From: Acidimicrobiia bacterium
GTDB taxonomy: Bacteria; Actinomycetota; Acidimicrobiia; Spongiisociales; ZC4RG35
Length of the DNA stretch: 64,000 nucleotides
Assembly: GCA_028285585.1 (NCBI GenBank)
Contig: JANQOU010000006.1
Coordinates: 593,881-657,880, forward strand
Reading direction: 5' to 3'
In this document: positions 1 through 64,000 of the stretch, in pieces
How positions within the stretch are numbered: position 1 is the stretch's first letter
Layout: each line of letters starts with the position of its first letter
Made by a program: the position numbers and the translations under genes
Notes under the pieces: generated by a model
Seen by the model: only the letters and a program-made list of their open reading frames with translations
Database searches by the model: none
Told to the model about the DNA's origin: nothing

Positions 1-747
1 GTGTGGTCGATGACAGGTAACACAACGCCGCCAGCAGCAGGTGAGATCACAGAGAGAGGTCGGAAGCGACTCGGGCGCGCACAGGAATCGATCTCCGGCA
101 GTGGACTTCTCCCGTCACATGAAGACGATCTTCGTGGGTTCCTCGGGCCCCTCAGCGAAGTCCGCTGGGGTTCAGCTGTCGTTCTCAACGACTCTGCTGA
201 ACGGCAAGCGCGGATGTTCTTCGATCGAATCCATCCTGATCCGACATTCCTCGCCAAGGGTGTGCTGGCTGCCGACCACGCGGAGGGAATGTCCAGATGG
301 GACGCTCTGGCGGTTGTACTGCGATTGAGGATGTTGGAGCACCCGTCTCTTCAACTATTCGAGGACGGCCTCCGCATCACAGCCAATGCCACCTCGGAAT
401 TGATCATGGACGGCCTGATGGAGGGTCACGGAGACCCCCCACAAATCAAATGGTCGCCGGGCGAGTCCGGTGTCGTGGTCAGTCGCCAACGTCGTTTTGC
501 GCGTCCAGCGGTCGTGCTGTTGCAAGAACGTCTCGCTGCCCAAATCGGCTATCTCGACGCTTTGCTGAGCCAGTCGTCCGTTCGGTTCTTGCTCGCATCT
601 CCTGACGAATACCGACAGGTCTTCCAACCCCTCGTGTCGATCTACATGCAGGGCTACCTCATCGACTACGAACAGTGGATATTCACGAACGCCGAATCCG
701 AGGACCTTGGGCCTCTTCCCAGTCTCGATCCGAGACCGAGGGTTTAG
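1..747 (+). CDS. hypothetical protein; ORF is open from window position 1 so the true 5' end may lie outside the window
   Basis: 248-aa six-frame ORF with GC3-rich codon usage; no recognisable family motif. Confidence 0.3.
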   Translation: MWSMTGNTTPPAAGEITERGRKRLGRAQESISGSGLLPSHEDDLRGFLGPLSEVRWGSAVVLNDSAERQARMFFDRIHPDPTFLAKGVLAADHAEGMSRWDALAVVLRLRMLEHPSLQLFEDGLRITANATSELIMDGLMEGHGDPPQIKWSPGESGVVVSRQRRFARPAVVLLQERLAAQIGYLDALLSQSSVRFLLASPDEYRQVFQPLVSIYMQGYLIDYEQWIFTNAESEDLGPLPSLDPRPRV

Positions 748-778
748 CAGCGGAGACCTGAGGCTGGAGGAAGGCAAG

Positions 779-1309
779 ATGGTGGGTGCCCTCGCAATAG
801 TCGTATACCTGGGCCTGACCTTGTGGGTTTGGGCTACTTACGGCATTCCCGCCGGTTTGACGGTCGCGGTTGCGGGGTTCATCGCACTGAACCTCCTCGG
901 ACCCAAACTCGACCACTACCTGGCTGGAAGTAGCCAGGCCAACGCCGAATCGACATACGACCGGAAGCTCCAAACCCTAATGGCCCAGCGTTCCGGCCCG
1001 GGAGGACTTCCAGGTGATCTGGCGTTTCTGTCAGCCTGTGCACTGCTCCCACCGCAAGGAACACTGCTCGCAAGGTTCGACCGTCTCACGCGAGAGAATC
1101 GGGGCTACCTACGCCAGGTACGAACAGTGGCCAATCGTTCCCCTCACTGGCACCTACCAATCCCGCCAGAAACCACCGACCAGTTGGAAGAGGACAGTCT
1201 CAGACGACTCGACGAGTATCGGACCCTAGGCGAAGTTCACGATGACCCATATCTCCAAGATTGGGTTGATCGCGTACTCGCCACGTACTCGACTTGGTAC
1301 GAGGATTAG
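779..1309 (+). CDS. hypothetical membrane protein (2 predicted TM helices at N-terminus)
   Basis: ORF 707..1309; internal Met MVGALAIVVYLGLTLWVWATYGIPAGLTVAVAGFIAL starts a hydrophobic segment; start chosen to avoid overlap with preceding ORF. Confidence 0.35.
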   Translation: MVGALAIVVYLGLTLWVWATYGIPAGLTVAVAGFIALNLLGPKLDHYLAGSSQANAESTYDRKLQTLMAQRSGPGGLPGDLAFLSACALLPPQGTLLARFDRLTRENRGYLRQVRTVANRSPHWHLPIPPETTDQLEEDSLRRLDEYRTLGEVHDDPYLQDWVDRVLATYSTWYED

Positions 1310-1449
1310 GCGCCCCGGGCCCCCCAACGACCCGCGAACCGGAGTGTTGCATTTCGTGACCCCTTACCTCCTATCCCAACTTTGGTTTGACCTAGTGGCC
1401 GGTTGACGCGACCATGATGTGCTGACTCCCCCTCTCGAGAGGTTTTTGC

Positions 1450-1542
1450 ATGGGTTCGCTTGTCAAAAAGCGCCGAAAGAAGATGTCAAAGCACAAGTAC
1501 CGCAAGCGTCTGAAGGCAAACAGGCACAAGCGGAAACGATGA
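1450..1542 (+). CDS. 30S ribosomal protein bS22 (30-aa lysine/arginine-rich protein; not in ORF track because <60 aa)
   Basis: ATG at 1450, translation MGSLVKKRRKKMSKHKYRKRLKANRHKRKR, TGA at 1540-1542; matches the actinobacterial bS22 family pattern M-G-S-x-x-K-K-R-R-K-x-M-x-K-x-K-x-R-K; followed by a hairpin terminator. Confidence 0.7.
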   Translation: MGSLVKKRRKKMSKHKYRKRLKANRHKRKR

Positions 1543-1546
1543 CTTT

Positions 1547-1578
1547 GAGACCGGGCCTTTGGCCCGGTCTTCTCTTGT
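1547..1578. terminator. stem-loop (GAGACCGGGCC-TTT-GGCCCGGTCT) followed by TCTCTTGTC; shared terminator for convergent bS22 (+) and membrane protein gene (-)
   Basis: 10-11 bp GC-rich inverted repeat with 3-nt loop and T-rich tail read directly from sequence. Confidence 0.5.
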
Positions 1579-1949
1579 CAGACCTGGGTAGCCACCCAGA
1601 GGATGACCAGCGACACGACCAGGATCGCTCCTTGGATCATTCCCCTGGTTCGGGGCGACTGCTGACTGCCGGCGATCGAATGCCATCCGGCCAGCATCGC
1701 CACCAAGAGCACCAGCCCGATCTTGACTGCCAGCGTCTGAGACCAGAAGTCGACGGCCATGTAGCCGCCGGTGAGCACCAGCAGTCCCAACGCCGACCAG
1801 GAGATGACCCCGAACCGGCGCGCCATCGCCTTGATCACCTCTCGGTCGTCGGTGGCTCGCCTCACCGCGGGGACCAGCCCGCCGAGAACGATCAGCCCAC
1901 CGATCCAGACGGTGGCTCCAAGCAGGTGCAGGTAGAAGACGACACTCAT
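1578..1949 (-). CDS. small integral membrane protein (about 4 TM); weak resemblance to CopD-type copper-resistance membrane domain
   Basis: 123-aa ORF, strongly hydrophobic (HLLGATVWIGGLIVLGGLVP..., LVLLVAMLAGW...); lies about 1 kb from the copper operon. Confidence 0.45.
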   Translation of the reverse strand: MSVVFYLHLLGATVWIGGLIVLGGLVPAVRRATDDREVIKAMARRFGVISWSALGLLVLTGGYMAVDFWSQTLAVKIGLVLLVAMLAGWHSIAGSQQSPRTRGMIQGAILVVSLVILWVATQV

Positions 1950-1950
1950 A

Positions 1951-2000
1951 GCTGAGGTGATTGTGACCGTATTTGGGCGTTATTACCTGAGGTTGCGGGT
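1951..2000. repeat. half-copy (solo terminal inverted repeat) of dispersed nested-palindrome element family (see 16349-16471)
   Basis: GACCGTATTTGGGCGTTATTACCTGAGGTTGCGG matches the reverse complement of the left TIR of the copies at 16349 and 46159. Confidence 0.5.
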
Positions 2001-2012
2001 GCGGGGGTTGTT

Positions 2013-2843
2013 TCAGCGTTGGTCGCGTAGGAAGTCTTCGATTTCTGCGACGAGGCGGTCGCTCTGCTCATCCTCTTCGTCGGCGTCCTGCTCCAGCCGC
2101 TCCACGTAGCGGAGCAACTCGTCGTTGCCCTCGATCGCCTCGTCGACGGTCGACAGGAAGTGACGGGTCGCAGTCGTCAGGTCTCCGATGTCCAGCGAGA
2201 TCCCGGCCAGCTCTGCGGCCTTGATCGCGAGAGCCTCGGTGCCCGGCGGATACTCCTGGTTCGACAGATAGTGGGGCACGGCTGCCCACACCGAGATGAC
2301 GTCGATACCTGCCTGCCCCAGGACGTGGTTGAGTACCCCGACTATGCCCGTTGGGCCTTCATACCCTGACGGGAGCAGATCGTGCATCGAAAGCGTGTCG
2401 GGCATGGTCGCCGAGCCCACCAGGGGCACGGGGAGAGTGTGAGCCACCTGGCCGATGAACGCACCCATCGTGATGGCCCGAGTCACTCCGAGCCCGGCGA
2501 GCGCATCCACCAGGTCGCCGGTGAAGGTCTTCCACCTGTAGTGAGGCTCCTCTCCGACGATGACAAGGACGTCTCGCCCTTCCACCCGGAGATGATGTAT
2601 CTCGTTTCTCGGCCAAGAGATGTCGCGCACGCCTGAGGAGTCGAGTTCGACGATCGGCCGGCGGACCTGGAAGTCAAAGTGCTCGTCCGGGTCGATGATC
2701 GCAACCAGCTCGCTGTCGACATGGGAGAGAAAGGCAAGCGCCGCCTGGCTCGAGGACTCGCCGGCGTCGCCCCAGCCCTCGAAGGCGATCACAGCAGTGG
2801 GTTGATGGAGGACTGGCCGGCTGACCCATTCCAACGATGCCAT
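2013..2843 (-). CDS. PAC2 (proteasome assembly chaperone 2-like) family protein
   Basis: 276 aa; N-terminal AVIAFEGWGDAGESSS and overall architecture typical of actinobacterial PAC2-family proteins; acidic C-terminal tail. Confidence 0.65.
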   Translation of the reverse strand: MASLEWVSRPVLHQPTAVIAFEGWGDAGESSSQAALAFLSHVDSELVAIIDPDEHFDFQVRRPIVELDSSGVRDISWPRNEIHHLRVEGRDVLVIVGEEPHYRWKTFTGDLVDALAGLGVTRAITMGAFIGQVAHTLPVPLVGSATMPDTLSMHDLLPSGYEGPTGIVGVLNHVLGQAGIDVISVWAAVPHYLSNQEYPPGTEALAIKAAELAGISLDIGDLTTATRHFLSTVDEAIEGNDELLRYVERLEQDADEEDEQSDRLVAEIEDFLRDQR

Positions 2844-2877
2844 CAGTTCAACCTACACCTCAGGCGCCGGTATGGGA

Positions 2878-5049
2878 TCAGAACCAGAAGGCCCTGAACC
2901 GCCGCAGCCGGAGTGCGTTGAGCACGACCGACACCGACGACAACGCCATTGCCCCGGCAGCGATCGTCGGGCTGAGCATCCCAGCCGCCGCAAGGGGGAT
3001 CGCAGCGGTGTTGTAGAGGAAAGCCCAGACCAGGTTGCTCCGAATCGTCCTGAAGGTCGACTGCGCAAGCTCGACAGCCGTCGGCGCCAGTCGCGGATCG
3101 TCGTTGAGTAGCACGATGTCACCGGCCTCAACCGCGACACCGGTTCCCGAGCCCACCGCCAAGCCGAGGTCGGCCTGGGTCAAGGCAGGGGCGTCGTTCA
3201 CCCCGTCCCCGAGAAACGCCACGGTCTCGCCGCGGCCTTGGAGCTCGGCGACGTGTTTCGCCTTGGTCTCGGGAGTGGCCTCCGCGTACACCTCCTCGAT
3301 GCCGACCATGTCGCCGACACGACGGGCCGTGGTTGGGTTGTCACCGGTTACCAGAGCGGTGGCGATCCCCAAACCGTGCAGCCGCTCGACAGCGGACTTC
3401 GCTTCGGGCCGAAGGCTGTCGGACACCTCGATCACACCTCGAGCAGAGCCACCCCAGCCTGCGAGAAAGCTGGTGTGGCCACGCTTTTCACCGGTCTCAA
3501 CAGCTTCCAGCCACTTCGGCTCTACGACGTAGCCGTTCTCCTCGAAGAGAAGCGGTGTCCCGACGAGGACTTCGGTCCCGTCGACAGTGCCGGTCGCTCC
3601 CATCCCCGGTATCGACTCGAGATCGGTCACCTGCTCCAGCTGGACGTCTGCCTCGTCGGCGGCGAGACCCACTGCGATGCCAATGGGATGGCCGGAAGCG
3701 ACTTCGACGGAGCCGGCGAGACGGAGGAACTCGGTGTCCAGCTCGTCGGTCGTGAAGCCCTTTGGGGTCATGATCCCGGTGGTCAGCGTCCCGGTCTTGT
3801 CGAACAGCAGAGTGTCGATTGACCGGGCGCCTTCGAACACCTCGGCTTGCTTGAACAAGATTCCCAGTTCGGCGCCTCGCCCACTCCCGACCATGACCGC
3901 AGTCGGTGTCGCCAGGCCAAGAGCACAGGGGCAGGCGATGATCAGGACGGCGACGGCGATCTGCACCGCCTGACCGACAGAATCGCCGAAGAACAGCCAG
4001 AAGCCGAAGACAAACAGGGCAATGAGCAGGACGACTTGGACGAATCGCGCCGAGTAGGCGTCGGCCAGCCGCTGAATGGGAGCTTTTGAGCCTTGGGCCT
4101 CCTCGACCATCTTGACAATCCCGGACAGCACCGTGTCGCTGCCAACTCTCGTCGCCTCGATGATCAGCTGGCCGGCCTGGTTCAAGGTGGCTCCCACCAC
4201 CTCATCGCCGGCGGCCTTGGGCACCGGCATCGGCTCGCCAGTCAGCATCGACTCATCGACGGTGCTCGTCCCTTCGATGACCACCCCGTCGGTGGGGATG
4301 CGGTCGCCAGGCCCGACCAGAAGCCGGTCGCCGGGGATGACGTCTTCGATGGAGATCTTCGACTGGCCGTCTTTGGTGATGATCGTCGCCTCTGTGGCAC
4401 CCAGTTGAAGCAGCCGGTGGACAGCCGACGAGGCGTTGCCTTTGGCTCGCGCCTCGAAGACCTTCCCGAGGGTGATCAGGGTGATGATCATCCCTGACGT
4501 CTCGAAGAAGACTGCCTGTCCGGAGGGCAGCACCGCCATGGAGTAGAAGTAGGCAGCCAGTGACCCAAGCGAGATGAGTGAGTCCATGCTTGCCTCACCC
4601 TGCTTGGCGAGCTTCCAGGCCCGAGTGTGGAACTGCGAGCCGGCCCAGAACACGACTGGAGTCACCAGCGCCCATTGCACCAGCGAGTTCCACAACGCGT
4701 GTGGTCCCGCCAGATGCAAGACCATCGCAGGAGCAGTGAAGGCGAATGCGATCCAGAAGCGGCCGCGTTGCTCACGCTCCTCCTCGGAGTACATCTCGAC
4801 TACGTCGCGCTGCTCGTGCTCGGGATCGCGCGAGGTGAGGCCGTATCCGATGTTGTCGACGGCCGCCATCAGTTCGTCGGCAGCGACGCCGGGCGTCACG
4901 CGGACCGCCGCGGACGCTCCTGCGAGGTTGACGGCGGCGTTCTCGACACCCTTTTGGCGCGCGAGTATCCGCTCGACTCTGACCGCGCACGTGGCGCAGG
5001 TCATCCCGTCGACGTCGAAGAAGAGGGTCTCTGTGGCCTGGTCAGGCAA
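2878..5049 (-). CDS. copA: copper-translocating P1B-type ATPase (CopA/CtpA-like)
   Basis: N-terminal HMA domain [12 protein letters not shown]; CPC motif [12 protein letters not shown]; DKTGTLT phosphorylation site; [10 protein letters not shown] hinge. ORF extends to ATG 5142 but that overlaps copZ by 100 nt; a TTG at 5049 overlapping the copZ stop by 8 nt is the more plausible start. Confidence 0.85.
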
Positions 5050-5251
5050 CGACGCTGTACCCCTGGTTCTCGATGGTCGTCTTGATGGCGTCAAGACCGA
5101 CCGAGCCCTCGTCGAAAGCAACGTCGATGGTGGCGTCCGCAACTGTCACCTCGACGGTGTCGACTCCGTCGAGCGCCCCAACTGCTCCTTCGAGGCTGCT
5201 CTTGCAGTGGTCGCAGTGAACTTCGGGGACTTGCAGTTGAACTTGTGTCAT
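5042..5251 (-). CDS. copZ: copper chaperone CopZ-like (single HMA domain, HCDHC metal site)
   Basis: [49 protein letters not shown]... ferredoxin-like HMA fold with CxxC; start at internal Met 5251 to avoid overlap with upstream regulator. Confidence 0.65.
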
Positions 5252-5259
5252 TTGGGCTC

Positions 5260-5661
5260 CTAGCTCTGTTTGGCGATGGTCTGGCATCGATTCGGGTCGT
5301 TGCAATTTGCAGGGTCGAGCGACGTGGCCTCGTTGATCATCTTCGAGATTCGCTCCTCGGTCCTCTTCAGCTCCGAAAGCTGCTGTTGCACCTCGGAGAG
5401 GTGGTTCTCGAGAAGCGAGATGGTGTGGTGGCAGGTTTGCTCACCTTCGTCTCTCAGTTCGAGGACAACCTGGATCTCGACCAGCGACAGGCCGGCGGTC
5501 TGGGCGTCCTTGATGAAGCCGATGCGGTCGACCGCACCCGTGCCGTACGACCGGTATCCGTTGTCGAGACGTGCCGCCTCGGGAAGGATGCCGATGTCTT
5601 CGTAGTAGCGGATCGCTTTCGTCGACAGACCGGTCCGGTCTGCCAGCTCTCCGATTCTCAT
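5260..5661 (-). CDS. MerR-family heavy-metal-responsive transcriptional regulator (CueR-like)
   Basis: N-terminal HTH MRIGELADRTGLSTKAIRYYEDIGIL; coiled-coil dimerisation helix; C-terminal Cys pair CNDPNRC; first gene of the regulator-copZ-copA operon. Confidence 0.75.
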   Translation of the reverse strand: MRIGELADRTGLSTKAIRYYEDIGILPEAARLDNGYRSYGTGAVDRIGFIKDAQTAGLSLVEIQVVLELRDEGEQTCHHTISLLENHLSEVQQQLSELKRTEERISKMINEATSLDPANCNDPNRCQTIAKQS

Positions 5662-5682
5662 AACGCCATTGTATCAGAGAAA

Positions 5683-5702
5683 CCTTCCAGTCAGCTAGAA
5701 GG
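5683..5702. promoter_or_regulatory. CueR/MerR-type operator dyad CCTTCCAGTCAGCTAGAAGG 20-40 nt upstream of the MerR-family gene start
   Basis: Dyad CCTTCCAG-N4-CTAGAAGG read from sequence; resembles the CCTTCC-N-GGAAGG dyad of CueR-regulated promoters (established for E. coli copA). Confidence 0.45.
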
Positions 5703-5727
5703 TTGACATAGACCCGTCTCGCACAAT

Positions 5728-5757
5728 GAGAGCCCCGGCATAAAGCCGGGGCTCTCG
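5728..5757. terminator. perfect hairpin GAGAGCCCCGGC-ATAAA-GCCGGGGCTCTC followed by GGGTTCT; likely terminator of the small Cys-rich gene, insulating the copper operon
   Basis: 12-bp perfect inverted repeat with 5-nt loop read from sequence. Confidence 0.5.
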
Positions 5758-5840
5758 GGTTCTGGCTGGGGACGGGGAGGGGGAGAGGACCTGTACCCAA
5801 CCAGAGATCTATTCAGCTGAGCATCCACACTCGTGTGTGT

Positions 5841-6038
5841 TCAGGCCTCCGCTTCGTCCATGATCTTGCCGCGGACCCGGGGGAACCGGATCGGGGCATG
5901 GGCGTGGCAATACTCGGCTTTATTGTACTGGGAAAGCTTGGTCTCACACCCTGGCTGGGCGCAAACCCTGTCTTTGGCGAAGCGCTTCGAGGGGCGGGTA
6001 ACACCCTTGATCGCAGCTCCTCTGACTGTGTCACTCAT
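5841..6038 (-). CDS. small Cys/His-rich zinc-ribbon-like protein
   Basis: 65 aa, basic; motif CAQPGC-x14-CHAH (C-x4-C ... C-x-H); own terminator downstream. Confidence 0.4.
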   Translation of the reverse strand: MSDTVRGAAIKGVTRPSKRFAKDRVCAQPGCETKLSQYNKAEYCHAHAPIRFPRVRGKIMDEAEA

Positions 6039-6208
6039 ATGTCTGGCCCTCCTGGTCCGGGCCCGTTAGGGAAAACGTTCTTCTGGCTTCAGGTGGTTTC
6101 TGTGAGGATTGGCCCACAATCCTTGATGAAGCACTCAAATAGTGCAACTCGACCGGTCAAACGGACGTAAATCACCCTCTCCGATTGGCATTAGGACGCC
6201 GGAAACCC

Positions 6209-8164
6209 CTATTCAGTTCCCGAAATGCCGAGCTTCCGTAGAAACGCCTCGTTGTTGGGCTTTCTTCCCAGAAAGTCTCTCAGCATCTCGTCGGGGTCCA
6301 CGGTTCCTCCCCGCTCCAGCACAGTATGGCGGTAAGCCATTCCGACTGCGGGGTTTGTGACGCCTTCGTCCTCGAATTTCGAGAACATGTCGTCTCCGAA
6401 TACTTCCGACCACATGTAGCCGTAGTAACTGGAGTCATATCCTCCCATCAAATGCCCGAATGATGCAAGTCCAAACGTCCCCTCATGGGTCGGCATCATC
6501 GAGATCTGGGAGCCCTCCTCATGGATTTGATGCAGGTCCCGGTCCGGCCCGCCGTGGATCTCCTGGTCCCACCACCCGTATTGCATCTGTCGCAGTTGGA
6601 AGATGGCCGTGTTGAGGTTGCGGGCGGCTACCAGCTGGTCGACCAACTCATCCGGGATCGCCTCGCCGGTTTCGTAGTGCTTGGCGAACCGCTTGAGCAC
6701 GTCGGTCCGCCAAATCCAATGCTGCATGATCTGGCTTGGAGCCTCGACGAAGTCACGTTCCACGTTGGTGCCCGAGAAACGAGCCAGCTCGGTTCTGCCC
6801 AGGTTCTGGTGGAGGACGTGACCGAACTCGTGGAACAACGTCTCGACTTCGCCGTGCTGGAGCAGTGAAGGAGCGTCGTCAGTCGGCTTGGTGAAGTTGG
6901 CGACCATCGCACACGTCGGGTTTTGGTACGTGCCGTCCTCGAGCCGCCGGCTCGGGATCAGCGGGAACTCGGCGGCGTGGCCGTACTTGCCCTCGCGAGG
7001 GAAGAGGTCGAGATAGAACCGGGACAGCTCCTCCCCAGTCTCCGCTTCGAGGATGGCGAACAGCTGCACGTCTTCGTGCCAGGCGTCGAACTCCTCGATC
7101 TCACTGAACTCGATGCCGAACATCTCCGAGGTCAGCTCGAACATGCCGTCGAGCACCTGGCCCAACGGGAAGTACTTGGCCACCTCGAAGTTGTCTACCC
7201 CGTATTCCGTCTTCCGCTGCTGGGTGTCATAGAACGCCGAGTCCCACGTCTGGACCTGGCGCTCGCCGGTGTCAGCCTCGAGCAATTCCGATATGGCGGC
7301 GAGCTCTTGCTTTGCCTTCTCGGTCAGAGGGCCGCGGAGGCCGGCGTAGAACTCCCTGACCCGGTCCGGGGTCTTCGCCATGCGCTCCTCGAGACGATGA
7401 TGCGACCAGGTGGGATGCCCGAAGGCCTCCGCTATCTCCTGTCGCAAGGCAGCGGCCTCGGCGAGGATCGCGCCGTTCTCTTCGGCCGCGACGGTGTTGA
7501 ACTTGTACCGCAGCTCCTCCCTGTGCTTGCGGCTGGTGGCGTTCTCCACGAACGGGATCAGGTGCGGATAGGCAATGGTGACTTTGTGCTTGCCCGTCTC
7601 CTCGTCGATATCGAGGGCGTCGATGAAGCTGTCGGGCAAACCTTCCAGCTCCTCTCGTGTCACCAGGATCTCGTCGTCCCACTCATCGATGTTCTGCTGG
7701 AACTGGATGCCAAGAGTGATCAGGCGCTCGGTCTTCTCCTTCACCGACGCCCGGACCTCTGGATCCAGGTCGTGACCGGCGCGGCGGAGATCCCGGAGTG
7801 TGAAGTCGAGGAACCTGGCTTCCTCTCCCGTCAGGGAAGCGGCCTCATCGGTTGCCGCGTACTCCTGGACGGCCTCGTTCAGGTCGGGGCGGAAGATCAT
7901 CTCCACGCCGAACTGGCTGTTCCTTTCCTGGGCGGCGTTGCCGGCGTCACGGACCTCCTTGTTCGGATGCACAGAGCCCATGAAGGCGTAGTCGGTGTTG
8001 GAGTGGCTGAGGATGTCGCTGATCCGATCGAGCGGGCGAAGCGTGTTGTCAAACGTCCGCTCCTCCTTCGGAGCCACCAGCTCGTCGAGAACCGCTTTGG
8101 CCTGCTCGATGGCGGCTTCGGTGCCCTGCTCGATCTGAGCAGCGGTGATGGTTGAGTAAGACAT
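6209..8164 (-). CDS. M3-family zinc metallo-oligopeptidase (Dcp / thimet oligopeptidase-like)
   Basis: 651 aa; HEFGHVLH zinc-binding motif and downstream E ligand; overall length typical of M3A/M3 peptidases. Confidence 0.85.
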   Translation of the reverse strand: MSYSTITAAQIEQGTEAAIEQAKAVLDELVAPKEERTFDNTLRPLDRISDILSHSNTDYAFMGSVHPNKEVRDAGNAAQERNSQFGVEMIFRPDLNEAVQEYAATDEAASLTGEEARFLDFTLRDLRRAGHDLDPEVRASVKEKTERLITLGIQFQQNIDEWDDEILVTREELEGLPDSFIDALDIDEETGKHKVTIAYPHLIPFVENATSRKHREELRYKFNTVAAEENGAILAEAAALRQEIAEAFGHPTWSHHRLEERMAKTPDRVREFYAGLRGPLTEKAKQELAAISELLEADTGERQVQTWDSAFYDTQQRKTEYGVDNFEVAKYFPLGQVLDGMFELTSEMFGIEFSEIEEFDAWHEDVQLFAILEAETGEELSRFYLDLFPREGKYGHAAEFPLIPSRRLEDGTYQNPTCAMVANFTKPTDDAPSLLQHGEVETLFHEFGHVLHQNLGRTELARFSGTNVERDFVEAPSQIMQHWIWRTDVLKRFAKHYETGEAIPDELVDQLVAARNLNTAIFQLRQMQYGWWDQEIHGGPDRDLHQIHEEGSQISMMPTHEGTFGLASFGHLMGGYDSSYYGYMWSEVFGDDMFSKFEDEGVTNPAVGMAYRHTVLERGGTVDPDEMLRDFLGRKPNNEAFLRKLGISGTE

Positions 8165-8202
8165 GAGTCGCTGCAGGGTAACTGGGATGTAGCGTCACAC
8201 AC

Positions 8203-9363
8203 ATGTGGTCGCTGTCGCCGGGGATGCATCACCTCAACCACGGCTCGTTTGGTGCGGTGCCCGTTGAGGTTCAGGCAAGGCAGAGCGAGTGGCGGAGCAG
8301 GTGGGAGGCGAACACCACCTCCTTCGTTGCCAAGGAGCTGACGCCTGCAGTCGAGGTGGCGAGAGAGGCTCTGGCCGAGTTTGTCGGTGCCGATGCCGCA
8401 GGTCTTGTTTTTGTCCGCAACGCGAGTCAGGGTGTTGCCTCCGTTGTGCGCTCGTTGGAGCCCGAGCTTCAGCCTGACGACGAGATCGTCACCACTTCAC
8501 ACGACTACAACGCAGTCCGGCAGACCCTCCAATACTCGGCGGCGAAGCGTGATGCGTCGGTCCGCGTGGTGGATGTCCCTTTCCCAATCGAAGAGCCGTC
8601 CCAGGTGGTGGCGGCGGTGTTGGAGCAGGTGACGGCCCGCACCAAGCTGGTTGTGATCGATCACGTCACCTCGTCGACCGGGCTCATCTTCCCCATCTCC
8701 GAGATCGTCGCAGCGCTGGAGCCCGACATCCCAGTTTTGATCGACGGTGCGCACGGCCCGGGGCAGGTGCCGCTGCGACTCGAAGAGCTTGGAGCCTCCT
8801 GGTACACGGGCAACCTGCACAAGTGGGTCTGCTCTCCTAAAGGTGCCGCCTTCCTCCACACCCGGCAAGATCGTCGTGAGATGACAGTGCCGACGGTGAT
8901 CTCCCACGCCTGGAACGCGCCGATGGCCGAAGGGTCCAGCCGCTATCAGGGGCTGTTCGACTGGACCGGCACCGATGACATGTCCCCGTGGCTGGTGGTG
9001 CCCGAGTCGATCGGTGCGGTCGGAGCGGCGCATCCCGGCGGCTGGCCGGGTGTGATGAGCCGCAACCACGATCTTGTCGTCGAAGCCCGTGGTCTGTTGG
9101 CAGACATTTTGGATGTTGAAGAGCCGGCCCCCGAGGAGATGATCGGCTCCATGGCAGCCCTCCCGCTACCGGACGGAACGGGGCAGGACCCTGGAGGCCT
9201 GCTGTCACCACTCAACTCAGAGCTGTTGGACCGTGGCTTAGAGGCCCTGGTGATGATCTGGCCGAGCTGGCCGGGCCAGATCCTCAGGGTGTCGGCCCAC
9301 CTCTACAACGAGATCGGCGAGTACCGGAAGCTGGGGGAGACCCTCAGCGACTTGGCGGGCTGA
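8203..9363 (+). CDS. class V aminotransferase / cysteine desulfurase-like PLP enzyme
   Basis: 386 aa; N-terminal HHLNHGSFGAVP; SxHK-type PLP lysine region (GNLHKWVCSPKG). Confidence 0.7.
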   Translation: MWSLSPGMHHLNHGSFGAVPVEVQARQSEWRSRWEANTTSFVAKELTPAVEVAREALAEFVGADAAGLVFVRNASQGVASVVRSLEPELQPDDEIVTTSHDYNAVRQTLQYSAAKRDASVRVVDVPFPIEEPSQVVAAVLEQVTARTKLVVIDHVTSSTGLIFPISEIVAALEPDIPVLIDGAHGPGQVPLRLEELGASWYTGNLHKWVCSPKGAAFLHTRQDRREMTVPTVISHAWNAPMAEGSSRYQGLFDWTGTDDMSPWLVVPESIGAVGAAHPGGWPGVMSRNHDLVVEARGLLADILDVEEPAPEEMIGSMAALPLPDGTGQDPGGLLSPLNSELLDRGLEALVMIWPSWPGQILRVSAHLYNEIGEYRKLGETLSDLAG

Positions 9364-10579
9364 ACAATGCCTCGGCCTGTTCCCGGCTCAACTCCTGGCC
9401 AGGGTTGATCCCGTGTCGGGTGACCGCGGCGTTGATGCCGGTCTCTGGGTCGGGCAGCTCGACGGGTGCGTCTGAGCCGCCAAGCAGAGGTATGCCGGCT
9501 TCCAGCATCGACCTGAACGGATAGGCACGGCTCATCCGCTGTTCGCCGAGCCTCTTGATCAGCCAACTCTCCTCCGAAGCCAGGAATGCCGGCTGCACGG
9601 AGCCGACCACTCCCATGTTCGCCATTCGCTCGATTGTGGGGTTGGTGAGGATGGAGGCATGCTCGATGCGGAGCCTCGCCGGCTCGGCCCCCTGGCGGAG
9701 CAACTGGTCGTGCACATCCAAGACCGAGTCGTTGGCCCGGTCGCCGATTGCGTGAATGGCGACCACACCGTCCAGGTCGAGAGAGGCCTGGCCCATCTCG
9801 ACGGCGTGGGCAAAGTCGAGACGGTCGGTCCCTATGGTGGTCGGCTTGTCGGCGAAAGGCTCGTACATCGCCGCGGTGTGCCCGCCCAGGGACCCGTCGG
9901 AGAACTCCTTCCAACCGTGGAACCTGATGCGCCCCTCGGCGCGATCGATCTTCTCCTTGGCCTCAGCCAGCTTGTCAGGGTGGTCGGTGATCACCAAGAC
10001 ATCCATGTCGACGGGGAGGTCTGGGGCGAGCCTGGCCAGGGTCTCCACCTCATCGTCCACACCGCACCAAACGGCGGTGCCGGTGGAGACGATGCCTGTC
10101 ACCGAGCCGATACCCATCTCAGGCAGTCGGGCCAGGGCGGAGAGAAGGTCGTCATCGGAGGGTGGGGCGACGTGGGGCGCAAGAGCGGCCGACACGGTGG
10201 TGATGGCTGTCTCGCGAAGGATGCCGTTGGGACGGCCGTCGGGCAGCCTGTCGAAAGAGCCACCTTCGGGGTCGGACACGAAGGCGTCGAGATCGGCCAT
10301 CTCCATGGCCTTGGTGTTGGCCACGGCTATATGGCCGCAGTACCGGTAGAGGAGGACTGGCCTGTCGGCGATGACATCGTCAATGTCGGCAGCGGTGGGC
10401 AAGCGAAGCTCCCGCACCACCTCGTCGTTGAGTCGCTGGCCGATGACTGGGCCGTCCACCTTCTCGGCCCTCTCCGCCACCATGGCAAAGACGGTGGCCA
10501 GGTCAGGGGCATCCATCAGCTCGAGCCCGTTGACCAGGTTGGCGTACCCGAAAGGGTGGAAATGGTGGTCGTGATACAT
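9344..10579 (-). CDS. amidohydrolase-family metal-dependent hydrolase
   Basis: Start moved to MYHDHHFHPFGY (HxH metal-binding motif at the N-terminus); the upstream part of the long ORF is Arg-rich and lacks coding signal; 4-nt ATGA overlap with preceding gene. Confidence 0.65.
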   Translation of the reverse strand: MYHDHHFHPFGYANLVNGLELMDAPDLATVFAMVAERAEKVDGPVIGQRLNDEVVRELRLPTAADIDDVIADRPVLLYRYCGHIAVANTKAMEMADLDAFVSDPEGGSFDRLPDGRPNGILRETAITTVSAALAPHVAPPSDDDLLSALARLPEMGIGSVTGIVSTGTAVWCGVDDEVETLARLAPDLPVDMDVLVITDHPDKLAEAKEKIDRAEGRIRFHGWKEFSDGSLGGHTAAMYEPFADKPTTIGTDRLDFAHAVEMGQASLDLDGVVAIHAIGDRANDSVLDVHDQLLRQGAEPARLRIEHASILTNPTIERMANMGVVGSVQPAFLASEESWLIKRLGEQRMSRAYPFRSMLEAGIPLLGGSDAPVELPDPETGINAAVTRHGINPGQELSREQAEALFSPPSR

Positions 10580-11385
10580 CAGCGGAGATGCTCCGGCATG
10601 GTGTCCACGATTATGGACCGAAGCTCGTCGTGTGAGTGGCCGTTGCTGGCGACGAATGCCCTGCCGACAAGGGTGTTCACGCCGCCGGCCTCGTCGGTGA
10701 ACTTTCCGCCGGCCTCGGTGACGAGCAGCATGCCGGCAGCGATGTCCCACGGTTTGATTCCGTGATCGCCGCCGTGCTCCCAATAGGCATCGAAGCGGCC
10801 ACGGGCTACCCACGCCAGGTCAAGGGCCGCCGCCCCCAGCCGTCTCGTCCCCTGGGTCTTGGTCATCACTGCCTCGACGACACGCAAGTAGGCGGCGGCG
10901 TGCTCCACGCGGTCGTAGGGAAAGCCGGTAACAACCAGGGAGTCTTGGAGACGGGTGGTATCAGACACCTGGATCGGTTCGCCGTTGACGGTGGCGCCGC
11001 CGCCCTGGATCGCCACGTACTCGTCGTTCTGGGCGACATCGATGATCACTCCGACGAGAGGTTTCCCGTCATCCCACAGTGCGACCGAGACTGCCACTTG
11101 GGGAATGCGGTGGACGAAGTTGACCGTCCCGTCAAGCGGGTCCACCACCCAAACTCGGCCTTCTTTCCAGTCGTCTCCGCCTCTCTCCTCGCCCAGGATG
11201 CCGTCGTCTGGGAAGTGGTCTGCGATCACTGCTCGGATGGCGTCTTCGGCGTCACGGTCGATCTGGGTGACCGGGTCGACGGCGCTCTTCATCTCGGTGT
11301 CGAGTGGCTGGAAGAACCCGGTCTGCACGATGTCGGCGGCGGCGCGGGCGGCTCTCACTGCCACCCATACGTCACCTTCCCACAT
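10579..11385 (-). CDS. inositol monophosphatase family protein (SuhB/ImpA/HisN-like)
   Basis: 268 aa; motifs DPLDGT and WDIAAG characteristic of the IMPase/FIG superfamily. Confidence 0.75.
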   Translation of the reverse strand: MWEGDVWVAVRAARAAADIVQTGFFQPLDTEMKSAVDPVTQIDRDAEDAIRAVIADHFPDDGILGEERGGDDWKEGRVWVVDPLDGTVNFVHRIPQVAVSVALWDDGKPLVGVIIDVAQNDEYVAIQGGGATVNGEPIQVSDTTRLQDSLVVTGFPYDRVEHAAAYLRVVEAVMTKTQGTRRLGAAALDLAWVARGRFDAYWEHGGDHGIKPWDIAAGMLLVTEAGGKFTDEAGGVNTLVGRAFVASNGHSHDELRSIIVDTMPEHLR

Positions 11386-11415
11386 CCCCCGACTCTAAGC
11401 CTCCCACCGACACCC

Positions 11416-11464
11416 GTTGCTATAGCAACGCGTGTCGCTCAGCGCGACGCCTTGCTATAGCAAC
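11416..11464. repeat. double-palindrome element copy A: GTTGCTATAGCAAC - GCGTGTCGCTCAGCGCGACGCC - TTGCTATAGCAAC, in the divergent intergenic region between the IMPase gene and lnt
   Basis: Two perfect 12-14 bp palindromes 36 bp apart flanking a stem-forming core; near-identical copy at 59702-59749. Confidence 0.6.
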
Positions 11465-11503
11465 GAGAGCCGGTCGGTTTCTACGCTGGCCGTTGTGAAA
11501 GCA

Positions 11504-12952
11504 ATGGCCTTGGCCGCCGGCGGTGCGGTTGTATCGGTTCTCGCCTTTCCCCCGTACGGGCCGGGCTGGCTGGTGCTGATCGGGGTGGCACTGCTGATGA
11601 CGGCACTTCGAGGCGCCGGCACGAGGACGCTCGGCCTCGCCGTGGGTGCGATCTACGGGCTGGTGTTCTTCGGCTGGCTGATGTGGTGGCTGGTCGAGCT
11701 CGAGGTGATTGCCCTTGCCTTGGTGCCGCTCCAGGCCGCCTTTCTCGCCGCCTACGGCTGGTGGCTGACCGGGCACAACCATCGCTCCCCGGGAGCCTGG
11801 CTCACCTTGGCGGTTGGCGGCTGGGGCTTCATGGAGCTGATCCGCTACTACGTGCCGTTCGGCGGGTTGGAGTGGGGAGCCGTTGGCTACGCCCTGAGCG
11901 ACCACATCTGGACCCGCTTCCCGGCGGCCGTGGTCGGCACCAGCGGGCTGACGCTGACCGTCGTCCTGATCGGCGCCCTCGTCGCACAGCTCGTGTCGAG
12001 AAAAACCGGACGGGCCACCCTGATTGGTGGAATGGCAGTGGTTGTGGTGCTTGCCGGCTCGCTCGGCTGGTGGGCTTCGGCAGCGGCATTCGCGTTCGTC
12101 CAGCCGGCAACCATCGTCCAAGGCTCGACACCATGTCCTTTCGAGGATTGCCCACCGGACGAGCGTCTCAGCACGTTCCAACAGCATCTAGCCCTCACCC
12201 AGAGCCTCGACTCCGATGCGGGTTTGGTTGTCTGGGCCGAGGGCTCAACCGGCTCTATCAACGCCGATCCGGTCAACAACCCCGAGATCGGCAAAGCCAT
12301 CTCCGAGCAAGCACAGAGACTCGGTTCCCGCTTCGTCGTAGGTGGCGACAGGGTGGTCAGCGACACGGAGTGGATCAATGCCAACGTCTACTTCGATGTC
12401 GACGGGAACATCGTTGGCGAGTATCGCAAACAGCACCCGGTCCCCTTCGGGGAGTACATCCCGCTCCGGCCGCTCTTCGATTGGATCCCGGCGCTCGATC
12501 AGGTCCCGAGAGACATGATCCGCGGCGACGGCCCGGTGCTCTTCGGTGAGATCGGCTCGATCATCTCCTTTGAGGGTGGCTTCTCCCGCTACGCCCTCGG
12601 GGTCCGGCGAGAAGGCGCAAACGTAATCATCGTCAACACCAACGAGGCCTCTTATGGGCCTGATGCGCCCACGGCCGAGCAATTCATCGGCATGACCCGG
12701 ATGCGCGCCGTCGAACTGGGTGTCCCCGTCATCCACGCTGCGGTCACCGGGAAGTCCGTGTTCGTCGAGAGCGACGGCACTCTCGGCGAGTCCACAGGGC
12801 TGGGCACGGCCGAGATCCTCAAGGGTGAATACGGCGCCGAGCTCGCCACTCCCTACACGGTCATCGGTGACATTGGCATGTACTTGGCGGCCCTCGCAGC
12901 CGTTGTCATGTGGCTGGTACCGTCGCACCACCGGTCGACCGAAGAGGAGTAA
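11504..12952 (+). CDS. lnt: apolipoprotein N-acyltransferase
   Basis: N-terminal multi-TM domain followed by a C-terminal carbon-nitrogen hydrolase domain (VVWAEGS ... catalytic E/K/C arrangement); start placed at MALAAGGAVV after the repeat element. Confidence 0.8.
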   Translation: MALAAGGAVVSVLAFPPYGPGWLVLIGVALLMTALRGAGTRTLGLAVGAIYGLVFFGWLMWWLVELEVIALALVPLQAAFLAAYGWWLTGHNHRSPGAWLTLAVGGWGFMELIRYYVPFGGLEWGAVGYALSDHIWTRFPAAVVGTSGLTLTVVLIGALVAQLVSRKTGRATLIGGMAVVVVLAGSLGWWASAAAFAFVQPATIVQGSTPCPFEDCPPDERLSTFQQHLALTQSLDSDAGLVVWAEGSTGSINADPVNNPEIGKAISEQAQRLGSRFVVGGDRVVSDTEWINANVYFDVDGNIVGEYRKQHPVPFGEYIPLRPLFDWIPALDQVPRDMIRGDGPVLFGEIGSIISFEGGFSRYALGVRREGANVIIVNTNEASYGPDAPTAEQFIGMTRMRAVELGVPVIHAAVTGKSVFVESDGTLGESTGLGTAEILKGEYGAELATPYTVIGDIGMYLAALAAVVMWLVPSHHRSTEEE

Positions 12953-12955
12953 CCC

Positions 12956-14905
12956 ATGTCGCAGGCTCTCGAGAACCTGCTCAGCGAAGACCGAAGCTTC
13001 CCGCCCAGCGAGGAGTTCACGGCCCAGGCCAACGCCCAGCCGGGTATCCACGATGTCGCCGCTCTCGACTACCAGGCCTTCTGGCAGAAGCAGGCCTTGG
13101 AGCGGATCACGTGGTTCTCGGAGCCCACCGAGGTCCTCGACGACTCCAACCCTCCCTTCTACAAGTGGTTCAAAGACGGCGAGCTGAACATCTCCTACAA
13201 CTGTCTGGACCGTCACCTGGCGGACCACGGCGACCAGGTGGCCTACCACTGGATAGGTGAGCCCGGTGACACCCGCACGCTCACCTACGCAGACCTCGCC
13301 AAAGAGGTGAATCGCTTCGCCAACGGGCTCAAGAGCCTCGGTTTGGAGAAGGGCGACCGTGTCGCCATCTACATGGGGATGGTCCCCGAGCTTCCCATAG
13401 CGATGCTGGCATGCGCGCGGCTCGGCCTGGTCCACTCGGTGGTGTTCGGCGGCTTCTCGTCCGATGCTCTGTCCAGCCGGATACTCGACGCAGAGGCACG
13501 GATAGTCATCACCCAGGACGGTGCCTGGCGCGGCGGGAATGTGGTCCCGCTCAAGGAGAACACCGATGTGGCCCTCCAGTCGACGCCGGGCATCGAGCAC
13601 GCCATTGTCGTGAGGCGAACCGACCACGGTGCCGACATGGCCGAGGGCCGGGACATCTGGTGGGACGACCTGGTCGAAGGGCAGAGCGACGAGTGCAAGG
13701 CCGAAGTCCTCAACGCCGAGGACCCTCTGTACATCCTCTACACCTCCGGCACCACTGGGAAGCCGAAGGGGATCGTCCACACCCAAGGCGGCTACCTCAC
13801 CGGCACCACGACCACCCACTCGTATGTCTTCGACATCAAGCCGGACAGCGATGTCTACTGGTGCGCCGCCGACATCGGATGGGTGACCGGCCACAGCTAC
13901 ATCGTCTACGGGCCTCTGGCCAACCGCACCACTGGTGTCATGTACGAAGGGGCGCCCAACTACCCGGAGCTGGACCGGCTGTGGCAGATCCTCGACGAGT
14001 ACGGAGTGACCGTCTTCTACACAGCCCCCACTGCGATTCGGGCGTTCATGAAGTGGGGCGACGAGCACGTCGACAAGCACGATCTCTCTACCCTGCGGGT
14101 CATCGGGACCGTTGGCGAGCCGATCAACCCCGAAGCCTGGATGTGGTACCACGAGCACATCGGGCATGGGACGTGCCCAATAGTCGACACCTGGTGGCAG
14201 ACGGAGACCGGCGGGATCATGATCTCCCCCCTCCCCGGTGTGGTTGCCACCAAGCCCGGCTCGGCCACCGTTCCCTTCCCGGGCATCTCCGCCGACGTCG
14301 TGGACGAGGACGGGAACTCGGTGCCGCTGGGCGGGGGCGGGTTCCTCACCATCACCCAGCCCTGGCCCTCGATGGCGCGCACCATCTATGGAGACGATCA
14401 GCGGTATGTCGACACCTACTGGTCGCGATTCCCTGGCCGCTATTTCCCAGGAGATGGCTGCAAACGCGACGAGGACGGGTACTTCTGGCTGCTCGGCCGG
14501 GTCGACGACATCATGCTGGTCTCCGGTCACAACATCGCGACAACAGAGGTCGAATCGGCGCTGGTCAGCCACCCGGCAGTTGCCGAAGCGGCTGTCGTCG
14601 GCCGCAAGGACGAGTTGACCGGTCAGGCGATTGCAGCGTTCGTGACGTTGCGGAGCACGGCCAGCGGCGATGACAGCCTCCTCGAGGAGCTTCGCGACCA
14701 CGTGGCGTCGACCCTGGGCCCGATCGCCAAGCCCAGGTCGATCGTGTTCACCGACGACCTGCCCAAGACCAGGTCGGGCAAGATCATGAGACGCCTCCTC
14801 CAGGACATCTCAGAAGATCGGAAGCTGGGTGACGTGACGACACTGGCCAATGCCGATATCGTGGCTGAGATCGCCAACAAGGCAGCCAGTTCGACAGAAG
14901 ACTGA
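12956..14905 (+). CDS. acs: acetyl-coenzyme A synthetase (AMP-forming)
   Basis: 649 aa; AMP-binding motif [11 protein letters not shown]; WWQTETG; C-terminal SGKIMRR lysine. Confidence 0.9.
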
Positions 14906-14964
14906 CCTCGGCGAGGCTTCGAAGCCCAAACGTCCCCTCACGGCCGGAAGCGACCGCGTAGGTT

Positions 14965-16332
14965 GTGCTCATGGCTACCAAGATCATCCTGCCCGAGGCC
15001 GAGCTTCCGACGCACTGGTACAACATCGTCCCGGACCTCCCGTCGCCACCGCCGCCCGTCCTTCATCCGGGGACACACGAGCCGGTCGGTCCCGACGATC
15101 TCGCCCCGCTCTTCCCGATGGACCTGATCCTCCAGGAGGTTTCCACCGACAGCTACATCGAGATCCCAGAGGAGATCAGGGAGGTCTACCGGACTTGGCG
15201 GCCGTCGCCGCTCTATCGCGCCCACGGGCTCGAGAAGCTGATCGGCGGCCCTGCCCGGATCTACTACAAGTACGAAGGGGTCAGCCCGGTCGGATCCCAC
15301 AAGCCGAACACCGCCGTTGCCCAGGCCTACTACAACGCCAAGGCGGGGGTGAAGAAGCTGTCGACCGAGACGGGAGCGGGTCAGTGGGGCTCCGCCCTCG
15401 CTTTCGCCTGCTCGCTGTTCGGTATCGAGTGCGAGGTGTATCAGGTCAGGGCCTCGTATGACCAGAAGCCGTACCGAAAGGCTCTCATCGAGACCTTCGG
15501 CGCCACCATCCACCCGTCGCCCTCACCCAACACCAACTACGGCAGGGCAGTGTTGGAGTCGGATCCCGACACCCCTGGCAGCTTGGGCATCGCCATCTCC
15601 GAGGCGGTCGAGGTGGCCGCTACCAACGAAGATGTGAAGTACTCGCTGGGCTCGGTGCTGAGCCATGTGCTGATGCACCAGACCGTCATAGGTGAAGAGG
15701 CCCTGAAGCAGCTCGCCATGGTCGACGAGAAGCCGGACGTGGTCATCGGCTGTGCCGGTGGTGGGTCGAACTTCGCTGGTCTGGCCTTCCCGTTCGTCCG
15801 CGAGAAGCTGGCCGGGACCATGGACCCGGTGATCCGTGCCGTCGAGCCGGCTGCGGCTCCCTCGCTCACCCGCGGCAGCTATCAGTTCGACTTCGGAGAC
15901 ACTGGGCAGATGACCCCGCTGGTCAAGATGCACACGCTGGGTCACCCGTTCGTGCCAGAGCCGATCCATGCCGGTGGCCTGCGCTATCACGGGATGGCAC
16001 CGCTGGTCTCACATCTTCAGGAGCTAGGGCTCATCGAGTCCAACTCGCTGCATCAGACCGAGACTTTCGCCAAGGCAGTCGACTTCGCCCAGGCCGAGGG
16101 CATCATCCCCGGTCCCGAGCCGACCCATGCCGTGGCCGAGGCCATGAACGAGGCCGAGCGGGCCAAGGAGGCGGGGGAGGAGAAGGTGGTCCTCTTCAAC
16201 CTGAGCGGTCACGGGCACTTCGACATGGCGGCCTATCAGGCCTACTTCGACGGGCATCTCGTGGACTACGAGCACCCGCAGCACCAGATCGACGAAGCCA
16301 TGCAAAAGGTCCCCGTCGTCGCCGGCGAGTAA
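14965..16332 (+). CDS. TrpB-like PLP-dependent enzyme (tryptophan synthase beta paralogue TrpB2)
   Basis: 455 aa; N-terminal [13 protein letters not shown] and GSHKPN PLP-lysine motif typical of TrpB2. Confidence 0.8.
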
Positions 16333-16348
16333 CCACCCCCCGCCACCA

Positions 16349-16471
16349 GCAACCTCAGGTAATACGGCCCAGATACGGGCCCTATAGCCTCAGCTTGAGA
16401 GACGCTCTCACGCGTCCCTTTCAACTGGAGGTCATAGGGCCCAGATACGGTCGCTATTACCTGAGGTTCGC
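16349..16471. repeat. full-length copy of a nested-palindrome dispersed element (about 123 bp; about 42-bp terminal inverted repeats CAACCTCAGGTAATACGGCCCAGATACGGGCCCTATAGCCTC, central palindrome GAGAGACGCTCTC); sits between two convergent gene ends
   Basis: Left end and reverse complement of right end align over about 42 bp; same TIRs at 46159-46272; half-copies at 1951-2000 and 63727-63772. Confidence 0.6.
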
Positions 16472-16473
16472 GG

Positions 16474-17283
16474 TTACTGGTTGTGGCAGTCGGGCTCGCC
16501 CGGGTGGAGGGGGCGGGCCACCAGCTTGAGGGGCTGGTCGGACGCCGGGTCGGGGTTGACCCACTGAGTCGCCTGTGAGGCGTCTGCGAAGACCTCCAGC
16601 ACCTCGGGCCCGTAGACCTGGCACTTCCAGTCGTTTGGGTAGGTCACCCATGCGTCGAGGTTGGTGTCCTCCAACGCCCAGTCCCGCACGTCTTCGAACT
16701 CGGCGTCGATGAACCCGATGCCGGCGACGACACGCACGCGTTCGCCTTCAAAAGGCTCCGCATCTCCGGATGCAGCGAGCCGGTCCAACTCCACGAGCAA
16801 CTCGGAGAATGCCTGGGTTGCCGGGTTTTCGCTCGGCTCGAGGCCCAGCGCATAGACCGAGTAGCTGTGCTCAACACCTCCGGCATCCCAATAGCGGACG
16901 ACTTCGGTGTTGGCGTCGGCGACGATCGACGCGAATGTGTCATCCACCTCGTCGTCCATCTCGGGCAACCCGATCTTGTCGACCAGCTCGAGCACTTGCT
17001 TCATCTGGTCGTCACTGATCCGTGTGACCAGGTAGTTGGGGAGCAGGGGGCCCGGGTAGATGGCGATGACCGGGCCTTCATGTATCAGGCGGCCGTCAGC
17101 CATGAGCGTGTAGCGAGGTCCCTGGCCGAGGATGAACTCCACCGGTGCGAAGCCCCCTTCGGAGGTGACCCGGAGCACCGGTGTGTCCCTGTCTTCCGGA
17201 AGCTGGGGCCCTCCGGCGTCGGCACCACAGGCTGTGATCAGAAGGGCGAGTGCCAGCGTCGCCCCGATTGCTTTAGTTCTCAT
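16474..17283 (-). CDS. lipoprotein of unknown function
   Basis: Signal peptide with lipobox LLITAC; acidic mature domain; no family recognised. Confidence 0.55.
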   Translation of the reverse strand: MRTKAIGATLALALLITACGADAGGPQLPEDRDTPVLRVTSEGGFAPVEFILGQGPRYTLMADGRLIHEGPVIAIYPGPLLPNYLVTRISDDQMKQVLELVDKIGLPEMDDEVDDTFASIVADANTEVVRYWDAGGVEHSYSVYALGLEPSENPATQAFSELLVELDRLAASGDAEPFEGERVRVVAGIGFIDAEFEDVRDWALEDTNLDAWVTYPNDWKCQVYGPEVLEVFADASQATQWVNPDPASDQPLKLVARPLHPGEPDCHNQ

Positions 17284-17336
17284 GCCACTCAGATGAGCAA
17301 TGGGGCTGAACGGTTCCTGTCTGATGAAATCAGATT

Positions 17337-17403
17337 GAGATCGATGCGATCGATCTCCGTGTCGTCTGACGGGAACGGATTGAGGTCGATGCGATCGACC
17401 TCG
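17337..17403. repeat. pair of 21-bp perfect palindromes GAGATCGATGCGATCGATCTC (17337-17357) and GAGGTCGATGCGATCGACCTC (17383-17403), each preceded by TCAGATTG
   Basis: Each is a 9-bp-arm perfect inverted repeat; the two differ by a compensatory A/T to G/C change that keeps pairing perfect. Confidence 0.5.
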
Positions 17404-17427
17404 TCGACAGATCAGATTGGATTCCTG

Positions 17428-18702
17428 TCAGGACTCCCAGGAAGAGAGGCCCTCATCGACGAGATCGATGGCCCAATCCAGCTCCTCACGGGTTGTGATC
17501 AGCGGCGGGATGAACCGGATCACGTTACCGTCGGGGCCGCACTCGATGATGATCAGCTCGTTCTCACGGGCATGTTGCTGGATGTGCTTGAAAGCTGCTG
17601 CGGCCGGCTCTCGCGTGGCCCGGTCCTCGACCAGCTCGACACCGATCATCAGTCCCAATCCACGCACGTCGCCGATGGTCTGGTGCTCCACCTGGAGACC
17701 TTCGAAGCGGTCGATCGCATGTTTGGCGAGGTCACGCCCATGCGGGATCAGCGGCTCCATTGCATCGACCACGGCCGACGCCGCGGCCGTGGCGATGGGG
17801 TTGCCTCCGTAAGTTGTGCCGTGGGAGCCGGGAGGCCAGGCGTCGATGATCTTGCGGGAGGCCCCATACGCCGAGAGTGGCAGCCCGTTTGCGATCCCCT
17901 TGCCCATGGCGATGATGTCGGGATCGACGTCGAAGTGGTCGGCGGCGAACCACTCGGCGGTACGACCGAAGCCAGTCTGGACCTCGTCGAAGATGAGCAT
18001 GATGCCGTGCTCATCGGCCATCTCACGCAGCGCTCTCAGGAAGGCCGGTGGGGCCGGGTAGTAGCCACCCTCTCCCTGAACCGGCTCCACCAGGAAAGCG
18101 GCGATGTTCTTCGGTGAGACGACATGCTTGAACATGAGCCGCAGCTCGTTGAGGCACAGCTCGGTGGCGGCCTCGGCATCCATGCCCCATCGATAGGGGT
18201 GGGGGAATGGGGCGACGAACACGGAGCCCAGCACCGGGTGGTAGCCGTCGCGGTACTTCGAGTTCGACGTTGTGTAGGAAACCGAGCCCATGGTCCGGCC
18301 GTGGAAGCCGCCACGGAAAGCAATGACCCCTTGCCGGCTCGTCGTGTGCTTGGCCAGTTTGACCGAGGCCTCGACCGCCTCCGCTCCCGAGTTGGCGAAA
18401 GCGAACTTTTCGATCGTCTTGGGGGTGATCGACCGCAGCTTCTCGGCGGCATCCACGATCGACTCGAAGTGGAAGATCATCCCGGAGTGGACAAGCTGGT
18501 CGAGCTGGCCGCGGGCGGCTGCCACCACGTCGGGGTGGTTGTGGCCGAGGTTGGTCACGGCTGTGCCGCAGGCGAAATCGGCCCAACGGTTCCCGTCGGG
18601 GTCGCTGACCCACAACCCTTCCGCCGACACTATGTGCAGGTCGGTGTTGAACCCGATGACCGGGGCCAGTACTTCCTTGTGACGTGCGAGAAGGTCAGAC
18701 AT
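17428..18702 (-). CDS. class III (omega) aminotransferase, GabT-like
   Basis: 424 aa; PLP-lysine region DEVQTGFGRTAEWFA and overall AT-III architecture. Confidence 0.8.
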   Translation of the reverse strand: MSDLLARHKEVLAPVIGFNTDLHIVSAEGLWVSDPDGNRWADFACGTAVTNLGHNHPDVVAAARGQLDQLVHSGMIFHFESIVDAAEKLRSITPKTIEKFAFANSGAEAVEASVKLAKHTTSRQGVIAFRGGFHGRTMGSVSYTTSNSKYRDGYHPVLGSVFVAPFPHPYRWGMDAEAATELCLNELRLMFKHVVSPKNIAAFLVEPVQGEGGYYPAPPAFLRALREMADEHGIMLIFDEVQTGFGRTAEWFAADHFDVDPDIIAMGKGIANGLPLSAYGASRKIIDAWPPGSHGTTYGGNPIATAAASAVVDAMEPLIPHGRDLAKHAIDRFEGLQVEHQTIGDVRGLGLMIGVELVEDRATREPAAAAFKHIQQHARENELIIIECGPDGNVIRFIPPLITTREELDWAIDLVDEGLSSWES

Positions 18703-18765
18703 GAGACGGCGGAGACTAACTAATGCAGAGGATTCGTCTCAAGAGAAGACCCAGTGATCTGGAGC

Positions 18766-19971
18766 TCAGTGAGGCTCGGGATACGCCTCGTCCGGGTTTT
18801 CCATGCCCATCCACTGGATGATCGCTGAGGTCCAAACGGCGCTCATGAGCAGCACCAAAAGGGCTACCAGCACTATCGGGGCCGGCCTGAGGAGAGCAAT
18901 GACCAGTGAGCCTGCGGCAGCAACGATGGCCACTCGTGCCACGGGCCGGTAAAGCATCGGGAGCCTGTCCCAGTCGCGGAGGGTCCGAAGCACCAGGACC
19001 AACGACACCAGCATCAATGCCACCGATCCTGCGATCAGCCATGCAGTCGCTGCCGGCGCACGGCTGTCGTCGGCGTGTTCGACCAGGCTGACCATCCCTG
19101 CTCCCGCAGCAGCGATCGCCATGGACAGCGGCAGGTGGCTCAAGATCCACTGGGTTTGTGGAGTGGCATGTTGATCCGGCAGCCGCCTCCCGGCGAAGTC
19201 GAAGTAGGTCCACCAGAACGAGAACCCGATCATCAGCCCGACCAGCCCGGTTGCGATGGCGAGCGGGCTCGCGGCTTCGGACATGCCCTCGACCACCCCG
19301 ACGACTACTTCGCCGAGGACGATGATGGTGAACAGCCCGAATCGCTCCACCATGGAGTCGGTCGCGGTCATGCCCAGCTCTTGGGCGAACTCTGCGTTCC
19401 GGGTCAGCAGAAGCGAGAAGCCCACCCATGAGACCACAAACAGTCCCCAGATAATGAGTCTGGCCTCATCACCGACAAAGGCGCTGACCACGATCAGCAA
19501 CACTGACAGGCTCATAATGGTCAGGTACCGGCCGGTCAGTGCCCTGTACTCCTCCGAGTCCTGCCGTCGGACGGTGTACCAGAAGACAGTCAGCAGGCCG
19601 AGGAAGATGGCATACACGACCGCAAACTCACGGCCGGTTGTTGTGGCTGCGTCACCTGTGAAGACCGCCAGCAACCCCAGAAGAAGCATCTGGGCGAACA
19701 CGAACGTCCTGGTCCGGCCGTCCTCTCGCCCATGCACGTCGTAGTAGAGCGTGCCCTGAAGCCACCCCGCCCAGATCAACCCGAAGATCACAGCGAACTC
19801 GTAGACACCTCTCCAACTGACGTGCCCGGCGAGATGGTGAGCGGCCCGGGCTATCACCACCACGTAGACCAGGTCGTAGAAGAGCTCCAAGAAGCTGACG
19901 GTTCGGTTCTCGATCACCTCGCCATGGGCGCGGGGCGGTTGCCAGAAGCGTCTCTTGAATGCGGCAAACAT
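18766..19971 (-). CDS. low-temperature-requirement A (LtrA) family membrane protein
   Basis: 401 aa multi-TM protein with N-terminal FLELFYDLVYVVVI motif typical of LtrA/DUF1211. Confidence 0.7.
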   Translation of the reverse strand: MFAAFKRRFWQPPRAHGEVIENRTVSFLELFYDLVYVVVIARAAHHLAGHVSWRGVYEFAVIFGLIWAGWLQGTLYYDVHGREDGRTRTFVFAQMLLLGLLAVFTGDAATTTGREFAVVYAIFLGLLTVFWYTVRRQDSEEYRALTGRYLTIMSLSVLLIVVSAFVGDEARLIIWGLFVVSWVGFSLLLTRNAEFAQELGMTATDSMVERFGLFTIIVLGEVVVGVVEGMSEAASPLAIATGLVGLMIGFSFWWTYFDFAGRRLPDQHATPQTQWILSHLPLSMAIAAAGAGMVSLVEHADDSRAPAATAWLIAGSVALMLVSLVLVLRTLRDWDRLPMLYRPVARVAIVAAAGSLVIALLRPAPIVLVALLVLLMSAVWTSAIIQWMGMENPDEAYPEPH

Positions 19972-20506
19972 CAGTTTCGAACACTCGTCTCGTAGACGAG
20001 CCTGACTGCGTCGCCCTGATAGTGCTCTGTCGTGACCAGCCGCATCGGCCCATCGTAAGGGTCGGTGAACAGAGGGACGCCGCTGCCCAACACTTCAGGC
20101 ATCACCATCAGGTCGAGGATGTCGATGGCGCCACCCGCCAATCCTTCTGAAATGACGAGGCCTCCGCCCATGACCCAGAGACGCTTCGGTGTCTCGGTCG
20201 AAAAGGAGCGGATGGCCTCGGGTGTCGGCATCGCCGCAAATCGAACATCGGCGCCGTTGGGTATCGGGAGGTCGTCCTGGCTGGTCAGCACCAAGGTGGG
20301 GAGGTCGCCCCAGACCCATCCGAAGCCCACGGCCTGGACGTAAGTCGCGCTGCCCATGACAAGCCCTCCGATGGTTTCCGAGAAGGCGTCGAAGTCGTAG
20401 TCGGCCACAGAGTGCTTCTCGAGGAAGCCGACTCCGCCATCGTCTTCGGCGATGTAGAGATCGAGGCTGACGGCTACCTGGGCGACTACTTCGTTGTCGG
20501 GCATCA
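19971..20506 (-). CDS. dihydrofolate reductase family protein (RibD C-terminal domain type)
   Basis: Start moved to MPDNEVVAQVAVSLDLYIAEDDGG (bacterial bifunctional deaminase-reductase C-terminal domain signature); upstream part of the ORF is low-complexity. Confidence 0.6.
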
Positions 20507-20532
20507 GCCGACGGTAGACCGGATGGCGTTTG

Positions 20533-21123
20533 CTACGACAGACGCCATGACTCGACTGCTCGAACCGCGGCGTCTGAGAGTTGGGTGATCTGTTCCTGGC
20601 TCGCCCCTCCTCGGATCGACACGAAGAGGCCGAGCAGCAGGAGGTAGCAGTGATTCGCCCGCTCTTCGATGTCTCCGTCGATCTCGCCGACCGCCGCGGC
20701 GTTCGTAAGTGCAGTTTCGAAAGCACCTTGGATCCGGGATCGATAGCGATCGGCTCGCTCGATGACTCCGGGGTCGGTCTCGCCCAACTCGACCGTGGCG
20801 TTGACCAGCAAGCACCCACGGGTGGCCATTTCGGGCATTCGCTCCCTGACGGTGACGAAGTCTTTGAACCATTGAATGATCGAATCGAGGCCCCCTGACT
20901 CGACCAGCGCCGCTCGCATCTCGATTTGGCCGTCCAGATACCAATCGATCGATCGATGCAGCATCTCGTTCTTTGGTCCGAAGGCGGCGTACAGGCTCGC
21001 TCTGGCCAACCCCGTTGCCTGCTCGAGGTCGGCTATTCCGGTGGCCTCGTAGCCGTCGGCCCAAAACCGGGCTGCGATCTGGGCGACCGCTTCGTCGGTG
21101 TCGAATTCTCTGGGCCTGGCCAT
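20533..21123 (-). CDS. TetR/AcrR family transcriptional regulator
   Basis: N-terminal HTH (TGIADLEQATGLARASLYAAF) then an all-helical ligand domain. Confidence 0.75.
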   Translation of the reverse strand: MARPREFDTDEAVAQIAARFWADGYEATGIADLEQATGLARASLYAAFGPKNEMLHRSIDWYLDGQIEMRAALVESGGLDSIIQWFKDFVTVRERMPEMATRGCLLVNATVELGETDPGVIERADRYRSRIQGAFETALTNAAAVGEIDGDIEERANHCYLLLLGLFVSIRGGASQEQITQLSDAAVRAVESWRLS

Positions 21124-21137
21124 TCTGTCTTGAGTTC

Positions 21138-21181
21138 TTGACTGATCGGTAACTTATTGGCTATATTATGGACCGTACGGT
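21138..21181 (+). promoter_or_regulatory. sigma70-like promoter TTGACT-N18-TATATT followed by a perfect 10-bp palindrome ACCGTACGGT (candidate TetR operator) in the TetR/SRPBCC divergent region
   Basis: hexamers and palindrome read directly from sequence. Confidence 0.35.
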
Positions 21182-21197
21182 AAAGAATGGAGCGAGA

Positions 21198-21656
21198 ATG
21201 TCAATACATGTCGAGGTCAAGACCGAGGTGAACGCACCCGCGAGCACGGTCTGGGAGGTACTGGACGACTTCGGGAACATCGCCAATTACACCGATCAGG
21301 TGAAGACCAGCGATCTTCAAGGTGCCGCCTTGACCGGAGTCGGGGCCACTCGGGTGTGTGAGCTTGCGCCCTTCGGCGCCACCAACGAGACAATTCGCGA
21401 ATACGTCCCGGGTGAGAAGATGGTGATCGAGCTCTACGACCTGAGCGGCATGCCGATCAACGGCACGATGTCGACTTTTGCGGTCAAGCCGTTGGGTGAC
21501 GACAGGTCTGAGTTGTCGTTCAGCTCGGAGGTAGAGCCAAAAGGCTGGATCGCCAAGGGATTCGTAGGAAGACGTCTCCAGTCGAGGCTCCCGGTCGGTG
21601 CGCAATCGATGCTTGAAGACCTGGCGCATGCCGCCGAAGCCAAGGTGCCCGCCTAG
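21198..21656 (+). CDS. SRPBCC (START/polyketide cyclase-like) family protein
   Basis: about 150 aa; VWEVLDDFGNIANYTDQV pattern typical of the Bet v1-like fold; start at MSIHVEVK. Confidence 0.6.
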   Translation: MSIHVEVKTEVNAPASTVWEVLDDFGNIANYTDQVKTSDLQGAALTGVGATRVCELAPFGATNETIREYVPGEKMVIELYDLSGMPINGTMSTFAVKPLGDDRSELSFSSEVEPKGWIAKGFVGRRLQSRLPVGAQSMLEDLAHAAEAKVPA

Positions 21657-21674
21657 GAGGGGTTTCCTCCCTAT

Positions 21675-21698
21675 ATGAGACTTGACATATAGGATCTG
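21675..21698. promoter_or_regulatory. inverted repeat CCTATATG-N8-CATATAGG just upstream of the PadR gene; candidate PadR autoregulatory operator
   Basis: 8-bp perfect arms read from sequence; PadR operators are typically AT-rich inverted repeats. Confidence 0.4.
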
Positions 21699-21718
21699 TC
21701 CTATACAGTCAGGTCGCG

Positions 21719-22273
21719 ATGAGCCTGAAGCACGCCATTCTCGGCTTTCTGGCCGTGTCGCCGATGAGCGGCTACGACCTTCGAAAGCGCATGAGCGAGT
21801 CTGTGGCCCACTTCTGGCCGGCCGACCAGGCACAGATATACCGAACACTCAGTCAGCTGACGGAAGAGAAGCTGATCGAGGTCGAGGTCATCGAGCAGGA
21901 CAGCCGGCCCAACCGGCGGCTTCATCGGATTCTCCAGACCGGAGAGACGGAGCTCGATCGGTGGCTTGCTGAACCGCTGGCGTATCAGCCAGATCGGGAG
22001 CCCTTCCTGCTCAGGCTGTTCTTCGTCGGCCGCATCGGATTGGATCAGTCGATGAGGCTTCTCAAAGAGAGGGCTGCCGAGGCAGCCGAACTGGCGGAAG
22101 TCCTCGGCGCTATTCGAGGTCAGATCGAGGCAGAAGTGCCCATGGAGCATCTCGGCCTCGAGCAGACCCTTCGACTAGCCACCTTGGCCAACGGCATCAA
22201 GCACGCCGAAGCGGAGATCGAGTGGATCGATGACCTGCGACAACAACTGAAGGAGCGAAAATGGCCGACGTAG
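21719..22273 (+). CDS. PadR family transcriptional regulator
   Basis: N-terminal winged-HTH LKHAILGFLAVSPMSGYDLRKRM ... QIYRTLSQL typical of PadR. Confidence 0.8.
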   Translation: MSLKHAILGFLAVSPMSGYDLRKRMSESVAHFWPADQAQIYRTLSQLTEEKLIEVEVIEQDSRPNRRLHRILQTGETELDRWLAEPLAYQPDREPFLLRLFFVGRIGLDQSMRLLKERAAEAAELAEVLGAIRGQIEAEVPMEHLGLEQTLRLATLANGIKHAEAEIEWIDDLRQQLKERKWPT

Positions 22274-23121
22274 CGACTAAGCGGGATACGGCGGGCGGAA
22301 CTCCAGCCACCCGTCCGGCGCGATGGCGCAATATCTGGGTATTCGTCGCCGGCGTGATGCTTCTGGCAGCCCTCGGCGGTTGGGGAGTTGCTGCAACCAC
22401 CGGGGAGCCAAGCCAGCCATCGGCCGAGGAAAGCCCGTTCGGCCTGCTGTTCATCATCAGCCCGATCCTGGTGGCTTCGTTGCTCCGCTGGTTTGGCGGT
22501 GACGGTTGGCGAGACGTCGGCCTTCGCTTCCGGGGTGACGGGAACTGGTATCTGCTCTCCGTCCTGCTGTTCCCGCTGCTCTCGATCCTGGCGCTGGGTG
22601 TTGGGTCGGTGGCCGGCTCGGTCAGTTTCTCGGGCGATGCGGCGGAGCTGATCCTGTCCGGTGTCGCAGCAGCCCTGGTCGTGCGGATGGTCTTCGCCGC
22701 CTTTGAGGAGTTGGGGTGGAGGGGATACCTGGAGCCGCGACTGGAAGCTCTGGGGATGCCGGCAGCGCGGCGTCATCTCCTGGTTGGTGTGGTGTGGAGT
22801 GTGTGGCACGTCCCTTACGTCCTCGCTTTCGACACGCTGAGCAGCCTCTCCACCGGTGTCTACCTCCCGCTCTTCCTGCTCTCGGTGTTCCCGATGGCTG
22901 TGATCTATGGCGTGGTCCGATCCCAGACCGGGTCGGTCTGGCCCGCAGTCATCATGCACGGTGTCGCCAACGCGGTTGCGTTCCCACTCCTCACCTCAGG
23001 AGCGGTCGACGTGGAGAACGAGTTGCTGTTCGCGGCCCGGCCAGAGGGGTTGGTCATTCTGGCGGCGATTTGTGTCGTGGCCGCAGTGCTGTGGAGGCGC
23101 TACATCACACCGTTGCGTTGA
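22261..23121 (+). CDS. CPBP (CAAX protease / bacteriocin-processing) family intramembrane metalloprotease
   Basis: Multi-TM; motif 1 EELGWRGY, motif FxxxH (VWSVWH), motif HGVANA; overlaps PadR gene by 13 nt (co-operonic). Confidence 0.75.
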   Translation: MADVATKRDTAGGTPATRPARWRNIWVFVAGVMLLAALGGWGVAATTGEPSQPSAEESPFGLLFIISPILVASLLRWFGGDGWRDVGLRFRGDGNWYLLSVLLFPLLSILALGVGSVAGSVSFSGDAAELILSGVAAALVVRMVFAAFEELGWRGYLEPRLEALGMPAARRHLLVGVVWSVWHVPYVLAFDTLSSLSTGVYLPLFLLSVFPMAVIYGVVRSQTGSVWPAVIMHGVANAVAFPLLTSGAVDVENELLFAARPEGLVILAAICVVAAVLWRRYITPLR

Positions 23122-23138
23122 AATCGGACCCGCTGCGT

Positions 23139-23933
23139 TCAACGGGGCACCAGGGCCAACTGACGTGATTGGGCGACGAGCTTCCCATCCTCGTCCCAGA
23201 TCTCAGAGTCCTCTTCGAGCATCCCGCCGCTCACGAACCGAGTGTTGAACACACATCTCATCCAACTCCTGGGTCTCGGGTCCCGGACATGAACCGTGAG
23301 ATCGAGAGTTGGCGTCCACTGCAAAGGGAGGTTGGCGTTGAAGACCGCGGGTGGGAAAGCGTCGGCTGCCACCACGGTGGCCAGGGCGTCGGGCTGCTCG
23401 TCCTCCAACAGCCTGAACCAGCCTCTCATCTGAGCCACCCCGGTGCCACCGTCAAACGCCGTAACGTCGTCCGGGTGCAAGGCCACCGCCACCTTGCCCA
23501 TGAAGGGAGGCGGCAGAGGGGCGTCCGGGTTGGGCACCGCTCGAACACATTGGTCGATGGGTGGCAGCTCAGGGGGTGCGCCTTGAACCCACTCCACCGG
23601 ATTGATCTCGCGATCCGCATCGGCAAAGGAGCCAGTCGCCGCCAAGAGGATCTTGTCGTCCTTGATCACTTCGGCCCGCAGGGTGCTGATCGCACGACCC
23701 ACCTTCACCTCGGTCAGCTCAATTGTGATCGGGCCGGGCGATCCCGGGTTGGTGAAGTGGCCGGAGATCGAAACCAGGTCGCGGCCGGCGGTCGCTTCCG
23801 CCATGGCTCGGGCGGCGATTGCCATCACGTAGCCGCCGTTGGAGACACCGAAGATGTCCCAGCCGGACTGGATCTCGCCGGCATAGGTGCTGTCGGAAAG
23901 TCGTGCGACGCTGGTTGCCTCGGCGAAGCTCAA
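23139..23933 (-). CDS. acyl-CoA thioesterase (TesB-like, double hotdog)
   Basis: 264 aa with two hotdog halves; GGYVMAIAARA pattern. Confidence 0.65.
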   Translation of the reverse strand: MSFAEATSVARLSDSTYAGEIQSGWDIFGVSNGGYVMAIAARAMAEATAGRDLVSISGHFTNPGSPGPITIELTEVKVGRAISTLRAEVIKDDKILLAATGSFADADREINPVEWVQGAPPELPPIDQCVRAVPNPDAPLPPPFMGKVAVALHPDDVTAFDGGTGVAQMRGWFRLLEDEQPDALATVVAADAFPPAVFNANLPLQWTPTLDLTVHVRDPRPRSWMRCVFNTRFVSGGMLEEDSEIWDEDGKLVAQSRQLALVPR

Positions 23934-24904
23934 CCCAGGCTGACCCCAGGTTGTGTCGTGATCGATCCGATCACTGCCGGCTTGTGGTTTTGAACCACCC
24001 TGGTGATGTCATCGGCCGCTCCCGGATCGACCACAAGGCAGAACCCGATGCCCATGTTGAACGTCGACCACATCTCGTCGGCCGGCACTCCTTGTGTCTC
24101 GATCAGAGAGAAGACCTCGGGGCGATCCCATGCCGTCGTGTCGACTTGCGCTCCCAGGCCTTCCGGCAGCGCCCGTTGCAGGTTCTCGGCGAGCCCTCCT
24201 CCGGTGATGTGCGCGGCGCTCTTGACCCCGCGAGTGAAGATTGCTTTGGCTACATCCGGCGCATAGATCACGGACGGCTCGAGCAGAGTCTCGGCGTGGT
24301 CGTCGACCTGGTCACCAAACACCGCCCTGATCAGCGAGAACCCGTTGGATCGGACGTTCGGGGAGTGCAGTCCCAGCACGAGATCGCCAGGCCTCACCTG
24401 TCCTGGGTCCAGGTGCGACCCATGTTCGAGCACCCCCATGGCTGCCCCGGCCAGGTCCACAGCATCGGCGTCCATCACCCCGGGGTGCTCGGCAGTCTCG
24501 CCCCCGAGCAGAGGGCATCCGGCGAGAGTGCACCCGGCGGCGATCGAGGCGACGATCCCGCTGTCCCGCTCAGGGTCGAGGGCACCCACCGCCATGTAGT
24601 CGACAAAACCCAGTGGCTCGGCCCCCGCTGCTGCCAGGTCGTCGACGCACATAGCGACCAAATCGTGGCCGACGCCTGACCAGATCCCAGATCTTCTCGC
24701 AAGCTCCAGCTTGGTGCCGACACCGTCGGTCGACATCATCAGAACGGGTCTCTCGTATCGATCCGGGATCTCGACCCCGGCTGCGAATCCGCCGAACGCG
24801 CCGACCACCTGGTTGCTCCAGGTGGAGGTGACAGTCGAGGCGATGCTCTCCACATGTCGGGTGGCACCGGCCAGGTCGACCCCGGCTTGCTCGTAGGTGG
24901 TCAT
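23930..24904 (-). CDS. purM: phosphoribosylformylglycinamidine cyclo-ligase (AIR synthetase)
   Basis: TYEQAGVD N-terminus, DGVGTKL motif; ATGA overlaps on both sides. Confidence 0.9.
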   Translation of the reverse strand: MTTYEQAGVDLAGATRHVESIASTVTSTWSNQVVGAFGGFAAGVEIPDRYERPVLMMSTDGVGTKLELARRSGIWSGVGHDLVAMCVDDLAAAGAEPLGFVDYMAVGALDPERDSGIVASIAAGCTLAGCPLLGGETAEHPGVMDADAVDLAGAAMGVLEHGSHLDPGQVRPGDLVLGLHSPNVRSNGFSLIRAVFGDQVDDHAETLLEPSVIYAPDVAKAIFTRGVKSAAHITGGGLAENLQRALPEGLGAQVDTTAWDRPEVFSLIETQGVPADEMWSTFNMGIGFCLVVDPGAADDITRVVQNHKPAVIGSITTQPGVSLG

Positions 24905-26415
24905 GACCGCTCGAGCTGGAATTTGTCTGCGCTCTCAGGCACCTCGGTTGGATAGTCGCCAGAGAGACATGCGGTGCAGAACCCGGCATCCGACACACCC
25001 GTAGCCGAGAGCAGCCCATCGAGAGACAGATAGCCGAGGGAGTCGGCGCCAATGTGGTCGCGTATCTCGTCGACACCCATTTGCGCAGCGATCAGGGTGG
25101 ATCTGTCCGAAGTGTCCATCCCGTAGAAGCAAGGCCATTGGTAAGGCGGGGACGAGACCCGCACATGCACCTCTGCCGCTCCGGCATCGCGCACCATCGT
25201 GACGAGCTGTCTCGTGGTTGAGCCGCGGACTATCGAATCGTCGACCAACACCACTCGTTTCCCGGTGAGTGTTTCGGGAATCGGGTTCAACTTGAGCTGA
25301 ATCCCCTGGTCTCGGAGCATCTGCGTCGGTTCGATGAAAGTGCGGCCTACGTAGCGGTTCTTGACCAGGCCGTCGGCGTAAGGGATCCCACTGGCGGCGG
25401 CGAATCCTTGGGCTGCCGGGATGCCCGACTCGGGGACCGGGACTATCACATCGGCTGGCGCAGGGTGCTCCTCTGACAGGATCCGGCCCATCTCGGTGCG
25501 AGCCGCGTGGATGCTCCTGCCGTACATCTGTGAGTCGGGGCGGGCGAAGTAGACGAACTCGAACACGCACAGTCCCGGGTCGACTCGCTCGAAGGGGTAG
25601 TAGCTGTTGATCCCGTTGGCGTCGATGACGATCATCTCTCCTGCCGCCACCTCGCGGACGAACTTGGCACCAACCAGGTCGAGAGCAGCGGTCTCGGAGC
25701 TGAGCACCCAGCCCCCGTCGCTCAACGAGCCCAAGCACAGCGGGCGGAACCCGTTGGGGTCGCGAAGGCCGACGATGCGGCCCTGATCCATGATGACCAG
25801 GGAGAAGGCGCCCTTCCAGGTCGGAGCGACTTCCATCACTGCCATCTCCAGGCCGCGGGCGTCGGAGCGCTCGTCGTTGACCGCTCTGGCGATGCCCTCC
25901 GCCATCAGGTCGGAGTCGGTGGTGGCTCCTGATACACCCAGCGCCTCAGCCAGCTCGGCGGTGTTGGTCAGGTTTCCGTTGTGGCCGAGGGCGACGCTGG
26001 TGTTGCCCACCTGGCGATGGGCAGGCTGGGCGTTGTCCCAGTTGTTCGAGCCCATCGTCGAGTAGCGGGCGTGGCCGATGCCGAGGTGGCCGTCGAGGCC
26101 GGCGAGCGCGGGCTCGTCGAACACCTGAGCGACGAGACCGAGGTCTTTGAACACAGTGACCGTCTCGCCGTCGGATGTCGCGATGCCGGCGGACTCCTGC
26201 CCTCGATGCTGCAGGGCGAAGAGGCCGAAGTAGATGAGGTGGGAGATGCGCTGCGTTGCCGAGTAGACGGCGAACACCCCACATGCCTCGCGTGGGCCAG
26301 AGTCGATCGTTGTACAGGCCTCCTGGGGCACGACTCCATCGTAGGAGGCTCCTGTCGAATGTCCGTGTTCACGTCGTCGCTGATTCGAGAAGATTTTGCG
26401 ACGCGACGCCGTCAT
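24901..26415 (-). CDS. purF: amidophosphoribosyltransferase with N-terminal propeptide
   Basis: Propeptide then CGVFAVY (catalytic Cys1), YFGLFALQHRGQESAGIA, PRTase domain, C-terminal Fe-S cysteines; start among Mets upstream of Cys is uncertain. Confidence 0.85.
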   Translation of the reverse strand: MTASRRKIFSNQRRREHGHSTGASYDGVVPQEACTTIDSGPREACGVFAVYSATQRISHLIYFGLFALQHRGQESAGIATSDGETVTVFKDLGLVAQVFDEPALAGLDGHLGIGHARYSTMGSNNWDNAQPAHRQVGNTSVALGHNGNLTNTAELAEALGVSGATTDSDLMAEGIARAVNDERSDARGLEMAVMEVAPTWKGAFSLVIMDQGRIVGLRDPNGFRPLCLGSLSDGGWVLSSETAALDLVGAKFVREVAAGEMIVIDANGINSYYPFERVDPGLCVFEFVYFARPDSQMYGRSIHAARTEMGRILSEEHPAPADVIVPVPESGIPAAQGFAAASGIPYADGLVKNRYVGRTFIEPTQMLRDQGIQLKLNPIPETLTGKRVVLVDDSIVRGSTTRQLVTMVRDAGAAEVHVRVSSPPYQWPCFYGMDTSDRSTLIAAQMGVDEIRDHIGADSLGYLSLDGLLSATGVSDAGFCTACLSGDYPTEVPESADKFQLERS

Positions 26416-26481
26416 GTCCCAGCCGTGCTCGAATCTGTCGCCACTCTGAGGTAAACCGAATAGCACAATCAGCAATCTCAG

Positions 26482-27750
26482 ATGATCGACGCCCATTCCT
26501 CAGAAGCGATTGAAACCTCCTTCCGCGAGTCCTACTCGCTGGTGGTGTCATCGCTGTCCCGGCAGATAAGGGACATCGATCTCGCCGAGGAGGCGATTCA
26601 AGATGCGTACGCCGAGGCTTTGCGCAGCTGGCCCGAGACCGGAGTCCCCGCCAACCCTGGCGGCTGGATCGCCACTGTCGCCAGACGCCGGGCAATCGAC
26701 CGGATAAGACGCCAGCAGGTCTATGCGCGCAAGAAGGAGCTGATCGCCTCACTGGAGAAGGTGGAATTCGACCGTCCGGAGTCTCTTGCCGTCGCAGACG
26801 ACCGCTTGCAGATGGTCTTCGCCTGTTGTCACCCGTCGCTCGACCAGAGCAAGCAGGTCGCTCTCACGTTGAGGACTTTGGGCGGGCTGACCACTCGGGA
26901 GATAGCCGACGCCTATCTGGTCAGTGAGCCGACGATGGCGCAGCGTCTGGTGCGGGCGAAGTCGAAGATCCGGGACGCCGGCATCCCTTTCAGTGTTCCG
27001 GAGCCGGCCGAGCTCGCGGGGAAGCTCGAGGCGGTGCTGGCCGTCGTGTACCTGATCTTCAACGAGGGCTACTTCGCCACTTCGGGCGAGTCGCTGACCA
27101 GAGACGAGCTGACCGAGTCTGCTCTGGACCTGGGCCGGCTTCTCAACGAGCTGTTGCCCGACAACGCGGAGATACTCGGGTTGCTGGCGCTGATGCTCCT
27201 CCAGGATGCGCGCCGCGGGGCGCGTGCCGACAGCTCAGGTGACGTCGTGCTGCTTCAAGATCAGGACCGCTCACTCTGGGACCCCGTCAAGATCGAGGAA
27301 GGTCTGGCGTTGGTGGACAAGGCGGCTGGGCTGGGCTCGGTCGGCCAGTACTACCTACAGGCTTCTATTGCCACCGAGCACTGTCGTGCGGCGAGGTGGG
27401 AGGAGACGGATTGGAGGACGATCGTGGCTCGCTACGACAGGCTGCTTCCGCTCACCCGATCTCCTGTGGTTGCACTGAATCGAGCCGTTGCCGTCGGTCA
27501 GGCTTTTGGCATCGAGACGGGCCTGCACGCATTGCGAGGGCTCGAGACCGAGCTGGACGGCTATCACCCGTTCCATGCGTCGCGCGCAGAGCTTTTGAGA
27601 CGGGCAGGTCGGAACGTTGAGGCGAGGGCCGAGTTCCGTCGTGCTCTCGATCTGGCGTCGAACACCGCAGAGCGGAGGCTCATGGAGAGGCGTCTTGCCG
27701 ACCTGGGAGATTCACCCGAAGCTGTAGCGGTCGATCAGCCCGAGGTGTAG
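26482..27750 (+). CDS. ECF-type sigma-70 factor with about 200-aa C-terminal helical (TPR-like) extension
   Basis: sigma2 region ([10 protein letters not shown]..., [11 protein letters not shown]) and sigma4 HTH ([28 protein letters not shown]) followed by a long extension; no adjacent anti-sigma gene. Confidence 0.7.
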
Positions 27751-28310
27751 TGGACTATCCCCTCTGCGAGGGCGTCTTGATCGTCTGCCGAGAACCAGCT
27801 CCGCCCGTCTTCTCCCCAGCCACGCCACTGCTCGGGGCTCACGGCAAGGAACGAGACTCGGTCGAGGAGGCTCTGCATCGAGCCACCGTTGGTCGCCTCT
27901 TCCGTTGCGGCAGCCGCGATGCTCTTGGGGTAGACAGCGCACGTGACCTGTCTCACCCCATGCTCGTCAACAGGCACCACCGGCAGATCTGAGGTCAGGC
28001 CAACAAGCTGTCGCAGCGTGTCGGTGGTCACGAACGGATGGTCAACCGCGACGAGAAGCATCTGATCGCATGTGGTGCGGTTGAGCGCTGTGGCCAGCCC
28101 GGCGAGGGGACCCTCTGCATGGACGCTGTCTGGCCAGCACTCCCACCCGTCGCGGTCGGGCCCGAGGACGATGAGGTGGTCGACCACTGGCTCCACGGCC
28201 CTTGCCACGCTCTCCAGCATTGTTGCGTCGCCCACCAGGACGTCGGCTTTGTCCTGGCCCATGCGGGACGATCGTCCGCCGGCGAGAACGGCACCTAGAA
28301 CCTGGCTCAC
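27735..28310 (-). CDS. mobA: molybdenum cofactor guanylyltransferase (MobA-like NTP transferase)
   Basis: N-terminal [18 protein letters not shown] nucleotide-binding motif. Confidence 0.7.
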
Positions 28311-28346
28311 ATCGACAAGGCTAGGTCGCGATGCCCGAGGGCGGGC

Positions 28347-29468
28347 TCAGTCGCCGAGGGCAATCCCCAACTCGCGGGCAGCTCTCACCCAGACATGGTC
28401 CACCGGCACCGACTTGGTGATGCCGGCGACTTTCTTGAGCGGGACTGGCTCGGTCTCCTCTCCCCGAGAGGCGACCATCACTCCGTGGATCCCTTCGGCG
28501 ATGTAATTGGTGGCGGCCGCGCCGAGCCGGGTGGCCAGCAGCCGGTCCGCTGCGGTGGGTGTGCCACCCCGCTGTACATGCCCGAGGATGGTGATCCGGG
28601 ATTCGAGCCCGGTGAGCCCGGCTAGTGTCGAGGCGAGCTGGCTGGTCCCGCCGACCCGGGTCTTGTCGAACTCCTTCAACTTCTTCTTCAGCTCTTTTCG
28701 CTGGCGGCCCTGGGAGTTGCCGATGTGCTCCACCATGGACTGCCGAATCGAAGCGTCGTCTTTCGAGATCGCCCCTTCGGCGACGGCAACGATGGAGAAG
28801 CTGCTTCCACCGTCGCGGCGGGCCGAGATGGAGGAGGCGACTGCCTCCACGTCGTAAGGGATCTCCGGGATGAGGATCACGTCCGCTCCGCCGGCAAGGC
28901 CTGCGCCCAGTGCCAGCCAGCCGACGTCGTGACCCATCAGCTCGACAACCATGATCCGGTGGTGTGAGTGAGCTGTTGAGTGCAGCCTGTCGATCGCGTC
29001 GGTGGCGATCGTCACCGCGGTGTCGAACCCGAAGGTGACGTCGGTGCCGGAGACGTCGTTGTCGATGGTCTTGGGCAAGGCAATCACCGGGATCCCGGCG
29101 TCTTCGAGCTTGAGCCCGTTTCGCATCGTCCCGTCACCACCCAGGCAGACCAACGCCTCCAGCTCGTGTTGTTCCACGACTTCCCTCATCAAGGGGCGCA
29201 TGTCGCGGATCGACCCGTCACCCATGTCCATCTTGTCGACCTTGGCGCGGCTGGTCCCGAGAACCGTCCCGCCTCTGGTGAGGATCCCGGAGAGGTCTTC
29301 AGACTCCAGCTCCACGAACCTGTTCTGCATCAGGCCTTGAAACCCGTCGAGAAACCCGAGAACTCTCATCGAGTGCGCCCGTTGTGCCGACTTGCCTACG
29401 GCCCTGATCGCCGCATTGAGACCGGGGCTGTCGCCGCCCGCGGTGAGAATTCCGATCGTTCGCTTCAC
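28347..29468 (-). CDS. 6-phosphofructokinase (ATP- or PPi-dependent)
   Basis: [31 protein letters not shown] motifs. Confidence 0.85.
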
Positions 29469-29498
29469 AGTCCGATGGTATCCCGCTCGATCGGGGCT

Positions 29499-31646
29499 TC
29501 AGCCGGCCAACGCGGAGGGGATCGCACCCTTGAAGAGATCGGCCGCCTCGGCCACGTTCAACTCGGCACCGTTCACCCGGATGGTGTTACCACCAATGGT
29601 GCCGATCTTCCGGGCGCTCGCGGACTCACCGATCACCCCTGGGTCGGTCACGGCCAGGAAGCGATGGGGGTCCTCGGAGAAAGGCTCGTCGGTGGTGACA
29701 TCGGCACCGACACCGGAAGCGATGCAGATTTCGGCCAGGGTCACGGCCAACCCGCCGTCTGAGATGTCGTGAAGCACCGCCGCCTGTCCTGCGAGGCCCA
29801 GTGCTGTCTCGACGGAGGAGAGGCCCGCCGCGATATCAGGAGGAGTAGGGCGTCCGGTGAGCCGGTTCTCGACCATCTTCTGAAGCGCGGACCCGGCGAG
29901 GTTGCTCGTGGCAGGCGGTCCCAACTCCCAAACCTCCATTCCTGCTCGGGCTGAGCCGAGCCTGGGGATGATGGCTGGGACCGGGTCGGCGAGACCGAGC
30001 AGGCCCACCACCGGGGTGGGATGGATGTCGACACCGTCGGTCTCGTTGTAGAAGGAGACGTTGCCGCCGACGACCGGGATTCCGAGGGCCTCGCAAGCCT
30101 CCGAGATTCCCTCGACCGTCTCGGTGAACTGCCACATCACCTCTGGTTTCTCGGGGTTGCCGAAGTTGAGGTTGTCGACCAGAGCCATCGGTCTCGCACC
30201 TGTCACGGCGACGTTGAGTGCCGCCTCCCACACCAGCCGCGCCGCGCCCCCTCTGGGGTCGAGGTAGCAGAGCCTGCCGTTGCCATCGGTGGACACTGAT
30301 AGTGCTTTCTCGGTGCCTTTGATTCGAAGCAGGCTGCCGTCGCTGCCCGGGCCGACGACGGTGTTGAGGAAGAGCATGTGGTCGTACTGCTCGTGAATCC
30401 AGGCCGATGAGCCGATGCCAGGCTGCGCCAGGAGACCGGCCAGCGCACCGGCGACGTCGGTCACTTCAACGGCGGGCTCGGTGGCCCAGATCTCTTCGAT
30501 CCACGGGGGCTTCTCTGCCGGCCGGTTGTAGAGAGGAGCGTCGTCGGCCAGGGAAGCGGCCGGGATCTCGGCCACGAGCTCGTCCTGATAGCGGACGGTC
30601 AGGGTGGAGCCGTCTTTGACTTCGCCGATCACGGCGGAGTCGATCTCCCATTTGGATGCGATGGCCAGGACCTCGTCGACCTTGTCGACGGTGACGAAGG
30701 CCATCATTCGCTCCTGCGACTCGGACATCAGCAGCTCCGGTGCCGTCATCCCGCTCTCCCTGGTGTGCACCTGATCGAGGTCGACATCCATGCCGACCCC
30801 GGCGCGGCCGGCCGGCTCCGATGTCGCGCAACTCAGCCCGGCGGCACCGAGATCCTGAACCCCGACGACCAAGCCTTTCTCGTAGAGCTCGAGACACGCC
30901 TCGATGAGCTTCTTCTCTTCGAACGGATCGCCCACCTGCACCGAAGGCCTCTTGTCCTGGGACTCGTCGTCGAACGAGGCCGATGCGAGGACAGAAGCCC
31001 CGCCGATGCCGTCACGACCCGTCGCCTTGCCGAGCAGGACCGCAATCGTCCCCGGCTCTCCGGCCGTGCCCAGCACCAGCTGCTCTCGCCGCAAGAGCCC
31101 GAGGCACATCACGTTGACCAGCGGGTTTCCGGTGTAACAGTCGTCGAACTCGACCTCACCGCCCACAGTCGGCACTCCCACGGCGTTGCCGTAGCCGGCG
31201 ATCCCGGACACCACGCCTTTGAAGAGGTAGCGGTTCTTCGGCTCGCTCAACGGCCCGAATCGGATCTGGTCCCACAGGGCGATCGGCCGAGCTCCCATCG
31301 TGAAGACGTCGCGGAGGATCCCGCCGACACCGGTGGCAGCGCCTTCATAGGGCTCGACGAATGAGGGGTGGTTGTGGCTCTCGATTCGCAGAGCGGCCAG
31401 CCAGCCATCGCCTATGTCGACAACTCCTGCGTTCTCACCTGGGCCGACCACCACCCACGGGGCGTCAGTCGGGAAGCGTCCCAGGTGAGCCCGGGAGGAT
31501 TTGTAGGAGCAATGCTCGGACCACATCACCGAGTACATGGCAAGCTCGGCCGCTCGGGGCTCTCGTCCCAAGATGCCAACGACCGACTCGAATTCCTCGT
31601 CGGTCATCCCGAGCTGGCGATGCAACGGCTCCTGCACCGTGGTCAC
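29499..31646 (-). CDS. purL: phosphoribosylformylglycinamidine synthase subunit PurL
   Basis: 715 aa; [11 protein letters not shown] motif; tandem AIR-synthase-related domains. Confidence 0.9.
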
Positions 31647-32287
31647 GCCGGCACCAGCGATCCGAGGAAGCTTTCGAGCAGCACGTTGCCGTCGGTTGAT
31701 CCGAGCAGGTCATCGATGGCCCGTTCCGGATGCGGCATGATCCCGGCGACGTTGCCGGCCTCGTTGCTGATGGCCGCTGCCCGGTCCTGCGATCCATTGG
31801 GGTCGTCGACGTATCGCAGAGCGACCCTGCCGGTCCCTGTGGGGTCCACCCAGTTGCCCTCGTAGGAGTTGAGCGGGATTCGCAGCCTCTGGCCGACCTC
31901 GGCCGACCTAGTCAGGATGGTGTCAGTCGTTGCCACTTCCGTGTCGACGAACCTGCAAATGAAGGAGAGATCCCGGTTGGCGATGTGAGCACCGGGAAGC
32001 AACCCTGCCTCACAGAGCATCTGCCATCCGTTGCAGATGCCGAGCACGGGGCTTCCTTCGCCGGCGAGCCGCTCTACCTCGCTCATCGCCGGGGAGAATC
32101 TGGCGATGGCGCCGGTGCGCAAGGCGTCTCCGTGGGCAAACCCACCGGGCAGAACCACTCCGTCCAGTCCTGAGAGATCGGTGTCGCGATGCCAGACCAG
32201 CTCCGCCTCACCGCCCAGCGCCTCTATGGCGTGCACGACGTCGTGCTCACAGTTGACGCCGGGGAAGACGATGACACCTGCTCTCAT
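31643..32287 (-). CDS. purQ: phosphoribosylformylglycinamidine synthase glutaminase subunit PurQ
   Basis: Class I glutamine amidotransferase; start at [14 protein letters not shown] gives ATGA overlap with purS. Confidence 0.85.
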
Positions 32288-32526
32288 GCGTCTACGTGAA
32301 CCTCGAAGTCCTCGAGCACTGGGTTGGCCAGGAGTTGCTTGCACATCTCCTCGACTCTTGCTTTGACCTCGACCGGGTCGTCCGAGTCGATCTCGAGATG
32401 AATGACACGGTCCATGCGCACCGAGACGGTGTCAGTGAAGCCCAGCTCGTGCAGGGCTTTCTTGACGGTCGTCCCCTCGGGGTCGGCGATCTCCGGCCGC
32501 CGGTCGATGGTCACCGTCACTTTCAT
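32284..32526 (-). CDS. purS: phosphoribosylformylglycinamidine synthase subunit PurS
   Basis: 80 aa; MKVTVTI...DPEG pattern; ATGA overlaps. Confidence 0.85.
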   Translation of the reverse strand: MKVTVTIDRRPEIADPEGTTVKKALHELGFTDTVSVRMDRVIHLEIDSDDPVEVKARVEEMCKQLLANPVLEDFEVHVDA

Positions 32527-33449
32527 GAGCGGGCTCCAGCCAAGGAGTCTTTGAAGCTCCCTCCGGTGATTCGCTCATAAGCCTCGATGTAGCGGCTTCG
32601 CGTCCCTGCCACGATCTCGTCGGGGAGGTCAGGTGGGGGCGGCTCCTTGTCCCAAGGCTGTTGCTCCAGCCACTCGCGGACATATTGCTTGTCGTACGAA
32701 GGCACCTCCTGGCCGGGTGCCCACTGATCTGCCGGCCAGTAGCGGGAGGAGTCCGGTGTGAGCACCTCGTCGATCAGCAGGATCTCGTCATCGGACCATC
32801 CGAACTCGAACTTGGTGTCGGCGAGGATCACTCCCCGGTCTGCTGCGTATTCGGCAGCTTGGTTGTAGATCGCCATCGATCGTTGCCTCAACTCCTCGTA
32901 TACGTCGTCGCCCAGGATCTCCCGGGTCTCTGTCTCGGTGATGTTCTCGTCATGACCCGTCTCTGCTTTGGTCGCCGGGGTGAAGATCGGCTCATCGAGC
33001 TTGTCGGCGAGTTGGAGGCCCTCGGGCAGATGCTCGGTGGTCGGCCCACCGCCGTCCCGATACTCGCGCCAGGAGGAGCCGTATAGGTATCCCCGTATCA
33101 CACACTCGACCGGTATCACGTCTGCTTTCTTGACAACCATGGCCCGCCCGGCGAGGTCTTCGGCGTCCTCCTCGTCGAGACCGTCGACCTGAGTCAGGTC
33201 GGTGCTCACCAGGTGATTTGGCACATCATCCATCAGGTCGAAGAAGTGCAGGCTCAACCCGGTGAGGACCCGGCCCTTGTCGGGAATCGTCTGAGTCATG
33301 ATGACGTCGTAGGCGGAGATGCGGTCGGTCGCTACGAAGAGGAGGTGATGGTCGTCCACTTCGTAGATCTCCCTGACTTTTCCGGAGGCGATGTGCGGGA
33401 GATCGGGCACGTCGCGCAGAGTAGTGCTGCCGGAGTTCGGTGCGAGCAC
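32523..33449 (-). CDS. purC: phosphoribosylaminoimidazole-succinocarboxamide synthase
   Basis: LPHIASGKVREIYEV N-terminal motif, DTKFEFG; GTG start at 33449 chosen (upstream ORF extension is non-homologous). Confidence 0.85.
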   Translation of the reverse strand: MLAPNSGSTTLRDVPDLPHIASGKVREIYEVDDHHLLFVATDRISAYDVIMTQTIPDKGRVLTGLSLHFFDLMDDVPNHLVSTDLTQVDGLDEEDAEDLAGRAMVVKKADVIPVECVIRGYLYGSSWREYRDGGGPTTEHLPEGLQLADKLDEPIFTPATKAETGHDENITETETREILGDDVYEELRQRSMAIYNQAAEYAADRGVILADTKFEFGWSDDEILLIDEVLTPDSSRYWPADQWAPGQEVPSYDKQYVREWLEQQPWDKEPPPPDLPDEIVAGTRSRYIEAYERITGGSFKDSLAGARS

Positions 33450-33467
33450 ACGTTTAGATTTCGGCAG

Positions 33468-33869
33468 ATGGTGTTCGAAGAGGGTCGTGTCAGGGCACTT
33501 CTGACCGCCGATCGGTACTCGTCGGCGTTGGGGATCGAGGTCGACGAGGTGAGCGACGACCGTCTGGTCGTCTCGCTCGAACTGGAGAACAGGCACACCA
33601 ACTTCTACGACACGGGCCACGGGGGCTTGGTCTTCTTGCTGGCCGACTGTGCTCTCGCGCTGGCTTCGAACTCGGACTACGAGAAGGCGGTGGCCGTGGA
33701 TGCGCACATCGCTTTCACCGCACCGGCGAGAGTGGGAGACCGGCTCCGAGCCTCGGTGTCCAGGGTCTCGGCCAGCAGCAAGTTGGCGACCTATCTCGTC
33801 GAAGTGACCCGCGACGATGGCGTCGTCTGCTCCAGCTTCACCGGCACCGTCTACATCGCCACGGCCTAG
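33468..33869 (+). CDS. PaaI-family hotdog-fold thioesterase
   Basis: HGGLVFLLADCALALASN motif typical of PaaI/4HBT thioesterases; divergent from purC. Confidence 0.6.
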   Translation: MVFEEGRVRALLTADRYSSALGIEVDEVSDDRLVVSLELENRHTNFYDTGHGGLVFLLADCALALASNSDYEKAVAVDAHIAFTAPARVGDRLRASVSRVSASSKLATYLVEVTRDDGVVCSSFTGTVYIATA

Positions 33870-33898
33870 ACACCTTCACCTTTTAAATTGACAGGGCT

Positions 33899-35005
33899 TT
33901 GGCCTTGATCAAGTACGTCGTGTTTCACCCCTGGAAAGCGACGACAACGGTGGTTTTGGGGGTGATCCTGGGGTTGTTCTCCTTCTACGCCTATCAGGTG
34001 AACACGGCGCTCGGTGTTGTCGCCACCGAGTCATTCAACCCGGTGGAGGCCAGACAGGCGATACTTGCTGCACCCGCGGTTGAAGTCACCCCAACCACGA
34101 TTCAGCTCGACTACGACGAGCCGGCTTTCGATGTCAACGAGGATCCGCTGGCGCTCATCGACGAGTCTTATGGAGCCGAGGTCAACCCGGCGGAGATCTT
34201 CCCGACGGCGATCAGTGAGCCGATCCCCGACGATATTTTTGACGCCTACTTGCTGCTCGGCACCGATGCTTCCGGGTTCCTGGCCGATTCGATCATCCTC
34301 GGGCTACAGCCAAGGGCAGGCGGTTCGCCGATCATGGTCAGCCTTCCCCGCGACCTCTGGGTGTGGAACATGTGCCGGCAGGCTTTCAGCCGTCTCAACG
34401 AGGGCCTCGGCGGGTGCAAAGGGGTGGCTTCAGGCCCCGAGCTGATGGCGATCATGGTCGAGGACTACACCGGGATCCCCATCGATCACCTGGCCCGAAT
34501 CAACTTCCAAGGCTTTGCCGGCCTGGTCGATGTGATGGGTGGGATCTCGGTCTGTGTCGACTACCCAACCCGTGATGAGCGATCGCATCTCGACATCCCG
34601 GCCGGCTGCCAGCAGTTGGACGGCGAGCAGGCTCTGGCTTGGGTGAGGTCCCGGTCAACTGAGCAGTTGCAGGGTGAGGAGTGGGTCAGGGTCGCCGGAT
34701 CCGACTTCGTCAGGCAGAAGCGGCAGCAAGACGTCCTGTTCCAGTTGGCCGGCTCGGCGGCACGGGTGTCCTCGCCTGGAGCGCTCACCGACGCTCTGGC
34801 TCACATCGCCAAGACAGTCCGGCTCGATTCCAATTGGACGTTCGGGCAGGCGATCTCGACCGGTTGGAAGTATCGAGGGATCACGAGGTCGGAAGTTCGC
34901 CGGTTCTCGATTCAGACCAGCGGGTACCGCACCGCCCGTGGTGCGGCCGTCCTGCTCTCAGACGCAACTTTCGGCGAGCAGTTGTCGTCGGTCTGGTCCG
35001 GCTGA
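33899..35005 (+). CDS. LytR-CpsA-Psr (LCP) family cell-wall glycopolymer transferase
   Basis: N-terminal TM anchor, LCP domain with LLLGTDA and conserved Arg residues. Confidence 0.7.
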   Translation: MALIKYVVFHPWKATTTVVLGVILGLFSFYAYQVNTALGVVATESFNPVEARQAILAAPAVEVTPTTIQLDYDEPAFDVNEDPLALIDESYGAEVNPAEIFPTAISEPIPDDIFDAYLLLGTDASGFLADSIILGLQPRAGGSPIMVSLPRDLWVWNMCRQAFSRLNEGLGGCKGVASGPELMAIMVEDYTGIPIDHLARINFQGFAGLVDVMGGISVCVDYPTRDERSHLDIPAGCQQLDGEQALAWVRSRSTEQLQGEEWVRVAGSDFVRQKRQQDVLFQLAGSAARVSSPGALTDALAHIAKTVRLDSNWTFGQAISTGWKYRGITRSEVRRFSIQTSGYRTARGAAVLLSDATFGEQLSSVWSG

Positions 35006-35014
35006 CCCCGTCCC

Positions 35015-35069
35015 CCCTTGTGCGTGTGCAGAAAGGAGTACTCCGTACTCCTTTCTGCACACGCAGGGG
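35015..35069. terminator. very long near-perfect hairpin (about 24-bp stem, 3-nt loop) between convergent LCP and purB genes; bidirectional terminator candidate lacking a U-tract
   Basis: CCCCTTGTGCGTGTGCAGAAAGGAGTAC-TCC-GTACTCCTTTCTGCACACGCAGGGG read from sequence. Confidence 0.5.
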
Positions 35070-35094
35070 AGCGCACACAACAACGAGAAGAGGG

Positions 35095-36390
35095 TTAGCC
35101 CAGTTGGCTCAAGCGCTCGAAGACGGGAGCACTGGTGTCGAGGATGCGGCTGAGGTCGAAGCAGGCGTCCAACTCTTCACTTGACAGCTGCACGTTCTCG
35201 TCATCAGCCAGGAGCTGTCGCAGCGCGCCTTCGCCGTTCCACGCTGCCATCGCGTTGCGCTGAACGATGCGATATGCCTCGTCACGGCTCAGGCCACTCT
35301 CGACGAGGGCAAGCAAGACCGCTTGGCTGAAGATGAGCCCGTTGGTCGACTCGATGTTGGCCGCCATCCGATCCTCATCGACCACCAGCCCGTCGACCAG
35401 GCCGGTGAACTTCACCAGCATGTAGTGCAGCACTGTGGAAGCGTCGGCGAGCACGACCCGCTCTGCCGAGGAGTGAGATATGTCTCGTTCATGCCAGAGG
35501 GCGACGTTCTCCAGCCCCACCTGGGCATATCCGCGTAGCAGCCGTGCCATCCCCGTCATCCGCTCCGAGAGGATGGGGTTGCGTTTATGCGGCATCGCCG
35601 AAGATCCCTTCTGACCCTTGCCGAACGACTCCCGCGCTTCGCCAACTTCGGATCTCTGAAGATGACGCACTTCGGTGGCCATGCGCTCGATCGACGCGCC
35701 TACCAGGGCAACAGTCGACAGGTACTGGGCATGGCGATCCCGCGCAGTTACCTGGGTCGACGCCGGTTCCACCGCCAGCCCGAGGCTGGCGCAGACCGAA
35801 GCCTCGATGTCGGTAGAGACATGGGCGTAGGTGCCGACGGCGCCCGAGATCTTGCCCACGGTCACGGCAGTTCGAGCGTCTTCCAGCCGGTGGCGGTCGC
35901 GGTCCAGCTCGAAGGCCCAGCCAGCCAGCTTCAGCCCGAAAGTGGTCGGCTCCGCCCAGATGCCGTGGGTACGGCCGATCATGTAGGTGGAGCGGTGTTC
36001 GACTGCCTTGGCCTTCACCACATCGAAGAGAGCGGCCAGGGCGTCCAACAGGAGGTCGGCTGAATCTCTGAGCAACAGGCCTCCGGCGGTGTCGACGACA
36101 TCGGACGAGGTCAGCCCGTAGTGGATCCACCCGGACGCCGGTGACCCGGTATTGGTGCCGAGCACGTCGACGAACGCAGCCAGGTCGTGGTTGGTGACTG
36201 CCTCGCGTTCTGCGACTTCGTCAGGCGTCGGACAGGCTGCCGAGCGGGTCTGCTCGGCCACTCCCTCAGGAGCTGTGCCCTGGCTCTCGAAAGCCTCTAA
36301 GGCTGCGACCTCAACCGCCTTCCACGACTCGAACTTGTGGGAGTCCGACCAGATGGAGCCCATCTCGGGAAGGGTGTAACGCTCGATCAC
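35095..36390 (-). CDS. purB: adenylosuccinate lyase
   Basis: 431 aa; fumarase/aspartase family signature GSSAMPHKRNP. Confidence 0.9.
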   Translation of the reverse strand: MIERYTLPEMGSIWSDSHKFESWKAVEVAALEAFESQGTAPEGVAEQTRSAACPTPDEVAEREAVTNHDLAAFVDVLGTNTGSPASGWIHYGLTSSDVVDTAGGLLLRDSADLLLDALAALFDVVKAKAVEHRSTYMIGRTHGIWAEPTTFGLKLAGWAFELDRDRHRLEDARTAVTVGKISGAVGTYAHVSTDIEASVCASLGLAVEPASTQVTARDRHAQYLSTVALVGASIERMATEVRHLQRSEVGEARESFGKGQKGSSAMPHKRNPILSERMTGMARLLRGYAQVGLENVALWHERDISHSSAERVVLADASTVLHYMLVKFTGLVDGLVVDEDRMAANIESTNGLIFSQAVLLALVESGLSRDEAYRIVQRNAMAAWNGEGALRQLLADDENVQLSSEELDACFDLSRILDTSAPVFERLSQLG

Positions 36391-36428
36391 GGCCCCGATG
36401 ATGCCACGACAGGTACCGTGCCCGGTCG

Positions 36429-37604
36429 ATGCGCCGCCTCAGCCAAGAGCAAGCCCGCCGGTACGCGCTGGCTGCGCAGGGGTTCAACGATCCCCGACCG
36501 GCCGGCCGCAAGGACGTGCGCCATTTCCGCAAGGTCGTCGACCGAGTGCGGCTGATCCAGATCGACTCGGTCAACTACTTCAGCAGGGCCCACTTCATGC
36601 CCTTCTTCTCACGTCTCGGCCCCTACGACCGGGATGCTCTGGACAACTGGCTTTGGCGGTCGGGGGAGATGTACGAGTACTGGGCCCACGAGGCGTCCTT
36701 GATACCCGTGGAAGACCATCGTCTTCATCGCTGGCAGGCGCAGCGCGGCGACAGATGGAAGTCGATGCAGGAGTTCAAGAAGAAGGAGCCTGGCTATCTC
36801 GAAGACGTTTACCGGCAGGTGGAGGCTCGGGGACCGATCCAGACCAGTGAGCTGGAGGACGCCGGTGCCCGGCCTGGCACCTCGATGTGGAATTGGAACA
36901 CGGGAAAGCTGGCTCTCGAGATCCTGTTCCTGGAGGGGAAGGTGACCGCTGCCGACCGGCCCAACTTCACCCGCATGTACGACCTTCCCGAGCGGGTGAT
37001 AGCGAGCCGGCATCTGGATGCGCCGGATCTTCCCGTCGCCGAAGCCCAGACGGCTTTGTTGGACCAGGCGGCGCTGGCGATGGGAGTTGCCACCGCCGAG
37101 GACCTCGCCGACTACTACCGGATCAGGATGCCGGAGGCGCGGCCGTTGATCGCGGCGATGGTCGAGCGTGGCGAGCTGGCCGAAGTCGAAGTGGAGGGCT
37201 GGCCAAAGAGCGCTTACCTGCATCCGGAGGCGAAGTTGCCCCGGAGCCGGCGCGGCACTGCCCTGCTCTCACCCTTCGACAACCTGGTCTGGTTCCGTGA
37301 CCGGATGGAGCGGCTCTGGGACTTCCACTACCGGATCGAGATCTATGTTCCCGAGCCGAAACGCATCTTCGGCTACTACGTGCTGCCGTTCCTCCTAGAC
37401 GGTGACCTCGTGGGCCGGGTCGACCTCAAGACCGATCGCCACGAGTCAGTGCTCAGGGTGAAGGGCGCCTTTGCCGAGCCCGGAGTGGACAAGAAAGCAG
37501 TTGGCCGTGCCTTGCGCGAGGAGATCGAGACGATCGCCACTTGGCTGGGGATGGAGGATGTCGAGATCGTCAACAACGGCGATCTCGCGTCGAGTCTCAG
37601 CTGA
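36429..37604 (+). CDS. winged-helix DNA-binding protein of the YcaQ family (interstrand-crosslink DNA glycosylase-like)
   Basis: 391 aa; architecture and conserved W/R-rich segments typical of YcaQ/DUF1006 proteins. Confidence 0.55.
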   Translation: MRRLSQEQARRYALAAQGFNDPRPAGRKDVRHFRKVVDRVRLIQIDSVNYFSRAHFMPFFSRLGPYDRDALDNWLWRSGEMYEYWAHEASLIPVEDHRLHRWQAQRGDRWKSMQEFKKKEPGYLEDVYRQVEARGPIQTSELEDAGARPGTSMWNWNTGKLALEILFLEGKVTAADRPNFTRMYDLPERVIASRHLDAPDLPVAEAQTALLDQAALAMGVATAEDLADYYRIRMPEARPLIAAMVERGELAEVEVEGWPKSAYLHPEAKLPRSRRGTALLSPFDNLVWFRDRMERLWDFHYRIEIYVPEPKRIFGYYVLPFLLDGDLVGRVDLKTDRHESVLRVKGAFAEPGVDKKAVGRALREEIETIATWLGMEDVEIVNNGDLASSLS

Positions 37605-38781
37605 AGGCGTTCAGTCCCGTGATGGACTGGCCCATCATCAGTGTGTGGATCTCGTTGGTGCCCTCGTAGGTGAACACCGTTTCGAGGTTCGACATGTGCC
37701 GGAACACCGGGTACTCGAGGGTGATGCCGTTGGCCCCTAGGACCGAGCGGGCTGTTCTTGCCACGTCAAGGGCGTTGCGCACGTTGTCGAACTTGCCGAA
37801 CGAGATCTGCTCGGGAGTGAGCCTGCCTTCGTCGCGCATCCTGCCCAGATGGAGGGCGAGGATCGTCCCGCGCTGGACCGTGACCATCATCTCCACCAGC
37901 TTGCGCTGGGTGAGCTGGAACGAGGCGATCGGCTGATCGAACTGGACCCGTTCCTTGGCGTAGGCAAGAGCGGTTTCGTAGCACGACCTGGCGGCCCCCA
38001 TGGCGCCGAAGGCGATGCCGAATCTCGCCTCGTTGAGACAGGACAACGGCCCGCGCATCGAAGCCACTCCCGGAAGCACGAAATCGTCGGGCAGCCGCAC
38101 GTTGTCGAAGGTCAGCTCCGAGGTGATCGAGGCGCGTAGCGAGGCCTTCTTCTTGATCTCGGGTGCCTCGAAACCAGGGCTGTCGGAAGGCACGATGAAA
38201 CCCCGGATTCCCTCGTCGGTCCTGGCCCACACCACGGCGATGTCGGCTACGGAGCCGTTGGTGATCCACATCTTGGAGCCGTTGAGGATCCAGTCGCTTC
38301 CGTCCCGCTTGGCGTTGGTCCTCATCGAAGCCGGATCGGATCCCGAGTCCGCCTCGGTGAGCCCGAAGCAGCCGATGACCTCGCCCTTTGCCATGCGGGG
38401 CAGCCACGTCTCCTTCTGCTCCTCCGAGCCGAACTTCCAAATCGGGAACATGGCCAGCGAGCCTTGAACCGAGACGAGAGATCTGATCCCGGAGTCACCG
38501 GCCTCCAACTCGATGGACGCCAGGCCGTAGGCGGTCGCAGATGTGCCCGCACAGCCGTACCCCTCGAGGTGCATGCCGAGCATGCCCAGCTCGCCGAAGT
38601 CTCTCGCAAGCTGTTGGTGAGGGATCGTGCCCTCGTCCCACCAGTCGCCGACGTGTGGGTTGATCTCGTTCTCGACGTAGGACCGCACGGTGTCGCGCAA
38701 CAGCACCTCCTCCTCTGAGAGGAGGGCGTCGATGTCGAGGAAGTCGTGGGGATCGGGTGTGGCGAAGGAAACGTCACTCAT
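37597..38781 (-). CDS. acyl-CoA dehydrogenase (glutaryl-CoA dehydrogenase-like)
   Basis: 394 aa; GLTEADSGSD, WITNG, and C-terminal YEGTNEIHTLMMGQ motifs. Confidence 0.85.
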   Translation of the reverse strand: MSDVSFATPDPHDFLDIDALLSEEEVLLRDTVRSYVENEINPHVGDWWDEGTIPHQQLARDFGELGMLGMHLEGYGCAGTSATAYGLASIELEAGDSGIRSLVSVQGSLAMFPIWKFGSEEQKETWLPRMAKGEVIGCFGLTEADSGSDPASMRTNAKRDGSDWILNGSKMWITNGSVADIAVVWARTDEGIRGFIVPSDSPGFEAPEIKKKASLRASITSELTFDNVRLPDDFVLPGVASMRGPLSCLNEARFGIAFGAMGAARSCYETALAYAKERVQFDQPIASFQLTQRKLVEMMVTVQRGTILALHLGRMRDEGRLTPEQISFGKFDNVRNALDVARTARSVLGANGITLEYPVFRHMSNLETVFTYEGTNEIHTLMMGQSITGLNAFS

Positions 38782-38879
38782 GTCACCCCGATGCTATCGG
38801 CCTGGCGAGCTTTGTCCCCGTCGGTGCCGTCTGGCCGAAGCCCTCTGATCGACAGTCACCTCTCCCGGCGTGTGGGTCG

Positions 38880-38915
38880 CAGATGTTGCGAACTAAGCAG
38901 ATGTTGCGAACTAAA
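38880..38915 (+). repeat. tandem direct repeat 2 x 18 bp CAGATGTTGCGAACTAAG 29 bp upstream of the Kelch-repeat protein gene; candidate regulator-binding iteron
   Basis: two adjacent units, the first 18 nt and the second 17 of 18 (terminal G to A), read from sequence. Confidence 0.5.
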
Positions 38916-38943
38916 TGGCCTTCCCAGACGTCCTATCTAGGGA

Positions 38944-40665
38944 GTGGACATGGTTGGTCAATCGAAGAATCGAGTAGCGCGTTGGGCAGCGGCCCTTGTC
39001 GGTTCGGGTGTTGTCGCTCTGCTAGTTCTGTTGACCGTGTCAGAGCCGGTGGGGGACGAGCCCATGGTCACCACCGCAGAGCCAGTCACAGATACCGGCG
39101 CGACCACTACCACCAGTCAGGTGACCACGAGTCCGTCAATCGGTCACGGGACCATCTCCGGAGTGCTGCTCGACGGGACCAAGTACACACTCCACTACGA
39201 AGGTGACATCTCGACACGCTGGGAAGGGAGTGACGGAGTCGTTGTCGTCGACATCGATGGGCATCCGAACGCAATCGGTGTCCACGGTTATGTCGGTTCC
39301 TTTCCCGACGAGCCGTTCTACGAAGACGGCGTGTTCCGACCAGCCCTAGGTGGCGTGGAGATCAAGCTCTATGACCACGTGAAGGACTACCTCGGTGATG
39401 ACGCAGGGGAGATCCTGAAACGGTCGATCCGTGGAGGCATAGTCGATGGTTTGCCGACGATGGAGCTGCTTCCTCCTTTTCGATGGGGCAACCAGAATGA
39501 GATACCCGCGCACATGAGCGCCGTCTATCCGCAGTTTACGGTGCTCCGAGGATGCTCAACCTCTCTGGCCCTGGTGTGCAGTTGGAACGGCGCTCTTCAA
39601 GTGATCGCAGCAACGGAGCTTGGCTCTGGGGCGAAGGCTTGGCCTGACAACGCCCAAATCGGTTTCGCGTCTCTTGACGGTGATCGACCGGATTGGGACG
39701 ACAACTATCTCGATCCGGGCCCTCTTACGCCCAGAGCTTTTGCAGATGTGCTCTGGACGGGTGAGGAGATGATCGTGTGGGGTGGCAGCCAGAGCGATGT
39801 ATCACCGGACGTGGCTGACGGAGCTGCCTACAACCTTGCGACCGACGCTTGGCGGGAACTCTCCCCTGCACCGGCGCTTGATCTCAACGCAGCATCTCGA
39901 GCGGTTATGGCGGATGACCTGATGGTGGTCGTCTCTCGAGATGCGACTCTTGGCTATGACCCGCGGGATGACGAGTGGCGGATCATCGGTGAGGGGCCGG
40001 TACCTCCCGAAGAGCCGGGCAAAATGGTCTGGGACGGCACCTCCGTCGTGTTGTGGACCAACGGCTTCCACAAGCTTGATCTGTCAAGTGGTGAGTGGTC
40101 CCAGCTTCCGGACCCACGTATCGAGATTGGCCCTGAGCCTTGGATGCGCTCATTGCGCGTCTTGGAATCGGGATCGGTGGTTGCCGTCGGGTCGACCGGT
40201 ACTTGCGAAGGGCGGGCAGTGGTCGTCTATACCGGCTCAGGTTGGGAATCCCTTGACGGCTTCGACCTCGGAACGGAGTCCTATGCCGACTGCTCCACTC
40301 CTCGTCAAACCGCGGTCATCGGGAACGAAGCCATTGCATGGAACCCGGATTCAGGTCGAACGATTGCTTGGGAGCATGATGCCGGGCTGGAGTGGCTTGA
40401 CCTGGCCCGGTCTTTCCTTCACGGCGGCGAGGGAGCGGCTGGAGCGCTTCAGTTAGGTGATCGTTTGCTCGTCAACGAGTACGGGCGGGGTCACGTCTAT
40501 GAGCGCTCAAGCGATACATGGTCGAGCCATCTTCTCCCCGGACATGGCACGGAGTGGGACATGGTCTGGACCGGCAAGGAGATCCTCATGTGGGGAGTCC
40601 CGCTGTGCTGCGTCGACAGTGGAGCACGGGTGGATGCCTGGAGGTGGACGCCGCCCACCTCCTAG
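38944..40665 (+). CDS. secreted/membrane-anchored protein with Kelch-like beta-propeller repeats
   Basis: N-terminal TM/signal segment, Thr-rich linker, repeated W-x-G/WGG motifs (VLWTGEEMIVWGG, VVLWTNG, VWTGKEILMWGV). Confidence 0.5.
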   Translation: MDMVGQSKNRVARWAAALVGSGVVALLVLLTVSEPVGDEPMVTTAEPVTDTGATTTTSQVTTSPSIGHGTISGVLLDGTKYTLHYEGDISTRWEGSDGVVVVDIDGHPNAIGVHGYVGSFPDEPFYEDGVFRPALGGVEIKLYDHVKDYLGDDAGEILKRSIRGGIVDGLPTMELLPPFRWGNQNEIPAHMSAVYPQFTVLRGCSTSLALVCSWNGALQVIAATELGSGAKAWPDNAQIGFASLDGDRPDWDDNYLDPGPLTPRAFADVLWTGEEMIVWGGSQSDVSPDVADGAAYNLATDAWRELSPAPALDLNAASRAVMADDLMVVVSRDATLGYDPRDDEWRIIGEGPVPPEEPGKMVWDGTSVVLWTNGFHKLDLSSGEWSQLPDPRIEIGPEPWMRSLRVLESGSVVAVGSTGTCEGRAVVVYTGSGWESLDGFDLGTESYADCSTPRQTAVIGNEAIAWNPDSGRTIAWEHDAGLEWLDLARSFLHGGEGAAGALQLGDRLLVNEYGRGHVYERSSDTWSSHLLPGHGTEWDMVWTGKEILMWGVPLCCVDSGARVDAWRWTPPTS

Positions 40666-40702
40666 CGACCACAATGAGCAGGTGCGCGGCCTGCTCATCG
40701 AC

Positions 40703-41965
40703 ATGACACCGATCCGGACGAGCCGGCCCTATCGCCACTTGTGGCTCGGCAGCGCATTGTCGGGCATCGGATCGACCTTGGTGATGATCGCCGTTGCGCT
40801 TCAGGTCTACGACATCTCAGGGTCCACCCTCCAAGTCGGCTTCGTGGGGCTGGCCTCTTTCGTCCCGCTGGCCGTCCTCGGTCTGTACGGCGGGTCGGTC
40901 GTCGACGCCTACGACCGGCGGCGAGTCCTGGTGCACACCCAGGTATGGCTGACTGTGGTTGGGGTGGTTCTGACGCTGGTCTCTTTCGCCGACGTGGCGT
41001 CCGTTTGGGTGCTCTACATTCTGGTGGCGCTTCAGAGCGGGCTCAGGGCAGTCAACGCTCCAGCGCGCACGGCGGTCATCCCGCGGATGGTCGGCCCCGA
41101 GCTGCTCCCGGCCGCCAACGCCATCTCCACTTTCACCCGTGGCGTGGCACTGACCGTCGGTCCTGTCATCGGAGGGGTTCTGGTTGACGTCAGCGGGTAC
41201 GGGATGGCCTATGCCGTCCAGGCGGTGTTGATGGCGCTGGCGATTGTGACGTTTGCCTGGCTCCCGCCGCTGCCGCCGGAGGGCGAGCCGAAGAAAGCCG
41301 GGCTGCGGTCGGTGCTCGAAGGGCTTCGATTCCTCAAGTCACGGCCCACAATCGCGATGACTTTTATGGCCGACCTGCTGGCAATGGTCCTGGCGATGCC
41401 CAGGGTCCTGTTCCCGGCGATCGCTGCCATAGCCATCGGTGGCGGTGCAACCACCGTCGGGATTCTCGTGGGAGGCATCGCCATCGGGACCATGCTCGGC
41501 GGGCTGTTCTCCGGGCCCCTAGGCAAGGTCAATCGGCAAGGCCTGGCCATCATCATCTCCGTTGCCTTCTGGGGTGTGTTCGTGACGTTGTTCGGCCTCG
41601 TGGTGCTGATGTCACCCGGCCCCGACTCGGATGGGGCTGCGAATTGGATGTTGTGGCCGGCCACCCTCCTCATGGTCCTCGGTGGGGTGGCGGACACCAT
41701 CAGCGCCGTCTTCAGGGCGACGGTCCTTCAACTGGAGACCCCAGATGCGATGCTGGGTCGTCTCCAAGGTGTGTTCATTGTCGTGGTCGCCGGTGGACCC
41801 GAGATCGGGTCTCTGGTACTCGGATCGGTTGCAAGTGTCACCGGTGAGGCCTGGGCGGCCATTGTTGGTGGGATCGCATGTGCCGTGCTGGTCGTTCTCG
41901 TCGGTCTGAGGCAGAGGGGCCTCTGGGACTACGACATCCGGGCCAGGGAGGCGACGAGTACCTAG
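40703..41965 (+). CDS. MFS transporter (EntS/YbdA-like efflux family)
   Basis: 12 predicted TM helices; start at MTPIRTSRPYRHLWLG after previous gene stop. Confidence 0.7.
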   Translation: MTPIRTSRPYRHLWLGSALSGIGSTLVMIAVALQVYDISGSTLQVGFVGLASFVPLAVLGLYGGSVVDAYDRRRVLVHTQVWLTVVGVVLTLVSFADVASVWVLYILVALQSGLRAVNAPARTAVIPRMVGPELLPAANAISTFTRGVALTVGPVIGGVLVDVSGYGMAYAVQAVLMALAIVTFAWLPPLPPEGEPKKAGLRSVLEGLRFLKSRPTIAMTFMADLLAMVLAMPRVLFPAIAAIAIGGGATTVGILVGGIAIGTMLGGLFSGPLGKVNRQGLAIIISVAFWGVFVTLFGLVVLMSPGPDSDGAANWMLWPATLLMVLGGVADTISAVFRATVLQLETPDAMLGRLQGVFIVVVAGGPEIGSLVLGSVASVTGEAWAAIVGGIACAVLVVLVGLRQRGLWDYDIRAREATST

Positions 41966-43191
41966 AGACGCCCGGCGATGTCGGTCCTGAACTGGGCACC
42001 CTTCCACGCCAGCGTGTCCACGGCGTCATAGGCGCGGTCACGGGCCACGTCGAGGTTCGGCCCGGTGCCGACGAGGCTCAGCACTCGCCCACCGTTGACC
42101 GCGACCTTGTTGCCGTCGACTGCGGTGCCGGCATGGAATACGAGAACGTCCTCTGGCACATTCTTCAAGCCCTGGATCACAGCCCCCTTCTCCGGCGACT
42201 CGGGGTACCCCTCTGCGGCAAGCACCACGTTCACGGTCGCCGTCTTCGACCAAGCCGGAGTTGCTCCCTCTAGGACGTCCACCAGATCTGATTCCAGCCT
42301 GGGCAGGACCGCCTGTGTCTCCGGGTCGCCCAGCCGCACGTTGAACTCCAGCACTTTCGGGCCGTCTGCGGCGAGAACCAGCCCCACATAGAGGAACCCT
42401 GAGAAGGGGCTGCCATCAGCAGCCATCTGGGACAAAGTCGGATTCACCACATCGGACAGCACATCGTCGACGAGACCTTCAGGAAGCTCGACCGGTGAGT
42501 AGGAGCCCATGCCTCCGGTGTTCGGTCCCTGATCGTCATCGAGCAGGCGCTTGTAGTCACGGGCCGGCTCCAGGGCCACGGCGCCATCGTCGGTGCAGAC
42601 GGCGAAGACACTCAGCTCGGGACCGTCGAGAAACTCCTCGATCAAGACCACGGATCCCGCTTCACCGAACTGTCCGTCGAAGCAATGGTCGACCCAGGCC
42701 ACGGCCTCGTTGCGATCGTCGGTGACCAAAACACCTTTACCGGCGGCAAGCCCGTCCGCCTTGACCACAAAAGGGCCGTCGATCCCCTCCAACTGTTTCT
42801 TGGCCGGGCCCGGGTCGGTGAATGCCCACGATTCTCCGGTGGGCACCCCGGCCTTGCGCATCACTTCTTTCGCGAAGGTCTTCGAAGACTCCAGCCGGGC
42901 CGCCGCCCGAGTCGGGCCGAACACGGGGATTCCCAGAGCAGACACGGCATCGACCACCCCAGCTGCGAGCGGAGCCTCCGGTCCGACGACCACGAGATCG
43001 ACGTCCTGGATGCGGGACATTGCCGAGATTGCTCCGGCGTCGGAGACGTCTATCCCCTCCACGGTGGGGCCCAGGTCGGCTAGCCCCGGGTTGCCGGGAA
43101 GTGAGATCAGTTCGCCGACACGTGGTGACTGGGCCAGTTTCCACCCGAGGGCGTGCTCCCTGCCCCCATTCCCTATCAGCAGGACTCTCAC
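41962..43191 (-). CDS. purD: phosphoribosylamine--glycine ligase
   Basis: MRVLLIGNGGREHALGWKL N-terminus, ATP-grasp domain. Confidence 0.9.
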   Translation of the reverse strand: MRVLLIGNGGREHALGWKLAQSPRVGELISLPGNPGLADLGPTVEGIDVSDAGAISAMSRIQDVDLVVVGPEAPLAAGVVDAVSALGIPVFGPTRAAARLESSKTFAKEVMRKAGVPTGESWAFTDPGPAKKQLEGIDGPFVVKADGLAAGKGVLVTDDRNEAVAWVDHCFDGQFGEAGSVVLIEEFLDGPELSVFAVCTDDGAVALEPARDYKRLLDDDQGPNTGGMGSYSPVELPEGLVDDVLSDVVNPTLSQMAADGSPFSGFLYVGLVLAADGPKVLEFNVRLGDPETQAVLPRLESDLVDVLEGATPAWSKTATVNVVLAAEGYPESPEKGAVIQGLKNVPEDVLVFHAGTAVDGNKVAVNGGRVLSLVGTGPNLDVARDRAYDAVDTLAWKGAQFRTDIAGRL

Positions 43192-44462
43192 GACAACTCG
43201 ATGAGCTGGGATCGCTCGGGTCCGACCGAGACCCAGCCGACATCCACTCCAGAGGCCTCCTGGACGTATTCGATATATGCCCGGGCTTCCTTGGGAAGGT
43301 CGTCGTAGCGCCGCACTCCGGTGATGTCCTCACCCCATCCGGGCAGCTCCTCATAAACCGGCTCGCAGTGATAGAGCACGGACTGTTGAGCCGGGAACTC
43401 GTCGAACTTGCCTTCGGGTGACCGGTACCCGACTGCCACCTTGATGCTGTCGAAGGCCGACAGGATGTCGAGCTTGGTGAGGAAGAGCTTGGTGAGGCTG
43501 TTCACGCGAGCGGCGTAGCGCAGCGCCAGCATGTCGAGCCAGCCACACCGCCGCCGTCGTCCGGTGACCGTGCCGTACTCACCGCCGAGATCGATCATGG
43601 CGTCACCGATCTCGTCGAAGAGCTCGGTGGGGAAGGGACCGGTGCCGACCCGAGAGATGTATGCCTTGGCCACCCCGACCACATCGTCGATTGCCTTGGG
43701 GCCGACGCCGGTGCCGACGACAGCTCCTCCCGCCGTCGGGTTGGACGAGGTGACGAACGGGTATGTGCCGTGGTCGATGTCGAGGAGGGTTCCCTGTGCT
43801 CCTTCGAAGAGGACCGCCTTGTCGTCCTGGATGGCGTTCCACAAGAGCAGGGAGGTGTCGGTGACGTGGGGCGCCAGGCGCTCCGCGTACTCGAGGTACT
43901 CGTCCACGATGGCATCGGCCTCCATGGGGAGCGTGTTGTAGACGCGAGGGAGGATCTTGTTCTTGTCCTCCAGCGCCGCTTCCACCTTTTCCCTGAAGAT
44001 CTTCTCGTCGAACAGGTCTTGGACCCTTATCCCGAAGCGGGCGTACTTGTCGGTGTACGCGGGCCCGATGCCCTTTTTGGTGGTGCCTATCTGGTTCTTG
44101 CCCAGGTAGCGCTCGATGGCGGCGTCGAGTTTGCGGTGATAGGGCATGATGAGATGAGCGTTGGACGAGAGCTTCACCGCCGAAGGGTCGAGCCCGCGCT
44201 CCGTGGCCATGTCCATCTCGTCGAGCAGCACTTTGGGGTCGATCACCGTGCCCGACGCGATCACCGGAATGCACTCGGGGTAGAGGATCCCGGAGGGGAT
44301 CAGGGAGAGGGCCAGCTTCTCTTCGCCGACGACGATGGTGTGGCCGGCGTTGTTGCCACCCTGGAACCTGACCACGTAGTCGGCGGACTCGGCAAAATAG
44401 TCGACGACCCGTCCCTTGCCTTCGTCACCCCATTGGGCTCCAAGAACAATCGTGGCTGGCAT
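43188..44462 (-). CDS. purA: adenylosuccinate synthetase
   Basis: QWGDEGKGRVVD P-loop, GGNNAGHT motif; start at MPATIVLGAQWGDEGKG. Confidence 0.9.
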   Translation of the reverse strand: MPATIVLGAQWGDEGKGRVVDYFAESADYVVRFQGGNNAGHTIVVGEEKLALSLIPSGILYPECIPVIASGTVIDPKVLLDEMDMATERGLDPSAVKLSSNAHLIMPYHRKLDAAIERYLGKNQIGTTKKGIGPAYTDKYARFGIRVQDLFDEKIFREKVEAALEDKNKILPRVYNTLPMEADAIVDEYLEYAERLAPHVTDTSLLLWNAIQDDKAVLFEGAQGTLLDIDHGTYPFVTSSNPTAGGAVVGTGVGPKAIDDVVGVAKAYISRVGTGPFPTELFDEIGDAMIDLGGEYGTVTGRRRRCGWLDMLALRYAARVNSLTKLFLTKLDILSAFDSIKVAVGYRSPEGKFDEFPAQQSVLYHCEPVYEELPGWGEDITGVRRYDDLPKEARAYIEYVQEASGVDVGWVSVGPERSQLIELS

Positions 44463-44609
44463 GACGTGGAGCGACGGTAGCCGGGTTGTCTCGGAGTCCC
44501 GTCCCTGTGGAAACCACGAAACACAGCGTTCACATTTCAGCAACGAACGGGCAACCGTCCCTGAATACAAAGTCGTTGTTCACGATCCACATATCGAGAG
44601 GAGATCATC

Positions 44610-46034
44610 GTGACCAAGACGGCTGCCGACGTCTTGTCCCTCGTCGCTGACGAGGGCTACGAGTTCGTCGACCTTCGCTTCTGCGACCTGCCCGGCCAGG
44701 TCCAGCACTTCACCGTTCCCGCCCGCCAACTGACCGAAGACTCCTTCGAGGAGGGCTTCGGCTTCGATGGATCTTCGATCCGCGGCTTCCAGGACATCCA
44801 GGAGTCGGACATGATCCTGATCCCCGATCCGGCCACCGCCGTGGACGATGTCTTCCGGGAGCGCAAGACGCTGATTCTGTACTGCTTCGTCAACGACCCG
44901 GTGACGGGCACCCCTTATGAGAAGGATCCGCGCTACATCGCCAAGAAGGCGGAGGACTACCTGGTCAGCACGGGTATCGCCGACACCTCCTACTGGGGCC
45001 CAGAGGCCGAGTTCTACATTTTCGATGACGTGCGCTTCGGCCAGGACCAAAACTCCGGGTTCTACTTCGTCGACTCGGTAGAGGGAGCTTGGAACTCCGG
45101 CGAGTTCGAGGACGGGGGCAACCTCGGCTACAAGCCCAGGTACAAGGAGGGTTACTTCCCGGTTCCCCCCACCGACCACTATCAAGATCTTCGGTCGGAG
45201 ATGACGGCGCGCCTCGAGGATGCCGGCATCGTGGTCGAGGTTCAGCACCACGAGGTGGGCACCGCAGGTCAGGCGGAGATCGATATCCGCTTCGACACGC
45301 TGCTGCGCACAGCAGACAACGTGACCCTGTTCAAGTACATCGTGAAGAACACGGCGTGGGAGCAGGGCAAGACGGTGACCTTCATGCCGAAGCCGATCTT
45401 CGAAGACAACGGCTCGGGCATGCACACCCACCAGTCGTTGTGGAAAGACGGCGAGACGTTGATGTTTGACGAGAGCGGCTATGCCGGCCTGTCCGACATC
45501 TCTCGCTGGTACATCGGCGGCATCCTCAAGCATGCGCGGGCGATCCTCGCCTTTGCCGCTCCGACGACGAACTCGTACCACCGGCTTGTGCCTGGGTTCG
45601 AGGCCCCGGTGAACCTCGTCTACTCGAGCCGCAACCGGTCGGCTGCCGTGCGAATCCCGCAGTACTCGCAGGCTCCGGCTGCGAAGCGTCTCGAGTTCAG
45701 GTGCCCTGACCCGGCAGCCAACCCGTACCTGGCGTTTGCGGCGATGCTGATGGCCGGCATCGACGGGATCCAGAACCGGATCGAGCCGCACGACCCGGTG
45801 GACAAGGACATCTACGACCTCCCGCCGGCGGAGTTGGAGGGCCTGCCATCGGTGCCCGGCTCACTCGACGAGGCGCTGGACGCGCTGGAAGAGGACCACG
45901 ACTTCCTGCTCCAGGGTGGTGTGTTCACAGAAGGGCTGATCGACGCCTGGCTCGCCTACAAGAGGGAGCATGAGGTCGACCCGGTCAGGCTTCGCCCCCA
46001 CCCGTACGAGTTCCACCTCTACTACGACATCTAG
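44610..46034 (+). CDS. glnA: glutamine synthetase type I
   Basis: 474 aa; FDGSSI, MPKP, and adenylylation-loop region; C-terminal YYDI. Confidence 0.9.
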
Positions 46035-46037
46035 GCC

Positions 46038-46053
46038 ACGGCCTTCCGGCCGT
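46038..46053 (+). terminator. short GC hairpin ACGGCC-TTCC-GGCCGT immediately after the glnA stop
   Basis: 6-bp stem read from sequence; weak T-tail. Confidence 0.3.
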
Positions 46054-46158
46054 CGTTGGGACCGGGCGGGTCCATGTGACCAGGTAGGAGCCTCCGGCAG
46101 GAGACCCCAACCCCTCGCTTGCGAGGCGCCCGGCCCCAACTGTGCCGCCTTCTCACCT

Positions 46159-46272
46159 GCAACCTCAGGTAATGCCGCCCAAATACGGGCCCTATAGCCT
46201 CCGGTTGGGAGAGCGCACGGCCAACTCGAGGCCATAGCTACCAGATACGGTCGCTATTACCTGAGGTTCGCT
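46159..46272. repeat. full-length copy of the nested-palindrome dispersed element (about 114 bp) between glnA and the toxin-antitoxin module
   Basis: TIRs CAACCTCAGGTAATGCCGCCCAAATACGGGCCCTATAGCCTC ... GAGGCCATAGCTACCAGATACGGTCGCTATTACCTGAGGTTCG; core diverged from the copy at 16349. Confidence 0.6.
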
Positions 46273-46301
46273 GTGGGGGGTTGTCAGGGGTCCTGTACGT
46301 C

Positions 46302-46335
46302 GTGTATGACAAGTCGTTATACTTTATGTATGACA
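46302..46335 (+). promoter_or_regulatory. two direct repeats TGTATGACA flanking a TATACT -10 box 7 nt upstream of the antitoxin ATG (leaderless-type promoter/operator of the TA module)
   Basis: repeats at 46302-46310 and 46327-46335; TATACT at 46318-46323. Confidence 0.45.
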
Positions 46336-46578
46336 CAACTGGTTGCGCGGGTGGACGATGAGTTCATCGAAGCCATAGATCGACTGATCGAGGAGGGGGT
46401 CGTGGCCTCTCGCTCAGATGCGGTGAGACAAGGTCTCGAGGTTCTGATCGATCGCGCCCGTAGACACCGCGTCGGCGATGCGATAGTTCTGGGCTATCAA
46501 GCCAGCCCGCAGACAGAACCAGAGTGGGGTTGGTCCGATGACGCGACAGCTCGGATGATTGGTGAAGAGCCTTGGTGA
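46330..46578 (+). CDS. ribbon-helix-helix (CopG/MazE-like) type II antitoxin
   Basis: 82 aa; MTQLVARVDDEFIEAIDRLIEEG RHH motif; stop overlaps toxin start. Confidence 0.65.
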   Translation: MTQLVARVDDEFIEAIDRLIEEGVVASRSDAVRQGLEVLIDRARRHRVGDAIVLGYQASPQTEPEWGWSDDATARMIGEEPW

Positions 46579-46883
46579 CGCCCGCTCAAGGTGAGATCTG
46601 GTGGGCCGAGGCTGAGGACAAGCGCCGTCCTGTCCTGGTGGTGAGTCGCAACGAAGTCATTCCGGTTCTGACTTGGATCATGGTGGCACCGCTCACGAGG
46701 ACCGTGCGCGGCATTCCCACTGAGATCGAGCTGGGTGCCGAGCACGGGCTCGGAGTCGAAAGTGCAGCCTCATTTGACAATCTTCAACCGATTCGCCGGA
46801 CGTTTCTGACGGAGAGAGTTGGTTCTCTGCCTTCGGCCAGACAGAGCATCTGTCGCGCTTTGGGGGCTCTGGCCGACTGCTAG
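46572..46883 (+). CDS. MazF/PemK/Kid-family type II toxin endoribonuclease
   Basis: 103 aa; PAQGEIWWAEAEDKRRPVLVVS ... VAPLT pattern of the CcdB/MazF fold; TTG/GTG start overlapping the antitoxin stop. Confidence 0.65.
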   Translation: MVTPAQGEIWWAEAEDKRRPVLVVSRNEVIPVLTWIMVAPLTRTVRGIPTEIELGAEHGLGVESAASFDNLQPIRRTFLTERVGSLPSARQSICRALGALADC

Positions 46884-46901
46884 GGGGCTCCGACTGAGGG
46901 G

Positions 46902-47510
46902 TTAGGCGGAGGCGTTGGCTTGGGCGGCGTTGTTGGCGTTGGCAACTTCGGTCTGGAAGTCGGCGACGGCCCGGCTGTAGGCGTCCACAGCCCCGCGGCG
47001 AAGCTCGCCGGTGTCGGTGGAGCGCAGCCCGTTCAGCGCATCTCCGGCCGCCAAGGTGGCGAATTGCATCGCCGTCTTCATCGTTTCCTGGTTGACCTCG
47101 AGACCCACCGGCACCACCAATGCGTCCAATGCGTCGGACAACGCTTGAGTCTCGGTCTGGACAGCGTCCAGACGGGACTCAGTGTCTCCGTACTCGATCG
47201 TCCTCGGGTCGGCGTCAAACCCGTCGTTGACAGTCACCATCTCCACCCCGAGCAGCTGGAGATCGTTGTTGAGCGAGTCGACCGCATCGAGATAGGCCTG
47301 GGTGTCAGGATCGAGTGCGGTCGGCCCGGGGTCGGTTGTCTCGGTGGCGACCGTCGTCGATGTGGTGGTGACTTGCCCGGCCAGCGTCGAATCCGGTGAC
47401 GCCTCGGGCAATTCGCGCACGAAGAAGTAGGTGAAAGCGATCATCCCCAAGATGACGAGGGGAAGTATCCACCGTCCCGGCTTGGGGTCTGGGTTGACTG
47501 CCATGTCCAT
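46902..47510 (-). CDS. membrane-anchored hypothetical protein (N-terminal TM, Thr-rich linker, helical acidic domain)
   Basis: 202-aa ORF; hydrophobic WILPLVILGMIAFTYFFV; no family recognised. Confidence 0.45.
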   Translation of the reverse strand: MDMAVNPDPKPGRWILPLVILGMIAFTYFFVRELPEASPDSTLAGQVTTTSTTVATETTDPGPTALDPDTQAYLDAVDSLNNDLQLLGVEMVTVNDGFDADPRTIEYGDTESRLDAVQTETQALSDALDALVVPVGLEVNQETMKTAMQFATLAAGDALNGLRSTDTGELRRGAVDAYSRAVADFQTEVANANNAAQANASA

Positions 47511-47611
47511 TCAGACGATAGCTGTGCGGGCTTTAGTTCCCCGGTTGACCTTCTCCTGGCTCCGGATACGACCCTCTTGAAGGCACCTCTCGCACCTCAT
47601 ACGTTCGAGGC

Positions 47612-48421
47612 ATGGGAGAGGAACGTCACGAAGTGTATGAGCGGATCCCCTGGGAGACGCTGGAGAAAACGGGTAGCGAGCGCAACTGGCTGGTCTATGC
47701 GATAGCCGGAGCTGTCGTCGTTGGCGCACTGGGCTACACGTTCATGCAAAACAGGGCGGCTCCACTGCCGGCCACGCAGCCAGAAGCACAAACAGCAATC
47801 ACTTCTCCTGCCCCTCCGCCTCTGACAACCGAACCCCCGGTTTCAGCTCCGGTGGTTGTCGCAGAGGCCGACCTCTACGCGGTCAACCCTGAGCGGCTGA
47901 TCGACACAGTCGTCGCCCACGCCGAGCGTTTTGCCATGGAGTACTTCTCCTTCGACGGCACGCAGGAGTCGCAACGCTCGCTCGACATCTTGATGCCGGA
48001 GAACATCCCGTCTCCCGAGGCACCTGGAGGAACTCAGGTCTTCGTCGATTGGGTCGGGTTTGCCGGCCTTGTCGAGTCAGGACCCCTGGCCTATGACGTC
48101 GATGTGGTGGTGCGGTCCCTGGTGTCCAACAGCGAGGGCCAGTTCACCCGTCAGGCGACCAAGGTGGCGACCGTCCCGATCCACATCGACGAGAGCGGCC
48201 GACCTGTGGTCACAGCCCCGCCGCGAGTGGCCGAGGCCGGTGCCGAGTCATCCCCGGCAATGGATCTTCAGCCCCTTCCGGCAGAAATGGCAGCCCAGCA
48301 TCAGGACCGATTCACCAGCCTGCTTGGAGGGGTGCTCCTGGCAGACGGACGCTGGCGGGTGGTAGCGATGGCCGAAGGCTCAGATGGCGTTGTCAGGGCG
48401 GTGAGTTTCCTCAGCCCCTGA
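47612..48421 (+). CDS. membrane-anchored hypothetical protein (single TM, Pro/Thr-rich linker)
   Basis: 269-aa ORF; WLVYAIAGAVVVGALGYTF TM. Confidence 0.45.
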   Translation: MGEERHEVYERIPWETLEKTGSERNWLVYAIAGAVVVGALGYTFMQNRAAPLPATQPEAQTAITSPAPPPLTTEPPVSAPVVVAEADLYAVNPERLIDTVVAHAERFAMEYFSFDGTQESQRSLDILMPENIPSPEAPGGTQVFVDWVGFAGLVESGPLAYDVDVVVRSLVSNSEGQFTRQATKVATVPIHIDESGRPVVTAPPRVAEAGAESSPAMDLQPLPAEMAAQHQDRFTSLLGGVLLADGRWRVVAMAEGSDGVVRAVSFLSP

Positions 48422-48423
48422 TC

Positions 48424-48681
48424 TCAGTCGCTGAAATGCGCTTCTAGGATCGCCGTCGCCTCGGGCGTTATCGCGTCCCACGTGCCGTCAGCCGTCTTGG
48501 AGATAGTCACGAAGTCCCCAGTGAAGAAAACACTTGCCACCCCGTCTACCGCAGTCAGCGCCGCCGCAAACTCCACATCGGTCTCAGCGCCTTTGACCAC
48601 TGTGCCGGGGCCGCCGACCGCCTGGCCGACGGAGAACTTCATGGCGTTGGGATTTGGCGTGGGAGCGATAGTGATCGGCAT
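48424..48681 (-). CDS. Nfu/NifU N-terminal-domain-like small protein
   Basis: C-terminal about 85 aa (MPITIAPTPNPNAMKF...VFFTGDFVTISK...W..I) resembles the Nfu_N scaffold domain; start uncertain (the ORF's upstream extension is unlikely to be coding). Confidence 0.45.
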   Translation of the reverse strand: MPITIAPTPNPNAMKFSVGQAVGGPGTVVKGAETDVEFAAALTAVDGVASVFFTGDFVTISKTADGTWDAITPEATAILEAHFSD

Positions 48682-48696
48682 CGGACTGCAAGGGTA

Positions 48697-50535
48697 GTGG
48701 CCGTGTCGAGAGTCATAGGTGTCGACGTCGGGGGAACGTTCACCGACGTGGTGCTGTTCGACGGTGAAGGACTGACAGAGCGAAAGGTGCCCACCACTGT
48801 CGACCAGTCGGAGGCCGTCGGCGACGCCGTAGCCGGCCAGGGGGATGCTGTGTTTCTCCATGGGACCACGGCCGCCACCAACGCGCTTCTCGAAGGACGC
48901 GGCGGCAGAGTGGCCCTGCTCACAGACCCCGGGTACGAGGATCTGCTCGAGATCGGGCGTCAGGATCGGCCCTCGCTCTACGACAGTGAGGTCGACAGGC
49001 CGGTCCCACTAGTGGCGCGGGAGGACCGGCACAGCGATCCGTTGCAGGTCGCTGATTGTGACGTCGTCGCAATCTCGCTGGTCGACTCGTATCAGGACCC
49101 TTCCCGCGAACGCGAGCTGGCTGATTCGATCCCCTTTCCGACGGTTGTCTCTTCGGACGTCTCGCCCGAGTTCCGGGAGTATGAGCGGACCGCGACCACG
49201 GTTCTGTCGGCCTATCTCACCCCGTCAGTCGCCGGGTACTTGAAGAACCTTGGAGAGCGCCTGGAGATGGGCACCCGGCTGATCATGACGTCTGGCGGCG
49301 GGCTCGTCCCGTTCGAGGGGAGCGAGGCCAGGGCAGGGAGACTGGTGCTCTCCGGCCCGGCGGGCGGGGCCGTGGCCGCAGCCGCGCTCGGCAGCCATCA
49401 CGGATTCGAGACGGTTCTCTCCTTCGATATGGGCGGCACCTCAACCGATGTGTGCCGGATCACAGGCGGCGAAGTCTCGGTCGGCACAGGGCACACCGTC
49501 GCTGGCCGGGTCAATCGCGTCCCCTCCGTGCCGGTACGGACCATCGGAGCAGGTGGCGGCTCCATCGCCTGGCGGGACAGCGGCGGAGCCCTACGTGTCG
49601 GCCCTCAGTCGGCTGGAGCCAACCCGGGGCCAGCTTGCTACGGGAAAGGCGGTGAGCAACCAACGGTCACCGACGCCAACCTGGTGGTGGGCAACATTCC
49701 CCTCGACCTCCCGTTGGGTGGGACGGTGGCATTGGATGTCGGCGCGGCCCGTGACGCCATCTCCCGGCTCGGCGATCAGCTTGGCTTGAGTGTCGAAGCG
49801 ACTGCTGCCGGGATACTCGAAGTGGTCGACAGCCATATGGAGCATGCACTTCGCTCCGTCTCGGTGGAGGAGGGGGCCGACCCTCGTGATGCAGCGCTGG
49901 TGGCTTTCGGTGGCGCCGGTGGCCTTCATGCGTCGCGTCTGGCGCGAAGTCTCGGCATGGCAACCGTCCTGGTGCCCCCGATGTCAGGGGTCTTCTCGGC
50001 TCTGGGGCTGATGATGGCTCCGCCTAAGACCGACCGTGCCCAAACCGTCATGCTGCCCGAGAGTGACGGGCATCTGGAGCCGGAGTTGGCGAAGATCCGG
50101 TCGCATGCGACGAGTGAGTACGAAGGTGTCTTCGGCGACCAGCCCTCCCGGACGACACTCACCGTCGATGTGCGGTACTACGGCCAGTCACACGAGTTGG
50201 AGGTCGGTTCCGGGACTTGGGATGAGATCCGGGCAGCGTTCGAGGCCTCACACCGACAGCGGTTCGGATTCGATCGCCCCGACGAGCCCATCGAGGTGGT
50301 CAACGTGCGTGGAACAGCAGTCGGAACGGCACCCGTCAAGTGGTCCGACTTGCCAGAGACGTCGTCAGAGCCCATTCCGGAGCGGGTCGGCTCCGCGTGG
50401 AGACGCAACACGCTCCCAGCCGGGTTCGAGGCCGACGGCCCAGGTCTCGTCGTCGACGACAACTCGGCGATCGTGCTCGAGCCAGGAGACAAACTCACCG
50501 TGCTCCAAGACGGGACGATGAGGGTGTCACTGTGA
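48697..50535 (+). CDS. hyuA: hydantoinase/oxoprolinase family protein, A (beta) subunit
   Basis: 612 aa; RVIGVDVGGTFTDVV N-terminus and DMGGTSTDV motif of hydantoinase_A. Confidence 0.85.
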   Translation: MAVSRVIGVDVGGTFTDVVLFDGEGLTERKVPTTVDQSEAVGDAVAGQGDAVFLHGTTAATNALLEGRGGRVALLTDPGYEDLLEIGRQDRPSLYDSEVDRPVPLVAREDRHSDPLQVADCDVVAISLVDSYQDPSRERELADSIPFPTVVSSDVSPEFREYERTATTVLSAYLTPSVAGYLKNLGERLEMGTRLIMTSGGGLVPFEGSEARAGRLVLSGPAGGAVAAAALGSHHGFETVLSFDMGGTSTDVCRITGGEVSVGTGHTVAGRVNRVPSVPVRTIGAGGGSIAWRDSGGALRVGPQSAGANPGPACYGKGGEQPTVTDANLVVGNIPLDLPLGGTVALDVGAARDAISRLGDQLGLSVEATAAGILEVVDSHMEHALRSVSVEEGADPRDAALVAFGGAGGLHASRLARSLGMATVLVPPMSGVFSALGLMMAPPKTDRAQTVMLPESDGHLEPELAKIRSHATSEYEGVFGDQPSRTTLTVDVRYYGQSHELEVGSGTWDEIRAAFEASHRQRFGFDRPDEPIEVVNVRGTAVGTAPVKWSDLPETSSEPIPERVGSAWRRNTLPAGFEADGPGLVVDDNSAIVLEPGDKLTVLQDGTMRVSL

Positions 50536-51233
50536 GCTCGTTCTCGGTCCAAGAAGCAGTCGAATACGTGCAGGCTGAGCTGGCCAAGGCGGCAAACCCG
50601 GAGAAGGCGGCCGGCATGCAGTGGTACATGAAGTCGGAGATGCCCTTCTACGGGGTGCAGAAGCCGGGTCAGACTCCGATCATCAGGCACGTCGTCAAGA
50701 CATGGCCACCAGAGACGAGGAAGCAGTACGAGGAGCTGGCCCTTGCCTTGTGGCGATTGCCTCATCGTGAGGAGAGGTACATCGCCCAGCGAGTCGCCGC
50801 CCGGCACCGGCAGTTCCTGGTCCCGGCGTCGATGCCGCTCTATCGCCGTTTCATAGTCGAGGGTGCCTGGTGGGACTTCGTCGACGAGGCCGCGACCCAC
50901 ATGGTGCGCGAGGTCGTGATCGACTACCCCGAGCAGGCCTGGCGCAAAGTCGACACCTGGATAGCCCACAAGAACATGTGGCTGCGCAGGGCGGCGATCA
51001 TCTGCCAGGTCGGTGCCAAGGAGAAGACCGACGTCGACCGTCTCTTCTCGTTCTGCGAGCAACGAGCTCACGAGAAGGAGTTCTTCATCAGGAAGGCGAT
51101 CGGGTGGGCGCTTCGCGAGTACTCGAAGACCGACCCTGAGGCGGTTGCCGGCTTCGTCAAAGACCACGAGGACCAGCTCTCCCGGCTCAGCTATCGGGAA
51201 GGCACCAAGCACATCGGCAATCTCCTTGATTGA
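50532..51233 (+). CDS. AlkD-like DNA alkylation repair protein (HEAT-like repeat DNA glycosylase family)
   Basis: GTG start overlapping hyuA stop (GTGA); motifs W..SEMPFYGV, FFIRKAIGWALREYSKTDPEAV, LSRLSYREGTKHI characteristic of the DNA_alkylation family; stop overlaps hyuB TTG start. Confidence 0.7.
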   Translation: MSSFSVQEAVEYVQAELAKAANPEKAAGMQWYMKSEMPFYGVQKPGQTPIIRHVVKTWPPETRKQYEELALALWRLPHREERYIAQRVAARHRQFLVPASMPLYRRFIVEGAWWDFVDEAATHMVREVVIDYPEQAWRKVDTWIAHKNMWLRRAAIICQVGAKEKTDVDRLFSFCEQRAHEKEFFIRKAIGWALREYSKTDPEAVAGFVKDHEDQLSRLSYREGTKHIGNLLD

Positions 51234-52767
51234 CCCCATCACCCTCGAGGTTGCCCGCAACCGCTTCTCGGCCATCGCCGAGGAGATGGGCGGCGTGCTC
51301 CGCCGCACCTCTTTGTCGCCGAACATCAAAGAGCGCGCCGACTGCTCGGCCGCAGTCTTCACGCCTTCAGGTGAGATGCTCGCACAGGCCGAGCACATCC
51401 CGGTCCATCTGGGCTCTATGCCCGAGTCGGTCGCCGCCTGCCTGCGCGCCTTCGAGCCGGTGCCCGGGGTGCAATATGCGGTCAACGACCCTTTCTACGG
51501 CGGCACCCACCTCAACGACCTGACCATCCTCGCTCCGGTCTTCGTCGGCGGCGACCACATCGCCTGGGTTGCCAACCGGGCCCATCATGCAGACGTCGGC
51601 GGTGAAGCACCAGGGTCGATGCCCGCCCATGCGACGAGGGTGCAGCAAGAGGGCCACATCGTCCCCCCGACGATGGCGGTACAGGACGACGAGTGGCTCG
51701 ACCAGTTCCTGGTGCCCTTCGTGGACGCGTCGCGAACACCTTGGGAGCGGCGGGGTGACCTCGACGCCCAGATGGGGGCGAACGCGGTTGCGGTGCGACG
51801 TCTCCAGGAGCTGGCCGGCTCGGAGGGCTTGGACAGGTTCTCCGCTATCTCCGAGGCTCTTCTTGGTTACGGGGAGAGCCGGATGGAGTCGGCGCTCGGC
51901 GAGCTTCCAGACGGAAAGTTCACGTTTGAGGACTACATGGAGCACGGCCCCGACGATGTGGCGATCAAGGTTGCCATCACCATTGATGGATCTTCGCTTC
52001 ACGCGGACTTCGCCGGTTCGGACCCGCAGGTGGAGGCCAACTTCAACGCCGTGGAGGCAGTGACTCGCTCCTGTCTCTACTACGCCGTCCGGGTGGCGAC
52101 CGACCCCTCCATCCCGGCCAATGGCGGGTGCTACCGCCCTATCGGTCTCTCAGCACCGGAAGGCTCGATCGTGAATGCCCAGGCACCCGCAGCGGTGGCC
52201 GCCGGCAACGTCGAGACCAGCCAGAGGATCGCCGACGTTCTCCTGGGGGCCCTCGCTCAGGCGGTGCCCGACCGGGTGTCGGCCGCATCGCAAGGGACGA
52301 TGAACAACGTGCTGATCGGCAACGATGACTTCGCCTACTACGAGACCGTGGCCGGTGGCCAGGGCGCCAGGCCTTATCGCGACGGCCAGTCGGGAATCCA
52401 CACAGGCATGACCAACACCCGAAACACCCCGATCGAAGCTCTCCACACCCACTACCCGTTCCGAGTCGAGTCCTACACCTTGCGGCGAGACAGCGGAGGT
52501 GCCGGCAAGTATCGAGGAGGCGAGGGGATCAGGCGGGAGATCCGTTTCCTGACCTCAGCAACCCTTTCGCTCATGGGTGAGCGACGACGCAATCGCCCTT
52601 GGGGGCTGGCCGGCGGAGAGCCGGGTGCTGCCGGGGAAGACTGGTTGATCCGAGGCGGTGGCGCTGAGGAGCGGCTGGCGGGCAAGACCACAGTCGACGT
52701 GGCAGAAGGTGACCTGCTGGTGGTGCTCACACCCGGCGGTGGCGGCTGGGGAAGCGAGGCTGGGTAG
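51226..52767 (+). CDS. hyuB: hydantoinase B/oxoprolinase family protein
   Basis: IDPITLEVARNRF N-terminus typical of hydantoinase_B; TTG start. Confidence 0.8.
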   Translation: MIDPITLEVARNRFSAIAEEMGGVLRRTSLSPNIKERADCSAAVFTPSGEMLAQAEHIPVHLGSMPESVAACLRAFEPVPGVQYAVNDPFYGGTHLNDLTILAPVFVGGDHIAWVANRAHHADVGGEAPGSMPAHATRVQQEGHIVPPTMAVQDDEWLDQFLVPFVDASRTPWERRGDLDAQMGANAVAVRRLQELAGSEGLDRFSAISEALLGYGESRMESALGELPDGKFTFEDYMEHGPDDVAIKVAITIDGSSLHADFAGSDPQVEANFNAVEAVTRSCLYYAVRVATDPSIPANGGCYRPIGLSAPEGSIVNAQAPAAVAAGNVETSQRIADVLLGALAQAVPDRVSAASQGTMNNVLIGNDDFAYYETVAGGQGARPYRDGQSGIHTGMTNTRNTPIEALHTHYPFRVESYTLRRDSGGAGKYRGGEGIRREIRFLTSATLSLMGERRRNRPWGLAGGEPGAAGEDWLIRGGGAEERLAGKTTVDVAEGDLLVVLTPGGGGWGSEAG

Positions 52768-52780
52768 CCTCAAGCTACCC

Positions 52781-54208
52781 ATGAGCTACCTGGAGGCATT
52801 GCGCGGCGCCCTCGGCGAGGCCAATGTGCTCGAAGAGCCGGTCGAGCTGCATCTGTTCAGCAAGGACGCCTCATTGCTGCGCGGCCAGGCCAATGTCGTC
52901 GTCTTTCCTCAGGACGCCGATCAGGTGTCCGAAGTGGTGAAGATCGCAGAAGCACACAAGGTGCCGATAGTGGCAAGGGGAGCCGGCACCGGTCTCACTG
53001 CAGGAGCCAGCCCCACCGAGGGCGGCATCGTCGTAGTCACCACCGCCATCGACTCCATCGAGATCGACCTGGAGAATCGGAGTGCCTGGGTTGGGGCCGG
53101 TGTCATCAACCTCGACCTGAGCGCGGCAGCCGCTCCGCACGGGCTCCATTTCGCCCCGGACCCCTCCTCGCAATCTGCGTGCACCATCGGCGGCAATGTC
53201 GCAAACAACTCGGGCGGGCCTCACTGCTTGGCCGAAGGAAGCACCACCAGTCATGTCCTGGGTCTCGAAGTGGTGCTCGCAGGTGGTGAGATCGTCCGGC
53301 TCGGCGGCAATGCTCCCGATCCCATCGGCCTGGACTTGAAGGGCCTGATCGTGGGCTCGGAGGGCACGCTCGGGATCGTCACCAAGGCCCTGGTCCGGCT
53401 GCTGCCGCTCGATCCCGACGTCCGCACGATGCTGCTCGCCTTCCCGACCGTCGAGAGCGCGGCGACAACCGTGTCGCAGGTCATCTCCGCCGGGATGGTG
53501 CCTGCCGCCCTCGAGCTGATGGACCAGCGGATGGTGCAAGCGGTGGAGAACTGGCTTCAAGCGGGACTCCCTGTGGACGCCGCCGCAGTGCTGCTCGCCG
53601 AGGTGGTTGGTGAGACGGAAGGTGTTGAAGCCGAGGCGGAGATCATCGCCGACCTCGGCAGGGCGAATGGCGCCACGAGTGTCGAGGTGGCGCGTGACGA
53701 GACCCATCGGGCGACTCTCTGGAAAGGCCGCAAGTCGGCGTTTGGCGCAATAGCCCAGCTTGCCCCGGACTACTACCTCCACGACGCCGTCGTGCCCCGA
53801 ACCCGGCTCGTCGAGACGATGTCAGCCGTCTACGAGATAGCCGATCGCTACGACCTCACCATGCTCAACGTCTTCCATGCCGGCGACGGAAACCTCCATC
53901 CACTGGTCGCATTCGACGCCTCGGACCCGGAGACCAACCGGAAGGTTCACGAGGCCGGTGATGAGATCGTCGCCATATGCCTGAAGAACGGTGGTGCCCT
54001 CTCCGGTGAGCACGGGATCGGTATCGAGAAGCGAGACATGATGCGCACCACTTTCACCGAGCTCGACCTCGACGCACAGGCCCGTTTGAAGGAGGCGGTC
54101 GACCCGTCCGGTGTGTTCAACCCGAGCAAGGTTCTGCCCGCTGGCTCGCGTTGCTTCGACTTCGGCGGTGTGCGCCGGAAAGAGCTTCCCGAAGGCGTTT
54201 GGGTGTGA
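52781..54208 (+). CDS. glcD: FAD-linked oxidase, glycolate oxidase subunit GlcD-like
   Basis: FAD-binding PCMH domain (VVFPQDADQVSEVVKIAEAHKVPIVARGAGTG) and C-terminal FAD-oxidase_C domain. Confidence 0.8.
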   Translation: MSYLEALRGALGEANVLEEPVELHLFSKDASLLRGQANVVVFPQDADQVSEVVKIAEAHKVPIVARGAGTGLTAGASPTEGGIVVVTTAIDSIEIDLENRSAWVGAGVINLDLSAAAAPHGLHFAPDPSSQSACTIGGNVANNSGGPHCLAEGSTTSHVLGLEVVLAGGEIVRLGGNAPDPIGLDLKGLIVGSEGTLGIVTKALVRLLPLDPDVRTMLLAFPTVESAATTVSQVISAGMVPAALELMDQRMVQAVENWLQAGLPVDAAAVLLAEVVGETEGVEAEAEIIADLGRANGATSVEVARDETHRATLWKGRKSAFGAIAQLAPDYYLHDAVVPRTRLVETMSAVYEIADRYDLTMLNVFHAGDGNLHPLVAFDASDPETNRKVHEAGDEIVAICLKNGGALSGEHGIGIEKRDMMRTTFTELDLDAQARLKEAVDPSGVFNPSKVLPAGSRCFDFGGVRRKELPEGVWV

Positions 54209-55284
54209 AAAGCCTTCCTTCTGACCTGGCGCGGCTGGCGACTGAGCCGGACACCCTCGCGCCTGAGAGCGCAGAAGATGTCTCATCCATCCTGCGTCAT
54301 GCCTCGAAGGAGGGTCTTCGAGTCCAGGTTCGCGGCGGCGGCACCCGCTCCGGCTTCGGGGCTCCACCGACGCCCGACCTGGTGATGTCGATGGAGAACC
54401 TCACCGCGGTCGAGGCATACGAGCCAGACGACCTCACCCTCGTCGTCCAAGCCGGTGCCCGTGTTGACGACGTCGAGTCGACGCTCATCGAGCACAACCA
54501 GACGGCTGTCCTGCCGGAGAGGCCTGGTGACTCGACCGTCGGCGGTGTCATCGCGTCCGGGGCATCATCGTTCAAACGCGGAAGGTTGTTTGGGACACGC
54601 GAGCGCCTTCTGGAGGCCACCGTCGTCACCGGCGACGGACGGGTCGTGCGAGGCGGTGGGCGCGTGGTGAAGAACGTCACCGGCTACGACTTGCCGCGTC
54701 TCATGGTCGGCGCCTTCGGGAGTCTCGGCGTGATCGTGTCTGTCTGTCTCAAGCTCTGGCCGGCGCCTCCTGACAGGGCAACGGTCACCGTTGACTCGCC
54801 CGAGGCGGCGGCGGAGGTCGCCAGGCCGCTGGCCGTCCTTCAGGACAACGAGTCGACTCGGGTCTACGTCTGGGGAACAGCGGCCGAGATCGAAGCCCAG
54901 ACCGCGAAGCTGGGCGGTGGGGCAGAAGCAGGCCACCACTGGCCGGCCGGTCCAGTCGACCGGTTCGGATGGTCGCTACGCGTCCCGCCGGCGAACCTGA
55001 CTGGTGCCATCGAGCGTCTTCCGACGGAATGGCGATATGTCGCGCTCCATGGCGTCGGCGAGATCCGGGCCGCATCGCCGCGCATCGACGGAGCTGCCGA
55101 CCTGAGGTCGTGGGCGGAAGATGAAGGCGGCCGATTGGTCGTCACTGATTCGCCGGAAGGTGGGCTCGACGGCTTCGACCCTTGGGGGCGGCCTCCACCC
55201 GGAATCGAGTTCCAGAAGAGACTCATCGCCGAGTTCGACCCGGCTCGGGTGATCAACCCCGGACGTCTGCCGGGAGGTCTGTGA
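54205..55284 (+). CDS. glcE: FAD-binding oxidoreductase, GlcE-like subunit
   Basis: second FAD-binding PCMH domain; GTG start overlapping glcD stop (GTGTGA). Confidence 0.7.
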   Translation: MKSLPSDLARLATEPDTLAPESAEDVSSILRHASKEGLRVQVRGGGTRSGFGAPPTPDLVMSMENLTAVEAYEPDDLTLVVQAGARVDDVESTLIEHNQTAVLPERPGDSTVGGVIASGASSFKRGRLFGTRERLLEATVVTGDGRVVRGGGRVVKNVTGYDLPRLMVGAFGSLGVIVSVCLKLWPAPPDRATVTVDSPEAAAEVARPLAVLQDNESTRVYVWGTAAEIEAQTAKLGGGAEAGHHWPAGPVDRFGWSLRVPPANLTGAIERLPTEWRYVALHGVGEIRAASPRIDGAADLRSWAEDEGGRLVVTDSPEGGLDGFDPWGRPPPGIEFQKRLIAEFDPARVINPGRLPGGL

Positions 55285-56489
55285 TGGGTTGGGTCACCAC
55301 CGAGCACCCGACGCGGGAAGAGCTGGATGCATGTGTTCAGTGTGGGCTGTGCCTTCCGGTGTGCCCCACGTTCCGGCTCACCGGCAGGGAGACAGCCTCG
55401 CCACGTGGCCGGCTCCATGCGATGTCAGCTGTTGGGGAAGGTGTGGTCGAAGTCGATGAGGTGTTCGCGGGACTGCTCGACTTTTGCTTGGGCTGCCGAG
55501 CCTGTGAGCCGGTCTGTCCTGGCTTGGTGCCCTATGGGCGGGCGTTGGAGGGTGCCCGGGCTGAGATCGCCGAGCAGGTGCCCGGCAGGAAGAGATTGAG
55601 GAGATGGCAGACGACCACGATTCTCGGGTCGAGAGCTGCCCTCAGGCTCGGATCGCTGGGGCTGAGGATCGGGCAGAAGCTCGGGTTGCTTCGGCTGACT
55701 CCCGCCCGATACCGGCGGATCACGTCCGGTCTTCGCAAGCTGGGAGGACGCGGGCAGCCAACGCTTGGCCATGCGGGTGGGTCAGGAGAGGCTGGAACCG
55801 TCGGGCTTCTCGCCGGATGTGTCCAGGACGAGTGGTTCCGACCGGTCAACCGAACCGCGGTGACTCTCCTCGAGATGGCAGGTCATCGCGTCGAGGTCCC
55901 GAGAAGCCAGACATGTTGTGGGGCCCTCGCCGCTCATGACGGGAAAGCGGGGGCGGCGCACGTCTTCGCCGGCCAGAACGAGGAAGCCTTCGAGCGCTAC
56001 GACATGGTTGTGGCGACGGCCGCCGGATGCTCCGCACACCTCGCCGGTTACGAAGGGCTTGGCAGCTCCGCCGCCGACATCACAGTTGCCGTGGCCAGGG
56101 CGATTGACGACGGCCGTCTCCCTGTCAGCGAAGTTGACCGCGGTGAGATGGTGATCCAAGACCCATGTCATCTTCGTCATGCTCAACGTGTGGTGGACGA
56201 GCCGCGCCGCATCCTCGAAGCCGCCGGGTTCCGGCCGGTGGAGATAGATCCTGTTGCGTTGTGCTGCGGTGCCGCGGGTGTTTACACGATGGCACAGCCT
56301 GAGGCCTCGGAAACTCTCGGAAACCAAAAGGCCGACCAGGTGCGTTCAAGCGGTGTGACCAGAGTCGCCTCGGCCAACCCGGGTTGCGAAATGCAGCTCC
56401 GCAGCCATCTCGGCGACGACTATGAGGTAGCGCATCCGATCGAGTGGTATCTGGCGGCGCTCGAGGAGGACGGTCGAGGGGATGACTGA
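55284..56489 (+). CDS. glcF: glycolate oxidase iron-sulfur subunit GlcF-like (2x 4Fe-4S + CCG domains)
   Basis: CVQCGLCLPVCP and CLGCRACEPVCP ferredoxin motifs plus two Cys-rich CCG domains; ATGA overlap with glcE. Confidence 0.8.
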   Translation: MGWVTTEHPTREELDACVQCGLCLPVCPTFRLTGRETASPRGRLHAMSAVGEGVVEVDEVFAGLLDFCLGCRACEPVCPGLVPYGRALEGARAEIAEQVPGRKRLRRWQTTTILGSRAALRLGSLGLRIGQKLGLLRLTPARYRRITSGLRKLGGRGQPTLGHAGGSGEAGTVGLLAGCVQDEWFRPVNRTAVTLLEMAGHRVEVPRSQTCCGALAAHDGKAGAAHVFAGQNEEAFERYDMVVATAAGCSAHLAGYEGLGSSAADITVAVARAIDDGRLPVSEVDRGEMVIQDPCHLRHAQRVVDEPRRILEAAGFRPVEIDPVALCCGAAGVYTMAQPEASETLGNQKADQVRSSGVTRVASANPGCEMQLRSHLGDDYEVAHPIEWYLAALEEDGRGDD

Positions 56490-57072
56490 GAGCACCACAC
56501 GTCGAAGAACGTTCCAGCAAGTGAAGCGTTACGCCATCCTGGCCTACGGCGCAGTCGGCACCATGCTCGACGTTGGGCTCATGGTCCTGGGTGGTTTGCT
56601 GGTGGGACTGTCTCTGGCTGTTCTGCTCGCCGGGTTTGGGCTGGTCGACATAACCACAGACCTGGCAACCGCACCCATCCTGATATCGGCGATCGTGCTC
56701 GGGGTCAGTGGCCTGTTCTGTCTCGGCGTCGCATCTGAGGGACCTTTGGGGAGAGGCCGCAGGCTCATCGGGTTCAAGCTTTGGGAGGTGGGCATCGGCA
56801 GAACGCTTGCCGTGGTAGGTGTTGGCTTCGGCCTCTTTCTTCTCTATGAGCTGGCGACAGGTTTTCTCGACGGGCTACCCGACACGTTGCACCAGGGCGC
56901 CGAGGGTATCCGGGCGGTCGGTGTGGCTGGGATGACCGTGATGCCCATCGTTGGGGTGCCGCTCTCCCTTGCCGCACGTGGGATCCCGGTCAATCCTGAC
57001 TGGCTGCGGCGGATGGATGTCCCAGTGATGTTCGTCGTCTGGGCTGTGGCCAGCCTCGTCATCCTCACCTAG
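56482..57072 (+). CDS. hypothetical polytopic membrane protein
   Basis: 196 aa, about 5 TM; overlaps glcF stop (co-transcribed). Confidence 0.5.
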   Translation: MTESTTRRRTFQQVKRYAILAYGAVGTMLDVGLMVLGGLLVGLSLAVLLAGFGLVDITTDLATAPILISAIVLGVSGLFCLGVASEGPLGRGRRLIGFKLWEVGIGRTLAVVGVGFGLFLLYELATGFLDGLPDTLHQGAEGIRAVGVAGMTVMPIVGVPLSLAARGIPVNPDWLRRMDVPVMFVVWAVASLVILT

Positions 57073-57908
57073 GTCGGCTTTTCGAACACGAGCAACCGGT
57101 CCAGGCTTGCCCCGGCTCGGATCAGCGCCTCGTCCATCCACGGCACGACCGGTGTCTTGATCGAGATCTGCTCGACGCCCAGCTCTGCTGCGAGCCTCCC
57201 CAAGGCAGCGAGCAGGCGGGGAGCCTCCTCTTTGCTCGTGGCCACCCACGACACTCTGAGTCGGGAATCGAGCGGCTCAGCGATGAGCCATCCGGCTGGG
57301 GACTGGTAGAGGTGCTGGTCTTCGATGGCTGCCCGGAGATCGCCTGGTCGCGCCTTCCTGAGCTGCCATCCGAAGGTGATCAGGCCCCGCGCCTCGTCAT
57401 GCAGATCGCCGGCAGACCAGGACATCCAGGCAACATCGGCGTCGTGGATCCCGGCAAGTCTGAGGGCGTTGCCATCGGACACGTCTCCTCTGGTTCCTGG
57501 CGAAAGCGTGGACGTCGACCATTCCGTGGTTTGGCGGAATCCAAGTGCCTCGACCTGGGTGATTGCTGCCGAATTGCCCGTCTCAGTGACCAGCCGGACC
57601 ACTCGTGCGCCGGCTGCCTTTGCCCACGCCACGCCCGCGTCGTTGAGATCGTTGCCGATTCCCATCCTCCTGAAGTCAGGATGAACCCGGGCACCTTCGA
57701 GGAAGCCCTCGGTCGGGGACAGGAGGACCGCATGCAGCAGTGCGATCGGAGTGTGGTCGACGGTGGCGACCAGAACCGCTGAGCTGTCATCTTCCAACCA
57801 TTGGGGAAGGCGATCCGGCACATAGTCGCCCCAGCTGAAAGTGTCCGCTGTCCAGGGGACGATGGCCGCGATGTCGTCGGGGTTCGCCTGTCTGATCACG
57901 TGACTCAT
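57069..57908 (-). CDS. GNAT family N-acetyltransferase
   Basis: HPDFRRMGIGNDL acetyl-CoA binding motif; start at MSHVIRQANPDD. Confidence 0.65.
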   Translation of the reverse strand: MSHVIRQANPDDIAAIVPWTADTFSWGDYVPDRLPQWLEDDSSAVLVATVDHTPIALLHAVLLSPTEGFLEGARVHPDFRRMGIGNDLNDAGVAWAKAAGARVVRLVTETGNSAAITQVEALGFRQTTEWSTSTLSPGTRGDVSDGNALRLAGIHDADVAWMSWSAGDLHDEARGLITFGWQLRKARPGDLRAAIEDQHLYQSPAGWLIAEPLDSRLRVSWVATSKEEAPRLLAALGRLAAELGVEQISIKTPVVPWMDEALIRAGASLDRLLVFEKPT

Positions 57909-57910
57909 GG

Positions 57911-59635
57911 TCACATCCGGGCCGGGACCTCGATGCCGAGCAGATCCAGCAGAGTCGTGAGAGCCCCCAGTGTCCATTGGGAGAGGGCGAGCCATGAGGC
58001 TTGCCTCTCGGCGTCGGGCTCGGAGAGGATGTGATGAACGTCATAGAAGCTGCTGAACCGCATTGCCAGCTCATGTGCGTAGGCGGCGAGGTGGTTGGGG
58101 GCTCTCAGCTCGATCGAGCGGTCGATCACTTCCGGCAGATGGAGAAGGTCGAGCATCAGGCTTCGCTCGCCAGGTGAGATGGGCGGCTGGATCGCTCCGG
58201 GAGCCAGGCCTTGCTCAGCAGCCTTGCGCAAGATCGACTTGATTCGCACCGCCTGGTACTGGACGTATGGGCCGGTCTTGCCTTCGAAAGAGCTGAATCG
58301 ATCGAGGTCGAGCACGTAGTCGGAGGCGCGGTTGTTGATCAGGTCGCCGAACTTGAGTGCGGCGACACCGACCTGAGCGGCGATCTGCTCTCGCTCCTCT
58401 TCCGGGTATTCCTCGGCAAGCTGGGCCTCGTCGAGCCGCTGCTTGGCGGCACCTCGAATCATCTCGATCACGTCGCGAAGCCGGACCACCCCGCCTTCAC
58501 GAGTCTTGAAGGGCTTGCCGTCACTGCCGTTCATCGTCCCGAAATGGATGTGCTCCAAAGCAACCGACTCGGGGGCGATACCCGCCTTGCGAGCAGCCCG
58601 GAACACCTGCTCGAAGTGATCGCCCTGACGGTGGTCCACTACGTAGAGGACCAGATCGACATCGAGGTCCTCGACACGCATCTCCACCGTGGCCAGGTCC
58701 GTCGTGGAGTAGAGGAAGCCGCCGGCTCGGCTCTTCAGGATCAATGGCGGCCACTCCCTGTTGTCGTCGGGCTGTCCCACGGGCACGACCAAGGCCCCGT
58801 CAGACTCGACGGCCACGCCTTCACCCTCCAGCCTGCGGGTCAGGGGATCCAGACGATCGTGCACGTCCGACTCCCCGTACCAGAGGTCGAAGGCGACTCC
58901 GAGCGCAGCGAAGTCCTGACGCTGGCTCGACTCAGATACTGCCTTCATCTGCCGCCAGATCTCGAGGCTCTCAGCGTCTTCGTGCTGGAGCCGGACAGTG
59001 GCGGCGCGGGCGGCATCGGCAAACTCCTGGTCGGTGGTGGCGCGCGCAGATGCTTCCGGGTAGATCCGCTGCAAGTCGTCGAGAGTGATCGCAGCGGGGT
59101 CGAGCCCCTCTTCTTTCAGGACCGAGATGAGCAGGCCCATCTGGAAGCCCCAATCTCCGAAGTGGGGGTCTCGTATGACCTTGTGGCCGGCGAAGTGGAA
59201 CAACCTCGCCAGGGAGTCGCCGATGATCGTGGCTCGAAGGTGGCCGACGTGCATCGCCTTGGCGACGTTGGGACCGGCGTAGTCGACCAAGACGTTCAAC
59301 GGCTCCCGGGTGCCGGCGTATCCGAGACGGTCGTCGCCGGCACTCGTCTCGGCCCATGTGGCGAGAGCGGTGTCTTCGAGGTTGATGTTGATGAAGCCGG
59401 GGCCGGCAACATCAGCGATCGCTATGTCCGGATGAGCCGCGAGGCTTGCAGCGACCTGATCGGCGATTTCGCGTGGTGATCGCCTGGCGGCCTTGGCCGC
59501 TTCCATGGCGCCGTTGCATTGGAACTGGGCCAGCTCGGGTCGTTGTGACGGCACCACCTCGCCAAGGGCTTGGTCGAGCCCGAGCTCGGCGAACGCGGCT
59601 CCGGCGACCTCGGACAGATGCGACTGCAACGACAT
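57911..59635 (-). CDS. argS: arginine--tRNA ligase
   Basis: 574 aa; HVGHLRATIIGD (HIGH-class motif), C-terminal DALR anticodon-binding domain. Confidence 0.9.
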   Translation of the reverse strand: MSLQSHLSEVAGAAFAELGLDQALGEVVPSQRPELAQFQCNGAMEAAKAARRSPREIADQVAASLAAHPDIAIADVAGPGFININLEDTALATWAETSAGDDRLGYAGTREPLNVLVDYAGPNVAKAMHVGHLRATIIGDSLARLFHFAGHKVIRDPHFGDWGFQMGLLISVLKEEGLDPAAITLDDLQRIYPEASARATTDQEFADAARAATVRLQHEDAESLEIWRQMKAVSESSQRQDFAALGVAFDLWYGESDVHDRLDPLTRRLEGEGVAVESDGALVVPVGQPDDNREWPPLILKSRAGGFLYSTTDLATVEMRVEDLDVDLVLYVVDHRQGDHFEQVFRAARKAGIAPESVALEHIHFGTMNGSDGKPFKTREGGVVRLRDVIEMIRGAAKQRLDEAQLAEEYPEEEREQIAAQVGVAALKFGDLINNRASDYVLDLDRFSSFEGKTGPYVQYQAVRIKSILRKAAEQGLAPGAIQPPISPGERSLMLDLLHLPEVIDRSIELRAPNHLAAYAHELAMRFSSFYDVHHILSEPDAERQASWLALSQWTLGALTTLLDLLGIEVPARM

Positions 59636-59701
59636 CGTCGCGAGGTTAGAACCTGACTTGGCGATGTTTGCCGTGCACAGCGTCGCGCTGACCGCGACCC
59701 C

Positions 59702-59749
59702 TTGCTATAGCAACCCGTGTCGCTCAGCGCGACGGGTTGCTATAGCAAG
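59702..59749. repeat. double-palindrome element copy B: TTGCTATAGCAAC - CCGTGTCGCTCAGCGCGACGGG - TTGCTATAGCAAG, about 65-115 bp upstream of argS and just downstream of the E1 gene
   Basis: same architecture as 11416-11464 with compensatory GCGT/ACGC to CCGT/ACGG change in the core stem. Confidence 0.6.
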
Positions 59750-59758
59750 GAGGGTCGG

Positions 59759-61780
59759 TCAGTACTTGGCCAGCTCGAGGGCTCGCTCGACGATCGACTC
59801 GGGTGTCGGGTAGAGGGCGTGCTCCAGCGAGCCCGCGTATGGCATCAGGGGAACGTCGGGCAGCCCGTACCTCTTGACCGGGGCGTCGAGCCATTCGAAG
59901 GTCTTGTCGGCGATCTGAGCGGCGATCTCCGCGCCGTACCCGACGAACTCGTTGTCCTCGTGGAGCACGAGCGCCCGGGACGTCTTCTTGACTGAGCGCT
60001 CGATGGTCGGCCAGTCCAGCGGCTTCAGGGAACGGAGGTCGATGACCTCCGGGCTGACACCCAGCTCTTCGAGGATGGGCACCGCTTCCATGGCGAAGTG
60101 GGCCATCGCCCCGTAGGCGACGATGGTCAGGTCATCACCCAGATGGCGAAGGGCAGCCTTGCCCAGCGGCACTCGGTGCTCACCGTCCGGGAAGGGCCCC
60201 TTTGCCAACCGGTAGAGTTTCTTCGGTTCGATGAACAGCACCGGGTCGGGATCTTCGACCGCGGTGTGCAGCAGGCCTTTGACGTCGGCAGGGGTCGACG
60301 GGATCACAACCTTCAGCCCTGGGACGTGGGCGTAGAAGGCTTCTATCGATTGCGAGTGGTACTGAGCACCATGTATCCCGGCCCCGTAGGGGGTGCGTAT
60401 GACGATGGGGCAGTTCCAGCGCCCGTCGCTGCGATAGCTGATCCTCGCCGCTTCGGAGACGATCTGGTCGAAGGCGGGGTGGATGTAATCGGCGAACTGA
60501 ATCTCGGGGATCACCTTGTATCCCGTCGCCGCCATCCCAATGGCACAGCCGATGATGGACGACTCGGCGATGGGTGTGTTGAAGCATCTCTTCGACCCGA
60601 ATCGCTCGGTCAGGTCTTGGGTTGCTTTGAAGACGCCACCCTTGCGCCGGGCGACGTCTTCACCGAACACCACGGTGTCGTCGTGCGCCTCCATCACCTC
60701 ATGGAGTGATCGGTTGATCGCCGTGATGAGGTTCACCCTCTCCCCGGCCGGAACCGGCTCCGGGGTAGTGGATGCCTCGCCGACCTCGATCAGCCGCGCA
60801 TATACATGTGAGGTGGGCTCGTCGGGGTCGGGTGACGTCTCGGCGGCTTCCACTGCTTTGGCCAGCGTCGCCACGACTTCTTCGTCGAGGTCGGTCTCCT
60901 GTTTCTCGGTGAGCAGCCGCTGCTCGATCAGGTACTGGCGCAGCTTCGCCAGCGGGTCTCTCTTGCGCCAGGTCTCGACCTCTTCCTGGGTTCGGTAGAG
61001 GGTGTCGTTGTCGTCAGAGGTGTGGGCGTAGTAGCGATAGGTCTCGGCCTCGATGAGCGTTGGGCCTTCACCCGATCGTGCCCGGCGCACCGCCGTTTGC
61101 ATCGTTTCCAGGACCTCGAAGGGGTCGTTGCCGTCGATGAGATGGCCGGGGAAGCCGTAGCCCTGCGCCCGGTCGGAGATTTGGCCAGCAACTCCTTCAC
61201 TCGTCGGGACCGAGATGGCGTACTGGTTGTTCTCGATGACGAAGATGAGGGGCAGGTCGTGAATGCCGGCCCAGTTCATCGCCTCGTGCCAGTCGCCTTC
61301 CGAAGTGGCCCCTTCTCCGCCGTAGACGACGGTCACGGCGTCGGTCTCACCGAATTTGAGGCCGTGGGCGATGCCGGCGGCGTGTGGGAACTGGGTGCCG
61401 ATGACGGAGGACTGAGTGAACACTCGGCGGTCGGGGTCTGACCAGTGGCTGGGCAGCTGGCGGCCCCCCGACATCGGATCTTCCTTCTTGGCGAACACCC
61501 CCAGGAAGATCTCTCTCGGGTCGAACCCCCAGGCCAAGGCAACACCCATGTCGCGGTAGTAGGGGAGAAGCCAGTCCTTGTCTCTGTCCAAGGCGAACAC
61601 AGAAGCAACCTGAATCGCCTCGTGTCCAGACGCCCCGAGCACGAACGCGGCGCGGCCTTGCCGCTGGAGCGCCCACATCCTGTCGTCGACTCGGCGGGCC
61701 ATCAGCATCAGCCGGTACATCTCGACGACTTCGGTGTCGTCCAGCCCTAGGCGGCGGTGATCTGGGGTCTGCTCGAGCAT
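59759..61780 (-). CDS. 2-oxoacid dehydrogenase E1 component, fused alpha-beta subunits (TPP-dependent)
   Basis: 673 aa; N-terminal alpha half with TPP-binding GDG-x(n)-NN region (YGGEGATSEGDWHEAMNWA...IENNQYAIS), C-terminal beta/transketolase-like half. Confidence 0.85.
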   Translation of the reverse strand: MLEQTPDHRRLGLDDTEVVEMYRLMLMARRVDDRMWALQRQGRAAFVLGASGHEAIQVASVFALDRDKDWLLPYYRDMGVALAWGFDPREIFLGVFAKKEDPMSGGRQLPSHWSDPDRRVFTQSSVIGTQFPHAAGIAHGLKFGETDAVTVVYGGEGATSEGDWHEAMNWAGIHDLPLIFVIENNQYAISVPTSEGVAGQISDRAQGYGFPGHLIDGNDPFEVLETMQTAVRRARSGEGPTLIEAETYRYYAHTSDDNDTLYRTQEEVETWRKRDPLAKLRQYLIEQRLLTEKQETDLDEEVVATLAKAVEAAETSPDPDEPTSHVYARLIEVGEASTTPEPVPAGERVNLITAINRSLHEVMEAHDDTVVFGEDVARRKGGVFKATQDLTERFGSKRCFNTPIAESSIIGCAIGMAATGYKVIPEIQFADYIHPAFDQIVSEAARISYRSDGRWNCPIVIRTPYGAGIHGAQYHSQSIEAFYAHVPGLKVVIPSTPADVKGLLHTAVEDPDPVLFIEPKKLYRLAKGPFPDGEHRVPLGKAALRHLGDDLTIVAYGAMAHFAMEAVPILEELGVSPEVIDLRSLKPLDWPTIERSVKKTSRALVLHEDNEFVGYGAEIAAQIADKTFEWLDAPVKRYGLPDVPLMPYAGSLEHALYPTPESIVERALELAKY

Positions 61781-61786
61781 CCTCGT

Positions 61787-62869
61787 TCAGTTCCTGTCAT
61801 GGCCGCTGCGGCGGAATCGACGCAGATCGCCGATGTCGTTGATGCGCTGCTCGGCCACGTGCATGGCGGCCTCGTTGGGATTGATGGAGTGCTCCTCGGC
61901 GGTGTCGAGGATGGTCAAGGTGGCTTCGTAGATGGCGTCAACTCGGTGGAGCGCTCGGGTCTTCGAGTACCCGTGCAGCTCGTCGTACACGTTGATCAGC
62001 CCGCCGGCGTTGACCACGAAGTCCGGGCCGTAGAGGATGTCGCGATCGGCCAGCCGCTGGGCGTCTTTCTCGGTGGCCAGCTGGTTGTTGGCGCACCCGA
62101 CGACGGCTTCGCACTGCAGCAACGGAATGGTGTCCTCGTTGAGGGCGCCTCCCAACGCGCAAGGGGAGAAGAAGTCCGTATCCTGGTTGAAGATCTCGTC
62201 CTCTTCCACGGCGCGGACCCCGTAGTTGCTGATCGCCGCCTCGATGGCCGGTTGGTAGGAATCCGTGATCACCACCTCGGCGCGGCTTTCCACGAGAAGC
62301 TGCACGAAGGCCGAGCCCACCTTTCCGACTCCCTGCACGGCGAACTTGCGTCCGCTGAGGTCGGGTGTTCCCCAGAGCTTCTTCGCCACTGCCCTGGTGG
62401 CAGCGAACAAGCCGCGGGCGGTGACAGGGGAGGGGTCGCCAGCTCCGCCCAGCGCGACGGAGTTGCCTAATGCCCAATTGGTCTCCCGCCGGACGAGATC
62501 CATGTCCTTGGTGGTGGTGCCGACATCCTCGGCGGTGATGTAACGGCCCTGCAACGAGTCGACGATCCGGCCGTATGCCCGGAACAGCCTTTCTGACTTG
62601 TCCTCCATCGGGTCACCGATGATGACCGCCTTCCCGCCGCCGAGGTCGAGACCTGCGGCGGCCGCCTTGTAGGTCATCCCCTTGGAGAGCCGGAGCACGT
62701 CGTCGAGGGCTTCGTCCTCGGATTTGTATGGAAAAAAGCGAGTCCCGCCTAAGGCGGGACCGAGAGCCGTGCTGTGGATGGCGATGATCGTCTTGAGGCC
62801 GGATACCTTGTCGTAGCCGTAGAGGATCTGCTCGTGCCCCTCCCGGGCTACTTCATCGAATACCAACAA
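61787..62869 (-). CDS. Glu/Leu/Phe/Val dehydrogenase family (leucine/valine dehydrogenase-like)
   Basis: GGTRFFPY, catalytic Lys region KAAAAGLDLGGGKAV, Rossmann GVGKVG. Confidence 0.85.
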   Translation of the reverse strand: MLVFDEVAREGHEQILYGYDKVSGLKTIIAIHSTALGPALGGTRFFPYKSEDEALDDVLRLSKGMTYKAAAAGLDLGGGKAVIIGDPMEDKSERLFRAYGRIVDSLQGRYITAEDVGTTTKDMDLVRRETNWALGNSVALGGAGDPSPVTARGLFAATRAVAKKLWGTPDLSGRKFAVQGVGKVGSAFVQLLVESRAEVVITDSYQPAIEAAISNYGVRAVEEDEIFNQDTDFFSPCALGGALNEDTIPLLQCEAVVGCANNQLATEKDAQRLADRDILYGPDFVVNAGGLINVYDELHGYSKTRALHRVDAIYEATLTILDTAEEHSINPNEAAMHVAEQRINDIGDLRRFRRSGHDRN

Positions 62870-62926
62870 CGGACGGATCCCCTTTGGTGAAGGTAAGGCA
62901 CCGAGACCTTACCCCGGGTCGCTTGG

Positions 62927-63712
62927 TTGCGTCTGGGCGACGCATTCTGGGAGGTGTGCAAGGATGACGCGATGACCAAGGCCGCGTTCATGAGGGTTTA
63001 CGCCCCCGAGGTGGACGGCTCGGATGAGCCGGTGCCCGGTTTCGTCAGGACCTATGGCCTGTTGTCGGAAGCCGAGGGAGACTCGGCTTGGACCGTCGAA
63101 TGGGAAGGACGTCGGCTGGTTTGCCCGAGAAACCTCAGGCTGAGGGTCTTGGAGTCCACCGTCGCCTTTGCCAACGCTTTTCAAGGCCTGGGGGGAGTCG
63201 GGCTGGTGCCCGAAGAGGCGGCGAGGGCCGCCGACACCGAGCTGCGCGCCTATCACCGGGCTCATCCGGAGCATCGCTCTCATGTGCTCACTTCGGCCTG
63301 GCATGTCCCGGTCCGTTGGTTCACGGCCTTCGAGTCGGGGCAGAAGCAGATCTATGAGACGTCGGACGGGATGCGAATCCGCTTTCGCTCCGACATCGAT
63401 GCCTCGCGTCGCAAGGTGGCGCGTGCCTACGACATCCTGGACAAGCTGGACGTGTTCCCCGGGCCGACGGAGGAGCTGGGCCAGCTCGGCGAGTGGCTCG
63501 ACCCCTTCCCGTCGGGCTCCATGGTCGAGCTGGACTATGGGGAGGTGTCCGACCTGTTCGACAGCGACGAGTTGGTGTTCGACGACTCGTGTGAGCTGAT
63601 CCAGGAGTCGCTCGACGCTCTCGAGAACGGTGACCTGCTCAAGGCCGGCGAGAACTACGGCCGGGTTGTCACCCGCTGGGCCCGCGCCTATTCCGTCACC
63701 TTCTCCAATTAA
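62927..63712 (+). CDS. hypothetical protein (alternative start MTKAAFMRVY at 62972)
   Basis: 261-aa ORF, acidic, no recognised family. Confidence 0.45.
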   Translation: MRLGDAFWEVCKDDAMTKAAFMRVYAPEVDGSDEPVPGFVRTYGLLSEAEGDSAWTVEWEGRRLVCPRNLRLRVLESTVAFANAFQGLGGVGLVPEEAARAADTELRAYHRAHPEHRSHVLTSAWHVPVRWFTAFESGQKQIYETSDGMRIRFRSDIDASRRKVARAYDILDKLDVFPGPTEELGQLGEWLDPFPSGSMVELDYGEVSDLFDSDELVFDDSCELIQESLDALENGDLLKAGENYGRVVTRWARAYSVTFSN

Positions 63713-63726
63713 CCCCCCAACCGCGT

Positions 63727-63772
63727 ACCTCAGGTAATACCGCCCGTATCTGGGCCCTATAACCTCAGGAAC
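63727..63772. repeat. half-copy of the nested-palindrome dispersed element (left TIR only)
   Basis: TACCTCAGGTAATACCGCCCGTATCTGGGCCCTATAACCTCAGG matches the left TIR of the copies at 16349 and 46159. Confidence 0.5.
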
Positions 63773-63847
63773 GAGGCGAGGTGCCGGGTTGCGCGCCCGG
63801 CGACCCCCTTTCGCAATCTCACCGCTTGTTCTGGCACCATCCCGCAG

Positions 63848-64000
63848 ATGTCAGTCCTCCCACTGGAATTGCTTCCGGAGTCGTCGTTCGTCGGTGAAGA
63901 CGGCCGGCTTCAGATAGGAGGCCGTGATGTGGTCGAGCTTGCCGAGGAGTTCGGCACCCCGCTGTTCGTCTATGACGAACAGCAGCTGAGAGACAGGTGC
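63848..64000 (+). CDS. lysA: diaminopimelate decarboxylase-like PLP decarboxylase, 5' fragment (continues beyond window)
   Basis: ATG at 63848; MSVLPLELLPESSFVGEDGRLQIGGRDVVELAEEFGTPLFVYDEQQLRDRC matches the LysA N-terminal pattern (GTPL[FY]V[YI]DE..LR.RC). Confidence 0.55.
   Translation, partial: MSVLPLELLPESSFVGEDGRLQIGGRDVVELAEEFGTPLFVYDEQQLRDRC

Follow-up and report, generated by a model that had tools for sequence, protein, structure and literature searches.

Two copies of a paired palindrome in the window

The window, by which we mean the whole 64,000-nt stretch of Acidimicrobiia DNA analyzed here, harbors two copies of a short repeat, designated A and B. Acidimicrobiia are abundant in soil and water, and their known genomes are mostly metagenome-assembled; homologues of ArgS and of the IMPase assign the window to this class. 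Copy A occupies the divergent intergenic region between an inositol-monophosphatase-family (IMPase) gene and lnt, where it lies between two divergent -10-like boxes. Copy B is found between argS and a fused PDH-E1 alpha/beta gene. The features of both sites are listed below, a dot marking those to which no strand is assigned.

10579–11385, strand -: IMPase gene flanking copy A; conserved -10-like TAGAGT at 11392–11397, outside the element
11406–11478, strand.: copy A, whole repeat with outer arms (ACCGAC...GTCGGT), 86% identical to 59691–59763
11417–11428, strand.: copy A, first 12-nt palindrome TTGCTATAGCAA, the left hairpin arm
11429–11451, strand.: copy A, 23-nt core CGCGTGTCGCTCAGCGCGACGCC, the distal stem and loop with an internal mismatch
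11452–11463, strand.: copy A, second 12-nt palindrome, the right arm
11495–12952, strand +: lnt (apolipoprotein N-acyltransferase), likely start GTG 11495; TANNNT-like TACGCT at 11482–11487
57911–59635, strand -: argS; -10-like TAACCT at 59643–59648, about 45 nt away from the element and 7 nt ahead of the ATG
59674–59701, strand.: extra diverged core-like hairpin GTCGCGCTGACCGCGAC adjoining copy B, a 62% copy
59691–59763, strand.: copy B, whole repeat, with the argS promoter region on one side and the stop codon of the fused PDH-E1 gene on the other
59702–59713, strand.: copy B, first palindrome
59714–59736, strand.: copy B, 23-nt core CCCGTGTCGCTCAGCGCGACGGG, forming a perfect 17-bp stem together with the palindromes
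59737–59748, strand.: copy B, second palindrome
59759–61780, strand -: fused PDH-E1 alpha/beta gene, its stop codon abutting copy B

The GTG start codon of lnt and its -10 box are likely assignments; lnt orthologues are 489–496 aa long. TAGAGT upstream of the IMPase gene is kept in four related loci (L149, L151, L152 and L153) and TAACCT upstream of argS, also outside the element, in three (L144, L146 and L147), and both may be read as promoter boxes. TANNNT boxes are located 6–7 nt upstream of the argS, IMPase and lnt starts (59643–59648, 11392–11397 and 11482–11487, respectively), a position that, with the argS and IMPase boxes kept in relatives, suggests leaderless or near-leaderless transcripts. 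Consensus scans for promoters and terminators gave no matches at either site. Copy B had been placed at a promoter by the initial sequence-only reading; it does lie upstream of argS, but also only 6 nt from its element edge to the stop codon of the PDH-E1 gene.

Exactly four matches to TTGCTATAGCAA occur in the window (11417–11428, 11452–11463, 59702–59713 and 59737–59748), and the count is still four when up to two mismatches are permitted. Shuffled sequences gave an expectation of 0.26, and none of 100 shuffles reached four matches. They form two pairs with a 23-nt spacer each (11417–11463 and 59702–59748), confirming that the same double-palindrome architecture recurs at both sites. The flanks, described earlier as similar over a short distance, are so over a wider one, with 86% identity across 73 nt (11406–11478 against 59691–59763). 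As for the lengths first proposed, the 12-mer stands but the 22-nt core does not: the spacer measures 23 nt, the core string quoted for it has 19 nt, and the palindrome extends to 14 bp only in the first palindrome of copy A. Copies A and B contain the same GTGTCGCTCAGCGCGACG core, and the central 18 nt of the 23-nt spacer are identical. The core is flanked by GCGT/ACGC in copy A and by CCGT/ACGG in copy B, a difference suspected from the outset to be compensatory; it is indeed a swap of G:C to C:G at one paired position (columns 24/44 of alignment A1, described below). Site B additionally contains a core-like hairpin (59681–59698) with 15 of 18 matches to the core on the opposite strand, giving the order palindrome-core-palindrome-core'.

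Since TTGCTATAGCAA is its own reverse complement, its two copies pair with each other. Each site folds into a single long hairpin on either strand, with energies of -42 to -58 kcal/mol compared to about -22 to -30 kcal/mol for shuffled sequences. Copy A reaches -42.4 kcal/mol on the plus and -55.7 kcal/mol on the minus strand (z-scores of -7.0 and -8.8), and copy B -58.2 and -57.5 kcal/mol (z-scores near -9). What had been perceived as a stem core with a palindrome on either side is one imperfect palindrome, made up of proximal arms, a distal stem and a loop. Covariance model R1 scores copy A at 67.6 bits and copy B at 61.6 bits, and with filters off it detects no degenerate further copies in the 64-kb window, which holds two.

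Other palindromic sequences were noticed in the window. A second, larger dispersed repeat family (AACCTCAGGTAATA...GGGCCCTATAGCCTC // GAGG.CATAG...TATTACCTGAGGTT), with arms of about 48 nt that are 73% complementary, is found at 16350–16470 and 46161–46268 and partially at 63719–63777 and 1948–2010, which suggests that at least two repeat families of this general kind exist in the genome. A perfect 21-bp hairpin, TGCGTGTGCAGAAAGGAGTAC-TCC-GTACTCCTTTCTGCACACGCA, is located at 35015–35071 between convergent open reading frames (33899–35005, plus strand; 35095–36390, minus strand). We considered it as a degenerate copy of the element (14.6 bits with R1) and rejected it as an unrelated hairpin; it lacks a U-tract and has the appearance of a unique hairpin at a gene end.

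A sharply bounded repeat family in Acidimicrobiia

A first scan, covering one genome per prokaryotic species, detected the architecture of 12-mer, exactly 23 nt and 12-mer in three GTDB species-representative Acidimicrobiia metagenome-assembled genomes (MAGs; loci L007, L009, L014, L016, L017 and L021). The cores of these three differ from that of the window, yet they form hairpins as well. A metagenome scan yielded at least 120 matching loci, about 95 of which, among the matches listed, are high-GC members of one family. The palindrome pair can be written in short form as GCTATAGCAA-N25-GCTATAGCAA. After de-duplication we retained at least 94 distinct copies from Acidimicrobiia in public genomes and metagenomes, and the further copies sought beyond the window therefore exist in both MAGs and metagenomes. 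The family pattern had no match in the viral contigs searched. Related MAG and metagenome contigs of 30–45 kb contain 1–2 copies each, and the element is found both ways round.

The copies align without gaps (alignment A1), with the consensus GGCG TTGCTATAGCAA GAGGTCGTGGwTTCCGAGACCTG (A/T)TGCTATAGCAA CGCC. The outline GGCG-TTGCTATAGCAA...(A/T)TGCTATAGCAA-CGCC with its 23-nt spacer is present in 93 of 94 copies among the matches listed. Information content is high from position -4 to +51 and approximately zero beyond GGCG...CGCC, and the repeat unit is a sharply bounded 55-mer with unique flanks. No direct-repeat signal of a target-site duplication was found at any boundary offset tested (k = 2–5), and the family alignment displays no general extension of the palindrome into the flanks. 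As the search pattern required the 12-mer, its invariance is partly a product of collection; copies that were found only as second matches in a locus include single mismatches in the 12-mer (L017, L026 and L107). Dozens of copies are identical over all 47–55 nt, non-palindromic core included, despite unrelated flanks. Palindromes occur in pairs: the matches listed comprise 206 paired palindromes, and a genuinely lone one was found at just one locus (L144/L145) in 0.92 Mb of high-GC sequence.

As single-stranded DNA or RNA, the 55-nt unit folds into a single stem of about 26 bp that is interrupted internally by two conserved mismatches. Across the 26 stem positions, 84.6–85.6% of the cells in A1 are paired, and conserved non-pairs are found at columns 22/46, 23/45 and 29/39, that is, at the palindrome-core junction and in mid-core. 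The core sequence is lineage-specific while its pairing is maintained. Among 12 representative core variants, 10 of 26 pairs show changes on both sides; the covariation score of 0.19, compared to 0.097 in shuffled alignments, was reached in none of 500 shuffles and all slid controls were lower. Folding z-scores range from -5.7 to -10.3 across the family. Together with the z-scores of -7 to -9 in the window, the covariation bears out the early suggestion that the stem is under selection.

The element appears in neither the RNA family database nor the literature that we could search. No relevant family was found in Rfam 15, either for the window at gathering thresholds or in E-value scans of site A and four loci; the matches below threshold are miRNA precursors, leader terminators and other generic hairpin families. 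Neither the 12-mer nor the 10-mer led to a relevant paper in the searchable literature, where the matches consisted of unrelated eukaryotic primers and the C. elegans RFX X-box, which we regard as a coincidence. The same searches returned no description of intergenic repeats or transcript-end signals in Acidimicrobiia. A 16-bp palindrome, ACTTGCTATAGCAAGT, was encountered during the scans in 6–8 irregularly spaced copies within AT-rich intergenic islands of about 500 nt (L020 5600–6100, L005 3400–3510 and L006 120–340), in a Pseudonocardiaceae MAG and a high-GC contig labelled Melainabacteria. These arrays look like operator or iteron arrays, with an architecture unlike that of the Acidimicrobiia element, and their neighboring genes are uninformative.

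Copies of the element abut stop codons

The surrounding genomic context was determined by calling the coding strand on either side from open frames and from GC3 (G+C at third codon positions). Among the matches listed, 57 copies were classifiable: 33 lie between convergent genes (58%), 20 between tandem genes and 4 between divergent genes. Element orientation in tandem contexts shows no bias relative to transcription (11 against 9 among the matches listed). Neighbors confirmed with Pfam are cofE facing ugd, a histidine phosphatase gene facing uppS, dnaE facing an MFS transporter gene, and a DAHP synthase gene followed by OsmC; others are sufB, ABC-F, acyl-CoA dehydrogenase and NADH-dehydrogenase subunit genes. 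The catalogue of adjoining genes consists of unrelated housekeeping genes with no function in common.

The association with gene ends is tight. Across the 109 element-facing gene ends among the matches listed, the median distance from the stop codon to the GGCG edge is 2 nt, with 63 stops falling within ±2 nt and 90 within 10 nt of it; in five cases the TAG of the palindrome itself serves as the stop codon. In Acidimicrobiia loci devoid of the element (gene tables of L144–L165), convergent genes are usually 0–10 nt apart or overlapping, with a median gap of about 7 nt over 30 pairs. Gaps this short leave no room for any terminator at most convergent junctions, and a 55-nt insert there necessarily abuts both stops. 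The excess of convergent sites over the larger, promoter-bearing spacers points to an insertion preference, to selection against hairpins in promoters or to a benefit at gene ends.

Two loci depart from this simple arrangement. In L009 (3164–4160), an open reading frame of 317 aa for a ferredoxin/molybdopterin-Fe4S4 protein, resembling the N-terminus of formate dehydrogenase or NuoG, stops at the TAG in the first palindrome of the element, and a new open reading frame begins immediately beyond this copy. A longer gene may have been split or truncated by the element. In L130 (2840–2940), the sequence to the right of the element repeats, in inverted orientation, the ABC-F 3' end that is found left of the element in L080 (1870–1950); here, the palindrome was extended into the flank, perhaps by template switching at the hairpin.

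Presence of the element differs between relatives

Gene order around both window sites is kept in relatives, which allowed orthologous spacers to be compared. In relatives with 73% ArgS identity (L146 and L147), the element is absent and argS is preceded by unrelated spacers of 139 and 48 nt. Likewise, the IMPase-lnt spacer of relatives at 78–79% identity measures 47–73 nt and lacks the element. The expectation that it would be conserved upstream of lnt or argS was thus not borne out at 73–79% protein identity. In two of these relatives (L149 and L152, 3950–3975; 78–79% identity), the position orthologous to copy A carries GGCGTTGTCAGCAACCG, possibly what is left of a collapsed soil-type element (GGCG-TTG...GCAA-C).

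Closer relatives do carry related sequences. At the argS site of a 97% relative (L144/L145), the spacer is 35 nt shorter and contains a single palindrome with complementary arms. The L144 allele reads GACCGACCCCGG-TTGCTATAGCAA-CGGGTCGCGGTC, after which the core-like hairpin of the window is retained. This singlet is the orthologue of copy B and has the form a-palindrome-a^c. In a near-identical strain, the contigs of two independent assemblies end inside the core/hairpin of copy A, from which it follows that the element is present in that strain and breaks assemblies.

Two metagenome lineages (L026 and L064) carry the element downstream of sufB; relatives at 87–96% lack it there and have no copy within 7–21 kb. 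We looked for a clean pair of filled and empty sites through SufB orthologues and found none; synteny downstream of sufB is not conserved. Overall, close strains differ in the element, and more distant relatives lack it.

A probable REPIN-like repeat retained at gene ends

The element is multi-copy, sharply delimited, extragenic, structured, biased towards gene ends and stop codons, and limited to certain lineages. We consider it reasonably probable that the two window sites are copies of an Acidimicrobiia dispersed repeat of the REPIN/REP type, retained as a hairpin at gene ends, and the element is probably useful there as a bidirectional RNA hairpin. The REP doublet would correspond to the two palindromic heads of 12 nt, which carry GGCG/CGCC as inverted feet and enclose a 23-nt spacer that forms an imperfect hairpin. 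Multiplication would proceed by copy-and-paste through a hairpin intermediate, with the enzyme acting in trans; because there is no target-site duplication, an HUH/Y1 (RAYT-like) transposase is the obvious candidate. Copies would then survive, or be favored, at the 3' ends of genes, where the RNA hairpin could act as a two-way barrier at transcript ends by termination or by 3'-end protection. Copy B would insulate the argS promoter from read-through out of the PDH-E1 gene, and copy A would be a rare copy tolerated between two divergent promoters. The a-palindrome-a^c form of the L144 allele is as expected from central excision of a REP doublet.

No open reading frame of the RAYT-like or IS200/IS605 type was found in 0.92 Mb (window and loci) when 7,625 ORFs were searched with phmmer --max using the PDB sequences 4ER8 and 2A6M as queries. 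The best matches, which adjoin elements, are GNAT acetyltransferases rather than RAYTs. Terminator activity of the element is putative: there is no U-tract on either side, a simple scan calls no terminator-like site, and the flanks display only a weak T enrichment that is explicable by reverse-strand stop codons. In addition, the same 12-mer accompanies unrelated cores, a conservation above that of usual REP heads. This fits a host factor at least equally well and could point to one instead of a transposase.

A possible, though fairly unlikely, explanation that is compatible with the REPIN reading is a conserved terminator evolved by the host, the Acidimicrobiia counterpart of the TRIT motif (Tuberculosis Rho-independent terminator), in which a bidirectional hairpin operates without a U-tract. 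A dedicated protein would read the 12-bp segment, as dsRNA or DNA, and stop or release RNA polymerase, while selection and gene conversion, not transposition, would keep the copies alike. The abutting stops (median 2 nt) agree with this explanation, TRIT being similarly narrow in its position (PMC3152330), and so do the convergent location of 58% of classifiable copies among the matches listed, the lack of orientation bias, the 12-mer shared by lineages with different cores and the failure to find a transposase in 0.92 Mb. On the other hand, dozens of copies identical over 47–55 nt in unrelated flanks are more easily explained by recent copying. Presence and absence also differ between close relatives, divergent promoter regions (that of copy A included) hold copies as well, and there is no U-tract.

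A related idea, to which we would give only a small chance, is that a host protein binds the two 12-bp palindromes, 35 bp apart, on DNA or on a dsRNA stem, and together with the hairpin constitutes a sequence-specific, factor-dependent system of bidirectional termination or insulation. If true, such a system would serve genomes that have almost no space between convergent genes and no U-tract terminators. In a variant of this idea, an enzyme unrelated to RAYTs would mobilize the repeat.

The element was originally suggested to be a binding site for two regulator dimers or a small structured element co-opted at promoters. We regard as very unlikely a tandem operator in which two transcription-factor dimers occupy the 12-bp palindromes, with centres 35 bp apart, and control lnt/IMPase and argS. 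Perfect palindromes at a fixed spacing would suit it, as would the position of copy A exactly between two divergent -10-like boxes and the occurrence of a related 16-bp palindrome in the operator-like arrays of the Pseudonocardiaceae MAG. Most family members, however, are found between convergent stops, where there is no promoter (33 of 57 convergent against 4 divergent), and single sites are essentially absent. Moreover, the spacer is conserved within genomes too and covaries as a stem, the neighboring genes share no functional theme, and relatives do not conserve the element upstream of argS or lnt. For the window, this removes the suggestion of a common lnt/argS regulon.

Equally improbable is a classical MITE, derived by deletion from an insertion sequence of the DDE type and having the GGCG and 12-mer ends as terminal inverted repeats. 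While inverted-repeat termini of about 16 nt, a short unit of uniform length and dispersed copies are all in keeping with a MITE, target-site duplications are absent at every offset tested (k = 2–5), 55 nt is below the usual MITE size and viral contigs yielded no match to the family pattern. A parent insertion sequence or transposase was also not seen in 0.92 Mb, in which the search concerned Y1 families only. Finally, a chance local duplication or relic peculiar to this genome, which the mere two copies in the 64-kb window might have suggested, has practically no probability left and is refuted by the existence of the family, given that the same architecture is found in three Acidimicrobiia MAGs and at least 120 metagenome stretches, most of them high-GC family members, and that shuffles never reached the observed count.

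Several uses follow from the family. It can readily serve to mark gene ends and to type strains in Acidimicrobiia genomes, and it explains assembly breaks, with contigs ending inside the hairpin. A RAYT-like or other enzyme, if found, would extend REPIN-type systems to Acidimicrobiia.

Comparison with known systems

REPINs consist of two inverted REPs and a hairpin-forming spacer of variable sequence, their doublets being conserved and over-represented relative to singlets (PMC3116915, PMC3337134). Central excision of a REP doublet leaves a long palindromic singlet, a-palindrome-a^c (PMC3337134). The Acidimicrobiia element resembles REPINs in its inverted short palindromic heads and in a spacer of variable sequence that invariably folds into a hairpin; it is likewise extragenic, with multiple copies across related MAGs and metagenomes, without target-site duplication and with doublets far exceeding singlets, and the long palindromic singlet of the 97% relative matches central excision. 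It differs in its actinobacterial host class, in the perfect palindromy of its 12-nt heads and in its small unit size of 55 nt. The 0.92 Mb searched yielded no RAYT, the association of the element with stop codons is much tighter, and lineages with unrelated spacers have the same head sequence.

Conserved words repeated as hairpin arms are also known from DNA uptake sequences. Paired DUS of Neisseria and USS of Pasteurellaceae form terminator hairpins; their singles are abundant, also inside genes, and their spacing is variable. The likeness to the Acidimicrobiia element lies in a conserved word of 10–12 nt that occurs twice, as hairpin arms, downstream of genes. In contrast, singles of the Acidimicrobiia element are nearly absent and its spacing is fixed at 23 nt. 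Canonical intrinsic terminators share with it a stable GC-containing hairpin directly after stops, often between convergent genes, but the element has no U-tract on either side, and its stem is far longer and its sequence far more conserved than termination needs.

Among actinobacterial hairpins, TRIT of Mycobacterium is described as having 147 palindromic, bidirectional and sequence-conserved copies (PMC3152330). TRIT is narrowly distributed around stop codons, a dsRNA-binding factor has been proposed by its authors, and it was reported to be restricted to Mycobacterium (PMC3152330). The Acidimicrobiia element is similarly conserved in sequence and structure, palindromic and hence bidirectional, and narrowly placed at stop codons; a number of about 100 copies per genome would also be similar, the Acidimicrobiia figure being a rough extrapolation from 1–2 copies per 30–45 kb contig. 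In most cases TRIT overlaps the coding sequence at its end (around -8), whereas the Acidimicrobiia element starts a median of 2 nt after the stop, and the doublet-plus-spacer architecture is not described for TRIT. Comparing the two by description, and given a host in Acidimicrobiia, we treat the element as an analogue of TRIT and not as a member. Following TRIT, it would be a second case in actinobacteria in which a hairpin at stop codons is conserved in sequence and lacks a U-tract, and as such bears on how hairpins of this kind end transcripts. In summary, the Acidimicrobiia element is a new example of the familiar REP/REPIN-like and TRIT-like palindromic repeats, distinguished by its perfect-palindrome head, its fixed 23-nt spacer, its tight fit between the stops of compact genomes and the conservation of its head across lineages.

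Follow-up and report, generated by a model that had tools for sequence, protein, structure and literature searches.

The window analysed here, a 64-kb stretch of DNA with a G+C content of 63.5%, contained only housekeeping genes according to Pfam scans and synteny tables. Its proteins match proteins of Acidimicrobiia MAGs. Within this window we found six homologous arms at four intergenic loci, which form two full inverted doublets and two single arms. An earlier note on this DNA had claimed four copies, two of them "half-copies", and had described them as a strictly intergenic, dispersed and nested-palindromic family; all four loci were confirmed where the note had placed them, the half-copies corresponded to the single arms (1950-2012 and 63713-63769), and the description was borne out at each of the four.

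The first doublet (copy 1, W1; 141 nt, 16333..16473, without an assigned strand), which was recovered by the repeat finder and nhmmer, fills the entire gap between the TAA stop codon of a TrpB-like gene (16330-16332) and the TAA of a convergent 269-aa gene (TTA at 16474-16476). Its 'a' arm (16333..16394, plus strand) consists of the leader CCACCCCCCGCCACCAGCA, the box ACCTCAGGT at 16352-16360 and the spacer TAATA, followed inward by the sub-hairpin CGGCCC-AGATAC-GGGCCC (16365-16382), TATAG and the inner box CCTCAGC. The centre (16395..16421, no strand) contains a small palindrome of its own, GAGAG-ACG-CTCTC, and its sequence differs between copies and shows no conservation. Followed inward along the minus strand, the 'b' arm (16422..16473, minus strand) consists of ACCGCGA, ACCTCAGGT (16459-16467) and TAATA, and then of GCGACC-GTATCT-GGGCCC, TATG and ACCTCCAG.

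The second doublet (copy 2, W2; 46152..46283, without an assigned strand) has its left box at 46162-46170, its right box at 46259-46267 and the right terminal GGGGGGTTG at 46275-46283. It begins 117 nt past the stop codon of glnA (gene end 46034), and an RHH/PemK toxin-antitoxin pair (46273-46883) comes immediately downstream of it. Beyond this pair, a 202-aa gene (46902-47510) has another TAA stop, followed by CCCCTCAG, perhaps a remnant; this stretch immediately after the stop, 46884..46901 (minus strand; GGGGCTCCGACTGAGGGG, then TTA), gives a weak match of about 10 nt and might, on that short match, be the remnant of an arm terminal. In the related locus L050, the ortholog of the 202-aa gene directly abuts an arm of the G type described below.

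Both single arms were detected by nhmmer and by a match to the 13-mer TATTACCTGAGGT. Arm 3 (63 nt, 1950..2012, minus strand) fills the whole gap between the TGA stop of a PAC2-family gene (TCA at 2013-2015) and the ATG of a 123-aa gene (CAT at 1947-1949), with its outer end directed at the PAC2 stop. Arm 4 (63713..63769, plus strand) starts at the base following the TAA stop (63710-63712) of a 261-aa gene, whose ortholog in L050 is annotated as DUF8083, and is located about 77 nt upstream of the lysA start; it reads CCCCCCA-ACCGCGT-ACCTCAGG-TAATA-CCGCCC-GTATCT-GGGCCC-TATA-ACCTCAGG.

A search with TATTACCTGAGGT and up to two mismatches gave six matches, one at each predicted arm end and none elsewhere, where 0.28 matches were expected, and none of 100 shuffles reached six. 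The results of nhmmer with an arm profile agreed, as the six arms scored E = 1e-15 to 1e-18 and no further locus was found in the window; the top direct and inverted families that a repeat finder returned for the window were these same arms. The box ACCTNAGGT occurred seven times in the window (0.7 expected), six times inside arms. This enrichment and the confirmed sub-hairpin GGCCC-ARATAC-GGGCC show that the sub-palindromes claimed by the earlier note are real. The window copies differ from one another by 10-25%. Identity to the reference copy was 61-88% for whole arms (repeat finder), arm core identity ranged from 75% to 100%, and the arms of the doublets (47-53 nt) were 73-92% complementary, i.e., terminal inverted repeats are present.

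Arm anatomy and placement at stop codons

The arm unit measures about 55-65 nt and is composed, from outside to inside, of (TA)ACCCCCC, 1-3 nt, ACCGCGA, ACCTCAGG, TAATA, sCGmCC, a six-base loop, GGGCCC, TATAG and CCTCAG. The element that the earlier note had sized at about 120 bp is real, but this length is too short, since the arms reach about 15-20 nt further outward with an ACCCCCC run and ACCGCGA; such leaders make up three of the 11 C6/G6 runs in the window. In the arm alignment, 24 of the 43 columns are invariant, with strong conservation of the AT-rich spacers TAATA and TATAG. The idea of restriction sites was discarded, as CCTNAGG (21 versus 16 expected) and GGGCCC (25 versus 36 expected) are both unremarkable window-wide.

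The six-base loop of the arms is always ARATAC or its complement. In three of three doublets (W1, W2 and L004, the last from another genome), both loops are the same on one strand; in copy 1, for example, the 'b' arm loop on the plus strand is AGATAC, as in the 'a' arm. The terminal inverted repeats reported previously were therefore only partly right: the arms are inverted, but the two 6-nt loops are direct repeats (ARATAC on the same strand), so that the element is not a simple inverted repeat. Loop co-orientation was considered as evidence of selection and rejected, because its chance probability is 1/8 with three of three doublets. W1 and L004 share 93-100% identity in their arm cores, and the shared loop orientation may thus be the inheritance of one master copy, which is the probable explanation.

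In every arm examined, also outside the window, it is the outer end that is turned towards the stop of the incoming gene. The leaders of the window arms, (TA)ACCCCCC-N-ACCGCGA, start immediately after stop codons. The placement that the earlier note had given as gene starts and gene ends is better described as right after the stop of the upstream gene, and the wording 'at gene starts' should be dropped. The window genes use TGA 33 times, TAG 13 times and TAA six times, and three of the four stops that touch an arm are TAA (p ~0.0035, hypergeometric, calculated by hand from the window counts). The element ends, TA-ACC...GGT-TA, provide TAA on both strands, so a doublet would be able to sit between convergent genes with neither protein changed. 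Gene-end annotation is affected by this arrangement, as the arms supply TAA stops and a called ORF at locus L044 runs into an arm.

Copies in other genomes and orthologous junctions

We scanned one genome per species for 185,579 species, JGI metagenomes and IMG/VR with the exact pattern ATNNGGNCNNNATTACCTGAGGT, which fits all six window arms. The sole true relative found was L004, a locus of the Acidimicrobiia MAG IP29b_bin.45, whereas the other 34 matches were chance occurrences in unrelated contigs, nearly all of them lower in GC. This pattern is specific to the window subtype and misses the G and E subtypes, so the scan under-counts the family. L004 carries a window-type doublet (676-809) that takes up the complete interval between two TAA stops, those of a 209-aa and a 310-aa gene, neither of which has a counterpart in the window.

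Orthologous loci were further retrieved via the flanking proteins. Arms outside the window were found in four other lineages, represented by L004; by L043, L048 and L036; by GCA_964195405.1; and by L044. The earlier note had pointed to related genomes as a check; copies do occur there, including one at a non-orthologous site (L004), and one site is filled in some lineages and empty in another. The L044 subtype, AACCTCAGG-TAGTT-GGGCCCC-GTATAC-GTGGGCC, lies at a junction that the window does not share, since a different gene flanks it there. A blastn search against plasmids gave no match. As expected of repeats, both Logan short-read contigs that stem from the same organism break off within arms or within a second palindrome family, which suggests that short-read assemblies break there and that MAG collections probably under-represent the family.

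At the trpB-like 3' junction, where the window has the 141-nt doublet, L043 (97% protein identity) has the 27-nt form AACCTCAGG-CATTA-CCTGAGGTT; its leader, outer stems and flanks are the same as in the window and the inner ~98 nt are absent, which makes it an internal-deletion allele. L037-42 (GCA_964195405.1 and matching metagenome contigs; 92%) carry a diverged arm here, and L056 (91%) an unrelated hairpin. L044-46 (90%) are empty, with the two stops overlapping as GGCTAACC; with protein identity to this lineage at only about 90%, the sole empty site does not fix the insertion boundaries at the nucleotide level. The L045 locus holds an rve transposase.

At the glnA 3' junction, GCA_964195405.1 carries a 70-nt diverged G-type copy that extends from the glnA stop to the convergent stop, and no toxin-antitoxin pair; at the DUF8083/lysA junction, this genome has a diverged arm directly after the stop, and a G-type arm is present there in L050 and L053. 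At the PAC2 junction, L048, a relative that shares 96% identity with the window in Peptidase_M3, retains arm 3 but for two substitutions, and L049 (81%) has an ordinary GC hairpin next to a different neighbour gene.

GCA_964195405.1 covers three of the window sites (84-92% protein identity), and all three are occupied by the diverged subtype. We compared the arms over a 28-nt core. The window arms share 83% core identity among themselves (90% without the loop) and the three GCA_964195405.1 arms share 88% (91% without the loop), whereas the three orthologous arm pairs between the two genomes share only 68-75%. Paralogous arms are thus more alike than orthologous ones. Moreover, the diagnostic changes CAGG->CAGC, TAATA->TACTA and GCGACC->CGACCC recur at three of three sites in GCA_964195405.1, a pattern for which independent decay at each site cannot account. 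The data point to homogenisation, replacement or turnover of the copies within each genome. Such a pattern is reported for REPINs, which 'may be overwritten' in conserved extragenic spaces as their cognate system changes (10.1101/2024.10.14.618302), and it agrees with the view of REPINs as long-standing populations of sequences, passed on vertically, around a master sequence (10.1101/2021.07.10.451892).

Lineage-specific variants could also arise if the arms were duplex-DNA binding sites for a host nucleoid-associated protein or regulator, which would read ACCTNAGGT together with GGCCC-N6-GGGCC and co-evolve with its sites in each lineage. The self-complementary boxes, the high proportion of invariant columns, the strong conservation of the spacers and the possession of its own variant by each lineage are all compatible with this explanation, and a loop kept as ARATAC or its complement in either orientation fits a duplex reading. 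We nevertheless consider it very unlikely: the arms lie at the 3' ends of genes rather than at promoters, the flanking genes (TrpB-like, lipoprotein, glnA, PAC2 and DUF8083/lysA) form no obvious regulon, no candidate protein was identified, and a concerted change of many sites along with the protein would be hard to achieve without replicative turnover.

Folding and transcript ends

The predictions of the earlier note on folding, a hairpin or a cloverleaf, agreed with the computed structures. For copy 1 the predicted structure is a long hairpin (z = -10.4 and -74.3 kcal/mol as RNA, z = -6.5 as DNA), for copy 2 it is three-branched (z = -3.9 as RNA, z = -2.6 as DNA), and the L004 doublet reaches z = -4.2 as DNA. 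Among the single arms, arm 4 gave -23.6 kcal/mol with z = -3.4 as RNA and z = -3.0 on the other strand; arm 3 folds poorly (RNA, z = -0.75 and +0.27 on the two strands, the latter being the sense strand at -5.8 kcal/mol) and, judging from this predicted fold, looks decayed. The GCA_964195405.1 copies fold no better than shuffled sequence (z ~0), which means that the hairpin may already have been lost in that lineage.

The stability of the predicted folds of copy 1 and arm 4 is what would recommend a structured-RNA gene or cis-element, such as a small RNA, a riboswitch-like leader or an RNase target, a role that the earlier note had also raised. However, both strands fold about equally, as is expected of palindromic DNA, and the folds of single arms and of G-type copies are poor. 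Over nine arms, the hairpin reaches 86.5% pairing, yet no covariation above shuffles was detected (358 of 500 shuffles were at least as good), and the sense strand of copy 3 has no fold; the suggested RNA role found no support in these results. Rfam returned no match at the gathering score over the whole window and none even at E <= 1 over copy 1, in line with the earlier claim that no described family could be assigned, and no sigma-70-like promoter overlapped a copy in the scanned regions. A structured RNA is, in our judgement, highly improbable.

A more serious contender, though still somewhat unlikely in our view, is a dedicated host module for gene 3' ends. Here the arm hairpin would end or stabilise the transcript, paired arms would act as a bidirectional terminator or insulator, and no transposition would take place; the family likeness would come from recognition by a common host factor, and spread from duplication or gene conversion. 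The orientation of every examined arm towards the stop of the incoming gene is what such a module would require, as is the finding that every doublet separates convergent genes and every single arm co-directional ones, although copy 2 lies 117 nt past the glnA stop and is not flush with it. The three junctions that stay filled across lineages at 84-92% protein identity could equally mean a conserved host function, and the other hairpin of L056 at the trpB-like junction, like the GC hairpin of L049 after PAC2, suggests that a hairpin is wanted there; L044, in contrast, does without any hairpin and has overlapping stops.

Canonical hairpin-plus-T-tract terminators are no more frequent in the window than expected by chance, so another type of terminator would be needed. 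On the other hand, none of the listed hairpin-plus-T-tract sites overlaps a copy, no T-tract follows any copy, and the sequence after the arms is GC-rich. The host-module explanation is further weakened by the lack of covariation, by the conservation of sequence in copies that do not fold (the sense strand of copy 3 and the GCA_964195405.1 copies), and by the conservation of the loop and the AT-rich spacers, both dispensable for a plain terminator hairpin. For a mobile repeat, a secondary role as a hairpin at gene 3' ends appears plausible, given that a different hairpin often takes this position in lineages that lack the element (L049, L056). If the arms also end transcripts, they would represent a type of terminator without a T tract in this group.

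Relation to known repeats and the preferred reading

The absence of a transposase from the window, as stated in the earlier note, was upheld by a Pfam scan of 40 window ORFs and by synteny tables for the remaining genes; no Y1_Tnp/RAYT or other transposase was found among these 40 ORFs or in the fetched loci adjoining copies. The only candidate for a target-site duplication is a TA on both sides of the W1 and L004 doublets, but not of W2, and TA...TA is self-complementary and hence indistinguishable from the ends of an inverted repeat. No pair of copies is near-identical from end to end, so recent movement has left no sign. The earlier note had argued from the density of copies to mobility; the repeat family is real, but recent activity was overstated, since three of three comparable sites are also filled in a relative at 84-92% protein identity and the copies are 10-25% apart. 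These two observations indicate instead an old and slow family that is nearer to REPINs than to a MITE burst.

The likeness to REPINs lies in form and in long, vertical persistence: a short imperfect-palindrome unit is repeated extragenically (six arms at four loci in 64 kb), inverted doublets enclose a variable spacer and form a long hairpin (W1, W2 and L004), and the same extragenic spaces are occupied across lineages by lineage-specific types. In REPINs the doublet is the unit and singlets are decayed (PMC3116915); here, arm 3 folds poorly and arm 4 is well preserved, a comparison that involves two singlets only. The differences are equally clear. No flanked RAYT gene is present within the 64 kb and the flanks examined, the unit is longer and nested, with two self-complementary boxes flanking an inner hairpin, and the arms have a C-run leader and abut stop codons. 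A conserved GTAG/CTAC tetranucleotide stands at the foot of the Group 2 REP hairpin. This tetranucleotide is absent from the window-type arm alignment, and the G subtype carries CGTAGTAGC, whose likeness to it may be coincidence. REPINs are hosted by Pseudomonas, Enterobacteria and Neisseria, whereas the host here belongs to an actinobacterial class; REP and REPIN repeats are well studied in Proteobacteria, and our full-text searches returned no description of REPs, RAYTs or such palindromic repeats in Actinobacteria or Acidimicrobiia.

With MITEs the family shares terminal inverted repeats and one filled-versus-empty orthologous site, the trpB-like junction, but it shows no clear target-site duplication and no recent burst of near-identical copies, and no parent insertion sequence with matching ends was found in the window or the fetched loci. 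The family thus works like a REPIN or a MITE; because a RAYT, the defining feature of REPINs, is missing in the 64 kb and the features of MITEs are seen only in part, we file it under neither.

Correia elements (CREE/NEMIS) of Neisseria are intergenic, about 100-150 bp long, bounded by terminal inverted repeats with TA at both ends, and devoid of a transposase of their own; they exist in long and internally deleted short forms, lie near gene ends, can fold as hairpins in transcripts and number hundreds of near-identical copies. The present family resembles them as a set of intergenic inverted-repeat elements of such a size near gene ends, with no transposase of their own and with an internally deleted form (L043). 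Its sequence and host are unrelated, however, its copies are 10-25% apart, and no evidence of an IHF site or promoter as in Correia elements was found here. ERIC/IRU and related sequences of enterobacteria are old imperfect palindromes, about 127 bp long, which occupy intergenic regions that are transcribed and have variants by internal deletion or insertion. The likeness again consists of an imperfect intergenic palindrome with an internal-deletion variant; ERICs differ in sequence and phylum and have neither the stop-flush placement nor the nested box-hairpin-box arm.

In IS608, the left-end and right-end hairpins are presented on the same strand to a single-strand-specific HUH transposase. 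By analogy with this IS200/IS605 arrangement, both hairpins of a doublet show the ARATAC loop on one strand, but there is no TnpA gene between the ends here and the rest of the element is an inverted repeat. Integron attC sites have R''/R' core sites of the form RYYYAAC ... GTTRRRY. An attC site was rejected, as the ends GCAACCT ... GGTTCGC or GGTTGCA do not fit GTTRRRY, the flanking housekeeping genes are in conserved order, and no integrase was present in the scanned ORFs and synteny tables. DNA-uptake sequences arranged as inverted pairs, which the lineage 'dialects' had brought to mind, were also set aside, since the conserved unit greatly exceeds a 10-12-nt signal in length and structure.

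Overall, we lean towards reading the arms as an old, slowly turning-over, non-autonomous family of REPIN-like or Correia/MITE-like palindromic repeats in an uncultured Acidimicrobiia clade, and consider this reading somewhat probable. The basic unit would be the arm, and the replicating form most likely the doublet of inverted arms around a short variable centre, which could extrude as a long hairpin or cruciform; single arms would be decayed or truncated halves of doublets. In so tightly packed a genome, copies would survive only where they are harmless, exactly after stops. The end of the element would supply or restore TAA, and a doublet would be tolerated between convergent genes that, in its absence, would have overlapping stops like those of L044. 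Within each lineage, older copies would be overwritten through re-insertion by a trans-acting enzyme encoded outside the window or through gene conversion, and the outcome would be a lineage-specific 'master' sequence at conserved sites. Placed at gene 3' ends, the hairpin may in addition end or stabilise transcripts.

The family offers a tractable test case, with fixed sites, lineage-specific types, one clean empty site and one internal-deletion allele, and it could be used to address how repeats persist and are homogenised in compact GC-rich genomes, and by which enzyme, if any, they are mobilised. A bolder version of the preferred reading, which we regard as unlikely, is a REPIN-like actinobacterial replicator that is kept by a non-RAYT enzyme, has evolved ends that rebuild TAA stops and so let it reside exactly between overlapping convergent genes, and overwrites its own older copies, with lineage-specific master sequences at fixed sites as the outcome. 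The candidate enzyme would be a single-strand- or hairpin-specific recombinase that reads the two identical ARATAC-loop hairpins on one strand. If this were true, the lifestyle of a long-lived 'vertically inherited mobile repeat' would have arisen a second time, independently.

Protein ends and a gene pair bordering family 1 elements

The TrpB-like gene that precedes copy 1 of the palindromic repeat family (family 1; copy 1 at 16333-16473) ends at window positions 16318-16332, and comparison with its orthologs revealed that the encoded protein ends one residue later where the element is present than where it is missing. The C-termini of the element-bearing lineages read ...VVAGE* in the window, ...AVTPE* in L043 (a relative locus with 97% TrpB-like identity) and ...VVTGV* in the relative genome GCA_964195405.1, while those of the element-free lineages L044 and L056 (90% and 91% identity) both read ...VVAG*. 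Because the element-bearing lineages end one residue later, these sequences fit a replacement of the original TrpB-like stop codon by the element. Elsewhere in L044 (21056-21109), the called ORF of an old-yellow-enzyme-type protein (Oxidored_FMN) extends about 14 codons into an arm of this locus's own E subtype and terminates at a TTA on the inner side of that arm; here, the original C-terminus may have been replaced by the element, or the ORF may have been called beyond its true end.

At copy 2 (46152-46283), the adjoining stretch 46273-46901 holds a toxin-antitoxin pair, made up of an RHH antitoxin and a PemK/MazF toxin, that separates the element from a 202-aa gene. In GCA_964195405.1 the toxin-antitoxin pair is absent and the ortholog of the 202-aa gene directly adjoins the element, so the pair appears to have been inserted at copy 2's outer end. 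On the far side of the pair, the string CTGAGGGGTTA (46891-46901, followed by the stop) resembles an arm terminal, and the terminal may have been duplicated or split. The sequence upstream of the antitoxin gene includes the direct repeat GTATGACA(A/C) as well as a -10-like box, TATACT.

Short-read contig ends within the arms

Logan contigs of the short-read run SRR20820731, whose proteins are 100% identical to those of the window, end in the arm loop region (L036 at 2139-2181 and L047 at 9432-9472; arms 1L, the left arm of copy 1, and 3, at 1950-2012). Since both contigs stop inside arms, they indirectly indicate that the same genome has further, longer stretches of identical arm sequence at other places.

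A second palindrome family and other local features

Two nested-palindrome elements at 11403-11478 and 59688-59763 form a second family, unrelated to family 1. Each consists of a central hairpin, GCGTGTCGC-TCA-GCGCGACGC, flanked on the left and right by the 14-bp palindrome GTTGCTATAGCAAC (perfect except for a mismatch in one GTTGCTATAGCAAC copy) and enclosed by outer stems ACCGAC/GGTCGGT, with DNA-folding z values of -5.9 and -9.0 for the two copies. The corresponding sites are unoccupied in relatives: the Inositol_P-LNT gap of L049 measures 21 nt without the element, and in L050 an unrelated hairpin instead separates argS from the E1 dehydrogenase gene. Logan contigs L047 and L048 both begin mid-palindrome, at the family 2 centre. 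CTATAG occurs six times in the window, each time within a family 1 or family 2 element.

The interval separating the 269-aa lipoprotein-like gene from the aminotransferase gene holds a tandem pair of repeats (17319-17402; folding z = -3.4). Both units are about 39 nt long and include a perfect hairpin, GAGATCGAT-GCG-ATCGATCTC or GAGGTCGAT-GCG-ATCGACCTC.

The 90% relative is represented by two long-read assemblies, L044 and L045, of which L045 alone carries an rve-family (Mu-like or IS481-like) transposase (19830-21266) inserted beside the ECF sigma-factor gene.
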